From contig AP026124.1 of assembly GCA_030295235.1 (NCBI GenBank), forward strand, positions 1,240,001-1,304,000: a stretch of DNA of 64,000 bases, written 5' to 3'. The stretch's first letter is position 1, and each line of letters starts with the position of its first letter. The notes beneath the pieces are model-generated. The model was not told the origin of the DNA. It did no database searches and worked only from the letters and a program-made list of their open reading frames with translations. Made by a program: the position numbers and the translations under genes. The DNA comes from Fistulifera solaris (lineage: Eukaryota). This document shows, in pieces, positions 1 through 64,000 of the stretch.

Positions 1-181
1 GAAGGATCCGTCCTCCTAAAATATTGTTATATGCTTCATCGAACTGAATAAACGCCGCACATGAAGCGCGCCGCTGTTGTTGATAGGTAGGGAATGTTGG
101 ATCGACTGGATGACATAAGGAACCGTCAAAGTAAACCGTCGCAATGAGGGCGTCGAATAAGAACTGGAATAGCAACCTCAT
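1..181 (-). CDS. 5' part of a gene running off the window edge; possible RNase H-like protein
   Basis: ATG at 181 opens a frame with no stop to base 1 (MRLLFQFLFDALIATVYFDGSLCHPVDP...ILGGRIL). YFDGS resembles the first RNase HI motif. Only 60 codons are visible. Confidence 0.3.
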   Translation of the reverse strand, partial: MRLLFQFLFDALIATVYFDGSLCHPVDPTFPTYQQQRRASCAAFIQFDEAYNNILGGRIL

Positions 182-580
182 ACTAGAAATACAACCGTTT
201 AATTGCGCCTCTCATAGTGTTGGAACAAATTCAATTTGCATAGTCTATATGTATTTATCGTTGACAGCAACGTGCATGCTAGTTATAAAAAAAGTTTCAA
301 AGTAACATCATCTTTTCCAAGACTGGATAGAGTTGAGTCGTCGTCATGTTGTCACCCCCAACATTTCGAGCATGAGTAAAATGGGGTACCGGTACGGCTT
401 ATTCTTTGATTGGGCGCAGTTTTTTTCATTATTATACCAGGGTATTCATTTGCATGTTCGTCGCCATCAATTTTTCATTACGGAGTACCTGGTATAGCAA
501 TGATGCGAAATCGATCATAATAAGAAAGGGTATTCCATACAGCAGAGCATTATACTAACTAAACGTTTCTCTCAAGAATT

Positions 581-1661
581 ATGATCATTGGTAAACTTGC
601 GCCTTTATTTAGGGTCTTAATACTCCTATTAGCTGCTGAAATGAATCATGTCACTGGGTTCACCGCTCTCGTCACCGGCGCCAACGGATATATTGGAAGA
701 GCAGTAGTCCACGAATTGATTCAATCGGAAGCTTTCAGCGATATTTTGTGTTTAGTCCGATCACCACATGTATCTTTCGAACGGGAGCTTTGGTCGAGCT
801 CTTCAAAAGTACGTGTTCTCTCTTACGATATGTTGGACGGAGGCGAGTCTTTGCGACACAGTTTGCAAACTTGCCGAGAGGGCGATGAGCGATGCGTGTT
901 TCATGTGGCCTCCGTCTTCGGACCGACCAAAGACCACAAACAAACCGCACTGGATAATGTGAAAGGCACCGAAGACGTCGTTCGGGTACTGTCGGAACAA
1001 CAAGAAAAGTGCAAATTAATATTGACATCGTCCATGGCGGCAGTTAGGGGCACAGGTCAGGAGCCTGCCAACGGAGAGTACTACACGCATCATGATTGGA
1101 ACAGCATAAGTGAGCTGGGGAAGAACTGGGGGTCTTCGTATCAATGGAGTAAAATGGAGTCGGAACGACGAGCAAAGAAAACTTTGTGATATGCATGATA
1201 TCCCCCTCGTTGTCTTAAATCCTTCTTTTGTGTTCGGGCCGACCAACGAGAATAGCATGAGCTCGTCCTATTCCCTAGATCTCGTTGGACAATGGGCGCG
1301 AGGAGAGTCGCCCGTTCAAAGTCGCTTGTTCGTAGACGTACGTGATGTTGCAAAGGCCCACATCAAGGCAGCCGTTCGATCCGACTCGGCTGGGAAACGA
1401 TTCATCGTTTCTACAGAAGCAAGAGTCCCCAGCCGGGAAATTGCTGGTTGGCTGAAAGAAGTGGCAATACAGACGGGGCTGGTCGATCCAGAGAAGATAC
1501 ATTTTGACGGGGACTTTGACGGAGGTGCCATTCCAATAGGGTCAAAAGAAGTTGATGCTGCCAAGAGATTGTATGAGGAACTGGGAGTGGAGTTACGGCC
1601 AGTAAAACAAACTATTACTGAAATGGCATTTGCGTTGCTACAAGTAAAAACGAAAGTTTAA
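581..1661 (+). CDS. NAD(P)-dependent epimerase/dehydratase (extended SDR, DFR/aldehyde reductase-like)
   Basis: Motifs VTGANGYIG, HVAS, TSSMAAV, YxxSK, NPSFVFGP and VDVRDVAKAH. ORFs 581-1189 and 1110-1661 join by removing one A from the run near 1178-1181. Confidence 0.85.
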
Positions 1662-1675
1662 TGCTCATTCATCCT

Positions 1676-3913
1676 TCAGTCTCTTTGGCTAGCCGACGAA
1701 GTGAATGTTCGATCGACTGTAGTAACCATCAACTCGCGCAACAGACTCGTCGCATAGCATCCTCGAGGTAATTCAAATGACAGTGTAACGACTTTGATGC
1801 TTTCATCTGTATCTTTTTCTCTTATTTCAAACTTCAGGTCATCACATTTCGCCAGTACATGCCGATAGCCACCCTTTGGCAGCGATTCGCTAGGAGCAGT
1901 GTTCGAAAACGAGATGCCGTCCTTCATCAAAATCTCTTCATATGTGGAGCGCACAGCATTTTGCGGGAATACAGTAGTTGTGCCCACCAACGGAAGGACA
2001 ACCTGATAAATGCTAAAGTTTTCGACGTCTTTATCATCAACCAATTTTATATGACCGCCCTCATTCACCAAGTCACCTTGAACAACATTCAAACCATAAA
2101 CCCGAAGCCGTTCCGTTGCTGCTATATTCCAGAGGTATGACTGATAAGCACTCACCCAAAAATTCCGCTCGTTATGATGCAAGCATCTGAGCGCCTCAAG
2201 GGGTTTGTCGCTTCCGTATCGTTTCAGCCCCTGTAGCACAGTCTGTTCACGAAGAAGCTTATTGCCTTTTGGCAAAACCTTCCAGCATTTATTTAGGTCG
2301 CGTGGATTGTTTTGCCATTCTTGTCGGAATCTCACTACCTCCACAGTTTCCACGTCGTCTCCCCGAGTTACGATCCTCCCTGTCATGATCAAATCAACGG
2401 CTCCTGTAAAGTCACATTGTAGCATAGCTCTTCCGATATCAAAAGAACGAACCCCAGTGATAGACGCTGTCCCTGGCACTCCCACTCGCTGTTCACCGAA
2501 AAAGTTTACGAAACCTTGTTGTCGGATACGATCGACCAACATTCGAAAATGAGGAACATTCAACGCTTTTGTTCCTTCTTGATTGTTTACAACAGTAACA
2601 CGACGCAAATTTCGGATCGTAATCTGAAAATGATTTCCGGAAAGATCGCCTTTGCAAAGCCTCCATGGTACTTCTTGAGAAGGTCCAATGTCGATCCCAT
2701 TCTTCGAAAGCGACTCGATGGCCCGTTTCAGTTGATTTGAAGACACATTGCTAACGGTACAGAATTGGTATGTAACCGCACGCATATCTTTGATACCTGC
2801 TAAGCCGATGTCTGCTTGCCTGCATCGTAGCGCCCTAACTAGCGTCTGGATGGTAGTCAAATGCTCTTTGTCGCGCTTCCGTACAACGAAAAGAAAATTA
2901 CTCTCAGGCGAAGTCTGTTGGTCCCTCTTTCGCTTTCGTGCCGTTTGTCGGGACCACTGTACGACAACGACAACGACAGTGACTGGTCCCTTGGAATCAT
3001 CCGCAGGCATCTTATAATCCGGAATTGTAGATGTCTGAAACATAGCATGGCTGCCTTTTTGAATGGCTTCGTGGACTATGCGCCGATCATCTCGAGGTAG
3101 ATCTTTTCGTAAACGAAGAAAAACACGATCCTCTCCATCCTCTTTGATACTGGCTTCATATCCGCGGTTAAAATAGCGGTAGAGTTTGAGTAAATCTGCT
3201 TGTGGATTGTTGAGAAACGATCGCAAAGCGAGGAACCTTGTGGAGATAGAGACAGATAAGCGGCGGGTTTTGTCTGGTCCTGCTGGTTTTGTTTCTGATT
3301 GAAGCAGCGGGTAGTCGCGTCGGATGGCTTTGTGAAAAGCACCTCTCAACAAAGCCGAAGATTCGTTTGCTCGTGATTCTGATATTATGACATCAATCAC
3401 ATTTCCGCAATCGTCGGATGTGCCCTTTAATAAATTAACAGCGGCATCGTGTAAATCATTAAGTTTTTGAATGGTTTCTGAGGGAGATATCTGAAAGGCG
3501 CATTCGGATAGGATCTGGTGCAAAGTGCGTTCATCGATGAATGCTGACGGATTGGCTTTTACTGTAACGGGAGATTTGTGACATTCTTTGCCGATATGTT
3601 GCAATCCTTGACCTTTCTCACTTGTCGAACCGGAAATTTTCGGGGCAGTGCAAGTAAATGGCTTTAAATCCGCAATACGCGGTGCATCCGGATGCTTTTT
3701 CTCGTCACACGCAATCTCTTTCACCACAAAATCTTCTGCAGTGGTCTTAATAGATCCTAAGATTTCCCATGAATCAAAAGTATCTTCCCCTTGTTGTTGA
3801 GAGGAAAGGTAGGAGCTGGGGAGGGCGTGGGGAGGTGTTGTGACAAAAACGTCTCCCATCCCAATTGTCGAATAGTGTCGGTCCAAACGACTTGCATAAT
3901 TTTCCGCTGACAT
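1676..3913 (-). CDS. PUS7: Pseudouridine synthase, TruD/PUS7 family
   Basis: 745-aa ORF with EDFVVKEI, catalytic AGIKDMRAVTYQ, GNHFQITIR, GFVNFFGEQR, SAYQSYLWN and FELPRGCYATSLLRE. Confidence 0.9.
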   Translation of the reverse strand: MSAENYASRLDRHYSTIGMGDVFVTTPPHALPSSYLSSQQQGEDTFDSWEILGSIKTTAEDFVVKEIACDEKKHPDAPRIADLKPFTCTAPKISGSTSEKGQGLQHIGKECHKSPVTVKANPSAFIDERTLHQILSECAFQISPSETIQKLNDLHDAAVNLLKGTSDDCGNVIDVIISESRANESSALLRGAFHKAIRRDYPLLQSETKPAGPDKTRRLSVSISTRFLALRSFLNNPQADLLKLYRYFNRGYEASIKEDGEDRVFLRLRKDLPRDDRRIVHEAIQKGSHAMFQTSTIPDYKMPADDSKGPVTVVVVVVQWSRQTARKRKRDQQTSPESNFLFVVRKRDKEHLTTIQTLVRALRCRQADIGLAGIKDMRAVTYQFCTVSNVSSNQLKRAIESLSKNGIDIGPSQEVPWRLCKGDLSGNHFQITIRNLRRVTVVNNQEGTKALNVPHFRMLVDRIRQQGFVNFFGEQRVGVPGTASITGVRSFDIGRAMLQCDFTGAVDLIMTGRIVTRGDDVETVEVVRFRQEWQNNPRDLNKCWKVLPKGNKLLREQTVLQGLKRYGSDKPLEALRCLHHNERNFWVSAYQSYLWNIAATERLRVYGLNVVQGDLVNEGGHIKLVDDKDVENFSIYQVVLPLVGTTTVFPQNAVRSTYEEILMKDGISFSNTAPSESLPKGGYRHVLAKCDDLKFEIREKDTDESIKVVTLSFELPRGCYATSLLRELMVTTVDRTFTSSASQRD

Positions 3914-4422
3914 CTACTCATATACTGCAGGTTAGTGAAACTTGTGAAGATGTCATATCATGGTTTTGTTGTCCTATTGCAAGTTGCAGTGCTATGTGAG
4001 CGAAGTTTTGTAACGAAAAATTTCGGTGGTCCGATTTGAGACCCGGACGACGTCAGTCGTGCAAATGTCTATCGCTATGAACTAGGTTGATCTACCCTAG
4101 CCTCTCAATCCCTCGATAAGTCCATAACTTGGATGTCTTTTTAAGAGTTAGAGCAAGCAAAACTTTCGTGTCATAGCAACCATGAAATAGTTTGAAGTAG
4201 AAACCGCTGAAAGATAAGAATAGTAATAATAATAACATCGTGATCAAGTTTTAAGGTGACGCGGAGAAGCTAAAACGGTTTCAACGCGGCTCCTTTCCCG
4301 ATAGCTAAGGACTTCGCATCAGATACTCTGCAGTAGAAGCGGAGCTGTGAAAGAGCAGCGGCCGGGATACTATTTAGAAAAAGAAAAAATAGTCCGTAGT
4401 ACAATTGGTGCATCAAGCTATC

Positions 4423-4953
4423 TTATTTCTTGATATTCTTATTCAATGGAGCGACATGGCGGGGAACCCAACGGTCTGAAGAATACGGCGACTCGCCCAC
4501 TTTCCAGCCCGGAACATTCTTCATGATTTCAGCCTCCTTTCTCATAATTTCCTGCTCGCGCTGCACGTAAAAACGATCTTCTTCAGCCTGAAGAATTGAA
4601 GCCATTGCGTACCGGGCTTTACGTTCCTCTAGTTTCTCCCCGTTGCGGGCTTTGTTGCACTTGCCGACGCGGTAGAATCCGTATGCAATCGCGAGCGACG
4701 ATGCTAGCCAAATTTGTGCTCCGGTAGGTCCGCGGGCTCGCGCTCGTTTCACAATATCGATCTTTATTAACCAGCCAACAATAAACGATGTCCGAAGGGT
4801 AAGTTTATCAAAGCTGAAGAGATTACCAAGCAACAAGCAAGCCAGATAACCGAGACGACTGGGTCAAACATTCTTCAACAAGCTTACCTCCGGAAAACCA
4901 CCGGGTGGTGGCATATCCTGGATAGGCGGCAACGCGCTTGGTCGATAGCTCAT
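4423..4953 (-). CDS. NDUFA13: NADH dehydrogenase (complex I) subunit GRIM-19/B16.6
   Basis: Exon 1 at 4953-4888 ([22 protein letters not shown]), GT-AG intron 4887-4762, exon 2 at 4761-4423. Contains [15 protein letters not shown] and [16 protein letters not shown] motifs. Confidence 0.93.
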
Positions 4954-5405
4954 GGTAAGCAGAGTTTAAAATCTATTTTTATTTTTCCGTCTACGCGTGT
5001 CAACATTCAATAGAAGTATATTGACTCCGATTTTGTGGTTTTGCTTTTGATTACAGCAGCTTAATAAAGGTGGCGGCGGCGGCGGCGTCGCTGCTGCTGT
5101 CTTTATTGCTGCGTCTTTTTCATACGCCTTACGACATTCCAGTGCCGTTTGTGCATATCGCGTTACTTGTTGCACGACACCGCGACTGGAATTCAATCAC
5201 GATAGCTCACCATTTCTTTCGTGCGTGTAGCACAAGCTGCCTTTGCGGTAAGTGTCTAGTCTATAATCTCGTACTCCGTAGTATTTATCAATCTTATTGC
5301 ATTACTCTTTTCGAAACCATTTTATAGCCAGGACTCCTTCAAGAAAAGTCTTTCTTCAGTACGCATTCCCAACTCTAGGTAGTGAAAACGTATCTTTCAC
5401 GAACG

Positions 5406-7046
5406 TTATTCCTTGACTGCATTACCTAATCTTTCCAGGTCATACATGCGAATTCCATTTCGAGACAATGTACCCCAGCGGTAAATAAGTATCTCGTCCT
5501 TCTTCGAGTCAAACCATTTCACGGCGACGCAGTCTGTTTCGTCGCTCCCTGAACCCCAACTTTTCAACTCAACAACAGCCCCATGTCGAGTCTTACCATC
5601 GGGACCAAGTCTGGAACCATATCTCAATTCGCTCCAAGTCGGACCTGGTTGAACAAAGTCTCCGATTGAAATCGCTTCTATTTTAACCATTTTGCTGATG
5701 TCGACCTCTTTCAACGATGATGTTTGCTTCGTCTTCCAAAATCCCCAACATCTACCATCACACGACGTTAACGGCTCCATACATGAGCGGCACCGTCGTG
5801 GGGCGTTAAGATCCACACTAGCTAAACCAGAATCAAGCGCATAGATTCGTTGTGTGACCTTTTCGATTTGACGTGATATTGTTCGCCGAACGTTCTTGTG
5901 GGCCGATGGCGGCACAAATGTTTCGCGAAGACGTAGCAGTTGTTCATTTTGTGAGAGAAGCTCCTCTTTAGAGAAAACTTCCAGAAAAGTAAAATAACAC
6001 TCTTTCCACGAAGAGTGTCTTATGCAGTGATACTCTCGACGATGGATCTGACAGGAAGGACAAATCAACACCAAATCGCGACATACGGTACAAACTCGGG
6101 AGCCACATAGTTCGTCAAACGATCCTTGACAAGCAACGCACTTTCCCACAATATCATGCTTTGTGGAAGGAACATGAGGATTCTGGCATTCGGCGGGACT
6201 CATGGCAACTCTCTGATCGAAAACAAAATTGAGTCCCCGAAAAAGTCCCTGGTCTCCATACTCCTCCAAGTACCGGTGAATACCACCTTGCAACTGAGAA
6301 ACATCCGTGACTCCTCTTTTTTTCAGCATAACCGAAGCTTTTTCACATCGTATGCCTCCTGTGCAATACATGAGAACTTTTTTGCCTTTGAGCTCATCCG
6401 CTCTTTTGTCACAAAATGACGACTCAAAAGAGCTGAACGTGACCATTTCGGGATTGATGGCCGGATTGAGGGAAGCTGGGTGAACGAAGTGGCCTATTTC
6501 GTATTCAAAAGTGTTGCGAACATCAATCAAGACCGCATCTGGATTCTCCATGATAGCTCGGTGAAACTCGGAAGGAGGCAGATGTGTGCCTCCATTTTTA
6601 CGAATATCTTCGACCGAAACTGTGCCACCGGTACTAATGATTTCTTTGACAATACTCACTTTTAAATCAGGGAAAGGTTCTAAGACCCCTTGGTGATTGT
6701 TGCTTATCTTCCAGTCAATGTCCTGAAAAATACGGTAACTTGTTTTGTTGTGCGAAGCAATGTCTGAATCAGGGTCCTCCGGCACTCCAAATTCTCTAAC
6801 AAGGTCGAACTCCTCCATGACATCCATGTAGGATTGCAAAACATCGGGACTTTCTGCTGATACTGTTCCATTGATGCCTTCGGCGGCGAGAAGGACACGT
6901 CCCTTCAAGGCCAGCCGATCGCACAAATCCTTTTGAAAGTGACGCATTTTCGTTTCGTAATAGCTGGCATGTTTGTGTAACAGCGGATAATCGGAAGGTA
7001 GAAAATACTTGTAAAAGAGGGCGATAGAAGAATGGCGAGGCGCCAT
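5406..7046 (-). CDS. Rhodanese-domain protein of the TrhO/TSTD2 (UPF0176) family with a C-terminal MIB/HERC2-like domain
   Basis: Motifs LFYKY, LKGRVLLAAEGINGT, IDVRNTFEYEIGHF, MYCTGGIRCEKAS, QLQGGIHRY and NFVFDQR, followed by a Cys-rich region. Likely start is the ATG at 7046 (MAPRHSS). Confidence 0.85.
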   Translation of the reverse strand: MAPRHSSIALFYKYFLPSDYPLLHKHASYYETKMRHFQKDLCDRLALKGRVLLAAEGINGTVSAESPDVLQSYMDVMEEFDLVREFGVPEDPDSDIASHNKTSYRIFQDIDWKISNNHQGVLEPFPDLKVSIVKEIISTGGTVSVEDIRKNGGTHLPPSEFHRAIMENPDAVLIDVRNTFEYEIGHFVHPASLNPAINPEMVTFSSFESSFCDKRADELKGKKVLMYCTGGIRCEKASVMLKKRGVTDVSQLQGGIHRYLEEYGDQGLFRGLNFVFDQRVAMSPAECQNPHVPSTKHDIVGKCVACQGSFDELCGSRVCTVCRDLVLICPSCQIHRREYHCIRHSSWKECYFTFLEVFSKEELLSQNEQLLRLRETFVPPSAHKNVRRTISRQIEKVTQRIYALDSGLASVDLNAPRRCRSCMEPLTSCDGRCWGFWKTKQTSSLKEVDISKMVKIEAISIGDFVQPGPTWSELRYGSRLGPDGKTRHGAVVELKSWGSGSDETDCVAVKWFDSKKDEILIYRWGTLSRNGIRMYDLERLGNAVKE

Positions 7047-7374
7047 GGTTTGAACGCTTCTTGTTGATGGTTGTGTCGTTAGTGATATTTTGTGGTTGGT
7101 GGTATGAAAAACATCTTGGACGCAATACATTACCGGTACGATAGTAACATTACATCATCTCCCACTTGACACGTCACGAGAATGTCTGGGTCGTTCGAAT
7201 GGCATCGCAACTAATTTTTCATTCGCCCAACGAGCCAAAAATGCAGCCGCTGCTGCCGAATAATTTCTGCTCCTTTTGCAAAGAGAGAAAATTACTTTCT
7301 GCTGTGTTGTATCTTGTCGTCTATTGTTGTTCGTTGTTTAATTTTTTATAAGAGAAAGATAATACGGCGTGAAC

Positions 7375-10079
7375 ATGGCTCGATGGTTTCGTTCCGAGCC
7401 AATGGAGTATATTTCCTTGATTGTGAACGAAGACGCCGCTCATGATTGTCTCGCAGATCTCGGTCGCATGGGTGTTATTCAATTTACAGACGTACGTAGC
7501 TCTTTTTCATCCTAGTACATTGCATTCCCTCTTTAATGATTTCTAATATTGTATTTCTTCTGCAGTTAAACCCCGATTTGACACCCTTTCAGCGTCGTTA
7601 TGTCTCTTACGTGAAACGATGCGATGAACTCGAACGAAAGTTGCGTTTCTTCGTGAGCGAGACGGACAAGTTTGAACTCGAGCTGGTTTCACCCGGTACG
7701 GTCGAAGAGTTCGTTGGGACCGCGATGCACACTACGGGTAATGGTTCAAAAAAGACGAGTGCACAACTCCTCGAGGGTTTAGAGAATGAAATCGGAAAGT
7801 ACGAAGCTCAACTCAGAGAGCTCAATAGCTATTCGGAAAAGCTCACCACAGAATACAACGAAAAAGTGGAGTTACAAGAGGTGTTGGAGAAGGCGCGGTT
7901 TTTCTTCATGGTCGATTCTCATCGGTTTGCCAACTCGAGTGCCATTGGCGGACACTCGCATACGAGCAGCTTGTTGGAGGGTGATACACGCACAGACTTG
8001 GACATGCGCTTCTCTTCCATTACCGGTGTTGTTTCGGCAGAAGAAAAGGCTCGATTTGAGCGCATGATCTTCCGTGCTACGCGCGGTAATTGTTACGTTC
8101 GTTTCGCCAATATTGATCAGCCCATTGCTGACCCCCGAAACAGGACTGTTGGTAGAAAAGGTTGTGTTCATTATCTTTTACAAAAGTGAAAGCATTGAAA
8201 CGAAGTTGAAGAAAATATGTGACGCTTTTTCTGCTCATCGCTATTCGCTTCCGGATATGGATGATAGTGTTGCTTTGGACAATATGATGACCGAGAATGC
8301 GCAAGAGCTGGCTGACTCGCGCACTGTCTTACTCAAGAACCAGGACATGCGTTATCGTCTCTGCCAGATGCTGGCTAGACACACGGAACGTTGGACTTGG
8401 ATCGTTCTCCGCGAGAAAGCTGTTTACCACTCGCTCAACATGTTCAAGTCGGATGTGTCAGGTATGCTCCGAGGAGAAGGTTGGGTTATTGCCGAATCCT
8501 ACGATGCTGTTCGGGAAGCTGTAGAGGTTGCGCACTCGAACATGGACATGGCCATGCCTTCTTTGGTCGATCATGTTCCGCAGCCTTGGCCGACTCCCCC
8601 GACCCACTTTATTACCAACAAATTCACGTACGCGTACCAGGAATTTGTTAACACGTACGGTATTCCGCGTTACCGGGAAGCCAATCCTGCATTGTTTACT
8701 GCAGCAACGTTCCCGTTCTTGTTTGGCGTCATGTATGGGGACATTGGTCACGGTTTGTTCTTGTTCTGTGCCGGTCTCACCCTTTTGTGGAACGAAAAGG
8801 CCAATGAGAATGCCAAGTTGGGTGAAATGGGCGATGGAATGCACACTGGTCGTTACATGATTACCATGATGGGCTTCTTCGCTGTCTATGCAGGCTTTAT
8901 CTACAATGATATGTTCTCCTTGGGGTTAAATCTTTTCGGCTCCCGCTGGACGTTTGGCGAACTAAATGGTGGTGTCGAAGCCAGCACTGTTGCGGAAATG
9001 ACTGCTCGTTACGGAACGGATGAATCTGTTTATCCCTTCGGATTAGACCCTGCTTGGCACGTGTCATCGAATGAGCTTCTTTTCTTCAATTCTTTCAAGA
9101 TGAAGCTTTCCGTTATTTTCGGAATCATTCAGATGTTTGCAGGTACCCTTCTCAAAGGAGCGAACGCGATATACTTTCAGCAGCGGTTGGATTTGCTGTA
9201 CGAGTTTATTCCGATGGTGGTGTTTGCTTCTTCCCTCTTCTTGTACATGGTCTTTTGATTTTCTACAAGTGGTCGACTGACTGGAACTCTCGCATGCTCT
9301 CCGCTACGTGCATCGATCCCACTAGTGCAGGATGGAATTCTCCGGACTATGATGGAAAATGGGTCACGTGCCAATCTGAAACAGGACTTTGTACTCCTTG
9401 GGGTTACGCATGCACTGGGAAAGACGACACTGCAGCGCTCTGCCCCCTTAACTACGGTGGATCAGGTGACGGGTGTCAACCGCCAAATCTGATTACCACG
9501 TTGATCAACATTGCGTTGAACCCGGGAACTGTCGATGAGCCGATGTACGCGGGTCAAGGTGTGATTCAAAACCTGCTTCTGCTTTGTGCCTTTGGCTCGG
9601 TTCCAGTATTATTGCTGGCTAAGCCGTACTTCATGTCGCAGCAAACTCACATGCCGATTGTTCATCATTCGGAGGACTACGACCAGCACGAAGAAGAGCA
9701 CGGAGAAGAGCATAATTTCGGCGAAATCATCATTCATCAGGCAATTGAAACAATTGAATTCGTTCTTGGTATGGTGTCAAACACGGCATCATATCTTCGT
9801 CTTTGGGCACTGTCTTTGGCCCACTCCGAACTAGCAACTGTATTCTGGGAAAAGGCAATGCTATCGACTTTAAACATGAACTGGTTTGCTGCGTTCATTG
9901 GTTACGGCATCTTCGCAGGGGTGACGTTTGGTGTTTTGCTGATGATGGACGTATTGGAATGCTTCTTGCATGCTCTCCGTCTTCATTGGGTCGAATTCCA
10001 GAACAAGTTTTTCAAAGCAGATGGAATCCGCTTTGCTCCGTATTCGTTCAAGCAGATTATAAAAGATTCTACTACATAG
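7375..10079 (+). CDS. VHA-a: V-type H+-ATPase V0 subunit a, copy 1
   Basis: Exon 1 at 7375-7491 (MARWFRSEPM), intron 7492-7565. Motifs FERMIFRATRGN, YGIPRYREANP, FNSFKMK, SNTASYLRLWALSLAH and LRLHWVEFQNKF. Indels in a C-run near 8135 and a T-run near 9255. Confidence 0.96.
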
Positions 10080-10565
10080 TACAGGATTTAAAGGAGGAGG
10101 AAATCCAGTACTAAATGAAAATTGTAGTCTGTTTGTAAGCAACACTATCGCTTATTTTATTTTTTTAGAGCAGCTTTCGGCTCTTCAAGTTGCTGCCTTA
10201 ACAAATCCCTGCGTTGTCGTCTTTTCCGTCGTCGAAGATATCGGTGTCGTCAAATGGATCGCTTCACTCGGTCGCCTAGAGGCCGTTTCGCGAATGTTCT
10301 TTCGTGCCTTAAAGAGTTGAACGACGGATTGATGTGCGAGGAGGAATTGAATACGTGGTCCTCCCGGATCACGGCCTCTCCTGTTGTTGATTATGGCAAC
10401 GCAACAGTGTTGCCGCGTTAAGTCTGTTCGTCTTACGTGCGATTTATAATCTACTGCGTCGCTATTTATGATTCAGTTTTTAAACAAGCGTATTAAAAAA
10501 GAGTTGTACAAACGCTTGAAGACCAATATCTCTTTTTCAGTTAACCAAAGAAGAGAAAAGCGCAT

Positions 10566-11659
10566 TTACAGGGCCTTCTTGGTTTCGATCTGGATTTCCC
10601 ATGGGCGGGTGTTAACTCGGGGATAAGGAATACCAGCGGCTGCGTCGCGGTCTCTTCGCGCTTTTCCGTGTGACCAGGCTGCTGTACCTCGCTTACGGTT
10701 CCAAACCAAGCCGACGGCAGCGAGAGCATCTATCAACAATTTCGACGGGTTGAACTGTGACGAAATACCAAATTCAGAGCAAGCATAGTCGTACGGATAC
10801 TTGTGATGCCAGTTGTGCCAGCCTTCACCAATCGCAAACCAGGATACGACGGGGTTCTCCGCAGGATAGCTGGCCGTGTCGTACGGATGATCACCATACA
10901 AGTGCGCCGCCGAGTTTACCAAGAATGTGCAATGCTTGACCCAGATGTAGCGCACACAACCAGCAACCAAGAAAGCTTTCCAGAGATCTTCTCCCCAGAA
11001 GTAGTTGGCTGTGTAAGAAGGGACCACGAAGCACATGAATTGGGGGAAGATCGGATCGAGCATGTGTTGAAATCGTACAACTGGGTCTTCGAGCAAGTCT
11101 GAAAAGTCCATGTCTTTTCCAGCTTCAACGACGGCTCTGTCTTTTTTGAGGAGCAGCCATCCGATGTGAGAAAAGAAGAAGCCACGTGTTGCGTTGTGAG
11201 GATCAGCAGTAGTTTCCGAGTGTTTATGGTGAACACGGTGATCGCGCGACCAGTGATAAATAGAGGTTTGATTAGCCATAGAGTTCACCAACATCAAAAC
11301 AACTCGCACAATGAAATGCGCTTCGTACGATCGATGAGACCAAAGCCTATGCACGCCGACTGTAATACCGAAGCCGCTGTAAGAGAAAAACAAGCAAGGG
11401 AATCGAGAAGGTAAGATCGACTTTCCTCAAGAGCAGAAACTTTATTCTAAGCGAACCTTTAGACGTACGTCATAGGCCACAACAAGAACGCGAAAAGCAG
11501 CGTCTCAGGTTTGCACTGAGGGATTACGGTAAGCCCTTTGAGAGTCAAAGTATGCATCAAAATGGACCAGATGGTCATGGTCCAGTTGACGTTTCCCTCT
11601 TTCAAGTGATACCAGACCACGCTGGGAATGCTGCTGATCGATTTGTAAGAAAAGTCCAT
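10566..11659 (-). CDS. Delta-9 (stearoyl-CoA-type) fatty acid desaturase, copy A, no cytochrome b5 fusion
   Basis: Exon 1 at 11659-11469, intron 11468-11377, exon 2 at 11376-10566 (333 aa). His boxes HRLWSH, HRVHH and HNWHH, plus LVNSAAH. Confidence 0.93.
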
Positions 11660-12649
11660 GATGATGAAGTATAGACAAGGGAGTGACTTGACTTTTAATA
11701 CGGAAGGTTTTGATAGAGCGATGTTCACGAAAGAAAGACAACAAATGCTGTGTCGAGGAAAACAAGAGGTGCTTCGCTAGAAAAATAAGCCACGGCGACG
11801 AATCAAAATGCGTGGCATTGTCGGCGGCAGTTGAAACCGATTTAAGAGAAGCAACCAAGATATCTATTTTTTTAGCTATGTCGAACTTCACGGAACTACT
11901 GAAATTAGTACCACTCGGTCTTGCTACATTTTGCTGACTGGGGGGAAATTCGAACTGTGTCACTGTGGTCGTTTTAGAGAAAGCACGGAATGTGAAATGA
12001 CCCATAAGGTTTGGCTATGAAGCAAAATGTGGAATTTCATGCACGACAAACATTATCAAGTCCTGGTGATCGAAATAATTAGTATTTTCTATCTCAGTCT
12101 AATCTCCAACGGTCGGAAGCATTTCCGAACTCCGGTCGGCGATCAGGACGTCTTCCAAAGCGTGTCATGTCCGTCCAGTCGCTACTCATGACGACTCGTG
12201 ACCCTTTCCCATAAGCATGATTCATGATTCGACGGTTTGGGCAAAGGAGTATAATATGTTGGTTTGGGACGCTGCACTCAAGACACAATCGGCGATGACG
12301 AGAAAAACGAACCTGGTAGCCGTAACTTTACTCGACATGACTCTGAAACGAAGTTAAAGCTTTTCCGCGATATTTGGAGTATGAGGGTCCACTAGTTGTA
12401 CCAGGTAGTCGTGTTCGTTATCTTCCAGATACACCATGGAGTTTTACCACGACTGTATTCCAGTCATGAGTTCGCGACGCCTTCGATCATCGATTGGGAT
12501 TTTGCTTTCATTCATTTTCATTGATCAATAAATCCTAATTGATCTTCACTCTAGCATTTAAATCAAGCTTTAATATCTTGGACAAACCCCTTTTGCAGTG
12601 ACAAGATCATCTTTGTGGCTGCGCTATTTAGAGCAGTTTGAAAAAGCAA

Positions 12650-13850
12650 GTGGTGAAGGACGAACGACCATTACGGCCGTACATTTTGTGTGATGGGTGA
12701 TGCGGAGCGATGCAGTCAGCAAAATCTGATGATTTCTGTTCATAATGTCGATGGGTGAATTACTTTTGCCGAAATACCAAAAGGTTGATCGGAGTAAGCA
12801 CAAACCGCACTGTCATTCTATAGGAGAGATGAAAAGAAAGACAGCGCTGCCAGGCGACTTCAGTAGGTCGAAAATATCACGAATTTGATAGAAAGCAACC
12901 CGAAGTTAGCTGGTCCGTGTAAAATCTGTGGGGAGGAAACAGTTATGGATTACATTGTAATCAAAAAGTGCAAGCACGAGTTCCTGTTGGTCATGCCTGC
13001 TTCGGTTCCAAAATTCCAACCGATCAAAATGGCGACACTAAATGCTCGTTCTGTCGCACGTACAAGTTCGGACATTTTCGTGTCGACGAATGCGAAATGT
13101 GGCCTGCGCGTAGTACGGGTAGTGCGCGGTGAACTGTCCGCAGAAGAACGCAACGAATTTTTCGACCAAGGCGCTGGCGGATGTAGAAAAGCTTTGCAAG
13201 GAGTATGACGACTCACTCAAAATTACCTACACGCACAACCGAGCGATGCTGTTAAATTTGCGCAGTGAACACGCTGCTGCATTAAAAGAATTGAATGAGG
13301 TTCTTCCAATGTGGACTAAACTGGCGGAAAAAGGTGAAAGGATAGGGGAAAGGTGAAAGGATAGGGGCTTCAGCATTGAAATGTAAAGCATGGAGCCTCG
13401 ATTTCTCGAAAGAATCAATGAAGGAGAATATCGGAACTAGAGGTGGTGCTCTTCGCAAAGCGATCTAATTGAACTCTTTTGCGTATCGCGAACTTTGAAA
13501 GGGAATTTGAAGACTGGACAGCTGCAAGGGAAACGTATACAAAACTCTACAAAGAGTTTCGAGTGGGACTTAAGATGACTTAGATTCAGCAACGGGAGGT
13601 TCTCTACGGTACTCAAGAATGCAACTTTCATCTCAAAAACTATGGTGCGGCTGCTCATCTTGGAGAATTGGTTATCAAGCGGGATAGCATGTATCCTGGG
13701 AGCACAAAGGTCCCGCCCTTACATAAAAAGGAGTTGGAGATATCGAGGAAGCTTGGAAAATTGCAGTACATGCGATCTTGTATGAAGCACCTTGGGATGA
13801 CAAAAATAAGAAAAAGAACTGGGAAATATGGAAGGTCGTTAATGACAAGC
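12650..13850 (+). pseudogene. Decayed paralogue of the MYND-RING-TPR gene at 14208
   Basis: Collinear fragments (GPCKICGEE, KKCKHEF, KALADVEKL, THNRAMLL, HAAALKELNEVLP, YEAPWD-like DNA, KKNWEIW) broken by many stops and frameshifts that are not confined to homopolymers. Confidence 0.85.
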
Positions 13851-14207
13851 ATCTCGCCGGTACTGACGTCAGCTAGTTATAAGTTTGTTAAGTACGGAGT
13901 ATGTATCCTTCCAGATATTTTTGTACGGCCTATATGTTACTCTAGCTGTAACTCTCGCAGCCTTAACTCTGAATTATTTGTCGGCAACTAGTTCGAGCTG
14001 GGTATGCGACTCAACGATGGCGATATGTAGTTGTAATGCTGATTTTGCAAACAGTAACCTAACTAATTGATTCACCATTGTCCGTGGCAATAAAAAAGAA
14101 ACTCGTCATATCCATAACCTTATCTTGTTCGCCGGCTCTGTGCCCGCTGTATGTGGACGCGCATTTATGCACAGTTCAGCACACCAGCGACAATTAATAC
14201 CACTAAA

Positions 14208-15398
14208 ATGGAAGACGAAAAACCTTTACTACAGTATATTACCTGCGATGCCGAACGGTGCACGAAGTCGAATCCTGCACATCGTTGTTCGAGATGCAAG
14301 ATTACTTATTACTGTAGTCCAACTTGTCAAAAAGCAGACTGGAAAAGGCACAAGTTAGGATGTCCTCCGCTGGATGAGGCGAGAAAATTACACGCGAATT
14401 CAACAAATGTGAATGAATTGGGCCTTAATGAAGGCATTACATTTCTGAAGGAAGGCAACCACGAGTCGTTGGGACCGTGCGGAATCTGCTTAGAAGAAAC
14501 AATTGATGATCCTGTGATTTTTGACAAGTGCAAGCACGCATTTTGCTGCACCTGTCTGGATCGCTTTCAAAAGGCCACCACTTTATTGGACCCTGAGGAT
14601 AAGGGCTCTAGATGTCCATATTGCCGGGCAGAGATTCCCAACTTGATCCAATCAACTCACGCTAAAGTATGCGTTATAGTAGCAAGAGTCAATCGTGGTA
14701 ATTTATCGGACGAAGAGCGCAAGGAACTGGCGAGCAAAGCTTTGGCAGATATACAGATGCTGTGGGACACAGGAGACCCCGGACTGAAGGTGAATCTCAC
14801 GCACACTCGAGCGACTCTTTTGAGTTACTGTGGTGATCACAAGGCTGCATTAAAGGCTCTTAAAGAAGTCATTCCAGCATTTACTGAGATGGCTGAAAGA
14901 GGTGCAATGGCTATGGAACTTCTGGAAAAATGTAAGAGAGAAGACCACGACTTTATAGAAGAAGCAACGAAGCTTAACCTCATAGAGCCAGGAAGTGGTC
15001 TTCTTAAGACAGACTTGGTCGGCCTTTACTTTGAAATTGCCAAGGTGCAACAGAAACTTGAAGACTGGGGAGCTGCATGGGAAACATTGCAATATATTTG
15101 TGAACATTTTCAATTAGGATCCGAGATAACTACACATCAACAAATGGAGATTTTTCTTAGTTTGCAACAGTGCGCCAATCAAATGAAGGCATATATGCAC
15201 TCAATTCAATTTGGAGAAGCTATTATGGACCAGAACAGGTTTAATCCCACCGTACATAAAGCAACCGCTATTGCGTACAGAGAACTGGGAAACATCGAAG
15301 AAGCGCGGAAGCTTGCAGCAGGGGCGATTCTGTATGAAGCACCTTGGGATGACGAGAACAAGAAAAAGAACTGGGAATTTTGGAGAGAAATCACCTAA
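14208..15398 (+). CDS. MYND zinc finger + RING finger + TPR-like helical protein (putative E3 ligase)
   Basis: MYND: CSRCKITYYCSPTCQKADWKRHKLGC. C3HC4 RING: CGIC...CKHAFCCTC...CPYCR. Helical C-terminus. Start taken at ATG 14208 (MEDEKP). Confidence 0.85.
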   Translation: MEDEKPLLQYITCDAERCTKSNPAHRCSRCKITYYCSPTCQKADWKRHKLGCPPLDEARKLHANSTNVNELGLNEGITFLKEGNHESLGPCGICLEETIDDPVIFDKCKHAFCCTCLDRFQKATTLLDPEDKGSRCPYCRAEIPNLIQSTHAKVCVIVARVNRGNLSDEERKELASKALADIQMLWDTGDPGLKVNLTHTRATLLSYCGDHKAALKALKEVIPAFTEMAERGAMAMELLEKCKREDHDFIEEATKLNLIEPGSGLLKTDLVGLYFEIAKVQQKLEDWGAAWETLQYICEHFQLGSEITTHQQMEIFLSLQQCANQMKAYMHSIQFGEAIMDQNRFNPTVHKATAIAYRELGNIEEARKLAAGAILYEAPWDDENKKKNWEFWREIT

Positions 15399-15768
15399 TA
15401 TCTTTTTCGTTGGATCGCTCTCCTTCTTGTTTGATGAGTTGTTACCTAAATTCGTTGTTGGCATTCACACACTTGCCATTACAGCATATAAAACGAGTTC
15501 CGTATGTCATCATTTCTAACATTGTGAATGGGTTGGGCGCTTACATGTCTAGTTTTAGTTGTCGATGGGCACAACAGCCTTCCTACTGTATCCGCTTATG
15601 CGTAGACGTTTATACTTTTTACGACTAGATTTAGTCGTTTAACCTTAACCGTATACGGAAACGGGCACGGGTGTCACTTGTGTGTTTTACTCGAACTCTG
15701 GTGTATTTTCATAGTTGTTGCAAGAAGTTTAGGTCTTTTCCAGCTGCGAGACAAAAAAACGGCTAAAA

Positions 15769-15915
15769 ATGGAGAACGAGAAAGCAGTAAGATTAAATAT
15801 TACTTGCGATGCCGAAAGATGCTTGAAAAGATGCCCTGTGCACCGCTGTTCAAAATGTAGGCTACTAGTCAATGGCAGTCGAGACCGAATATTATCGTAT
15901 CCAAATAGTGAGTAA
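15769..15915 (+). pseudogene. Truncated third copy (5' fragment) of the MYND-RING-TPR gene
   Basis: MENEKAVRLNITCDAERCLKRCPVHRCSKC matches MEDEKPLLQYITCDAERCTKSNPAHRCSRC. Similarity is then lost and a stop follows at 15913-15915. Confidence 0.8.
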
Positions 15916-15947
15916 TATCTAGTCACTGAGTTAACGTCATGCGCTAT

Positions 15948-17795
15948 CTATGAGGTTTCAAATAAGCATTGGTGCACTGCTGTATTTTGCAAGTTACATG
16001 CAACCTCCGTTTCTGTGTCGCAATTGACGGGTAGTAAAGATGAATGCCACCAGTCTTTTCCCGCTGCTCGATCGCCTCCCATTTCAATCCACTTCTGTGT
16101 TCGCTGTGATGGTCGCATTCCATCAAGTTGCTGTATTGTACGGCATCTATCTGTCTGAATACACCGTAAACCTTTGGCATTCGCTAAATTGCGAACCGTG
16201 AGTGCAACGTCTTCACAGTTTGTCTTGAATAGTAACCTGGCTTTCAAGTTACCGACAGAAGACTTTTGTAGAATCGTTGCAATTTGGTCCATCACGCTAG
16301 AGTCGATCATGAAACCTGACTCAACACCGCTAGGAAGCTGTGAATTTCCATAATCTTCGTGCACTAATCGGTACGGTGTCGGGAACTGAACCAAAATCAG
16401 AGCGATCGGCCCTTCGTAACTTTCGAGAACTTGCTTCAGAAGTGTTTTAGTTGAGCATGTCACAAACGACAGTCGTTTACTTATACCCCATCTGTGTGCA
16501 ATACCATTAGCAAAACTTGTAGCGCCTTGATTCAAATCGCCGCCGATGAAATTGCAATCCGGAAAGTCTGTCCCTGATAAAAGAGGAGATGGATCAACGC
16601 TTTTCTCGCAAGATGCTAATCCAAGCAAGGATACACCAAAACCACAACCAATGTCGATCACTAGGGGCTTTGTTGGATTTTCAAAACGTCTCCACCATAC
16701 GTCGGCACTTAACGTGACCAATGGTTTGTCCATTTTACTAGTGGCGGTCGGTTTTGCCAAGCTCGTCGAGTATCTCCACAGCCAAACACGAGGCCGCGCT
16801 GAAAGTAAGCTGAACCCGTTTTCTCTCAACAAGTCATCGTTTCCCGGTTCCAGCTTTGGGCCCTTCTCAAGGACACATTCCGCAGCAAACTTAAATGCTT
16901 TCTCAGCGTCACCGCCCCTTTCACCCGAGGCCGCCAGTTTTTCTACAATTTGCAAAATATCTTTTCCACGCCTCGAGGGTCTCTTTCCAACACGATGAAG
17001 CTCCAGTAATGTAATCTTACTAAGGACTTTGAAAAGGCCATCATCTGTTACTCCGGCAAGTGCGAGGTTGAACGCCGTGTCGGCGCACGTTCTACCCCGA
17101 ATGTCTGTCCCCAAGGTCAAGTTCAGATGACATCGCAGCTTGTCTACGGTGCTTTTGACTTTACTTTCGTCCACGGACTCCTGTCTCTGTGAAGACTCTT
17201 CTAAATAACTCAAAGCCTCTTTGGCAATCTGAAGCGCATTCTGGATGGATTCGGGACGAGAAATGACACGCCACTCATTTTCATCAATCGGTATGTTCTC
17301 CGAAAGTATGTGCCAATCACCTCCAACGCGAAATCGCTTATCGTTCGAATCCAAATTACGTCGAACTACAAAGACAAAGCCATACTTGACGAGGAAGTGG
17401 CAGCTGTTCATGGCCACCTCTACGCAGGTCGCCTCGCGTAAAGCCCTTTGTAGCGCAAAGAACGCTTGTGGGGCTGGAGAGAGCAGACCCCCAAGCGCTT
17501 GGTCCACTCGCGGGTCGCCCTCTGGGTTAATTGTCCATGTTGTGGATGACCAACATGCGTCCAAAACGTCGATGAGGTCTGTTGACGATCTTGTCGGAAC
17601 TGCAAGATTATGTGCAGGCGATGACGAGAGTGATCGCTGATGCGGAGAGTATTTCCGAAAGCCAGTGTACTTATATTGCTGAGTGAATGCACTGACTTGG
17701 ACTCGTGAGAATATCGAGCGAATGTTCGTTGCTACAAAATAGAACAACATGATTGCAGCAAATCCCCGAAACAGCGCGGATCGATTTTCTTTCAT
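15948..17795 (-). CDS. SAM-dependent methyltransferase, TrmB (tRNA m7G46)-like C-terminal domain, with putative organellar targeting sequence
   Basis: VIDIGCGFG motif I, QFPTP (compare FPDP) and LLFKTN (compare xKTD). Hydrophobic N-terminus followed by VSAF. Confidence 0.6.
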   Translation of the reverse strand: MKENRSALFRGFAAIMLFYFVATNIRSIFSRVQVSAFTQQYKYTGFRKYSPHQRSLSSSPAHNLAVPTRSSTDLIDVLDACWSSTTWTINPEGDPRVDQALGGLLSPAPQAFFALQRALREATCVEVAMNSCHFLVKYGFVFVVRRNLDSNDKRFRVGGDWHILSENIPIDENEWRVISRPESIQNALQIAKEALSYLEESSQRQESVDESKVKSTVDKLRCHLNLTLGTDIRGRTCADTAFNLALAGVTDDGLFKVLSKITLLELHRVGKRPSRRGKDILQIVEKLAASGERGGDAEKAFKFAAECVLEKGPKLEPGNDDLLRENGFSLLSARPRVWLWRYSTSLAKPTATSKMDKPLVTLSADVWWRRFENPTKPLVIDIGCGFGVSLLGLASCEKSVDPSPLLSGTDFPDCNFIGGDLNQGATSFANGIAHRWGISKRLSFVTCSTKTLLKQVLESYEGPIALILVQFPTPYRLVHEDYGNSQLPSGVESGFMIDSSVMDQIATILQKSSVGNLKARLLFKTNCEDVALTVRNLANAKGLRCIQTDRCRTIQQLDGMRPSQRTQKWIEMGGDRAAGKDWWHSSLLPVNCDTETEVACNLQNTAVHQCLFETS

Positions 17796-18616
17796 CGTTT
17801 TGGAATGTGCGAAAGCATCGTCCTAACAAGTTAACGAAAATTTGTGAACTCGACTGATGAGGGAGGAACTGCTCGTTATGAAAAGGTGTTATGAGTTCAC
17901 CAAGTCAAGTTTCTCTCAATGCCGTCTTCCAAGAAATAAAATGGATGGTGCCGCTTGGATGCGCATCGAAAAAACTTTGTAATTTTACCGTGACTGAAAA
18001 AATTCAGTTCTGAGTCACTTGTCAATTGTCGTGGATTGTATTACTCGCACGTTGACAGATAAGTCTCTTGTAGTTTCACAGAGACGACGCGTTTGCACAT
18101 GCTCAAAAATATGAGCGGCACCATCCCGCTATCTAGATAAATCTAGGAAAGGTATAAGATAAACCCAGTCAGAAACGAGGTCTTCGAATGGCTGTGGAAG
18201 GCCAAGTTGTGTCGAATCAGCGAACTTAGTTGTAAGCATTGCTTGTTTTACTGTATCAATCAAAATAACAGCAAGGTACATTGCAATGCAACCCTCGAAT
18301 TTTGCCCAACAAAATTGGTAATCGTAAATCACTATAGACGGAATTGTAGGCAACTTTTTGGTGTGAGTTAACTTCAGTCATGAGTTACGCCCATCGCTCC
18401 TTCTTCTCACAGTCGAGCAAAACCTTGTGTAGCTTTCCCTTCATTTCGAATGTTGCAAACCTACCAGTACACGTGTCTTAGCTAGTAAATTACAATAAAG
18501 ATACAACGTGTAGAAGTGGTTATGTTCTTTAAAATATCTCAACGCAGTGTCCCGAACAGTTATTCAAACGGCGAACAACATGAGACCAGCGTCGTTGGTG
18601 CAGTGTACAAATTGAA

Positions 18617-19692
18617 TTACTCGACTTTCTTGGCTTCGACTTCCCACGGTCTCGGAGGAGCCTTGGGTAAAGGAATGCCGTTGGCGGCATCGCGTTCTCG
18701 TCGTGCTTTGCCCATGGCCCAAGCGGAAAGGCCGCGTTTTCGGTTCCAAACTAATCCAACGCAGGCTAGCATGTCAATGAACAGTCGAGAAGGATTGAAC
18801 TGTGACGAAATACCGAATTCAGAGGCAGAGTAGTCAAAGGGGTATTTGTGGTGCCAGTTGTGCCATCCTTCACCAATGGCGAACCACGACACCAGCGGGT
18901 TCTCGGCGGGGTAACTGAGGACATCGTACGGGTGATCTCCGTACAAGTGAGCCGCTGAGTTGACGAGCCAAGTGCAGTGCAATACGTAACAATATCTGAG
19001 ACCACCAGCAACCAAGAAGGCCGTCCAGAAGTCTTCGCCCCAGAAGTGTGACGCGACTTGAGCGGGCATGACGTAGCACATGTAGAGTGCAAACCAGGGA
19101 TCAAGCTTCTTTTGGAATACAACAAGGGGATCTTCGAGCAAGTCAGAGAAATCCATATCACGGCCTGCTTTGACGACATCAGGATGCTTCTTGATGAGAA
19201 GCCATCCCATGTGCGCGAAGAAGAATCCCCGAGTGGCGTTGTGTGGGTCGGCATGTGTCTCAGAGTATTTGTGGTGTACGCGGTGATCACGCGACCAGTG
19301 ATAGATCGATCCTTGGTTAGCAATCGAGTTGGCAAGCATCAGAACCAATCTGACGACGAAATGAGCTTCGTACGACCGATGAGCCCAGAGTCTATGTACG
19401 CCAGATGTAATACCGAGGCCGCTGTTTTTGAGGTAGAAAAGGATTCTCATTAGTTTACATACCGATTATCAGAAACAGGATGAGGAGCAATAAGTACATA
19501 CCTGATAGGCCACAGAATGAACGCCCATAGAAGAGTTTCCTTGGAGCATTTGGGAAGTGCGAAGAGTCCTGCGACGGCGACAATGTGAACTAACGAAACG
19601 TAAATGATCATGGGATAGTTTAAGTTGCCCTCTTTGTAGTGATCGTAAGCCACTTTGGGGATATTACGGAACATTTGCGGTGAGAAATCCAT
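18617..19692 (-). CDS. Delta-9 fatty acid desaturase, copy B
   Basis: Exon 1 at 19692-19502, intron 19501-19422 (same position and phase as copy A), exon 2 at 19421-18617 (331 aa). His boxes HRLWAH, HRVHH and HNWHH. Confidence 0.94.
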
Positions 19693-21185
19693 ATTGTCGG
19701 TAGTTGTTGAATCAATAATGAAGACTGCCAATTTATGAGGAACCAGGCTGTGGCGACAAGTTGTGGTTCTCTCCCACCAGGCAAATGAGAATTGATGTGG
19801 CAATTTTGTTGTGTGATGACGGGGCGAAAAAGGAAGGAAAAGATCCTCACACGAGGGCTCAAGTGGGCGTGACTGGTGACGGCGCCCAAAAATTCCAGAC
19901 TTGTCGGCATCCGGTACTCCGTGAGGAAAAAGTACCGAGGTTACGACTTACGATTTTATTGTCTGCTTAAGACGTAAGCAGCGCCCAAGCACACAAGTGT
20001 ACTATAGAAGGGAGTGTAACCTTGGCAAGATGTGATGACGTGATCATACAGGTTAGGGGTTCTAGGTACAGTACAAGGTGCAAGTTTGCGCTTCTAACTA
20101 CAAGTATCACTGCTATCTGCTATCTACAAAAAAAGTCTTAAGTAATTTTATAATTAAGGCATTACCGCAGCCCATTCTATATCGCAAATATTGCTTTGTC
20201 TAAGTACCCTTGAATGAAATATACGTGATGCGTCCGACATCAGTCATTGTAAATGTCAATGTAGCTTTGAGATCCCGATACGATCATAAAAATTACTCCG
20301 AGTAAACATCAATAATTGTCTCAGTGTCTTCGTGTTCAGCGTTCACTTACGTAATACTCGTGACAAAAGAATCGGGACTCGATGCATTCGTTGAAACAGC
20401 CGGTCGGTTCCGATTTTCCTGGATCTGGCGGCTTGCTTCGAAAAGCTCACAACATATTAGCATCAATCACAGGTAAGATGAAGTTTGATCATTTGCTTTA
20501 CTCCAGACAAATGTGTGCCACTATTCATTTCTCCAAAAACACATGTCGATCATTTGATGTTGGGTGTACCGTGGAAACGGTTCGCGATAATTTATGCATG
20601 ACGGCATGAAGAGACATTGTATTTGTTCTCGTCGTTCCTTTGATGCCTTCTTTGCGGTCATCTGGACATTTTGGACTTGTGATAAAACGAGGGGATGATG
20701 GATTTCATCATTTTCTCTTCCAGAAATAAGCTATTGCATCAGTTCCACTATCTTCACCTTCAAGAAGGCGCGGTCGTCGTTTCAAAAGAGCTTTTCCAAT
20801 CTCGAATCTCGACTTCTCGAGAATTGTTCGTAAATTCGTTCCCAAAGTTCCGTAGAAAACATACCAGGACACAGTTCCACATTTGCGCCGTGATGGATTT
20901 TGACACGAAAGAGGTGCGGTTTTGGATTATGACACTTAGTACACTTTAAGTCATATTTCATCCCCTCTGCGACAAGTGAAGGAATCATCTTGTGCTTTTC
21001 GCGCCCGTTCATCGTTCTCATCATCATCATCATCGCACGTCTCACAATTTCATTGCATGACTATTGTTTTCTTACCTTCAGGTCTATAATATGACAAAGT
21101 GTTGCTTTAGAAAAATTAGCTTATCGATTCATTCAAACTCAAATACAACTGCGTCTATTGGACGACAAACTTTGTGGAACGGCAC

Positions 21186-22453
21186 ATGACAAGATCGGCA
21201 TTCCGTCTAGCACAGTTCAATCGTCTTCCGTCCGAACACGCCAAGCTGGGCGTGGCAGCGAGACGTGAAGTCATTACAGTTGAAAGACTGAAAAAAGATG
21301 CAAATATTGACAGTGACAGTGAAGATGAAGAGGTTGCTGTCAGTTGCTTTAGAGGATTACGTGAGAAGGACGAATTTGACAGCAGTGACGACGATGACGA
21401 AAGTTCCAACGCTACAGACGATGAACTAGATGAACCCCATTCAGCGGGGTAAGTAATATCGACAAATGTTTTGAGCCCATTGATGTACATGCTGCCGTGT
21501 CTCACTTGTCGCTCCGTAGAGAAGGTGTTGTTCGTTTTGTGTCCAGGCGGGTTGCCATGGGTGATTCAGAGCTTGTCAAACCCACACCATCCGCAGCGAA
21601 GGCGGAGACTTTCAGTTTTATAAAAGATTCTGTGGAGTGCTGCGTCAAATCGCGATTGCCTTCTTTCTCGCTTTACGCAACCGGTGGTAGCAATGACGAA
21701 GAGGAAATCGAAGAAGTGGACATGGAGGAGAGAGATGACGAATCCCAGGACTCTTTGTCGTCTTTGAAAGAATGCGATGAACTTGACATGGTATCCAGGG
21801 TTGTTTCTGAGTGCACGGATGGCAGTATTTCAGACACGATTGGGTTCGACTACTTCGCGTTAGGAGATAGTGACAATGATGATGAACTTTCCGAAATTCT
21901 TGAGAATTTAGCTCAAAGTTCAGCTTCTGGTGTACAAGACGATATGGAGACTTCAGAACGCTATATTGGTGTAAAGGGAGATAGCGAAGTTTTCTTGTCC
22001 ACACCCAAGGCAAAGCGAGTGCTCTCCTACAACACACTTTCGGAATTGAGTGAAGAAGGAAAGCTGAAGGTAGCTACAAACAAACGACCCAGGTTGATAG
22101 GTCAACCATCTTCGTTATTGACGGCTCTTGTGTTAAATACTGCTGCGATGTACCAAAAACCGGCGATCTCCGCGGACGAAGAGGACGAATTATATTCGAC
22201 GATGAAAGAGGAATTACTAACCTGTGACGATTCAAAGATTGGAGCAAAGAAACCAATTCCACTTCTCACACCTCCCAGTTCGCCTTTCACTATGTCGATT
22301 GATGGTGATGTTCCGACGGCTGTCTGTGAATGGCCTTCGAACCTAGTTGTTGACAGTGCGATGACGGCAGCGTGTGAGCTAAGCCCTTTGAGCTTGGCGT
22401 CCTTGGAAGACTTGGAGCTCCGCGACACAGATTTCAGTTGTTTGGCGTGTTAA
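21186..22453 (+). CDS. Acidic, low-complexity hypothetical protein
   Basis: Exon 21186-21448 and a GTAAGT...TAG intron at 21449-21519 join in frame to ORF 21497-22453. C-terminal block IPLLTPPSSP...CEWPSNLVVD. Confidence 0.7.
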
Positions 22454-22842
22454 ATAGCTGTAAGCCTGTGTTTGCTTGATATTGCTTTTTGTTGCGTTTA
22501 GGAGGCTACCTTTAGGCCTAAAGGAGACGTTGCTTCATTATTGTGTACCAGACGCGTCATAGCTACCGTCATGCTGTTCGAGACGCGCTGAGTCATTATT
22601 TGCGTCACCGGAAAACGTCATCATGCCACAGTTTATTATTCGGCAACGAAACGAATTTCGATGTAGGCCATGGAATTCTTGCGCGTTGTCCATCGATCAC
22701 AAATGAGGGCCTACGGAAGAAACCAAGCTTTATAAACGGCTGTTTCTTGAAAAGTCGATCGAAGCGTATAGCTCACATACATTGTTCTTATTGCTTTTCA
22801 CACTTTTTACATTTCCATTTGAAAAGTTCGCTCGTGTCTGCT

Positions 22843-23541
22843 ATGTTGTGGTCATTGCATTCCAGTCGACGATGGAAGTATACGTCTTACGTGACGATTC
22901 TTTTGGTGGCAACAATCTTGAGCTCATCAAACTCTTTTCTTCTGCCGTCGGCAGCACGACAAAATGGTGTTAGGAAATGGCCGCTCGCCATGTCTTCTCA
23001 TGAAGAGGACTTACGAGAACAAACCAATCCTTCCGAGCTGAATAAATCGCCTTTTCAATCATTTTTGCACGAAGTTGGCTGGAGAAACAAAAAGAGGCCA
23101 CCCATACACGTTGATGACACGTATTTGCTCTTCTACGACATCTTTTTGATCCTCAATCTCTGTGCGTCGATTTCCTTTTGGGTAGTACATCGTATGGATT
23201 TCAACTACATTGGTTCAGCCTTTAGCGAGGGATGTTTGATGAGCATACTGTGGATAGGAGCAGGTCTCTACACAGGTGCATTTCTGTATTCAGCAGTGGA
23301 TGGTCACTACAATCCGGGAGATGAACGTGGGGGACCGAAAGCTGCAGGCTTGTTGGGGTTTCAGACTTTTCTCAATGCCGTTAATTTACGACTCGTCTTT
23401 GCGCTCGTCTCGGCGGTTCTTCAACACAGACCCGTCGGATCAGGATTAGGTGAGGACTTATTGCCACTTGAAATTGGTTTTGGTTTGGTTTTAATGGGAT
23501 GTTGGCGGTTGTTTCATTCCACTGTTATTCCGCGTGTATAA
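22843..23541 (+). CDS. Probable plastid-targeted small multipass membrane protein of unknown function
   Basis: Signal-peptide-like TILLVATILSSSNS/F cleavage, a transit-like stretch, then about four hydrophobic segments. Start chosen at ATG 22843. Confidence 0.65.
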   Translation: MLWSLHSSRRWKYTSYVTILLVATILSSSNSFLLPSAARQNGVRKWPLAMSSHEEDLREQTNPSELNKSPFQSFLHEVGWRNKKRPPIHVDDTYLLFYDIFLILNLCASISFWVVHRMDFNYIGSAFSEGCLMSILWIGAGLYTGAFLYSAVDGHYNPGDERGGPKAAGLLGFQTFLNAVNLRLVFALVSAVLQHRPVGSGLGEDLLPLEIGFGLVLMGCWRLFHSTVIPRV

Positions 23542-23617
23542 CATGGACTGAAAGTTCGTTGCGCTGAGTTGCCAAAAATAAAAAGAATAAGTAAAGATGT
23601 AATTGTATAAAGGGTTT

Positions 23618-24155
23618 TTAATCACACAGCTGAACACCATTATCATCCCTTTTCTGCACAGCGTACAGGTCGAACTTCGTAAATTTCTTGCCGGTAACCC
23701 AGATGTAAAATGTCCCATCTCCTCTGTTTTCGGTATTGAAATCACAAACCGCGTTTTCAGGACCTCCTGTAATCTTTTGTTTCCTGCATTGTGTATCGGT
23801 GTTGATGTTATCTCCATTAAGAAAAGGTTTTCGTCGTTTGTCCATGTTGACCTCCAGAATGGCATTTCCTCCATTTGGGTCGACATATTCGTACCACTGG
23901 ATGCCTATTACGGCACAGCTCACATCACCAGTAAACTTTGCCTTGTACGCAAGTGTTTGGCCGGGGCGAACGCTCCCGCGTGCTCCTAAATCCGTCAGTT
24001 TATCGGATGAAAATGTGCCCAAATCCATCATTCGGATTCCCCCGCTCAAAAACTCTTCACGACCTTCATCGAAGCGAGAGAAAAGGGACCCAAAAGTCCT
24101 TCTGGGCTTTTATTGTGGAGATTAAAAGAAAAGCTGTCAGCAAAGATGTCTTCAT
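23618..24155 (-). CDS. Small secreted protein, PPC-like beta-domain, paralogue 1
   Basis: ATG 24155 gives the signal peptide MKTSLLTAFLLISTIKA. Removing one base near 24092-24095 joins it to ORF 23618-24049. Clearly similar to 24760-25311. Confidence 0.75.
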
Positions 24156-24355
24156 TGTTATTACTAATGGATAGCAAGGGTTGGAGGCTTCGATTCACTG
24201 AAGATGCAAATGGACAAACGTGTGAAAGAAGACAAAGAAGAAAATGGTCATCCGTCGCTGGTCATTGGACAAACGACAAACACAAACAGCATCCAAAAAT
24301 AGTACATAGGGTCATTTGCGATTCATGTGGAATGTGGATGGCTACGGCCGTAGGG

Positions 24356-24382
24356 GTCTAGCGTCTAGCGTCTAGCGTCTAG
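24356..24382. repeat. (GTCTAGC)n microsatellite, about 4 copies
   Basis: gtctagc gtctagc gtctagc gtctag, read directly upstream of paralogue 1. Confidence 0.85.
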
Positions 24383-24759
24383 ATCAACAATGATAAAAAA
24401 TGACAAATGACACCAACTACTCATTGCCTTGTAGATTGTCCGACACTTGTATGTGGATTGGGAATGGAGGTTTGGGGTTAGATCAGCGAACGAAAGAAAA
24501 GTTTCCTCTGAATAAATAGACCTGTACAAGTAATCTAGTTTCTAATTTACGTGTTTAGGAAAGCGAGTTTGTTGAGCTTTGGGAGAGGGCAGATTGTTGA
24601 CCAGAACTTCGACTAGCGTCCACTAAAAGAAAAGTAAGGTTTACCAGACACGGCTGAGCGCGAAACTTATCGTTATAAAGGATTCTAAATGAACAGGTTA
24701 AAGAGGGAGATACACTGCTTCGGATTTTAGAAGTAAGTTCAAAAAGAACTTGAGACAAA

Positions 24760-25311
24760 TCATACTGGATCAGGAGCTTTTCCTGATACTTGTGAAACGT
24801 ACATATTGTACGTCGTAAATCTCTTGCCGGTGACCCAAATGAAAGCAGTTCCATCTCCTCTGGAGCTGGTATTGAAAGAACAAAAAATCGTGCCCGTAAA
24901 AGCTGATCCTTCGATCTTTTCTGCCCTGCACTTTGAATCCGTATTGATGCTTCCCCGGAGACGAGGGTTGAATCGACTGTTCATATTCACTTCCAAGAAA
25001 GCATTTGCGCCAAACTTGTCTTCTTGATACACCACGCCTACTATCAATTCACTGACATCTTTGGTAAATTTGACCTTGTAGCCTTTTGTTTCTCCTGGTC
25101 GAATTTTGGCTTCTTGGAAATACACTTCTTTGTCGTACGTAACGACGCCCAAATCAGCGAATCGAAGAGTGAGTAGGCCGCCAAGAAATCCGTTCAATAG
25201 TCCTTTTCGACCCTCGTCAAAATAATTAAAAGCTGATTCAATCTCTTCTTGAGCCCGCCATGCTGCTGCCACGAATAGTAGCAGAACAAAAATGAAATTT
25301 GATCTGATCAT
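24760..25311 (-). CDS. Small secreted protein, PPC-like beta-domain, paralogue 2
   Basis: 183-aa ORF with a signal peptide. Shares FDEGR, KFTxDVS, NAxLEVNM, INTDxxCR and RGDGTxxIWVTGKxFT with paralogue 1. Confidence 0.8.
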   Translation of the reverse strand: MIRSNFIFVLLLFVAAAWRAQEEIESAFNYFDEGRKGLLNGFLGGLLTLRFADLGVVTYDKEVYFQEAKIRPGETKGYKVKFTKDVSELIVGVVYQEDKFGANAFLEVNMNSRFNPRLRGSINTDSKCRAEKIEGSAFTGTIFCSFNTSSRGDGTAFIWVTGKRFTTYNMYVSQVSGKAPDPV

Positions 25312-25601
25312 TGTTTATTGTTGCGAGTCGATGCAAATTCCGATTTGTGGTGAGAGGTGACGGAGGAACGAATGATCATCGAATGTTGTGAAGCGGTCAT
25401 CATCGGTCATTTTCACGACACGCCCAACGAAAATTACTCCGTTTGAATAGTATTTTGCGTGTGTATCATTGTACCAACTGAGAAGTGTCCCTGCAGAAAT
25501 AGTGCCTTAACCTTTGCGTAGCAAGCATCTACATCTGTCTACACTTTCTAAAGTTACACGTCAACGCGAGTTCGTTGAAAAAATGAACGAGGCCGACGAC
25601 G

Positions 25602-27280
25602 ATGTCATCCTTCATCATGACACACACTCGCCATGGCTTTGATGTAATGCTCACATCTGATAAATCGTACTCTGCATCAGTAGATTGGCGCGAAAAGCGT
25701 GAACGACAAAAAGAAATCAACAAAATTCGAAATCGTCTTCATTCGATCGAATACGATGTGGTGCAATTTCTGAAACCTTGTCTAAGAGATGTCAAAGCTA
25801 AATCAACTGTGATGAAAACTTGGCCCCTGTTGGCAAATCAACGATGTGGAGCGTGGTACACCGGGTCTTTGACGAAGAGCAGCTGCTATTTTAAAAGCGT
25901 TGATGGCCATGTCGGAACGTGGAATTTCAGTCTGAAACGACTCAATCTCGAAGTTTTTCGATCGGCACGAAAAGCAGGTGGCTGTTGGATTGTCGATGCG
26001 TCTCGCTCTAAGGAAATGCCGGATAGCTTTTCGAGAACGATCCCCATTTGGGCTGCTGTTCTGAACCGGATTATTCTAAAATATCGACAAGCGCACAAAA
26101 CTAGAGGTTGGGACCGATCGCTGTATACTCCAAACACGATATCACATGAGGAGCGCGACGCAATCATCGCGTTACTAGATGCTCGAGTAGAAGAACTGTT
26201 CACCAGCGGTGTTATTTTGCAACCGAACGAACTGGCGCAATTGAACAAACCCTTGCGACCCGTCTGGATTACCGAGGATACAGTTAATAACTGCGACGAG
26301 ATGCAGCATCTTGATGAACTTGCCAACAACTACTGCCTTATTGTTTGTGTCAGCTGTGGATTTCGGTCGCACCTTCCAAAAGACATATCATTCACGTACT
26401 CATCGGGTGCAGGTGATGATGACGAGTCGTGGTCGAGAGGATTGACACCCGACATCTTCTGCAAGAAGAAGAGTGCTATTTTGAAACTTTCAACCAATGA
26501 TCAAGTTGAAGCACTTGTTGATCAACTTGTGATTGCAGCCAAGGACGAAGATACTGGTGACGACTGCAGTTTCCATGCGATTGGCGAAAGTGGAATATTT
26601 ATCGGCACTCGAAGAGCTGGGAAGCCCCCGAGTGTTGGGAATGCTTTGATGCTATTCTAAACGTTACCACGCTAGAGTATGAGGAAATGGTTTCTGAATC
26701 TCCGTTACCCGAGTCGCATTATTATTTACAGCTGCCGGTTGAGGAAGGTAAACGCGATAAAACGGAACTCGAGCGCTGGCTTGCTGTGGGAATCACATTT
26801 ATTTGCTTTCACCTTGTTCAAGGTCGAAGAGTTCTTGTACATTGTGCTCAGGGACGCGACCGGTCAGTGGCTGTCGTGTTGGCGGCGGTGGTGCTGTTTT
26901 CTGACGGTGAATTAACTACGCTGAGATCTAACCTAAAGATGCATGGTATCTTAGATTTTGTGGCTAGGTGGTCGCAGGAAAGTAACTTGAACAATACAGA
27001 TCGACTCTTTTACAAACAGTCTGGTCTGACAAAAGTTTGCGTCGAATCCCTGATGGGACGCGCGGGTCGAGACAAGCTTCTAGACTGGTGCAAAGAATCT
27101 TTTGGCCCATCTGCGACAACATCACTTCCAACAAAATCGTCGATCCGTATCGCTTTACAAATGGTCCAAGCGCACCGGCCGATGGCATCACCAAGTCGCA
27201 ACACGTTGCAAAAACTGAATCGATTCTTCATGAGTGACCGGACGATGTATGACTCTAGTCCTAAACATCTTTCAGATTAA
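25602..27280 (+). CDS. RIT1: Initiator tRNA A64 2'-O-ribosylphosphate transferase with C-terminal DUSP-like domain
   Basis: Motifs IRNRLHSI, ANQRCGAWY, YFKSVDGH, WNFSLKRLNL, IVDASR, MPDSFSRTIPIWAAVLN, GAGDDDESWSRGLTP and HCAQGRDRS. One missing base in a C-run near 26625-26629. Start is uncertain. Confidence 0.88.
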
Positions 27281-27391
27281 ACACAAAACAATATGCTATG
27301 TTTAATGTAGCAGAGCTAGTTCGACTTAAGCCTACGCGCGACTACATTCAGTCGTGTTGACAAGGCAAAATCGATCAAGAGTAAGTGATGT

Positions 27392-28104
27392 TTAGTTGGC
27401 GCCAAGGATATCCATAATTGGAACAGATCCGGGAAGGGCCTTCATGGAGAAGAGGGACGCCATGGCGATCATGGCAGCTCGTCCGTTCCTGAAAAAGAAG
27501 AGATATATTTGAGAATCACGATCAAAAAAGCTAAAGAGTTCTCAATTCTTCTTCGAATATACTTACTTCATCTCAACATCCTTGTAGCGAGCCATCTTTT
27601 CTGGCGACATCTTGTTCTTGAGGCCCAAATAGTCAAAGTTGAGGTTACCCTGGTCGGCCTTGGTCGACTTTCCTCGGAAGTTATCACCGGTATGTCCGAC
27701 GCTCTCTCCTTCGGCGATGGAGATGAAAGCCAAAATCATTCCGAACCAGATGGGTTGTTCCGTGGCGAAAACCCCAAGGGCTTTCGTCCAGTCGCTCTCT
27801 TCCGGAAATCCAGGAAAGTGTAATCCGAGTCCCAAGCCGTCCGTGCTGGTAGCCCAAACACCCGTCCATGCAAGCATAGCTTGACGTCCGTGCTTGATTT
27901 CAGCGGCTTCCAAGAACTGCTTTTCAGGGAACATGTTGGGGAAAGTATCGAAAGCCTTTCCGGAACCCAACTCATACAACCCCATAGGGTCCCAGATTTC
28001 CGCTTTCGCCTGAAGGGCAGAAGACTTTGCCACCGACGAAGCCGGGGCAAAGGCAGCGGCACTGGCGGCCAGAGAGAAATCACAGCAATCGAGAATTTAG
28101 ACAT
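27392..28104 (-). CDS. Light-harvesting (fucoxanthin-chlorophyll a/c) LHC-family protein
   Basis: WDPMG, EIKHGRQAMLA and E-MKNGRAAMIA across the intron at 27566-27489. Bipartite plastid signal ASAAAFAP after restoring one base near 28070. Confidence 0.92.
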
Positions 28105-28364
28105 GGTTATGGTCAAGGAAGAATCAATAGGCAATGCTTGATAGTGTCTTTCGAACGCAGAATTAACACAGCCAATCCTTTTCTCGTTGCACGACGAGCA
28201 ACACACGGAAATTATACGTGACGTTGGAAGATCGCAAGGATCGCCTTCAACTTTCATTGATGGGAACCGGTAGGACCTGCATTTTTCGAGGTATTCCCAT
28301 TACTGGTACCATTGCCATTTGCCACTCGGTTTTGGATATATCCCCAATAATTTTGTAAAGTACG

Positions 28365-28438
28365 GTACCAGAAGTGGTACTTTAGGCGTAAGGCTTGTAC
28401 TACGCCTACACAAAATTGTAAAGTACCACTTCTGGTAC
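28365..28438. repeat. Perfect 20-bp inverted repeat with a nested 8-bp hairpin
   Basis: gtaccagaagtggtacttta (28365-28384) and taaagtaccacttctggtac (28419-28438), with inner taggcgta/tacgccta. Confidence 0.9.
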
Positions 28439-29125
28439 TTTACGAGAGAAATCTCTACATAAAGTTTCCTGTAGAAATCCTACTACAAACCATTTATAAT
28501 TGCCAGTCACGTTTTATTTTGTCACGTTTGCGCGACGCAACAAGGTAAAGAAGCCAATAAATACAAACTAGTCATGTGAACTTGGCAATCGACAATCGAC
28601 GCGATCACCGGTACCGGTACCGGTACCAGGTACCCTTGGTCTCTCATTTTTTCTGCTTTCGCTGTTTGGGGTTTGGGTTCATCGGCCTATGCACCGTTCA
28701 ATGACTAATTATTAATTATTCCTCGATGAAATAAAGTCATTCATGATTGTAGTTGTCATCGATCATCTTGCTGTAAGTAACGAGAACCGAACTCAATCAA
28801 AGCCATTATAGTCGACATAGGAGATGTAAGATGTATTGAATATTGAATGCTCTAGATAGACGGTCGCTTAAAAATGAATTTCAATGTGTGAATGAGAATC
28901 TGGGGTGTAGGTGTGGGACGCGAGACGAGGCCTTTTTGCTTTTTGTAATTGTTCCTGTACTTGGGTAGTAGTCTAATCTTGAAATTAAAATATGTGTTCG
29001 GTTTTCCTCTCTGTCTATAGAGACTGTGCCTCTACTAGACGGTAATCTCTCTCTCCAAATCCTCTAGCTAGAGCTTGTTAAAAAGAATGGGGCTGGGCTG
29101 CTGGGCTCCGTTCTGGAAAGGACGT

Positions 29126-29178
29126 AATTCTGCCTCCCAGTACAAGATTCTACGTAGAGTCTACTACGAGGCAGAATT
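29126..29178. repeat. Imperfect hairpin/inverted repeat
   Basis: aattctgcctc ... gaggcagaatt (11-bp arms) enclosing the near-palindrome agattctacgtagagtct. Confidence 0.7.
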
Positions 29179-29570
29179 TTATCGCCGTTCCCTCATCCTG
29201 TATCCTGTATCCTTTATCTTTGATCATTGATCAGTGCTTGCGCTCTGGAAACAGGATTGATTGGGCTAGTCCCTTACGCAGTAATCAGAAATTCCGATAA
29301 ATCCAGTTTGAAAAGTACTATGGTTTTGCAAGTTCGTAATAGCATCATTTTGATTCTTGGTTCTTGGTCCTTTGTCCTTTGGTCGTTGATCTTGGAACTT
29401 GATCTTAAAGGCCCAGGCAGACATTAAACAGCCTAAAGAATCAGGATTTATTTAGGTATAATGACAATGACTAATGACCAGTGATAAGTGACTGGGCGGT
29501 ATAAGAAACCAGTAAAAACTATACCCTACTACGTACTCGTATTTTTGTTCATCGTCCATCGTACCAGTAA

Positions 29571-31667
29571 ATGATTCGCAAGTCGCAAGCTTTTGTTTCT
29601 CAAAGATTCACGATGAACAAATCGTCCATGTCGACGGCATCAAAAGCACTCTATTTTCCTGACATGACGGGTAGGGAATCGCAATCTATTTCTTCAGGGC
29701 GAAAGCTGATCGACTATACGAAAAACAGGGCTAGGTTTGTTGGGGAGAGAAGAAAAAAAAGGAGTTCGATGTGCTCCGATTTTCAGACGACAATCGACAG
29801 AGCGGTTACAAGAACAACTGAAGAGGATCAAGAGGCAACGTCGATTTCTACAGCAGGCTCTACAGACCTCATTGTGTTTTACGTGCCACGTCAATACAGA
29901 CGGCGAATAGATGAGGACCTCGAATCTCTAGTTGACGAAAATAAAGAGGATTGTGACATGCATGCAAACGAGTTGGAAGAAGATGTTGTGTCTCAAGTGT
30001 CCGAGTCAGAAACTCCCTCTGAAGGCGCTCACTTTGGGTATTTACCTGGTGCAATTAGACGCGTTGCTGATCCATTAAATTCTCCTCGTCCTCCACGGGC
30101 CTCTTCGAAGAAAATTGTCGAAGACGATGATGAGAGCATTCGAAGTCTTGGTAGTGCTACTGATAAGGACCAGTCTTCCGTTTGTCACAGCAGCTTGAGC
30201 GAGTGCTCCACCCATGCGACAAGCGCGCCAAGTCAAGATAGTTCGTCAGTGAGGAGCTTCAGTTGCAGAAGTGTTCGAAGTTATGAGAGCTTGCAGCTGG
30301 GGCTGCTGAGTCACGAACTTCTTAAACAGAGGGGCGTAATTAGAGAAAACAGTCAGAGCAGCGTACTTTCGGGCTCCTTTCATAATCATGAGGAGAAAAG
30401 TGTGAGAAGTGCGTGCAGCCGTAGTGCTACAGGTCGAAGTTTGGATAGCGTCGCGTCAAGTCTTCTACGAACCCCAAACAGTCACAATCGGGGGAAAACC
30501 CACGTGAACCGGACTCTGAGTGGAGGTTATCATATCAGATCAAATCATGTTCATACACCTTCAAGTGTTAAGAAATCCAAATATCTGCTTGCATTCGCTT
30601 CAAGTAATAGCGATCGAGAAGTGTCGCAGAGATCAGCACGGTCGACTGGCGGTACCAAGTCGGGACGAAGAGAAGAGAGAACCATCTCGTTGAACGATTT
30701 TTTTAGAAAAGAAGAAGTTAAACGCATCAATCCAGACATTTCCAAGCAGCCGAAAAGTGCTACTCAAAAGCTTAGTCCACAGAAGAAAACAATTTTAGGT
30801 GAAATGACGCCTCGCAGAAAGCGTGTGAACTCAGATGCGAGTGCACCAGAGACCCCTGTAACTGCCAGCATGACCAGTCAGACATTGTCCACTCCAAGTA
30901 CTAGAGGCGGGCTGTTGCGCACTTTCAGTTTTAGTGACAAAGGCAACACGATCATTGCAGAGTTGAACCAGACGTTGAAGCAGGGGCTATTGAGCGACCT
31001 AAAAGACGATGACGATTGTACAGATGATGCCAGTGTTGCGAATTCTGAAGCACTAGCATCCCTTATGGATGGTTTGCGGTCAACGTCTATGTCAAGCAGG
31101 ACGCTAGATGTATCCAGTGCTCATAGCCTTAGCGACTTATCCAGCCGTTTGGACGTTGCTTCTATGGCCCGTAGTGCAAACGAAAAGCCTTTGCTCCATA
31201 GATCTCATTCGGATTCAGACTTTGATTCAGATTCATTTGAAAGTTATATTGATAGCATGGAGCAGATGATGAAGGCTCTCAAGAGTAGGTCTGGGGAGGT
31301 TTTACAAGCGCCAACAGAAAGTTTACTTCGGACGACAGAGAACTTTGAAAAGAAATCAACATTTGAAGACGAAACAAACGTTTTCGAGCAAAATCGCCGT
31401 AGCGCCGGATATCAAGAAGCGACACTTGTGGCCGCAATGGTGGAGCGCCAGGGGGATGCTGGTTACATAAGTCGAAAAGAATCGAGAAAGCACCAGGATG
31501 GCTTCATTCTTCTAAAATCTTATGAAACAAATAAGCTGTCGGTCAAGTCCACACCTCCACCAGCTGGTTTCCTTATCCAGCCATACGCGTCGCCGATGAG
31601 AAGGCTACCAAGAATCACTCTGCCCTTCGCTCCAATCGATTGCCGAATAATTTTTCATAAACAGTAG
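29571..31667 (+). CDS. Ser-rich, probably disordered hypothetical protein
   Basis: 698-aa uninterrupted ORF with no recognisable domain. Confidence 0.7.
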   Translation: MIRKSQAFVSQRFTMNKSSMSTASKALYFPDMTGRESQSISSGRKLIDYTKNRARFVGERRKKRSSMCSDFQTTIDRAVTRTTEEDQEATSISTAGSTDLIVFYVPRQYRRRIDEDLESLVDENKEDCDMHANELEEDVVSQVSESETPSEGAHFGYLPGAIRRVADPLNSPRPPRASSKKIVEDDDESIRSLGSATDKDQSSVCHSSLSECSTHATSAPSQDSSSVRSFSCRSVRSYESLQLGLLSHELLKQRGVIRENSQSSVLSGSFHNHEEKSVRSACSRSATGRSLDSVASSLLRTPNSHNRGKTHVNRTLSGGYHIRSNHVHTPSSVKKSKYLLAFASSNSDREVSQRSARSTGGTKSGRREERTISLNDFFRKEEVKRINPDISKQPKSATQKLSPQKKTILGEMTPRRKRVNSDASAPETPVTASMTSQTLSTPSTRGGLLRTFSFSDKGNTIIAELNQTLKQGLLSDLKDDDDCTDDASVANSEALASLMDGLRSTSMSSRTLDVSSAHSLSDLSSRLDVASMARSANEKPLLHRSHSDSDFDSDSFESYIDSMEQMMKALKSRSGEVLQAPTESLLRTTENFEKKSTFEDETNVFEQNRRSAGYQEATLVAAMVERQGDAGYISRKESRKHQDGFILLKSYETNKLSVKSTPPPAGFLIQPYASPMRRLPRITLPFAPIDCRIIFHKQ

Positions 31668-32022
31668 ATTCATGATTCATATTATGGAGCATTTTTTAAT
31701 AGGTTGGTACGACGCCCGACTTGGTAGAAAAGTGCTTTTGTTATACTTGAGTATCCATATATTGCTATTACGGATGCGATGGTACTCTAGTTGTTGGCGT
31801 CATGACTGAAATTCAGTCGTGGTATAGTAATGTTGCGCATACTATCTGGGTTCATAGTAATTTTTTCTTCGTTTCTGACGATCGAGTGACAATGAGGACG
31901 AGGTTTTGCAAACGATTTGCTATACATTTCTCCTAGTGATTTGATAACCATATCGGTTAGACTAAATGCAGTGAATTTCTAATAAATCTCCTTCATACTT
32001 ATTTGGAAGATATTTGTAATCG

Positions 32023-32832
32023 ATGGAAAGCTCGCCAGGTCCTTCCGGTGGCTGGTACAGTCGGCTTCAATCGGGAGGACATCCGCCTTCTGTCGCTGCA
32101 AAGAATACGGCGTGTTCTTCTTTACCGCGCTTCCCTTTCTTGGAATTAACGGAGGAGCTACAGCATCATGTGCTTTCGTTCATAGCAGATGCTCCTTTTG
32201 AGTCTCTTGGTAACGAAGACGCAAACGCAACTCTGACTGGCGTTCTTCCGCTTGTTTCAAAGCACTTTCAGAAAATAAGCAGAAGCAATCTACTGTGGAA
32301 GGCTGCATTTTACCGCGCAATTGAATCCGATGATGTGTGGAAGCGCGCGGCTAGGAATCGCAGCTTACAAATTCCTTCTAGATCCGGTAACGATGATGTA
32401 GACTTTCGAAGTCTGTATCGACGTCTCTATCATGAAGAGATAGCTTTCGCTGGACCTGTTTTTGTCATGGGAATGGAAGATGAAGAGATTCCAGAGAGGT
32501 ATAGCTTGTATCTGTTTGAACCTCGGTATCGCCTGATGGTAGAACGGTTGCTAAACATTCACGATGAGTGGCAAAGAAATGCAAATGCAAATGAAGATAG
32601 CGGATCGTGCCCTCCTTTGTACTTTCTTCATGCACACCGTGGTCTCGGCTGTCAAGGAGGTCAGCCTTGTGTTGCTCTACTCGTTGAGATCATTAGGTGT
32701 ATGGGCATGCCTACGGGTCATTATGATGTAACTCTTCAGGTCAACGCGATAGTTCGTCTCGAGCGCTTTTGGATCGAACCGAATACGGGACATCTGTATC
32801 ATGCATATGGGCGGAAAATTCAGCTCGTGTAG
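32023..32832 (+). CDS. F-box protein with a Lon N-terminal (PUA-like) substrate-binding domain
   Basis: F-box-like LTEELQHHVLSF...LVSKHFQKISRSNLLWK, and the LON-N signature LYLFEPRYRLMV. Confidence 0.7.
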   Translation: MESSPGPSGGWYSRLQSGGHPPSVAAKNTACSSLPRFPFLELTEELQHHVLSFIADAPFESLGNEDANATLTGVLPLVSKHFQKISRSNLLWKAAFYRAIESDDVWKRAARNRSLQIPSRSGNDDVDFRSLYRRLYHEEIAFAGPVFVMGMEDEEIPERYSLYLFEPRYRLMVERLLNIHDEWQRNANANEDSGSCPPLYFLHAHRGLGCQGGQPCVALLVEIIRCMGMPTGHYDVTLQVNAIVRLERFWIEPNTGHLYHAYGRKIQLV

Positions 32833-33080
32833 CATTTGTTTGCTAGTGTAGTGATTCAAAACTTCTAGCTCATAAACGGCTCACGAAGTAGAATACGGTG
32901 AGTATTACGACACTTCTTTGGTGAAAATGGTCTCCCTAATAAAATAAGTACTGCATTTTTAGTCTTTCAATAGCCACTGCTATCATTCAAAAAACTCACT
33001 ACCGCGAAAGCAGGTCATTCTCGTCGGGTGAGCAAGAGAGTGCTTCTCCGCGAACATCCTCGTGAAGCGTGATCGGTCAT

Positions 33081-33427
33081 TCACCATTCAATCTTCTTAG
33101 GTAATTGAATGCTTTTCAAATTTTCGGTCAAGTCTTTTCCAGCCGGGGTCGTTTGAGATTGAATCGATCCCGAGCGTGATCGACCTCCAACAGGAATTTC
33201 ATCGTCATTATTAGTTGAAGCCTGTCAGCAGATGAAACACAAGTCAGGAATGTTTGCGGAGATTCACTTCCAACGGTAATCGTGTTTTCGCGATTACTCC
33301 GAACAGTGTGCTTTCATCGCCAATCACTCACCTTCCACGCCATCGTCTCACGGGAGTCTTGCAGTAAAAGGCTGTCTTCTGCGGACAAACGTCCTGATGT
33401 ATCGAATTGGTATTGTCGCTTATCCAT
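33081..33427 (-). CDS. Putative 78-aa two-exon protein of unknown function
   Basis: ATG 33427, AAG|GTGAGT donor at 33331, CTGAC branch-like sites and a CAG acceptor at 33222. The second exon is in frame and ends PKKIEW* at 33081. Confidence 0.45.
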
Positions 33428-33813
33428 GATGTTGTTGATTGACGTCGGTTGTTGAAAATGTTGTTGTGTCCTTTTATCCATTCGCGCAATCGCCGGAACA
33501 GCGAGCAGCACGCATCACGCTTGCTAAAACGAAGACGACGTCTCCGTCGCGGCGTCAAAAAATGCCGTATGTTCTCCCTTCGACTGTAGTCCTTTGAGTA
33601 TATTTTAACGTAAACGTTAAACATATCGAAGTCAATTTCTTGGCAACGTAGGATTACGTGGTCGGTCGCTTACAGCTTACAGCACAGTGCCGACGAACAA
33701 CAGTGCGACGTCGTCCGCGACATACATTAGCTTCCATCGCAAAAAAACGATAACGAAAACTGCGAAAAAGCAACGACCGATTTATATCGAAGAATGTACC
33801 TTTCCTGATCAAC

Positions 33814-34911
33814 ATGCATTCGAATATAGAAACAAGGTATGATGCGTCCGATGAACGTATCATGGCAACAGCTGGAGATGCGGTGACTACGAAGTTTGCT
33901 ACGGTTCAGGCGGGCTATTACAAAGATCCATTCATTGCTGCATTTCATAACGCTCCATCCATTCTCGGGAGACGACGAACTAACCAAAGCAAGTCCATTC
34001 AAGTCATTATCAAGCGCGGGACTTTTGCACGTGTGTGTTGTATAGAGAAAACGATTGATAGGTTTCTGGGTTTGATTGAGCCTTCGCAAATCGCGCAAGT
34101 AGTTGTTTTGGGGGCAGGAAAAGATACAAATTACTTTCGGCTTATACAAAGCAGGCTAGGACCGAATATAGCATTTGTTCGCTGGGCTGAAATCGATCAT
34201 ACCGCTATATTGCAGGAAAAATTGTCTGTTATTGACGACAACAGTGCGCTATTCAACGTAAAGCAATTTGAGAATGGTGAATTCATTGAGCTCAGGTCAA
34301 TTGATTCAGTGGCTCAAGACAGATCCAATTGTGTGATAATTGCTCATGACCTAAAGTCAGGTACTGACCTGTTAATACAAAAAATGATTCGGAGTGGTTT
34401 GGATCCAGAGGCCCCCACATTATTCGTCTCCGAGTGTGTGTTTATGTACATGCCCGATAACGAGACGCGACGTTTACTATCAGCACTAAGCGCTACGTTT
34501 CGAAACTCATGTGTTTGCCAGTACGAACCGATAGTCGGGAATGGAGATCCGTTTGGCCAGATGATGGAGGAGAATCTGTCGAAAGCGGGGGTGGCTGGTG
34601 CGGACTCTGGGCTACTCAAAGTCCGATCGAATCAAGATCATGTCAATCGGCTCTACCAAGCGGGCTATACAATATCTACTGCGTGTGACATGTATGCTGC
34701 TTATGAAACAATAATGACTAATCAACAACGGCGTCATGCGAGTCGATCGGAATTCTTAGATGAGCTTGAGGAATTCGTTCTGATCATGAAGCACTACAGT
34801 TTTTCCATGGGAAGCACCAGCGAATTCTACATTGGGCGGAATCTATGCATGTTGGGAAAAGATTCACGGCTTGGTTTCGACGAAAAGCGGTCGATAGCTA
34901 GAATCGAGTGA
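33814..34911 (+). CDS. LCMT1: Leucine carboxyl methyltransferase (PPM1/LCMT family)
   Basis: Motifs GYYKDPF, IIKRGTFAR, QVVVLGAGKDT, PTLFVSECVFMYM, DPFGQMM and LDELEEFVLIMKHY. No kelch domain, so LCMT1-like rather than LCMT2/TYW4. Confidence 0.88.
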   Translation: MHSNIETRYDASDERIMATAGDAVTTKFATVQAGYYKDPFIAAFHNAPSILGRRRTNQSKSIQVIIKRGTFARVCCIEKTIDRFLGLIEPSQIAQVVVLGAGKDTNYFRLIQSRLGPNIAFVRWAEIDHTAILQEKLSVIDDNSALFNVKQFENGEFIELRSIDSVAQDRSNCVIIAHDLKSGTDLLIQKMIRSGLDPEAPTLFVSECVFMYMPDNETRRLLSALSATFRNSCVCQYEPIVGNGDPFGQMMEENLSKAGVAGADSGLLKVRSNQDHVNRLYQAGYTISTACDMYAAYETIMTNQQRRHASRSEFLDELEEFVLIMKHYSFSMGSTSEFYIGRNLCMLGKDSRLGFDEKRSIARIE

Positions 34912-35335
34912 GTTTGGTATCTTGCAAACTATACTTGATGGGGGTAAAGCCTCGACGAACGACTCTTTGACTCTTCTGCTCTTGTAGGTAAAGTTCCCAG
35001 TCCAAGGAGGTTATGTTTTATTAGCGAGATATGTCATTGTTATTATTGGGTCCAGATTTTGTGATATGAAAGCGTCCTTTACTTTCTCAGAAAAATGAAA
35101 TGACAAATGATGTAAAATACGTGAACCAGTATTGTGGTCATGGGTCATGGGACTGGATTTGTCTGTCTTCCAAAATCTTCGATGTTGTTCTTCCGTCAGT
35201 CGTGCTCGTCAGCGTGTCAACTCTCGCATTCGTGTTTTCGTGCTTCGTTTGCACATTTGCAATTTACTTGTAGCATAGAAGTTTACAAAAAAAGACCCGT
35301 CCATTGAAACAAAACAACCAACCGTATTCGTTAAT

Positions 35336-36023
35336 ATGAGTGCATTCTTTGGAGAACCTTATTATTCAAACAATCTCTTCGGCTACGTTTCTCCATATCA
35401 GTATGAACGACAAAGAATTATGGAGGAGAGTCGACGACGACGTGCCGAGCTACAGCATCGTAGACAATTGGAAGAACGTGAGCGAAAGCGCCAAGAAGCC
35501 ATCATGGACTATCAGCGGCGTCTTGCACGAGAGAATGCTCTTCGTCGACAGCATCAACGCTATCAACGCTACCAACATGACGAGGAAGATCAAGAGGCCG
35601 ATCAGTATTTCATTGTCAGAGGGCCTGACGGATGCCTCTACCGTGTTCCTGCGCGAAGTATTGTGAACAACAAACATCGTTACCAAAATCAGGAGCTAGG
35701 TGAGTCTACGTTACAAGAGGACATGCATGAACCAAAAGAAGAGGATGAAGCGCAAGTCCATCTCTCATCAGAGGAAATGGCCAATAACGAGGTAACGAAG
35801 GAGGAAACGATTCCGTCAATGATAGTAGCGGAGGAAATCTCAGGCGAAATACTCGAGTCAGACGACGCTAGTTATGATGAGTCAACGAAAGCTCCCTTAG
35901 TTGCGGCAGACGTAGTCGTCGAAGATGCGTCAGACGACGAAGAAGAAAAAAGAACTCAAATCGATTTGGCGCAATCGCCGCCCTTCACCAGGGACACTAA
36001 TGGAGCCAGTTGAGGCACTATAA
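35336..36023 (+). CDS. Hypothetical protein with an R/Q/E-rich coiled coil and acidic tail
   Basis: ORF 35336-36013. Removing one A near 35945-35951 gives the C-terminus ELKSIWRNRRPSPGTLMEPVEAL* ending at 36023. Confidence 0.7.
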
Positions 36024-36137
36024 CGGGTAGATACCGGCAGTTTAGGAATACAATTAGATACTTCTTTTTAGTGTTTAATCTTTACTTTTATCTAATGAAT
36101 TTATCACGCTCTCCTCCTGGATATCTTTCATACGACA

Positions 36138-37919
36138 CTACTTCTGGTCCTGATGAACACACCCGGTGCAACGACGGTCCTCCTTTTTACGCAATTGTGC
36201 CTTGCTGTAGTCACTTTTCTTTTTAGGCTTTTTGCATGATCTACAAACAAGATCTTTCGGTACCTCGTTGTAAACATTCTGGGCCAGTACAGTGGCATCA
36301 CGTGAGTCGAGGCTTTTTCCAGTGGGCGAATCGCCATCAACATCTTTCTTTTCCTCGTGATAATTTGGGATTTGTGGTGATCGAGTGGGCGATTTGCTTT
36401 TCTTCTTAGAGCGCTTCTTTCGAGCCGGGGTCTTTTTTCCAGTGTTCACAAGTTGTCCTGTCGTTTCTTCCTTGTGAACTGCTTCGACAGGTTCATCTAC
36501 ACCCTTCAATGGTGGTGTCGAATCATGAGCTACCGGAGAGCTTTCGCGGCTTGTCTTTAACTGCTCTTTCTTCGCCGGAGTTGAGGCGGGTGACTTAATG
36601 GGGGTTTTCCGTGCCAACTCATTTTTCTTCTGCTCTGTGTTCGCCTTTGACGGAGACGACGTGCTGCTTTTTGTTTCGACATGAACGTTCTCTTCATCAT
36701 TATCACTATTAGACGAGCTGCTTCGACGTGAACTTCCTCGCTTTGGGGTGATTGCGGAGCTTAAAGTAGGGGTGGTTGTTTCGTCGACGTCCTGAATACT
36801 GGTCATGGACGGAGTAAGTAGGGACTCGACACTAAACAGAGGTGCTCCTGTTGCATCGATGTGCACGTCGGTGCTGTTCAAGGGCGATACCATTTCTGTG
36901 TCATTCTCGACTTCCGGAATCTCTTTCGGTACCGACACATGCAGCGAACTCTTTTTGTGGTATTTCTCTGCGGACATGGGGGATGAAACAGAAATAACGG
37001 TGCCGTCGTCAGCTGCTTCTTCCGAAACAATGATGGTCGTTAGAAGCTCCAGAGGACTCTTGGAAGTGTCATCGACTTGAAATTCATACTTTCCGAACCC
37101 TTCAAGCATCTTTTCCGGAGCTTCCGAATGTCTAATCCAAATGTTAAACACGTTATCCGGGGGTTGCTGCTTCAAAACCCGGGTCATTCCCTCGATCAAA
37201 GACTCTCGGGGAGCGCATCGGAAGATGCGAACCACAGGCTTAGGAAATGTTCCAAAACGACGTGCTGCTTGGTACAACTCGTCTCCGCATTCCAGACCTT
37301 GTTGAGCCACAACTTCAGGCTGATCCGAGAACAAGGTACCGTAGTGCCGCTTGACAACTGTCTGAGCTTCCGGACCGTCATTCTCGTCTGCGTATGCGTA
37401 TTTGGAAACAAACGTCGTACCCCTAGGTCCCTCACCGTGTTCGATAGTCCACTCGCAATCTGCGAAAATCTCGCGAAACACAGATTTCTCGATCGATCGC
37501 TCGGTAACGATATGCCAATAGATCGACGGTAGGTCACAATCGTGTTGCCACTTTGGAAGAGATAACCAAACACTGTCTTCCGTGCATTTGGCATCATTAT
37601 GGTCTACAATGAAGGTTCGTTGCGAAGGATTTCGGCGCAACGCGTACGCTACTTTCTCTAAAAAACGGTAGGCTTCGCTCGATGGAAAGTCCCCTTCGCG
37701 TTCCAAATAATCCGGATGACCAGGTGCGTAGCATTTGTTCAATCTTTCGCGATCTTTGTCTCGAACATTTACTCGCTCAAGACGCGATCTCCAGAGAATC
37801 GATTCGATCGATGACGCAAACCGTAGGCCTATGTGTTTGCTATCCACGGAGAGTTTGTTGGGTCTTTTGTCGGTTAACGGAGTCATTACTGCTGCTGAAC
37901 AGATGTCTTTAGTGAACAA
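36138..37919 (-). CDS. Hypothetical protein with a C-terminal Stc1-like C4 zinc finger
   Basis: 593-aa ORF with a globular-looking N-half, an S/T/K-rich linker and terminal CRSCKKPKKKSDYSKAQLRKKEDRRCTGC. Start is uncertain. Confidence 0.65.
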   Translation of the reverse strand: MFTKDICSAAVMTPLTDKRPNKLSVDSKHIGLRFASSIESILWRSRLERVNVRDKDRERLNKCYAPGHPDYLEREGDFPSSEAYRFLEKVAYALRRNPSQRTFIVDHNDAKCTEDSVWLSLPKWQHDCDLPSIYWHIVTERSIEKSVFREIFADCEWTIEHGEGPRGTTFVSKYAYADENDGPEAQTVVKRHYGTLFSDQPEVVAQQGLECGDELYQAARRFGTFPKPVVRIFRCAPRESLIEGMTRVLKQQPPDNVFNIWIRHSEAPEKMLEGFGKYEFQVDDTSKSPLELLTTIIVSEEAADDGTVISVSSPMSAEKYHKKSSLHVSVPKEIPEVENDTEMVSPLNSTDVHIDATGAPLFSVESLLTPSMTSIQDVDETTTPTLSSAITPKRGSSRRSSSSNSDNDEENVHVETKSSTSSPSKANTEQKKNELARKTPIKSPASTPAKKEQLKTSRESSPVAHDSTPPLKGVDEPVEAVHKEETTGQLVNTGKKTPARKKRSKKKSKSPTRSPQIPNYHEEKKDVDGDSPTGKSLDSRDATVLAQNVYNEVPKDLVCRSCKKPKKKSDYSKAQLRKKEDRRCTGCVHQDQK

Positions 37920-38514
37920 GGGGTGCGGCGATTCTATGAGCGAGGAGGAGGCGGCAGTCTATCTTTGTATGCACGAAAGATCGCAATGTGATCGACGTTG
38001 GTAATATCGATGAAGTTTTTCAGGCATACGTTCGCACAAAGTTGCGCGTCATTTGTCATTCGCAACAAGTTTTGAGTGATGCGACGGAATTCAAAAACTA
38101 GAGGCGGACCTCTTGTAAGCAATTGCAGCGAAATCAATGCCTACGTCACTTCCTGTTAATCGTGAAATGTGTTGCCTTCTCAATCGATTATATTACATTC
38201 GAACCGGTACCAAAATGTTTTTTCCCAGGCTTCGTCACATTTTCTTCCAGAACAATCTAGGATCGAGAAAGATTTTGCTATTGCTAATCTATTCTCTCTG
38301 CTTTCTGGAAATTCCTTGAAAAGAGCATATTAGAAGAGAAGCATACATAACAAATAATGAATCTCTAAAGTGCCACAAACTTGATATTGATATTCTTTAT
38401 TAAAGTGACCGTAGTGTAGCAATTTCTAGTACCATTCGACATTGGCTCGACTGTTCTCCCCCCTTCAACCCCATAAAATCGGTGCGAAGGCAATGATTGA
38501 GTCAAAGAGAGCCT

Positions 38515-39534
38515 TTACATTTCTAGAAAAGAATCGGCCTGTAAGGCTGTTCCATACAAAGCCATTTCTAATGTCACGGCCAATCGTAGTCCGCCGGCTG
38601 CTAGCCTCTGCTCGACAATAGGACGTCGCGTCTGCTGATATTCGTCAGATAAAACATCTCCGTCTACAACTTCAGATCCATCGACATTGCGATAAGCCCA
38701 CTCTATGGCATAATGGAACGATTCCTCGCCCCAAAGTGACGTGCATGCTTGACTACTTCCGATGGGACAAGCCAACCATTGACGAACGTAGTCCTTGTTC
38801 GTCTTCAACCAAGCTTGTAGAAATTCTTCAAACATGACGCGAGAGCCATGAAAGTCCCTGCCGATTGCCTTTTCGATGATATCATCGTCCCAAATACCGT
38901 GCAACGTTTTCGCGTGGGGGTGGCCTCCTCGAAGATGTCGCTGGAACTTACGGCGATCTTTACCACTGGATATGAGTTGATCTTCACCGTCAAAATGTAC
39001 ATGAATCGAGTTTCCGCCCCGATCTGTTGTACGAGAAGCATGCAAGGGTTGGTGAATGTCACCAACAAAGTGCGTGAGAAATTTGAGTGCTTCGACGGAA
39101 GCATTGTGATTCGATGTTGTCATCAATATGTTGGTGTAATTGACTATAGAACCAGCCACACAAAAGTCCTGAGGACAATCACGAACATAATCAAAGTGAC
39201 AGCGTTCGTCCAGCGTATCCTTTTCTCCAGCGGGACATCCCGACGGTATCAAGTCGTCGCGGACATCGATGTAATGCAAGGGAGCCGTCCATTGATAGTG
39301 CTGTGTGTGTCGAACGGCATCTGCCCAATCGGCTATAACCGCCAATGGAGAACATCCCTCGCATGCGGGAGGAAAAGTCGTGAACCCTAGCAAGTCGGAG
39401 ATTTTTGCTTGCGTGGCATTCGAAAGAAACGACCACGCTAGATTCGCCACGATTTCGTGTCCTTCTTTACCCCATGCGTGCGTCGTGGTAAAAATGGTGT
39501 GTGTACAAAGAAGCGTGACAAACAACTTCATCAT
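38515..39534 (-). CDS. Secreted S1/P1 nuclease
   Basis: Signal peptide then WGKEGH, WADAVR, LHYID, LKFLTHFVGDIHQPLH, DRGGN, LHGIWD and GGLRLA. Start at ATG 39534. Confidence 0.95.
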   Translation of the reverse strand: MMKLFVTLLCTHTIFTTTHAWGKEGHEIVANLAWSFLSNATQAKISDLLGFTTFPPACEGCSPLAVIADWADAVRHTQHYQWTAPLHYIDVRDDLIPSGCPAGEKDTLDERCHFDYVRDCPQDFCVAGSIVNYTNILMTTSNHNASVEALKFLTHFVGDIHQPLHASRTTDRGGNSIHVHFDGEDQLISSGKDRRKFQRHLRGGHPHAKTLHGIWDDDIIEKAIGRDFHGSRVMFEEFLQAWLKTNKDYVRQWLACPIGSSQACTSLWGEESFHYAIEWAYRNVDGSEVVDGDVLSDEYQQTRRPIVEQRLAAGGLRLAVTLEMALYGTALQADSFLEM

Positions 39535-39870
39535 GATTAGACAATAAAAGGATAGAAGTGTAAAGATTGGTTCAAAACACAAAGATCCTTTCACATCAGT
39601 GCAAGGAACAAGGAACGAACTTTTTTTTTCACGTCGCGTCGTCCGCGTCAACAAATTCTCACGTGACTGATATTTGTGGGACTCATCCTTCGCAAAAGGA
39701 GGTAGGACGTATAGGACGTACTTGTACGGGGTACCTCGTAGGGGACGGGAGGGACACGAGGACTTGTCGTCTGTCATTCATCCGAAGGGGGACAAATTCA
39801 GAGCCAATCGGCCGACATGGTCGTTTTCGCCATGATGGTTTTCGCTCTCACAAAAACGAAACCAAGAATC

Positions 39871-41031
39871 ATGACGGCCTCGATCGAGAACGAGAACGAG
39901 AACGACAACGATGGCTTTGAAGTAACCTCACGAAAGAAAGTCCCCAGAAAGAATCTCTACATCGGTAACCTCCCCACGCAGACCGATGAAGTTGATTTGT
40001 TGAGGCGGCTCCAACAATTCCTTCGAGTGGAATGTTCTCTCAAAGAGACGGACATGACCGATTTGCGGATTCATTCGTCGGCGCGAGCCTCTCATGCTTT
40101 GTTGCCGTGTGACAATCATTTGATGGATAAAATAATACAAAAACTTCATCGCAAAGATTTCCTAGGAAAGAAACTGGTAGTGCAAAAAGAACGAAAAAAG
40201 AAAGCATACGATACCGGCAGCACCTCGAACAACAAGCAAAAGGCATTCGGAACTTGGAGCCAATCCACTGTTGAACACGTTGGTCAGGTAGTAAAAGAAG
40301 AGATAGATCAGGCGGATGATCCTGTGAATACAGCCATTGCTGCAGCTGCTGCCGTTGGTGTCATGTCCTCCTTGTCGTTAAATCCTTTACTATCGCAACC
40401 GATGGATGATTTACTTGCCGATTATGGTGAACAGGATCTGAATTGGAAGCAGATGAATAATCCCACTAGTGACTCATTGCCAGAAGCGGCCCAACAAACA
40501 AGCGAAAGTCGACTGACTCAACTTGGAAAAGCACCGATACACATCCAATTCTATTCTTTTGGATATCATCACGGAGCACCCAATGAAGCACGAAACGGGT
40601 GGAGCCACGCGCAGCCACTTCCTGTGCATGACTGTCGCGACTTGGGAACGGTTCCGGGTCATCTCATGTGGCAAGATGGATTATCGGGTGTGGTCAAGCG
40701 TGAGTTGATGTGGAATACCGACATTCGAAATATGGCGAATGATTTGGCGGAACGCGTGGCCGACGCCGTGATGGACGCGATTAATGAAGGCGGGCACGGA
40801 TATGCCTTGCCATTGAAAATGCAAGTACTAGTAGCAAGTGAACTGGGAAGGCATCGCAGCGTTGTTTTTTGTGAGTTGGCAGCCACAGCATTAAGGAAAC
40901 GTTTGCGAGCCAATGAGAATAATCAATTTCGAGAACCCTGTTCGGTCGACACGTTTCATCGTGATTTACCAAATCGAACTGCTTTAAATGCGCCCTCGAA
41001 GAGTAACAAGAAGGATATCTTTGAAGACTAG
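39871..41031 (+). CDS. RRM protein fused to a RapZ/YhbJ C-terminal-like domain
   Basis: RNP2-like NLYIGNLP...GKKLVVQ. The C-terminal SFGYHHGAP, DCRDL, DGL, GRHRSVVFCE and HRDL match the RapZ C-terminal pattern. Confidence 0.75.
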   Translation: MTASIENENENDNDGFEVTSRKKVPRKNLYIGNLPTQTDEVDLLRRLQQFLRVECSLKETDMTDLRIHSSARASHALLPCDNHLMDKIIQKLHRKDFLGKKLVVQKERKKKAYDTGSTSNNKQKAFGTWSQSTVEHVGQVVKEEIDQADDPVNTAIAAAAAVGVMSSLSLNPLLSQPMDDLLADYGEQDLNWKQMNNPTSDSLPEAAQQTSESRLTQLGKAPIHIQFYSFGYHHGAPNEARNGWSHAQPLPVHDCRDLGTVPGHLMWQDGLSGVVKRELMWNTDIRNMANDLAERVADAVMDAINEGGHGYALPLKMQVLVASELGRHRSVVFCELAATALRKRLRANENNQFREPCSVDTFHRDLPNRTALNAPSKSNKKDIFED

Positions 41032-41561
41032 ACGATAAATATCGAGTCAGGGTTACACAATCATTACCTTCCATGGGCCTTTCGTGCAAGGCTCATGGAT
41101 ATAGAATATTTTTCTAAATAACGGTTTTTACGTCGATAACATTTACTTGCACTTCTCTAGTGACTCGTTAGTTGGGTCATGAATTGTCGGATGGTGAAAG
41201 GACGAGTTGTAACAGGAAATTGTTGTCGATGCATCTATAAAATAATAAAGCTATGATGTGCATCCTCTAAGCGTTAGCTTCCGTGCGTTATGTCCGTCTC
41301 ATTGTGTTCACTAATGTGACGTCATTTCTCTTGTCCCACGTGGAAGTCGGACACAATCATTTCCGCACATTTTTGACCCTTTCAATAAAAATGATCGTTC
41401 AGTCGGCAAACAAGCATTACTTTCATCTTAGACAATTAGCTTCATATCCAACACGCTTCTCAGCACCACTACAATAGCCTCGCGAGTATATCCAGGAAAG
41501 GACTTGTACGGATCCGAGATATCAGCGTCTGTTTGTTTGCCTCTTGAGAACGCTCAACAAA

Positions 41562-43189
41562 ATGTGGCTACCGAAGCGCGTCGCATTGCTAGCTGTCTTT
41601 GTCATGTCTCGCTTGGCAGCGGCTGAGAACTCTATAGAAGATGTAGAAGTAGATACAGTATCAGACTCCCTTTCCGTTAGTATAGATCAGGTTGTCGGAG
41701 GGTCGCCGAATTTGAGTAAAGAAAGTCTAGACATCGACATGTCATCGGAATCAAGTTCTCATGAAATTCATCCTGATGAACCCGAAGAAGATCAGCCATC
41801 GTCGAAACTGTCTACCGTTAATGACATTCAACCGGATTTTGTTTCGGAAATCATTACTGGATCTCCACAACACGAAGGGACGCAGGAAGGAAATACTCTT
41901 ACAGTTGTGTCAAGCGAGGACCAAAACACAACTAAGGAAAACGGTGCTTCATCCAAGAATCATATGGATTTTTCTGCCGAGTTTGACAGCGAAGAAGCCG
42001 ATTCAACTGAAGCAAAATGGGACGAAACTAAAACGAAAGTCGACGAAGTAAAAACGATGGAAGTGGATGAGGTTGCTGTTGAAGCAGGATTACAGATGCG
42101 TGGAGAAGTACAAGAAGCCATGACGAATGTGGATGATATCGGTCCGACTTCGGAAACGTACAATCAAGCTACTGCGAAAATCGATGATTCTGTGATCGAG
42201 ACTGGATCAACAGAGCGCGAGATGTGGGAGGATTCGGGCACGCAGGATGGTGAGGAAAACACTGCAGTAATGTCAGCAGATGATTCTGACCAGATGGGAA
42301 ATAGTACACTAAGAGAAAATATGAACCATACAGCAGCAGCTGTTCGTGATGAGGAAAAAGAAACACAGACACGTGAGGCTTCATTCCCTGTGGATGATAC
42401 ATCAGGAAGCATGGAAACGGAGACTCGATACCAGCCATATTGTAGAGTATGGGGTGTTTATCGAGCCGAATATCGTTATGCAAATTTATCGGTCCTCGCA
42501 CTTCTTTTCCAAGACTTGTTCCAGAAAGATGAAGCCGAAGCTGTGGCCATGTTGAAAAGTCTTGCATCCAGTGTTACAGTCCCAATGCATAATGTGTTGG
42601 ACAAAATACATAATGTGAGTGAAAATATAAGCGAAATGGCTGATTCTGTTGACAGAATAAAGAAATCTCCGAACTCTGAGTTTGTAGAAGGGCTGGATGA
42701 CATCGACAAATTCTTCGAAGGCGTGGATGTTCCTGATGAGTTGGACGTCGGTGCTGTTGGGTCGTCGTTACAAGAGGTGCTTATGGGTCAAGGTACGCAA
42801 ATAGTTATAAAAAGATTGAAGATGGGATTCGCTGCCATACAAGATGGGGTTATAACATTGAAGGTAACGGTTGTTTCAACCATAGAGGATATCGTATCCC
42901 GAAGAGATGAGTTTGCAACCAAGAAAGATGAATTTTTGCTTGCATTGAAAAAGGAAAAACGGCTATTATCGAAGGCATCGTGGACTTTAGAGACAGTGAC
43001 AACGAAAGGCGGAAAGAACTTCTTCATCAACTTGCTCGAGTGGGTTGGCGGTCTACTGTGACGACTGCGAATGCTCTTAAGGAGTTGGCCAAGCGCATAT
43101 TCGACGACGGTGATGATATTGAAGACATCTTAAAGGAGTCGACAGCAGTAGACGATGAAATTCAGCGTTTGATACGAAAAAATTCATAA
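41562..43189 (+). CDS. Secreted/ER acidic hypothetical protein
   Basis: Signal peptide, D/E-rich region and a FVEGLDDIDKFFEGVDVPDELDVGA block. A probable indel in the A-runs near 42950 links it to ORF 42980-43189. Confidence 0.65.
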
Positions 43190-43330
43190 TCTTAAAATTT
43201 GATTCATTCTGCTCGCCTTGCAACATTCGATAAGTTCAGGTTGAAACAACGAATGAAGATCTTTGTCAATCTCTGGAGTTCCAAAAAAGATTTACATAAT
43301 AGTATACCTGTAACCACAGTAACATTAGAC

Positions 43331-46043
43331 TTAAGAGCTAGCCTCCTTGATAATCTGTTTGAAAGAATACGGAGAGAACCTGATACCATCAGCCTTGAAG
43401 AACTTATTTTGGAACTCAACCCAGTGCAACCGAAGAGCATGCAAAAAGCATTCTAGCACATCCATCATTAGTAGCACACCGAACGTTACACCAGCAAATA
43501 CACCGTAGCCAAGGAACGTCGCGAAGAAATTCATGTTCAATGTAGTCAACATTGCCTTCTCCCAAAAGACAGTGGCGAGCTCAGAGTGAGCCAAGGACAA
43601 CGCCCAGAGACGAAGATAAGATGCTGTGTTTGAAACCATGCCAAGCACGAACTCAATAGTTTCAATAGCTTGGTGAATCAGAATTTCGCCGAATCCATGT
43701 TCCTCGTGATCCTCGTGCTCTTCTTTGTCGCCATCGCCGTGATGAGCCGCGGAGTGACTTGCTTGTGACATCAAATACGGTTTCGCCAACAGCAGAATGG
43801 GGACTGAAGCAAATGCCAACATGAGAAGGATGTTTTGAACAGGACCTTGCCCAGCGTACATTGGTTCATCGACAACGCCAGGCATCAAAGCAATATTGAT
43901 CAGAGTCGTAATTAGGTTGGGAGGTTGGCAACCATCACCTGATCCTCCATAATTGAGTGGACAAAGCGTTGCTGTATTGTCGTTACCTGTGCAAGGGTAG
44001 CCCCATGGAGTGCACAATCCTGTATCAGACTCGCATTCGGTCCACACTCCATCGTAGTCCGGTGATCCCCAACCTTCACCTCCAGGAGCGAGACAAGTTG
44101 CCGAAAGCATTCGTGAATTCCAGTTGGCTGCCCACTTGTAAAAGATTAAAAAAGACCATGTAGACAAACAGTGATGAAGCAAAAACAACCATTGGTAAAA
44201 ACTCATACATGAAATCCAGCTTCTGCCCGAAGTAGAGTGCGTTTGCTCCCTTTAGCAGAGTGCCACCAAACATCTGTACGATGCCAAAGATGACAGAAAG
44301 CTTCATCTTGAATGAGTTGAAGAAAAGAAGTTCGTTGGAAGCAACATGCCACATTGGGTCGAGACCAAAAGGATAGACAGCTTCTTCAGAACCATAGCTG
44401 GCAGTCATTTCAGCAACGTCTCCCTCTTCAACACCATTCTCGGTGTCGAAAGACCAACGAGTACCGAAAAGGTTCAAACCTAGCGAAAACATATCGTTGT
44501 AAATCAATCCAGCATAAACAGCGAAGAAACCCATCATGGTAATCATGTAGCGACCAGTATGCATACCCTCAGCCATTTCCGAGAGCTTTGAGGTTTCATT
44601 GGTCTTTTCGTTCCAAAGCAAATAGAGTCCGGCGCAGAACAGGAACATACCGTGACCGACGTCTCCGTACATAACTCCGAACAAAAATGGGAATGTCGCT
44701 GCAGTAAACAATGCGGGGTTGGCTTCTCGGTAACGCGGAATACCGTAAGTATTGACGAACTCCTGGTATCCGTACGTGAACTTGTTTGTAATAAAATGCG
44801 TCGGCGGTGTTGGCCAAGGCTGTGCGACAAAGTCGACAAGGGAGGGCATGGCCAAGTCCATGTTCGAGTGGGCTCGTTCGACAGCATCGCGGACAGCGTC
44901 GTACGATTCGGAAATTACCCAACCTTCTCCACGCAGCATACCCGAAACATCGGCCTTGAACATGTTAAGCGAGTGATACACAGCTTTTTCGCGCAAAACA
45001 GTCCACGTCCAACGTTCAGCGTGTTTCGATAACATCTGGCAAAGACGGTATCGTGTATCCTGATTCTTGAGGAGAACAGTGCGCGAGTCAACCAGCTCTT
45101 GGGCGTTCTCCGACAGCATCTTTTCGACGGAAGCAGCATCGTCCATGTCCGGAAGCGAATAGCGATGGGCAGAAAATGCGTCGCAAATCTTCTTCAATTT
45201 GAGTTCGATGCTCTCACTCTTATAAAAAATAATAAAGACCGATTTATCTACCAAGAGTCCGGTTTCCGGGTCGGCTACAGGTTGTTCGATCGGGGCGAAT
45301 CGCACGTAGCAATTTCCGCGAGTTGCTCGAAAGATCATGCGCTCAAAGCGAGTCTTTTCCTCGGACATGATAACACCGGTGATCGACGAAAAGCGCATAT
45401 CTAGGTCAGGGCGGGGAGCACTATCATATTTGAGGAGTCCCTCTTCGTAATCTCCTCGTCCTGTGGTCATTTCCGATACAGCAAGCCGGGGAGCATCGCT
45501 TAGAAAAAAGCGACGAGCCTTTTCTAGCACTTCTTGCAACTCGATTTTCTCGTTGTACTCTGTAGTGAGCTTTTCTGAAAAGTTGATCAACTCTCGCAAT
45601 TGGGTCTCATATCCTTCAATTTCCGCTTCAAGACTCTCGAGCAACTGCGATCCACTCTTTTTCGATCCGTCAGCTGAACTGTATCTAGAAGAGTTAACGA
45701 AGTCGTCAACCGTTCCTGGTGACACAAGCTCAAGCTCGAATTTCTCGATCTCACCGACGAAAAAGCGCAACTTTCGTTCGAGTTCATCGCATCGTTTCAC
45801 GTAAGAAACATAACGACGCTGAAAGGGAGTCAAATCGGGGTTCAACTGCAAAAAAAAATATAATATAAGAAATCATTAAAGGAAAATTGCAAAGTAAATG
45901 TACTGAGATGAACAAGAGCTACGTACGTCTGTAAATTGAATAACACCAAGATTGCCAAGATCTGCGAGACAATCATGAGCGGCGTCTTCGTTCACAATTA
46001 AGGAGATATACTCCATTGGCTCGGAACGAAACCATCGAGCCAT
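43331..46043 (-). CDS. VHA-a: V-type H+-ATPase V0 subunit a, copy 2
   Basis: Exon 1 at 46043-45927, intron 45926-45846, same motifs as copy 1. One extra T near 44148-44153. Confidence 0.96.
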
Positions 46044-46684
46044 TTTTCTCCTTCGCTGCTTTTAAATGCTACGACGATAACAAAACCGAAAGAGAGCAAT
46101 GGGTACAAAGTATTGGCGAGATAATAATCCGCGTCTTTGCGAGCAAGGTTTGTGAACGGTCCAACAAAGGTGCGGCGGTGGGCGAGAAAGCGTTCAAGAC
46201 GTCCAATAAGCGAGAGAGCGAGTTTCAAATCCGTTGAACAGTTCACATCAGTGTCAGAGCGGACGGGCGATATCTATTTTTTTACTTTGTAGCAGCATTG
46301 TTTTCCAAGCTGGTATTTCGTCTAAGTATTTATAAGTAGTACTATGGGTCTTGTCGCAGAAACTTTGATCATGTAACCGTATTGGAATAGAATAATTTTT
46401 CGATTTTAGCAGGTTCATCCCAACGAAGTCTCCGTTGACCCGTTAAGAAAGTTAAACGACCGTTAACCGTTACGGTGGTATTGCGTACCCGCGCTAAGGG
46501 TTTAGAGTACAGGTTGCAGGAAGGGTACTTTGTACCGGTGCGGTACCAGTACCAGGTGTAACGAAACACAACTTTGCAACTTGCACCGCAAGGAGAGGGG
46601 ACGGTGCACGTCTCTTTTTGGCTTCATTATCCTCCCTCCGTAACATTCCTTTAAATAATTACTTTGCTGGAATCAGTATTGAAT

Positions 46685-47876
46685 ATGGGTCTCTTCAAAA
46701 CTTTACTCGACGCCACTTCTAATCGAGTTGAGGCCGAAAACGCTGAAAAGCCTTCCACCTCTTCGTCGCTGTCTCTTCCTTCCGTTGTCTTGCTTTACAC
46801 GGACCAACCACTGGAATTTCTCGGATCTTCGACGCCTTCGTTCGCTCACCTTACTTTCCAAGCCGTGTGTACCACTGCGGAGGAGTCAGAAACATCCACT
46901 GTGGGCTTGCGTGTGAAACGAACCGTCGAAGCCGTACCGGACTTGGGCGTGTGGAACGTTCGAGTTTCAAAACGATTGAGTGACTCTTTGATAGGCATTC
47001 CTTCGAAAAACTGTTCATCTTACTGTTGGAAAGTCGACATGTCAAATGCTTCGTCAGTAGAACCGACTTTGATATCTTTGCAAGACACTCTCGTGCGCTA
47101 TTTGATTCAAACGTCGGACACGCATGTGCAACCGGAGACACCCACCGCCACAACTACCTTGTATCAGTTGCGATCCGTACAGTTCGGCTTAGCAGCAGAA
47201 GATAATGACAATAAGAACGTGTCGGCCGCGCCGGATGAAAACGATCGACATATTAAAATCTCGCTGCAAATTGTTGCTGTGTGGCCAAGCTCGGATCCAA
47301 ACCTTTCCGATGAAGAGTCATTCCTACGGCAACAAACGACAGCGTTGTTATATTACCATCTTCGACGTTTTGCTGCAGCTCTAAATTCCACGTTGGTTTT
47401 CGTGGGAGAACAGGATTCCAGTGTGCAGCCTTGTTTGTCTGTACCTCAAGTAGCACGAATTTTAAAAGCTTGGGCGGAGGGATCCTGTGTTTGGGACTCG
47501 AAGGTTTGGACTAAGGTATTGGAAATTGAGACCTCTGAGGAGAAGGAAGACGACAGCACTCTAATTTACGGTCCTGGAATGCATAACACTGAATGGATTG
47601 AGAGCGTTTTGCTTCGAAACGCTAGTTATCCCGGCCACTGGGATGCAAACAAGGAGTCTGTGTGGAAAATATTACCGGCACCTCTTCCCGATGACGCTCC
47701 TGACAAAAGAGCGGTTTCTATGCGAACAGGTGACGAGAGTTGGTTGCAGGAACTTCGTGATTCCGTTGCCTTGCCAGTAGAAGCGGCAGCGACTCCCCGA
47801 AAAACCAGTGACGAGTGCATCTGAAAGCAAGACACCCGATGTATCCGACTACTTCGCAAGTTTATTGAAGACGTAG
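46685..47876 (+). CDS. Divergent cytoplasmic dynein light intermediate chain-like protein
   Basis: YHLRRFAAALNSTLVFV and ESWLQEL resemble DLIC segments. Removing one A near 47800-47804 reveals the terminal DVSDYFASLLKT* (compare DLIC xxFFNSLL). Confidence 0.5.
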
Positions 47877-47895
47877 GAAATGAGATAATAGGGTT

Positions 47896-50800
47896 TTAGT
47901 AATGAATATACTCCAACGCTAACCATGTGAGCACTCTGACAAAAACCAAAATGCCGCCGAGGATTATTCCGTTGCGAATGATGTTGTCATCCGAAAACTC
48001 ACCACCAAAAAAGCTATCGATGTAGTCAGAAGTAGACCCAATACAAATCTCGTTGTTAGTTTCGTCGCATATTCCTTTTGATAAGAGATAGTCGTAGAAT
48101 TCGCTGTTATAGTCGGCCACAACTGTAGCGTCAATCGTTCTATAAAGTGCCATCACCAAACCCTCATAGACATATCGACCTGGGGTTATACTGTACGGCA
48201 CTTCAAAGAAAGATCCAACCATAAACTGAGGGCGAACGATCAGGCCCGAGAAGAAGTTGTTCAAGCCTATGTACACGCTGGACAGCACAAATGCCGTTTG
48301 GGGTGACGGCACTAGACACACAAAAGCTTGTCCAATGTACGAATAGATGGCGAGATTCAAAGTAAAGAAACCCTGAACAACCTCAATGAGTAAGACTCTT
48401 CTTATGCGAGAATCAGAACAAAATATTGACGTACCCAAAAGCCAGCGGAGAAAGGAGCATTGTTTATATGAGATGTCGATAAAAAGATAGCCGTGAAGAT
48501 TGCGCCACCGGCGACAATGAACCACTTTTCTGCAACACCTAGTGCAATCCCGATTGCTTTACTTCCATACATACCCGAGTTGGCGTGGCGGCGAAACATC
48601 ATTTTTATATCTTGCATAACGGGTAAAACAGAAACGATCGACATGATACCTGTGATGATGAAGGAGAGAAAAATAACCGAGAGACGAGCTCTCATTTCGA
48701 TTTCGGTGAACTGATTACGACGCCAGTTCCATAGAAAAACTGATCCTAGGATGAACGCGATTGTTCCCGAGACGGAGAGTCGTGTGAGATTGTATGTCGG
48801 AGACCTCCAGTAAATTGTACGTAGTCGGGCATTCACTAATTCTTCTCTTTGAACCTGCGAAACTGCATATTCACTATTATACTTGATCTCCAAGTTTGGT
48901 ACCCGAGTTTTCTTTATGCGGTCCAGGTCCTGCATGAGATGTAAGAAACTGTCGGAGTTTTTGTAAACAACCGAGAGATCTCCCATGCTTTCGTGGGATA
49001 CTACTCGCAACATCCAATTGGCTGGATTCTCTCCGACTTCAATTTTAGGCGCGCCCTTCGATTCGAAATAGGAGATGAGTGCCGAAGAAGATGCGCCTAA
49101 TTCTCCATGATAAATTACCCTTCCTCCTTTTTTTTAGAAGTAGAAGGTCATCCTAGGTAGACAGTGTAAGCCATTAATGCCGAACGGAGGCTTCGATACG
49201 CTCGACTGATTGTAAACACTTACAAACATTTCGAAAACTGTTGAGGAAGGCTGGTGAATAGTTGCGCAAATTGTGCGGCCGGTATCCGCAATTTTTCTAA
49301 GACATTTCATAACTAAGAGAGCGCTTCTAGCATCCAGGCCACTGTAACATAAAACCGATGTAAAAAAGTGGGCTATCGCTGTAAACATTTTTGTGCTGGA
49401 TACCTTACCTTGTAGGCTGGGGTGCAAAACGCTATTGTTAGAGAAAAAGATACGCTCCGTTTCCGGTGAGGAAAACTACATACCTCATCAAGAAATAGAA
49501 TCGATGGTGAAGCTGAAAGCTCTACTGCAATGGACAAACGCTTCTTCTCTTCAAAACTCAGTCCACCAGTTTCATCTGTCCCCACTAAAGCATCAGAGAT
49601 GCAACTAAGCTCCATGTCACGCATTATTTTTCGAACATAATTTTCTATGGTGTGACTTTCCGTTACATTTGAAGGATCAAGCCTCAGTCTTGCTGAAAAT
49701 AAGATAGTTTCCATAACCGTCAATTGCGGTGATTGCACATCAAACTGTTCCACATACCCAGAACAACGCCGAAAAGAAACTGGATCTTGATTGAAGCCAT
49801 TAAGTAATACTTCACCTTTCACAGTCCCTGTGTTCTTGCGTAAAGCGATGACATCCTGGAAAACAAGGCTTATGAGAATGGAGCCAACTAAGCCTTACGT
49901 GGAAACTTCCACTCACCATTAATGTCGTCTTGCCCGCTCCGGATTCACCCATTAGAGATATCAAACGCCCCGGCCGAAAGATACCATTGATGTTATCCAG
50001 TAAATTCAAAGATGCGCTCTTTGTCGAAGCGGGTACCTCGTAACTTATTTCATGGAACGATAGTGTTACAGGGGTGAATGGTATGTTTACAAGTCCGTCC
50101 TGAGTGTCTCCTTCAGGCTCCGTTGGTTTTGCTGTCGGCCTGGGAGCAGCACCGGTTGAATCTCGAGCTCTTGCAGAGAGTCCAACCGCAGTTAGCACAC
50201 AGCAAAGGAGGAAGTACGAGACCATGAAGTAAAAACCGTATTCAATCCATTCCGAACCAAAGGCTCTCCGCTTGGCGTTGTAAAACCAAGCATCTTGAGA
50301 ATTGATTCAGGGTCCTCCCATCGCTCACTGCGAAATTCCAAAACGACTAAGCTTCTGAACATCCAAGCAAAAGGGTTCAGCCAATACAGAAATGAATAGT
50401 AATCTGGAATAGAGGCTGGCGCAACAATAAAGCCTCCAAACAACATCATCAAAAGAATAACGCAGGCGCCGTAAGCTTGCGCTCCAGAGGCAGTGGCAAA
50501 CGATGCGAAGACTGACAATTGCTGTGCCATAAGAACGGCGAAGGAGAACAAGATTGCTAAATAAACGAAGAGGTTTTCAAGTTCATCGCGCCCAGCCAGG
50601 CCAACTGTGTAATAAAGGAGAATACCGAACATCAGCGTATCCACGATAATTTGGGGGATTTGAGATAAAGTTCGCCCAAAAACGAAGGGCCACACGGAGT
50701 AGAAATTTGCGTTACTGTGCTTGTCAAATATTAATCTGGAACACAGCGGTGAGTTTAAGTACTTACAAGTCGAAAAGGTGTTAACAATCTTTAGACTCAC

Positions 50801-52744
50801 CGATCGCTAATCAGCCCCATAGAGCTTTGCATTGCACCTAAACATAGAAAAGTAAGGTACAATCGATTTTCAGAAAACGAGAAACCAGTGACGTACCTAG
50901 CATGACAAATAGACCAGCTTGGAACATGGCGCCCTGTATTGAGACCGGATCTACAGTGTCGAAGAAAACCCCTCCGACGCTCACCCCTGAAAGGACACGC
51001 GTCAGATAACCGGCGTAAAGGATTGTTGATGATTACGGTCAACTTACCCATCAAGATATTCTTGACGGCACCTGCCATGATTACATTCTTGTCACGAATC
51101 CAAAGTCGTAGAAAGCGGCTGAAGAGCAATCGCGTAGAGCGAGGGAAACTGTTTGCGTAGCGTTTTCTAATATAGGGCATTGACCCTAGCCCCGAGACTT
51201 CGGATCCGTTTTGAGACTCGTTTTCCTTCCATACATATTTCGAAGGACTGTCTAGCGCGTCCTTAATATGCTGACCAAATTTCGATTGACGAAAAATTTC
51301 CGCCAGCTGTGAGAACGTAGGGGCTTCTGGGTAAACTCTCCTTATCTCTTCTGGGGGGTCGTAGAGAGTAGCGCCATCTTCGGTTGTTATCATTTGTAGG
51401 AAGTCCGTTGTATCAAGGTACTCGGGTGCCCGGTACCCTAGAGAGCCAAAGTAGTTCTCGACCTCCCCGACAGGTCCACTAAAAATTAGCTTACCATCCG
51501 CTAAAAGAATAAGTTCATCGAAAAGCGAAACAGTTTCGGGGCTTGGTTGTAGCAAAGAGATAACTCTAGTGAATTGACGTACTCTTCCGAAGTGCAGTAT
51601 GGTTTGAATCATATCAAACGTCGATGCAGCATCGAGTCCAGTTGATACTTCGTCGCCACACATGAAAGGCCTCGTCGAAATGAGCATCTCGCCCACAGTC
51701 ACTCGCCTGCGTTGCCCTCCACTAACCCCACGGACACTGGTGTCTCCAACAAAAGTGTCTTTGACATGTTTCAAACCGAGAGATGTCAACATAATGTCGG
51801 TTATCAGTTTGTTGTCGAGAGCACGCTTTTCGGTTTCCTTCTCCTCGGGCGAGATGCCATCTGTATGAATAAGTTTCCCACCTGATTTACACTGAAAAGC
51901 AAAATCAAATGTTTCTTCTACGGTCAATCTTGGTGCATGTTTATCAAGCTGCGAAACGAACGCAAACGCATTTTCCACCACAAATCCATCCGAGTCCTTA
52001 TCCAGAAAAACATGTGAGTTGCCCGTACTGAAAATAATGAGTGTGTCTCTGACGTTTTTATAATAACACACCTTAATTTCCCGGCCGTTGTAAGTAACGG
52101 TCCCATTCAAAACCTCCCCCTTTTTGTGGATGCAACAATCCGGCGATACATCGCATAAGGGTCGTCTTTCCAGACGCTGGAGGGCCCAAAATCAAATACA
52201 TTTTTCCTGGCTGAAAATGGAGTGAAATATCGTCCAGAACATTCTTGCTCACCAAGTTACAGGCTTCCGTACTAGTCCCGGATGATTTTACTTTGTACCA
52301 TTTGTAGAGTCGATAGAATAAGCTGGTTGAGAAAACCGTCTCGAGCTTCACGTCTTGATTGATCTGCACCATGTAAGTCAAGTTACGGATACGAACTTCG
52401 ACAGGGATATTGAGACTGCGCATGCGTTGGAGAATCGGCTTATACTCTTGCAGTTTGTTCATAATCTCGAGCAGAGGACCCGACAACGGTTTGATATCAA
52501 CTGAATGATCAGGTTGATGGGAATCATTATCCGGCTCATCGTCATCCGAAACGGATTCTTCCACGTCGCTAAAGCTCATCCCATCGCGATGGGTATTTTC
52601 TTTGAGTAAGGCAAAGGTTAAACGCCGTTGATTGAACAGAGTGTGCAAATGGTTTTTCCGCGAGGAGGTAGCAATCCGGAGCGAAGATCTAAAAAGATCC
52701 GCCTCGGCTTCTACCTTGTCAGATTTCTGCTCCAATTCTGACAT
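47896..52744 (-). CDS. Full-size ABCG/PDR-type ABC transporter (NBD-TMD)x2, multi-exon
   Basis: Motifs [51 protein letters not shown] (across a microexon), TIHQPS and YWRSPTYN. About 9 GT-AG introns, plus homopolymer indels near 52117, 50260 and 49130. Confidence 0.92.
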
Positions 52745-53040
52745 GTTGTCGGAAACAAATGAGCATAGAAAGGTTACAATCAACACCAGGTAGAGAGCAA
52801 GTTGAAAGTCGGTCAAGCATTGATTTGCTCTGAAGAAAGATACACACAGAGACAAGAGAGGTTCGCATCATTATTTCAAAAAATCCCACCGCGTTGTTAC
52901 TAAAATTCTTTGTAAGAAGCACTCTCTCAATACAAAGTAGAGGGCACCGCTACGGTACCGGTACCTGGAACCGGGTACCGGTACCGGTTAAGGACATTTT
53001 TATACGTCCTTAGTACCGGTAGCTACAATACCTGGTACGG

Positions 53041-53420
53041 CACGTCAAAACACCGAATCCCCATATTTTCTGGATACGTGAATGTCCCAAACACGCAGAT
53101 TTTCTGATTATGTGAAAACACCACACACCCAGATTTTCTGGGGACATGAAAACACCGCGTTCCTATGGGGCACGTGAAAACACAACGTCACACACGTTTT
53201 CACGCAAGATATTCTGTGGACGTGAAATCTGGGCACTCGAAAACACGGAACGCCCAGATTTTCTGGGGACGTTAAAACACAACTTTTCCGGAAATTCTGG
53301 TGTTGTGAAAATCGCACTCAAGATTTTCTGGGCACGTGAGAACACGTACCCAGATTTTCTGGAAACGAGAAATTACAGCGTTCCCAGATTTTCTGGGAAC
53401 GTGGAAACATCACATTCCAA
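53041..53420. repeat. Degenerate ~32-34 bp tandem repeat, about 10-11 units
   Basis: Consensus approximately CACGTGAAAACAC-N6-CCCAGATTTTCTGGG. The CAGATTTTCTG core or a close variant occurs near 53071, 53096, 53130, 53205, 53254, 53288, 53320, 53350 and 53384. Confidence 0.9.
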
Positions 53421-53641
53421 GACTGATATATTTCTTCAGTCATGAACCAGTTACCACGAAGCGTTCCTGGTACGGTACTTTGGTACCGGTACGGTACCAG
53501 GTACCGGGTACCGGTACCTGGTACAAGTATGGTTTTTTATCGCGGTCGATCACTGGATTCAATTTGATGCAAGACAATATTTACCTTGTGTTGTGTTTCA
53601 CATAAAACACCACCCACTTACTCCTAAACGATACCGGTACC

Positions 53642-55084
53642 ATGGCTTCGACTACTGCTGCTGGCGCGAGTAACCGCCATGCAGCAAAGGACCCATTCGT
53701 TGAGTCGATGGCTGTGCTGCGAGAGATTCTGGCCAAGAAGCAGCAGTGTCCTCCCGTTTCTTCTCCTCGCAGCACTTCTGCTTCCGATGCACAATACGAA
53801 CTCCAACTAGCAAAGGTTCAGAAGGAACTTGCGGAAGAGCGTGGCAAAGTCATAAAACTCCAACAACAAGTCGAAAAGGTCACCTCCGATTTAGAAACAG
53901 CGACGGCGCGGCAACACGAAATGCAAATGGAGTTGAACTACGCGCACGAGAATACAAACGAAAAAGAGAAACAAATTGCAGATTTACAATCAGAATTAGA
54001 CGAAGTAAGAGAGTTGAACTCCAATCTTCAAGAACAGTTCATCAATAGCGAACAAGAAAATGTATGTAAGATCGAAGATTTACACAAGCGCGTCAGCGAA
54101 CTGGAGCGCGAGAATGGCGGTTTGACGCAGCAGCTTGAAAATATTGAGCATGAATATTCAAACAAGATCGAAGCGCTAGAGAATCACATAATCGAATTGG
54201 ACTGCGAAAGGAATGCGTTTTCTCAGCAGCTGGCTGAATTGAAGCACATTTCTCAACAAACGGAACATGAAGGGAAAGAAGCAATAGAGACCGAAGCAAA
54301 TTTGGAAAGTTTGACGGAGAATCAAGTCGTTAAACAAACGAACGAGAGTTCGTCCTTGTTGCTGAGCAAACTTTCTCGTCTAGCAGAAGAATACGATTTA
54401 ATGCAACCGGAGGAGGGAACAGAAGAAGAAGGTGCGAGTTCTACGGAAGGGGAGAAGGTGATAAATGGCAATGACAAGGGAGGAGAAGGTGGCGATGAAG
54501 ACGTGGAAAGAGTCAGTGAGGTAGAAGGCGGCAGTTTCGATAAAGAGGATGGAGAAAAAGAAGAGAAAGAAATACACAGGAGCCCACAAGACGAGAACGT
54601 GACGGTGCTCCTGTCAAACGATATACAAAGAGACAACTACATTCACAATGGATTAGACAGAGAAGTGGAAGAAAATAAAGCTGAGCAACAGGATGATCAA
54701 CAGGAAATGGAAACGACTGTCGAAGAAGACGAAGACGAGGAAATGGCGGAAGCGGAAGTCTCAAGCATAGATTCGGATATGGTGGATGGAGTTGACGAAG
54801 CTATAGACGATGTAGAGAGCAGTGGCATCAATCTGGAAAGCGAACAAGGTGAGATGAATAGCGAGGATGGTGACGGGGAAGAGGACGACGATGACGATGA
54901 CGATGACGATGGCGAAGTGGAAATTATAGAAATTCAAGATGACGACTCGTCTTCGAAGCGCACTAGAAGTGACGATGAGGCAGATGACGAGGATGTCGAC
55001 GAGAGTGAAGATGACGACCGGGATAGAAAACGGAACAGGCTGGAAGACGGAACAGACACAGAAGAGGTTAGTAAAGAAGTTTAA
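53642..55084 (+). CDS. Coiled-coil protein with a highly acidic tail and probable NLS
   Basis: 480-aa ORF with a heptad-rich N-half, a poly-D/E C-half, and KRTR and RKRNR basic clusters. Confidence 0.75.
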   Translation: MASTTAAGASNRHAAKDPFVESMAVLREILAKKQQCPPVSSPRSTSASDAQYELQLAKVQKELAEERGKVIKLQQQVEKVTSDLETATARQHEMQMELNYAHENTNEKEKQIADLQSELDEVRELNSNLQEQFINSEQENVCKIEDLHKRVSELERENGGLTQQLENIEHEYSNKIEALENHIIELDCERNAFSQQLAELKHISQQTEHEGKEAIETEANLESLTENQVVKQTNESSSLLLSKLSRLAEEYDLMQPEEGTEEEGASSTEGEKVINGNDKGGEGGDEDVERVSEVEGGSFDKEDGEKEEKEIHRSPQDENVTVLLSNDIQRDNYIHNGLDREVEENKAEQQDDQQEMETTVEEDEDEEMAEAEVSSIDSDMVDGVDEAIDDVESSGINLESEQGEMNSEDGDGEEDDDDDDDDDGEVEIIEIQDDDSSSKRTRSDDEADDEDVDESEDDDRDRKRNRLEDGTDTEEVSKEV

Positions 55085-55138
55085 GTAATGATAATTAATG
55101 CATGGTAAGGTTTAATGGTTTCTCATGAACTAAAAGTC

Positions 55139-56281
55139 TCAAAATACGCAGTCGTAGCTGATAAAATAGCTACCAGTTTCACCAAAGTCAAGAAAGCTCA
55201 AGCAATGCCCATCGTCGAGCAACGTTTGTATTGATTGATCCATCTCTTCGGATATTCCACCCCACCACATACGCCCATTCCTTGTGCGAAGAAACCATTC
55301 ACCAGCAGGACCCAAGTTGACACATTTAAGATCAGCTTTCTCCTGCCTATCCTCGAGTTTGAGTTGAAGTTCCTCCGGTATTCCTCGCCCTTCGTACTTC
55401 CAGGATCCGTCCTTGAAAACAATGAAAAACGTATCATATGTTGTGCCGAAAGCAACGGAAGCTGGTGGTTGCTTCGCCTTCCTTAGTTCTTTTTCCAGTC
55501 CCTTGGGTCCCTTAAAGGCAAACGTACTATCATGGAATGACACGAAGAAGCGATCACGCGTGGAAAGTGCAACATAAGAGGGTCGACTTTCTCTGCTCTT
55601 TGTTTTCCGAAGCTGTGAAAGCTTGTGATAGAGTGGTCGGGGAATGGAAGGAGTATAAGCGACTCCACCATTGCCGTAAAGAAACACGGTCCCTTTTCCG
55701 TTTGTCGAAACACTTTTTACCAACCGACCCATGGCCGAAATATCTCTTAAGCATTGATCCACATGCTTCATTGGTTCTGCTGGTAGACTAAATTGAAACT
55801 CCATCCCTTCCGCACCGTTATTCATATTGTTTTTCGGAGGATCGATCGGTTGCAAGTGTTGCACGTGGTCTTTCAGTTTGTCTCGTTCCCCTTCCAGTAT
55901 GGCTATGCCAACATCCATCAGCTCCAAGTTTGACTGCAGCGTTTTGACCCGCTGAATGTTTTCATTCTCGTTCTCTTGATCGCCGTCAGATTGGATGACC
56001 AACGAGCTATCGATTGATGTCAATTGCGGAGGATTGCGCAGAAATCTTTCTACAACATCCAGTTGCGATACATTTCGCCGAAAAATATGCCGTATGGTAG
56101 GCTTACTCTCCCACGGTGCGATTCTCCCTATCGCAATAGTTCCGGTCAAACAATAAATGGTGACGCGGGCTTCTTGATTGACAAAATAACTGACAGTCTC
56201 ATGCTCACCGCGCACGGGAATTTCGACACAGTTGGGCATGTCGTTGCCGCGGCGTCTCACGGCCTCTGGGTTCAGTTTCAT
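55139..56281 (-). CDS. Hypothetical protein with about 5 internal ~35-40 aa repeats
   Basis: 380-aa ORF with repeats of the type V-A-(L/F)-G...(W/F)F...G...W/Y...P..L. Confidence 0.75.
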   Translation of the reverse strand: MKLNPEAVRRRGNDMPNCVEIPVRGEHETVSYFVNQEARVTIYCLTGTIAIGRIAPWESKPTIRHIFRRNVSQLDVVERFLRNPPQLTSIDSSLVIQSDGDQENENENIQRVKTLQSNLELMDVGIAILEGERDKLKDHVQHLQPIDPPKNNMNNGAEGMEFQFSLPAEPMKHVDQCLRDISAMGRLVKSVSTNGKGTVFLYGNGGVAYTPSIPRPLYHKLSQLRKTKSRESRPSYVALSTRDRFFVSFHDSTFAFKGPKGLEKELRKAKQPPASVAFGTTYDTFFIVFKDGSWKYEGRGIPEELQLKLEDRQEKADLKCVNLGPAGEWFLRTRNGRMWWGGISEEMDQSIQTLLDDGHCLSFLDFGETGSYFISYDCVF

Positions 56282-56693
56282 GAAAATGTCCTTTCGTGGA
56301 TAATTTGATGAGGAATTGAAGCGCTCTATTATTGATTTATCCTCTCAATCTGTGAATATTTCATAATCATCATTTGCATTTGCATTGACCGTGATGATGA
56401 TTCCATTCTGGCTTGTACCTGTACCTTAGTACAGGTACTGTCGCAGTATTACCAGGTAACAGGTGCGGTCTAAGCTTGAGTCTTACAGTTATTCCAAGGT
56501 TCTATGTAGACTTATATTTCGGATCGTGCTCAGACAAGGGCATCGTCGTTAATAATAATCCAGTACCTGGTACTGGCAATGATCGCGCCGCGGTGTTCTT
56601 CTTACCATGAAGAATCGCTATTTGCTATTTTTATTTCATTTCCTATCCTGTTTAACGTCTTTTATGTTATAAAAAAAGATTGCCATCCCAAAC

Positions 56694-57034
56694 ATGGAAG
56701 AACCGCTGGATCTAATTCGATTATCGATTGATGAGCGCGTCTACGTCAAGTGCCGCGGCGACCGTGAATTAAAAGGCAAATTACATGTGAGTACATTATT
56801 TGGACCTTTGCTTGATTTGCTTGTGATGACTGATTTTTTACTTGATACAAACAGGCCTATGACCAGCATCTGAATATGGTGCTCGGAGATGTCGAGGAGA
56901 CTGTTACTTCTACGGAAGTGGATCCGGAAACAGATGAAGAAATTGTCAAAAAGCACGTCCGAAAGGTTGGAATGCTCTTTGTCCGAGGTGATATCATAGT
57001 ACTTGTGAGCCCTCCATTACGCACGGGGGGATAA
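56694..57034 (+). CDS. LSM3: U6 snRNA-associated Sm-like protein LSm3
   Basis: Exons 56694-56786 and 56855-57034 give [46 protein letters not shown]...[17 protein letters not shown]. Missing from the ORF track. Confidence 0.96.
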
Positions 57035-57118
57035 TTTTTTCCACTCATATGTAACAAGAATAGAAGGTAATTATGAATCAGATCATTTCATTAACTATGA
57101 TGCGCTGCATGTCACCTC

Positions 57119-60100
57119 CTATTGATATTTGTCGTGATTAGCACCACTGCGATCAGGTGCATCTTGCGAATCCATACTGCCGTTACGATAGAATAAAATG
57201 GAAGGACGCCTTTGCGTGCCTCGTCGCGCTCCTTTCTTCAAGTTATTTAGCATTTTTGGCGTCGTGCTTCTGTCATATCGGGCTGGACTTCGGCAAAAGA
57301 GGTTCTGGCGGCCAGTCAAAGAATCGTTGGTACATCAAAGGCTTGTAGGGCACAACGACTCCGTGGATCTCTCGTGAATCTATATCAGTAGCCACGCTTT
57401 GCTCAATGTCGTGTCCACCTTTACGGTGCTTCGAAGTAAAAACAGGTTGATCGCCCCGAAGCTTGGGATCGACGCCTTGGGTGTCCTCGTGAAAATGTTT
57501 TCGAGCTGGCGGCAAATGCCCACGCTCTCTCAAAAGTCGTACTGCCCAGTTTTGCGGTCCTAGAGAGATGTTGAAAAGCGATTTAGATACGTCAGGCGGA
57601 GATGGATGGGATGTGAGCGCCCAACATATTCTTACCAACTAGCCAGAAACCAAAAATGAACAAGAAGAGTCGCCACGGGAAAATGAATAGGACAACAGAT
57701 AAGCACAAGCTGAATAGCGACAACAGAAACGTGAACATTGGATCCTGCCAAGTAGCAATATTGAAGGCCGCTCGGAATAAGCAAAGAAAGGAGTAGAGCG
57801 ATCCTATTATTGGCTCCACATACAGTCCCAAGCGAGCAATGAAAGGATTCGAGTGAGAATATTGCGCGACATTCAGCAGCTTGTCCAGCTTCTTCTTTGC
57901 ATCTTTCCTCTTTCTCCCTGGCTTCTTAGAATCACCGAAATAGAGAGTATCACGGCGAGGAATTGCGTATGGTTGGTCGTCAAAACAATGCCAAGTCAGC
58001 TCATGCACTTTGTCCTTGATATCAAGAAGATCGTCGGTAAGCTTTTTGCCTGTACTTGGACCCTCAACATCGATATTCTGCTCAGGCCAGGACTGAAGCG
58101 GATCGTAATCGTCGGCGAATACCTCATCAGGAGTAACTGCACTCACGCTGGAAGGCATTGAATGAGTCTCAAAACCATCATTAATATGATCCATTTCACC
58201 GGGTCCCGTACTGTGAGTTGGTTGCATCGACGACAAAGTAAACTCTGACTCATCCGCACTATAGGTGCGTCGATAACGTCCAGGTCGAGGATGGGCGCGT
58301 TGTATCATCGTGTCATCACTATGTCCTCGTCTCATACGAGGTGTAGCCCTATATCTCAAAGGATAAGAGCGCTGTTGGATTGGAGCAATGACTCGATTGC
58401 TCACCATCGCCGAAGAGGTGGTCAGCCCATGAGTCAAACCTTTCTGAATTGGGTTTACCACATGGTTGAGGCCTGTCATTTCAGTCAGCTCTGTCGCGGC
58501 AGTTTGAAGTTTGACTCCAGTTTTCGTAGCAGCTGATTGAATTTGTGCTGCAGCCTTTCGACCTGTTCTTTTCACTGTCTTGGCAGCCTTTCTACCAGCT
58601 CCAACGACGGCTCTACCCGCCGTAAAATTGTTCTCTTCTTCGTCATACTCCTTCATTCCTGAGATATCTTTTCTCATTAGGTCAGGGATATTCACGTCAA
58701 TCGGCAAATTTGGCAAGTTGTGCATATCGATAGGAAAACGAGCGCCAATGCTACCTCGTCTTTCAACACCCAAATGTCCGTCAATATTTTCAACTAGTGC
58801 AGCATCTTCGCCAGAATGGCTTTGACCAGAGGATTTTTCGCGCTCGCCTTTGTGGTCTACCAAGCATTCCCTCGTTCCGAATTTCGGATAGTCATAATCG
58901 TTTGAATACGGAAATTCAAAGTGGTAAGTCCGGTTTTCTTCCTCATCGACGCTGGGGTCTTTAAATAAACCAAGAATTTTGAAAAGAGCTATGCCGTGAT
59001 GAGAATGAGTCTTGAATGTCGGGCCCAAGTCAATTGATTGATCGGTATTTCGCTTCGAAGTGAAAGCGCGAACACGACCCAGCGACAAAGGCTCAATCAC
59101 ATGCTTGCCCGTTTCACTCCCAAAACAGAAAGCCATGAACATTTCTTCCCATGACGGAGGAATGAATCCAGTCGTCAGAGGTATTTCGATTCCGTAGATA
59201 ACGTAGGTTCTCATCAAAAATAGCACAAAATAAAGTACTAGGTACGCAGGTACCAATGAAAACGAGTTCATGTAGATGCAATGCATCCAAGATGAAAAGA
59301 TGAATCCGGAAATTGAGGGATTAACCCAATGTCGTATCCCCCAAAAGCCATGACGCAAGGCAAGAAAAATATATTTCCGCGTGAAGTTAAGCTCTCGGAT
59401 GCTTGCCCTCATCTGATGGAACGTAAATCGACCCGGAAGATGGGCACCATGAACAGTAATAGCGATGTTTCGGAAAGCCTTTTCATCTGAACAATTAACA
59501 GTAACGCTAACATCCGGTTTCGTATGTTGAGGAAGTGGAATTTTCAGACTTTTCGGAAAGTACGATAATAGTGCATCTCGTTCAGACTTCCAATTCAACG
59601 TGAAACGGAGGCGTATCGCTCCACGTTTCCGACGCGAGTAAACATGCGTAGACAACCGCAATGGAAGAGTCACGTCGTATGTACTCGAGGGCCGCAGTCT
59701 AGCTAGGTCAATCGCAACACGACCAGCAAAGTCATCTTTTTCCCGTCGGTTGTCATCATCAAAAACACCGACGTAAAGTCGAGCATAGCCGTGGAATATC
59801 GGAAAGTCACAAGCTCGTCTACACTTTCGAAGCCAGATTGGGTTGATTCTGTTTGGGATGACATCCGTCGCAAAAGCATACGAGCCGCATACAAGGTAAA
59901 CCACGGCATCGGTGTCCGACGTGCGATCAAGTTTAGGCAAGCCAAAACACTGAAGCACTTCTACTCTAAGTGACCCTATCTCCTTGAGAGTGCATGACGG
60001 GATACGCAAATCGTGAAATTTTTCCGACGGAAGCACCATCTCCTCATGTAGCTCTTTTCGTGTCATCCATCGGTGTGGGTATGCGTAGCTTGGCAGAACG

Positions 60101-61022
60101 CGGTATTCCTTGTCACGAACATAGCGCGAATTCGAACCGCGAATAAGCCTTTCCACATCCTTGGTCGTATATTGGTTGATCGGATCATCAAGCGCTTCAC
60201 TTATGTCTAAATCCCTCGTATCTGCTGCAAAAACATGACTGCTGTCTCGTCTTCGCCGTACTTGGTTTTGATCTTTTGAATGCCAGGGCGCTGTTAATGT
60301 TCCAAAAAGGTTTTCTTCCTAATGGATTCTGATGAAAGACGCTCGACTTTTGAGAGAGCCTTCAGCCATAACGCTTTTTCGTGACTGCCTTTGCTACAAC
60401 GGAACTGTATTCGAAACGCTTTATTCTTTCCCATGGCCTTGACGACTTCCTTGCGAAGTTCGTCAACAGGATCATGACGATCATGCGTAATCGCTGATTT
60501 TACTGAATCAGATTCTGTCATAGACGAAGTCTGATTGTATTCGCTGAATAACTCGTTCAGTTGCTCCAGAGTATCCTCGGTCGAAGGAACTTCCACCTCG
60601 AAAAGACAAGGATCATTCGCTACATCTTTTGCTATCCACTGAATATCACAAGGAATATATAGCTCAAGATTTTCCATCCGTCGTATAACGGCTGCATAAG
60701 AGAGACTTCGTTGCAAGCGGCTGTAGACATTGCGAAGAACAGTCCTGGCAGGTGCGTTGTCGGGTACCTCGCTTTCTGTGTCTGGAACATCGGTAAAGAT
60801 CTTTATTGAACCCCCATTTGTGAACGATAGTGACACATAGCGTCTCTTTACGCGACCCGAGCTCCCCCTACGGCAGTATAAGCACCCATCTAGTGATACA
60901 GGATTCGACTGGTTTCCCAGCTCGGGTCGAAAGGAGACCTTTCGTTCGCTTGCCGATGCTGCCTCCGTCCTTTGCAGCAATGGTCGACCACCCCCATCGA
61001 CAGCTTGAATTTGGACTCGCAT
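57119..61022 (-). CDS. C2-domain, C-terminal transmembrane (MCTP-like) protein with an N-terminal PH-like region
   Basis: C2 domain GSLRVEVLQCFGLPKLD...GVFDDD...DDFAGRV, PH-like EKALWLKAL and a hydrophobic hairpin WQDPMFT...FIFPWR. Indel near 60305 and intron 57635-57560. The 3' end is 57273, or 57119 if further indels are assumed. Confidence 0.75.
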
Positions 61023-61608
61023 CAGATAATAATTTAAACGAGTTTCCTATTTTGTTGTGTCTTAAAGCAATTGCAGACTTGAAATCTTTCACAACGCGTT
61101 TTGAAAACAGTCGGTCACAGAAGTCACAACAAATAATAATCAACCCGCAAACGCAACGGTTTGCGAGAGAAAAAACTAAGAGGCGGGAACGCACATCGGC
61201 TTAAGTACACTTCTTTAATTTGTGTCTTACTGGTAATGAGCAGTGTTTGCCTCCCACTCAAAATCTCCCTCCACCAGGACTATCTTTTTTAAAGTGGAGG
61301 GTATTTTCGATCATCAGTCCTGGATCACATCATTCCCGCTGTCATGTTAAGTTGACAACGATAAAGACAGATGGCTCAAAATTTCGCTCTTTCTTAGCTT
61401 TTGTAGAATTCTTTTCTCATGATTACAACAATCGACAGTTACATGAGCTTGGATCATTACAAAAACGTGGAGAACATCTCCCACTCCGTTATTAGCTTTG
61501 ACATTACGTGCAGTAAAGTAGGCTTGCCATCAAAGTAGCGCTAGCAAACTTTATAAATGATGTAATCATGGTCAAAAGAATGCCAATATTCGCTCTCTAT
61601 TCTTAATG

Positions 61609-62615
61609 CTAATCAATTTTCTTCGCCACGGCTTGCGCAGAGTGGACGAGGCAGCCAGTCAAGAGGCCAACTGTCACAAAGACGCCACCAACGATACTTA
61701 TCAAAGACGACAGAAACACAAGAAAGCTGTCTCTTCCGTTTGAATGATATACAGCCAACGGCGTGAAGTCATAGTTCAGAACGAGGCCTGGCAAAAGGCC
61801 ACGCCTTTGGTAACCAGCGTGGCGGGTTGAATGGTGTGTTCTGACAATGACACCTGATATGCAAGTGTTTCCGTGAAAAGTTTCTTGTACATTGTGGGAA
61901 TTAGCTTGACTTGAATATGCTCAACAGCAATACCTCCATAGGCATTTTTTATCCAATGTCCGCGTTTTTCCAGAGGTTTTTCCGTTGCGAAAGGAAAGGC
62001 GTCGCCGAACTGTATATTATGAATAAAGTGCGAAACATTAAAATGACTCAGCTCAGCAGCCATGGTGCTTTCATCAGCTAACCCTAGCATTGCAATTTTC
62101 CGACTAGACTCAATCCATGCAGGGCGTGATATGCCAATCGTTAGCACACCGGAAACGACTTGTGGGCTCAAATGACCGACAACCGTGCATCCTTTACCTC
62201 TTTTGAATGCGTTATTGGATGCGGCTGCGTCATAATTCGTGGGCGCATACATTTCAATGGAGTGTTTGCCATGAATTTTTTCCAATTCTCCGGTAAGAAG
62301 AGACGCACCGTCGAGTGATATGTCGAGTTGATTGCAGGATAGATGAGGGAAAGTCACGTGCAAGAACAGAGGAATGCGCCCTTTCGTATTCCGACCTGGT
62401 CGTGCATCCTCTGTCAAAAGTGATATCGGTGTGGATTGCGATCTTGCCAAGTGCAACGAATGTTGAGTAGTGCCAATTGTATAGGACACTAATTGTGCGA
62501 CAAAAAGCAACCCAGCACACGTAGCCGCAATGGCGGTGATTGCGCCTCCCACTGCACTCTTTTCCTGAAGATCAGGTCTTGTTTTCGCAAATGCATCAAG
62601 CCGACGAAACCCCAT
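61609..62615 (-). CDS. ER-Golgi intermediate compartment protein (Erv41/Erv46/ERGIC family)
   Basis: Motifs RRLDAFAK...SAVGG, VTFPHLSC, NVSHFIHNIQFG, PGLVLNYDFTP and SIVGGVFV, with a terminal KKID. One missing T near 61794. Confidence 0.88.
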
Positions 62616-63440
62616 TGTCAAATTAGCAAGGTTTGTTTAGTTATTACTTGAAAACCATTACCCCGGCGTATTGTGTATTTTTTCTTTTTGCGTTGCGGGT
62701 TGCGGGTCCTATAGACTGGTACCGGTACCGGCACCCTCGATAAATTTCCCTACGAGGCCAACGTGAAGTCTACGTAGACGTTATTCGAGGCCTTGCACCT
62801 TTCAGTTCGAATTGGTGACGATTACTGTAAATCATCATAGAATTGTACAATGCAAATGCCACTGGAGGTTTGATTATCGTTTATCGTGACAACGATATAA
62901 AATATAAAAAGCTCATCTTGATGAATGATTCATGACTCGTGACCCCACAAATCATCCAGTCATGAAGAAAGGTCGCCTACTCTTGGGAGTAGAGCAAATT
63001 AGGGGCACAGTATTCCGGAAGGATTTACGCCATGGAGAATCGACTAGTGCATGGTAAGTGCTGCTGAAGGTCTTTGAAAGACTAGAGAAGATAATCGAGC
63101 TAGCAGAATTAATGGAATTATTCAGATAGATGTCTCGCTTGAACAGATCACGATTCATGACTGAAAAGCAGTCGTGGTAAAAAACCAACACCTTGCTAAA
63201 AATCCAAGGTACGTTTTGCAGGGGCTTGGTTTGCTTGGCGCACGACTTGGCAAAATCTACGTATAGTTGAAACACGAGAAAGACAATTTATGAGTGCAAC
63301 GCACGGAAAAACTTTTGATTAGGCCGCGTCGTTCAAAACTCAATTTAAATAGCATCGACCCAGCCGATTCAAAACGAGTAGAGCCCAATGTTCCTCATCA
63401 ACACTCCATCAACTTTCTGATAATATTCGCAGAATATAAA

Positions 63441-63977
63441 TCACAGCTCTTCCGACTGCGATTGGGATTTGGAGTCCGATGAAAAGTAGGTTACGAACGG
63501 GAAAACTTTCTTCAAGAAAACCATCGTCTGAGAGAAATCGAAAAGTTCTGACTTTCCCAAAGCCTTGGCATACTCATTGCAATCAGGTTCCCCAAGAAGA
63601 AATGTTTCTCCCATACTCAGTGGGGCGTAATGCGTACACATTTGGTCGTCGACACTGCAAGTAGTAATAACAACCGCAGTGGTACCTCCACCCGATTGTT
63701 CTACATGTTGACGCAGCGCCGGGATAATTCTCCAGGTTAACATCAATGCGGAAATGAATCCATCGGTGAAAGGAAACTGAATAACAGCAGCTTTAGTCTT
63801 TGGAAGAACCTCTGTTTCGTATTTGATCTTTGGCCACAATTCCGCCGCACTCAGTTCAATAAAATCCTCTTCCGTGAATCCGTTGATATCGGAATTTTTA
63901 CTGAGCAATTGCTTGCTTCGATCGTCCTCTTTGGCTGCGAGAAGACCAGCGGCGAATCGCTGCTGGCGTCCGCCCAT
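63441..63977 (-). CDS. Hypothetical protein, possibly truncated by the window edge or spliced to 62952-63275
   Basis: 178-aa ORF with plausible composition and no recognisable motif. Confidence 0.4.
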   Translation of the reverse strand: MGGRQQRFAAGLLAAKEDDRSKQLLSKNSDINGFTEEDFIELSAAELWPKIKYETEVLPKTKAAVIQFPFTDGFISALMLTWRIIPALRQHVEQSGGGTTAVVITTCSVDDQMCTHYAPLSMGETFLLGEPDCNEYAKALGKSELFDFSQTMVFLKKVFPFVTYFSSDSKSQSQSEEL

Positions 63978-64000
63978 GACGATTCGAGGGTCGTCAAAGT

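Follow-up and report, generated by a model that had tools for sequence, protein, structure and literature searches.

In the Fistulifera solaris DNA analysed here (the window, a stretch of 64,000 nucleotides in whose numbering all coordinates are given), positions 39871..41031 (+) form one intron-free open reading frame (ORF) with no internal stop, translated into 386 aa. The ORF was recorded as a complete single-exon CDS (39871..41031, +; 386 aa plus stop), and its product is referred to as P0001. A relative of 382 aa from F. solaris, P0002, is 88% identical and has the same start Met. An in-frame upstream ATG at 39817 would add an extension of 18 codons (39817..39870, +), which is probably untranslated; the longer ORF is probably not in use, judging from the sequences, since the 18 residues are unrelated in P0002 though the remainder of the two proteins is 88% identical. 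A weak hint only on the start comes from runs X2 and X3, whose contigs begin at 39852 and 39854. Contigs from four runs of one study, whose RNA nature is a guess, lie on the ORF without joints. Those of run X1 cover genes and spacers alike and are DNA-like; those of X2-X4 cover parts of approximately 39852-41085 only, and X2 and X3 alone also touch the next gene slightly. In X2-X4 the pattern hints weakly at a transcript, these runs being RNA by guess. The neighbouring genes are of eukaryotic type and encode an S1/P1 nuclease, V-ATPase subunit a and LCM. All motifs quoted in the initial annotation of the locus (SFGYHHGAP, DCRDL, DGL, ASELGRHRSV and HRDL) were found in the 386-aa ORF.

The N-terminal RNA recognition motif (RRM) proposed in that annotation was recovered by fold and by profile. 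It occupies residues 27-106 (39949..40188, +) and was assigned as a divergent RRM from the AF2 fold, VIA superposition and profile matches. The AF2 model of these residues has the order beta-alpha-beta-beta-alpha-beta with pLDDT 84-98, and superposition of residues 24-112 by VIA gave Z of about 10-11 on U1A, SNF, raver1 and other RRMs (about 11 for residues 27-106). A profile made from 28 family members (alignment A1) matched solved RRMs with a whole-sequence E of 7.5e-15 and a domain E of 2e-6, the structures matched at that domain E being cS22 and U2AF65. Pfam RRM_1 (PF00076) reached 12.7 bits (E 0.12) on P0001, below the cut-off of 20.7, and a Pfam RRM match at E up to 0.01 was obtained in just 4/28 and 4/67 of the relatives scanned. 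The RRM of P0001 is thus confirmed as real, yet divergent. RNP2 is canonical, reading LYIGNL in P0001 and [YF]-[IV]-G-N-L across the family, and its aromatic residue Y30 is retained in 73 of about 88 occupied alignment rows; a UHM-type RRM was set aside because RNP2 is canonical. RNP1, which is usually K-G-F-G-F-V-x-F, is semi-degenerate: it reads A-S-H-A-L-L-P-C in P0001 and x-[CS]-H-A-L-V-x-C in the family, with His at position 3 (family H/F/Y) and Leu at position 5 (family L/F), so that position 5 of P0001 is without the usual aromatic. Among the structured parts of the family protein the RRM is conserved least, only 1 of its 80 columns reaching 90% or more. Its columns are covered by 89/116 aligned members; it is absent from the relatives P0189, P0192 and P0199, and the RNP2 of Triparma is degenerate (LYIPSL).

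About 106 residues separate the RRM from the C-terminal domain and contain family-conserved motifs. A basic stretch, ERKKK, comes after beta-4 of the RRM and was recorded together with the family motif F-G-x-x-W (40189..40269, +). In alignment A2 the motif residues F126 and W129 reach 90% conservation or more; pLDDT is low in this region. Two helices are predicted by AF2 over 40270..40380 (+), at residues 135-147 and 151-165 with pLDDT 60-80. Of these, the second helix is hydrophobic and rich in Ala (residues 152-170), with a Kyte-Doolittle 19-residue maximum of 1.64 that is borderline for a transmembrane reading. The family alignment shows a further family-specific motif, P-[LM]-x-x-L-L-A-D-Y-G-E-Q-D-x-N-W (40393..40446, +), whose L181, G186 and D189 reach 90% conservation or more and which is found also in the RRM-less relatives P0189 and P0192.

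The RapZ-like C-terminal domain claimed from the letters alone was borne out by profile and structural comparisons. The RapZ C-terminal domain (RapZ_C, PF22740; 40507..40974, +; residues 213-368) was identified by Pfam, hhalign, Foldseek and VIA. Pfam PapZ_C (PF22740) matched residues 224-344 with E 4.5e-7 and 30.5 bits, the gathering cut-off being 27. At E up to 0.01 the same model matched 27/28 and 64/67 of the family members scanned, not all of them with at least 27 bits. Alignment of the family with E. coli RapZ by hhalign gave a probability of 96.5% and E 9e-10, and profile-profile comparison of the family C-terminal domain (CTD) with 30 Pseudomonadota RapZ_C sequences gave 99.2% and E 2.8e-19; a single-sequence phmmer search of the CTD against PDB gave no relevant match, so that profiles were needed. 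Foldseek of the AF2 model against PDB placed RapZ on top, and VIA superposed the P0001 model on 5o5q_A with Z 15.8 and rmsd 2.0 A over 124 residues at 27% identity. The CTD-only model (pLDDT 94.5), used in an unbiased VIA scan of 48,161 chains, matched RapZ with Z 15.7 and 15.6 (rmsd 1.9-2.0 A), the next match having Z 6.3. Residues 213-368 are thus confirmed as a RapZ_C domain, with similarity well past chance. In this domain 38/154 columns are at least 90% conserved versus 1/80 in the RRM; judged from this constraint in the alignment, the RapZ-type domain is the functional core of the family. A homodimer prediction for two copies of residues 170-372, in which the alignment was not used, scored 0.01 against a mark of 0.32, a value that speaks neither for nor against a dimer. 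The C-terminal tail, R-T-A-L-N-A-P-S-K-S-N-K-K-D-I-F-E-D, holds 4 K/R and 3 D/E, and the tail ends acidic in the family, often with [DE]-W.

The motif S-F-G-Y-H-H-G-A-P (40555..40581, +) aligns by hhalign with E. coli S166-F-G-F-K-H-G-I-P, and the family shows little or no variation in its S, F and G. The phosphate-binding loop S323-E-L-G-R-H-R-S330 (40837..40860, +) aligns with E. coli C247-T-G-G-K-H-R-S254. Eight residues (S323, G326, H328, R329, E335, R342, R346 and H363) are invariant in 125/125 sequences, including those of Triparma and the RRM-less forms. The initial annotation had read the conserved Cys as Ser, correctly: E. coli C247 aligns with S323, and this position is Ser in 125/125 family members. 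That Ser is invariant rather than freely varying argues that the loop is in use. Position 324 (E. coli T248) is Glu in 84 and Asp in 21 members, together 105/116. E. coli H190 aligns with G263 of P0001; the position is His in 31/116 family members and also varies in bacteria (H 18, Y 8 and F 3 among 29 Pseudomonadota read). Of the E. coli pocket residues G250, H252 and R253 alone are kept, as G326, H328 and R329. In the bacterial comparison set, 30 RapZ_C sequences from a single phylum, Pseudomonadota, the loop is C-T-G-G-x-H-R-S in 30/30, as is G-C-T-G-G. The cradle of the family is a fixed variant, S-[E/D]-x-G-R-H-R-S, in place of the bacterial C-T-G-G-x-H-R-S, in which the strand-loop-helix cradle (G326, H328, R329 and S330) and the SFG and D-x-R motifs are retained.

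According to passages of the papers on E. coli RapZ, the pocket accommodates sulphate or malonate as well as the backbone phosphates of RNA and has been proposed as the site for glucosamine-6-phosphate (GlcN6P) (PMC5737377, PMC9841335), the CTD alone binds GlcN6P by SPR (PMC7073468), and across bacteria the pocket is conserved and the RNA-binding tail is not (PMC7073468). Passages of PMC9841335 also report that C247S, T248D and H190A each kill activity. Since C247S and T248D each abolish the activity of E. coli RapZ, the pocket of P0001, by analogy, probably does not work in the E. coli fashion.

The phyletic survey of the RRM + RapZ_C architecture placed its named members in diatoms and Triparma. 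For P0001, 117 homologue clusters were found, and the family has 188 representatives among 1.84 billion proteins at E up to 0.001; named members among the best 150 of the 188 are all diatoms or Triparma (Parmales). Triparma proteins align over the full length with E 6e-31. A profile search returned diatom-type proteins exclusively in the best 120 of 359 matches, and a CTD-only search returned 6 diatom fragments. Family-specific peptide patterns, searched in 185,579 prokaryote species, gave 253 pattern matches with no relative among them. To judge from these alignments, the architecture is old and common to diatoms and sister algae. No paper on RRM + RapZ_C proteins of diatoms was found in our literature searches, and this protein family of diatoms and sister algae is unstudied.

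The initial annotation described the P-loop domain as replaced by an RRM. Its absence stands, as PF03668 (the RapZ P-loop N-domain with Walker motifs) was found neither in P0001 nor in the 28 + 67 relatives scanned. The implied descent from a full-length RapZ does not stand in the same way. In the Atlas, the protein-language-model clusters lying closest to the diatom CTD are eukaryotic PapZ_C proteins of 189-257 aa, mostly from Ascomycota (scores 0.95, 0.92 and 0.91), and RapZ_C-only proteins thus appear common in eukaryotes, fungi included. Gain of an RRM by a RapZ_C-only protein is therefore at least as likely as descent from full-length RapZ. Bacterial RapZ_C is also joined to kinase domains in APH + PapZ_C clusters of the Atlas, which is a lead only.

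CxxGxxR(S/T) is the signature of Cys-based phosphatases; loops of this type with Cys changed to Ser bind substrate without turnover, and STYX is a non-catalytic relative of these enzymes. Against this background the reading that we prefer, tentatively and at somewhat less than an even chance for the whole, is that P0001 couples a phosphate ligand, held in the RapZ_C cradle without thiol chemistry, to RNA tethering by the RRM. The product would be soluble, and its N-terminus has no obvious targeting peptide. Its cradle would bind a ligand that carries phosphate, be it a phospho-metabolite or an RNA phosphate, GlcN6P being one candidate among sugar phosphates, and binding would proceed as in the Cys-to-Ser phosphatase loops. 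The RRM, with canonical RNP2, weakened RNP1 and fast evolution, may tether the RapZ_C module to RNA together with the adjoining basic stretch, so that occupancy of the RapZ_C pocket would be coupled to the RNA-bound state. Enterobacterial RapZ would be of comparable design, achieved by a basic RNA-binding tail added to the same domain. The existence of RRM-less relatives and the degenerate RNP2 of Triparma indicate that RNA tethering would not be essential to the family core. Further observations count against the preferred reading: the RRM lies under the Pfam cut-off in P0001 and gave no match at E up to 0.01 in 24/28 and 63/67 relatives, RNP1 of P0001 lacks the usual aromatic at position 5, and three pocket positions (Ser, Glu/Asp and Gly) are in states, or equivalents of states, that inactivate E. 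coli RapZ in passages of the work cited above. A stronger form of the proposal, in which the Ser-type cradle would read a phospho-metabolite or phosphorylated RNA end and the fused RRM would steer the fate of specific RNAs, making P0001 a metabolite-gated RNA-binding protein and an independently assembled eukaryotic counterpart of RapZ riboregulation, is unlikely, with a small but real share of the probability. The phosphosugar-responsive RNA regulator of the initial annotation thus survives in part: a phosphate-ligand-binding, RNA-associated protein is plausible on sequence grounds, and retention of the E. coli GlcN6P pocket is not upheld, as C247, T248 and H190 are changed.

An origin of the ORF as a chance reading frame, as a pseudogene or from contaminating bacterial DNA is refuted and has next to no probability, given the 117 homologue clusters with named members in diatoms and Triparma alone, the strong constraint, the eukaryotic-type neighbours and the failure of family-specific peptide patterns to find the family in 185,579 prokaryote species. 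Nor is it probable that P0001 is a RapZ-like adaptor whose RapZ_C pocket senses GlcN6P and which delivers a specific regulatory RNA to a ribonuclease; this we consider very unlikely. The fold is identical in type, H252, R253 and G250 are retained, an RNA-binding-type domain (the RRM) is present, and in passages of PMC7073468 and PMC9841335 the E. coli RapZ CTD alone binds both GlcN6P and RNA. Against this adaptor role, the family has fixed the changes of C247 to Ser and of T248 to Glu/Asp, and H190 aligns with Gly in P0001, a remodelled pocket that, since such changes kill E. coli RapZ, makes the same ligand unlikely; the P-loop domain required for the RapZ tetramer is missing; and passages of PMC7073468 describe the RNA-binding tail, GlmY/GlmZ and partnership with RNase E as traits of Enterobacteriaceae. 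The basic-tail route of RNA binding is likewise limited to Enterobacteriaceae in the passages of Khan et al. (2020, PMC7073468), so the RNA binding of E. coli RapZ_C is not transferable to the diatom.

A different reading, in which the RRM does not bind RNA and serves as a protein-interaction module while the RapZ_C core is metabolic or signalling, as proposed for non-enterobacterial RapZ, is not likely, though it keeps an appreciable minority of the probability. It accords with the low conservation of the RRM columns (1/80 at least 90% conserved), the loss of the RRM in some relatives and its degeneration in Triparma, scores below the Pfam cut-off in most members, and the pairing of bacterial RapZ_C with sugar-kinase-type domains in Atlas clusters; the canonical RNP2 with Y30 kept, the basic stretch after beta-4 and coverage of the RRM columns by 89/116 aligned members speak for RNA binding instead. 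Alternatively RapZ_C may be an enzyme, for instance a phosphatase or phosphotransferase whose substrate is a sugar phosphate or a phosphorylated RNA end, with Ser323 as nucleophile and the RRM recruiting the RNA substrate, which we regard as quite improbable. Here C-x-x-G-x-x-R-S, present in 30/30 Pseudomonadota, is the Cys-phosphatase signature, and around the loop there are many His, Arg, Ser, Glu and Asp residues that never vary; Cys-to-Ser normally ends catalysis in Cys-based phosphatases. Phosphatases, including a baculovirus RNA 5'-phosphatase, were 17 of the 50 matches listed in the unbiased fold scan, at Z 3.5-4.5, which is weak and in the range of common arrangements. Passages of Islam et al. 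(PMC9841335) state that the C247 thiol 'may fulfil a specialised catalytic function' and describe GlcN6P density that looks chemically transformed, and a reference title in PMC7073468 names ATPase and phosphatase activity for Xanthomonas HpaP; against this, the consulted passages of the RapZ literature demonstrate no RapZ_C catalysis. Khan et al., in passages of PMC7073468, propose metabolite binding and signalling, and not RNA binding, as the primordial RapZ function, which favours the protein-interaction reading of the RRM.

Diatoms are major primary producers in which the coupling of metabolism to RNA control is little known, and this family joins a eukaryotic RNA-binding domain to one whose known roles are confined to amino-sugar sensing and riboregulation in bacteria. 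P0001 is a defined and easily expressed target for learning which partners RapZ_C binds in organisms other than Enterobacteriaceae. The part that the loop Cys and Thr play in E. coli RapZ is unexplained, and their fixed change to Ser and Glu in this family amounts to a natural experiment on both residues. If the RapZ loop is a CxxGxxRS phosphatase-type cradle, this could redirect work on bacterial RapZ/YvcJ too, and the metabolite-gated reading, if true, would expose RapZ_C as a phosphate reader derived from a phosphatase loop. A literature search joining RapZ, phosphatase and CX5R found no paper.

Compared with known systems, P0001 is closest to the CTD of E. coli RapZ (YhbJ; 5O5S, 5O5O/5O5Q, 8B0I/8B0J, PF22740), on which it superposes as the same fold with Z 15.6-15.8 and rmsd of about 2.0 A over 121-124 residues. 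The two proteins have in common SFG, D-x-R, G-x-H-R-S-V at the start of a helix and a terminal H-R-[DT]-L, E. coli RapZ ending in HRTL and not, as first annotated, in HRDL. E. coli RapZ has a P-loop N-domain where P0001 has an RRM and a conserved linker, its loop Cys and Thr are Ser and Glu/Asp in the diatom family, and its H190 is not conserved; the diatom family also has two insertions of its own, one (G-W-S-H-A-Q-P-L) following the SFG strand and the other (G-G-H-G-Y) preceding the loop strand. E. coli RapZ also acts in the context of GlmY/GlmZ and RNase E, whereas P0001 is eukaryotic and without that context. The RapZ_C-only proteins of fungi and protists and the bacterial APH-kinase + RapZ_C fusions, all unstudied and known here as database clusters only, carry the same Pfam domain and, like P0001, no RapZ NTPase, but unlike P0001 they have no RRM. 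Canonical RRM proteins (the RRMs of U1A, SNF, plastid cS22 and U2AF65) share the fold and the RNP2 type with P0001 and differ in RNP1, and P0001 scores under the Pfam cut-off for their domain. Cys-based phosphatases have a strand-loop-helix phosphate cradle like that of RapZ_C, and the bacterial RapZ loop C-T-G-G-x-H-R-S fits their signature; they carry the catalytic Cys in this loop, whereas P0001 has the Cys-to-Ser form, S-E-L-G-R-H-R-S.

The gene was identified as an uninterrupted open reading frame of 386 codons plus a stop, encoding an RRM-RapZ_C protein on the forward strand at window positions 39871-41031. An alternative upstream ATG at 39817 gives a longer frame with 18 extra residues. 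These residues are not matched in the relative P0002, which is 88% identical and has an unrelated upstream extension of its own. The annotated protein P0003 of Fistulifera solaris (382 aa) has the same Met-Thr-Ala start as the ORF from 39871, and 39871 was therefore taken as the start. The G+C content is about 45% throughout, and the adjoining ORFs are of eukaryote type, encoding an S1/P1 nuclease, V-ATPase subunit a and a leucine carboxyl methyltransferase. The nuclease gene (38515-39777, reverse strand; Pfam E 2.7e-61) and the RRM-RapZ_C gene are arranged head-to-head, with just 93 bases between the two ORF ends; its true start is probably further inside the ORF, at a hydrophobic M-M-K-L-F-V stretch. 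V-ATPase subunit a (43331-45851, reverse strand) is split into two overlapping ORFs, 43331-44206 and 44076-45851, which suggests a short intron or a frameshift. A forward-strand ORF of 505 aa at 41544-43061 is acidic and rich in Ser, Glu and Asp, and a Pfam search of it returned no family; its 3' end is partly covered by contigs of sequencing runs X2 and X3. Among runs X1-X4, none is on record as RNA. Contigs of X1 cover genes and spacers alike; those of X2-X4 cover only parts of approximately 39852-41085, with X2 and X3 also covering a short stretch of the next gene, and contain 0 joints, a weak hint of an intron-free transcript. One relative, P0267, is listed in the database under an MMETSP transcript label. 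An artefactual origin of the ORF is excluded.

The C-terminal part of the protein is a RapZ C-terminal domain. The motifs from which the initial annotation had proposed it are all present in the ORF translation, and both profile comparison and superposition on E. coli RapZ upheld the proposal. Pfam PapZ_C (PF22740) was matched by residues 224-344 (E 4.5e-7), the score of 30.5 bits exceeding the curated cut-off of 27. Built from 116 family members, a profile aligned with residues 158-283 of E. coli RapZ (probability 96.5%, E 9e-10), and the family C-terminal profile aligned over 126 columns with 30 RapZ_C domains taken from an even sample of Pseudomonadota genomes (99.2%, E 2.8e-19). AlphaFold2 modelled the domain with a pLDDT of 95-98 within the whole protein, and with a pLDDT of 94.5 and pTM of 0.89 when modelled alone. 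The top Foldseek match of the model was E. coli RapZ, on which it was superposed by VIA-align with Z 15.8 and rmsd 2.0 A over 124 residues at 27% identity. A scan of 48,161 representative chains, made independently of Foldseek, gave the two RapZ entries at Z 15.7 and 15.6, the runner-up being a phosphofructokinase at Z 6.3; the same ordering of fold matches is reported for E. coli RapZ itself by Gonzalez et al. (PMC5737377).

At the N-terminus lies an RRM, as the initial annotation had it; the domain is divergent and falls under the Pfam cut-off: RRM_1 scored E 0.12 in the diatom protein and was found in 4/28 and 4/67 relatives (E up to 0.01). A profile built from 28 family members matched solved RRMs, among them plastid cS22, U2AF65 and SR proteins, at E values as low as 7.5e-15 for the whole sequence and of 2e-6 for a single domain. 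Residues 27-106 form a beta-alpha-beta-beta-alpha-beta fold (AlphaFold2, pLDDT 84-98) that superposes at Z of about 10-11 on RRMs such as those of U1A, SNF and raver1. The linker of 106 residues between the domains is not random: it holds a basic stretch and two helices as well as the motifs F-G-x-x-W and L-L-A-D-Y-G-E-Q-D-x-N-W, the latter strongly conserved. An Ala-rich hydrophobic linker helix (window 40324-40380, residues 152-170) is of borderline hydropathy, 1.64 over 19 residues, and might pack against the C-terminal domain, serve in self-association or contact a membrane.

A word-indexed search recovered 117 homologue clusters. Exhaustive HMMER searching of 1.84 billion representatives with the C-terminal profile yielded no more than 188 proteins with E of 0.001 or below; the family is accordingly a compact clade, from which bacterial RapZ is not reached at this threshold. 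Among the matches listed, the named members were diatoms (Fistulifera solaris, Seminavis robusta, Mayamaea pseudoterrestris, Thalassiosira profunda, Amphora coffeaeformis and Nitzschia sp.) and, as the sole named non-diatoms, three Triparma species (Parmales, which are sister to diatoms), whose proteins align full-length (E 6e-31) but have a degenerate RNP2 motif. The RapZ P-loop N-domain, which the initial annotation had described as replaced by the RRM, was found in none of the 28 + 67 family members scanned. No relative was detected with family-specific peptide patterns in prokaryotes (one genome each for 185,579 species). In the ESM Atlas, the protein-language-model neighbours of the domain were eukaryotic PapZ_C-only clusters, most often from Ascomycota (scores 0.95, 0.92 and 0.91), and its structural neighbours included bacterial RapZ, stand-alone RapZ_C and APH-kinase + RapZ_C fusions.

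RRM columns are covered by 89 of the 116 aligned members. The relatives P0189, P0192 and P0199 keep the linker motifs (F-G-x-x-W and Y-G-E) and the C-terminal domain with the RRM absent; in one cluster of such relatives the 10 members share a length of 316 aa, and the RRM-less form is therefore probably real and not a truncated gene model. At least 90% conservation was seen at 38/154 columns of RapZ_C against 1/80 of the RRM (116 sequences), and S323, G326, H328, R329, E335, R342, R346 and H363 are invariant in 125 sequences, with Triparma and RRM-less forms added. On these alignments, the RapZ_C domain is the functional core of the family and the RRM a fast-evolving, occasionally dispensable accessory. 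An acidic-Trp C-terminus, roughly [LFM]-[EA]-[GS]-[DE]-W, occurs in 68/125 members (alignment A5) and possibly serves as a short docking motif; the C-terminus of the window protein (40975-41028) and its nearest relatives is I-F-E-D, without Trp.

According to two reports (PMC5737377, PMC9841335), the E. coli pocket is formed by the H190, H252 and R253 side chains and the T248 and G249 backbone with C247 alongside, holds sulphate or malonate, touches GlmZ backbone phosphates and is the proposed GlcN6P site. Each of H190A, G249W, R253A, T248D, C247A, C247S and K170A abolished activity (PMC9841335). The bacterial loop G-C-T-G-G-x-H-R-S-V was present in 30/30 Pseudomonadota domains sampled; the H190 position varied more (H 18, Y 8, F 3; 29 read). 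The diatom family retains G-x-H-R-S-V, but the bacterial Cys is replaced by Ser (Ser323) in 125/125 members, a change that the initial annotation had noted for the single protein; Thr is replaced by Glu in 84/116 and Asp in 21/116, G249 by a variable residue, and H190 aligns with a variable position (Gly in the diatom protein, His in 31/116) followed by Y or H. Two fixed states of the family, Ser for Cys and Glu/Asp for Thr, are exactly substitutions that inactivate E. coli RapZ. Judged by its invariant Ser, the pocket is clearly in use in the diatom family, and its sequence indicates that it is not the E. coli pocket.

With architecture, fold, a retained phosphate cradle in a fixed variant state, and the family's age and spread established, the most likely mechanism, proposed tentatively, is that the cradle binds a phosphate-bearing ligand while the RRM and adjacent basic stretch keep the protein on RNA, ligand state then being coupled to RNA association. 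In Enterobacteriaceae, a comparable outcome is reached through a basic RNA-binding tail on the same domain; this tail is restricted to that family and the pocket is conserved across bacteria (Khan et al., PMC7073468). The version of the initial annotation, GlcN6P sensing with delivery to a nuclease, is very unlikely, because the pocket is remodelled, E. coli recognition is highly specific (same source) and the partners are enterobacterial.

As to an enzyme acting on RNA or sugar phosphates, the authors of PMC9841335 remark that the thiol of C247 might have a specialised role in catalysis and that the GlcN6P density looks chemically transformed; such a role for RapZ_C in the diatom protein is rather improbable. 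RNP2 is canonical ([YF]-[IV]-G-N-L; Y30 in 73 rows) and RNP1 is weakened (H/F/Y at position 3, L/F at position 5). That the protein has a role unrelated to RNA, with the RRM as a protein-binding module, is unlikely.

Databases already carry family proteins under the automatic names 'RapZ C-terminal domain-containing protein' and 'RRM domain-containing protein'. A literature search, with most subscription journals outside its reach, found no paper on diatom RRM-RapZ_C proteins, and nothing relevant for PF22740 or for RapZ with diatoms, algae, Phaeodactylum, Thalassiosira, or eukaryotes and RRM; papers on RapZ and fungi included none on fungal proteins, by title and abstract. RapZ_C-only proteins appear widespread in eukaryotes, and eukaryotic occurrence is therefore not unique; the novelty lies in the fusion to an RRM, the age of that fusion and the fixed Ser/Glu loop.

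The bacterial loop C-T-G-G-x-H-R-S (E. coli residues 247-254, L001:4116-4967) fits CxxGxxR(S/T), the signature of Cys-based phosphatases, in 30/30 Pseudomonadota sampled (loci L083-L112). A literature search for RapZ, phosphatase and CX5R returned no paper that combines them. Cys-based phosphatases made up 17/50 among the matches listed when the diatom domain was compared with 48,161 chains (Z 3.5-4.5, possibly a common arrangement), including several DUSPs, PRL, Slingshot, STYX, baculovirus RNA 5'-phosphatase, PtpB and Ci-VSP. As in these phosphatases, the RapZ_C loop lies in the models where a strand leads into the N-terminus of a helix. Should the resemblance prove real, the diatom loop S-x-x-G-x-x-R-S would, as a lead, be the natural counterpart of a Cys-to-Ser form that binds but does not turn over.
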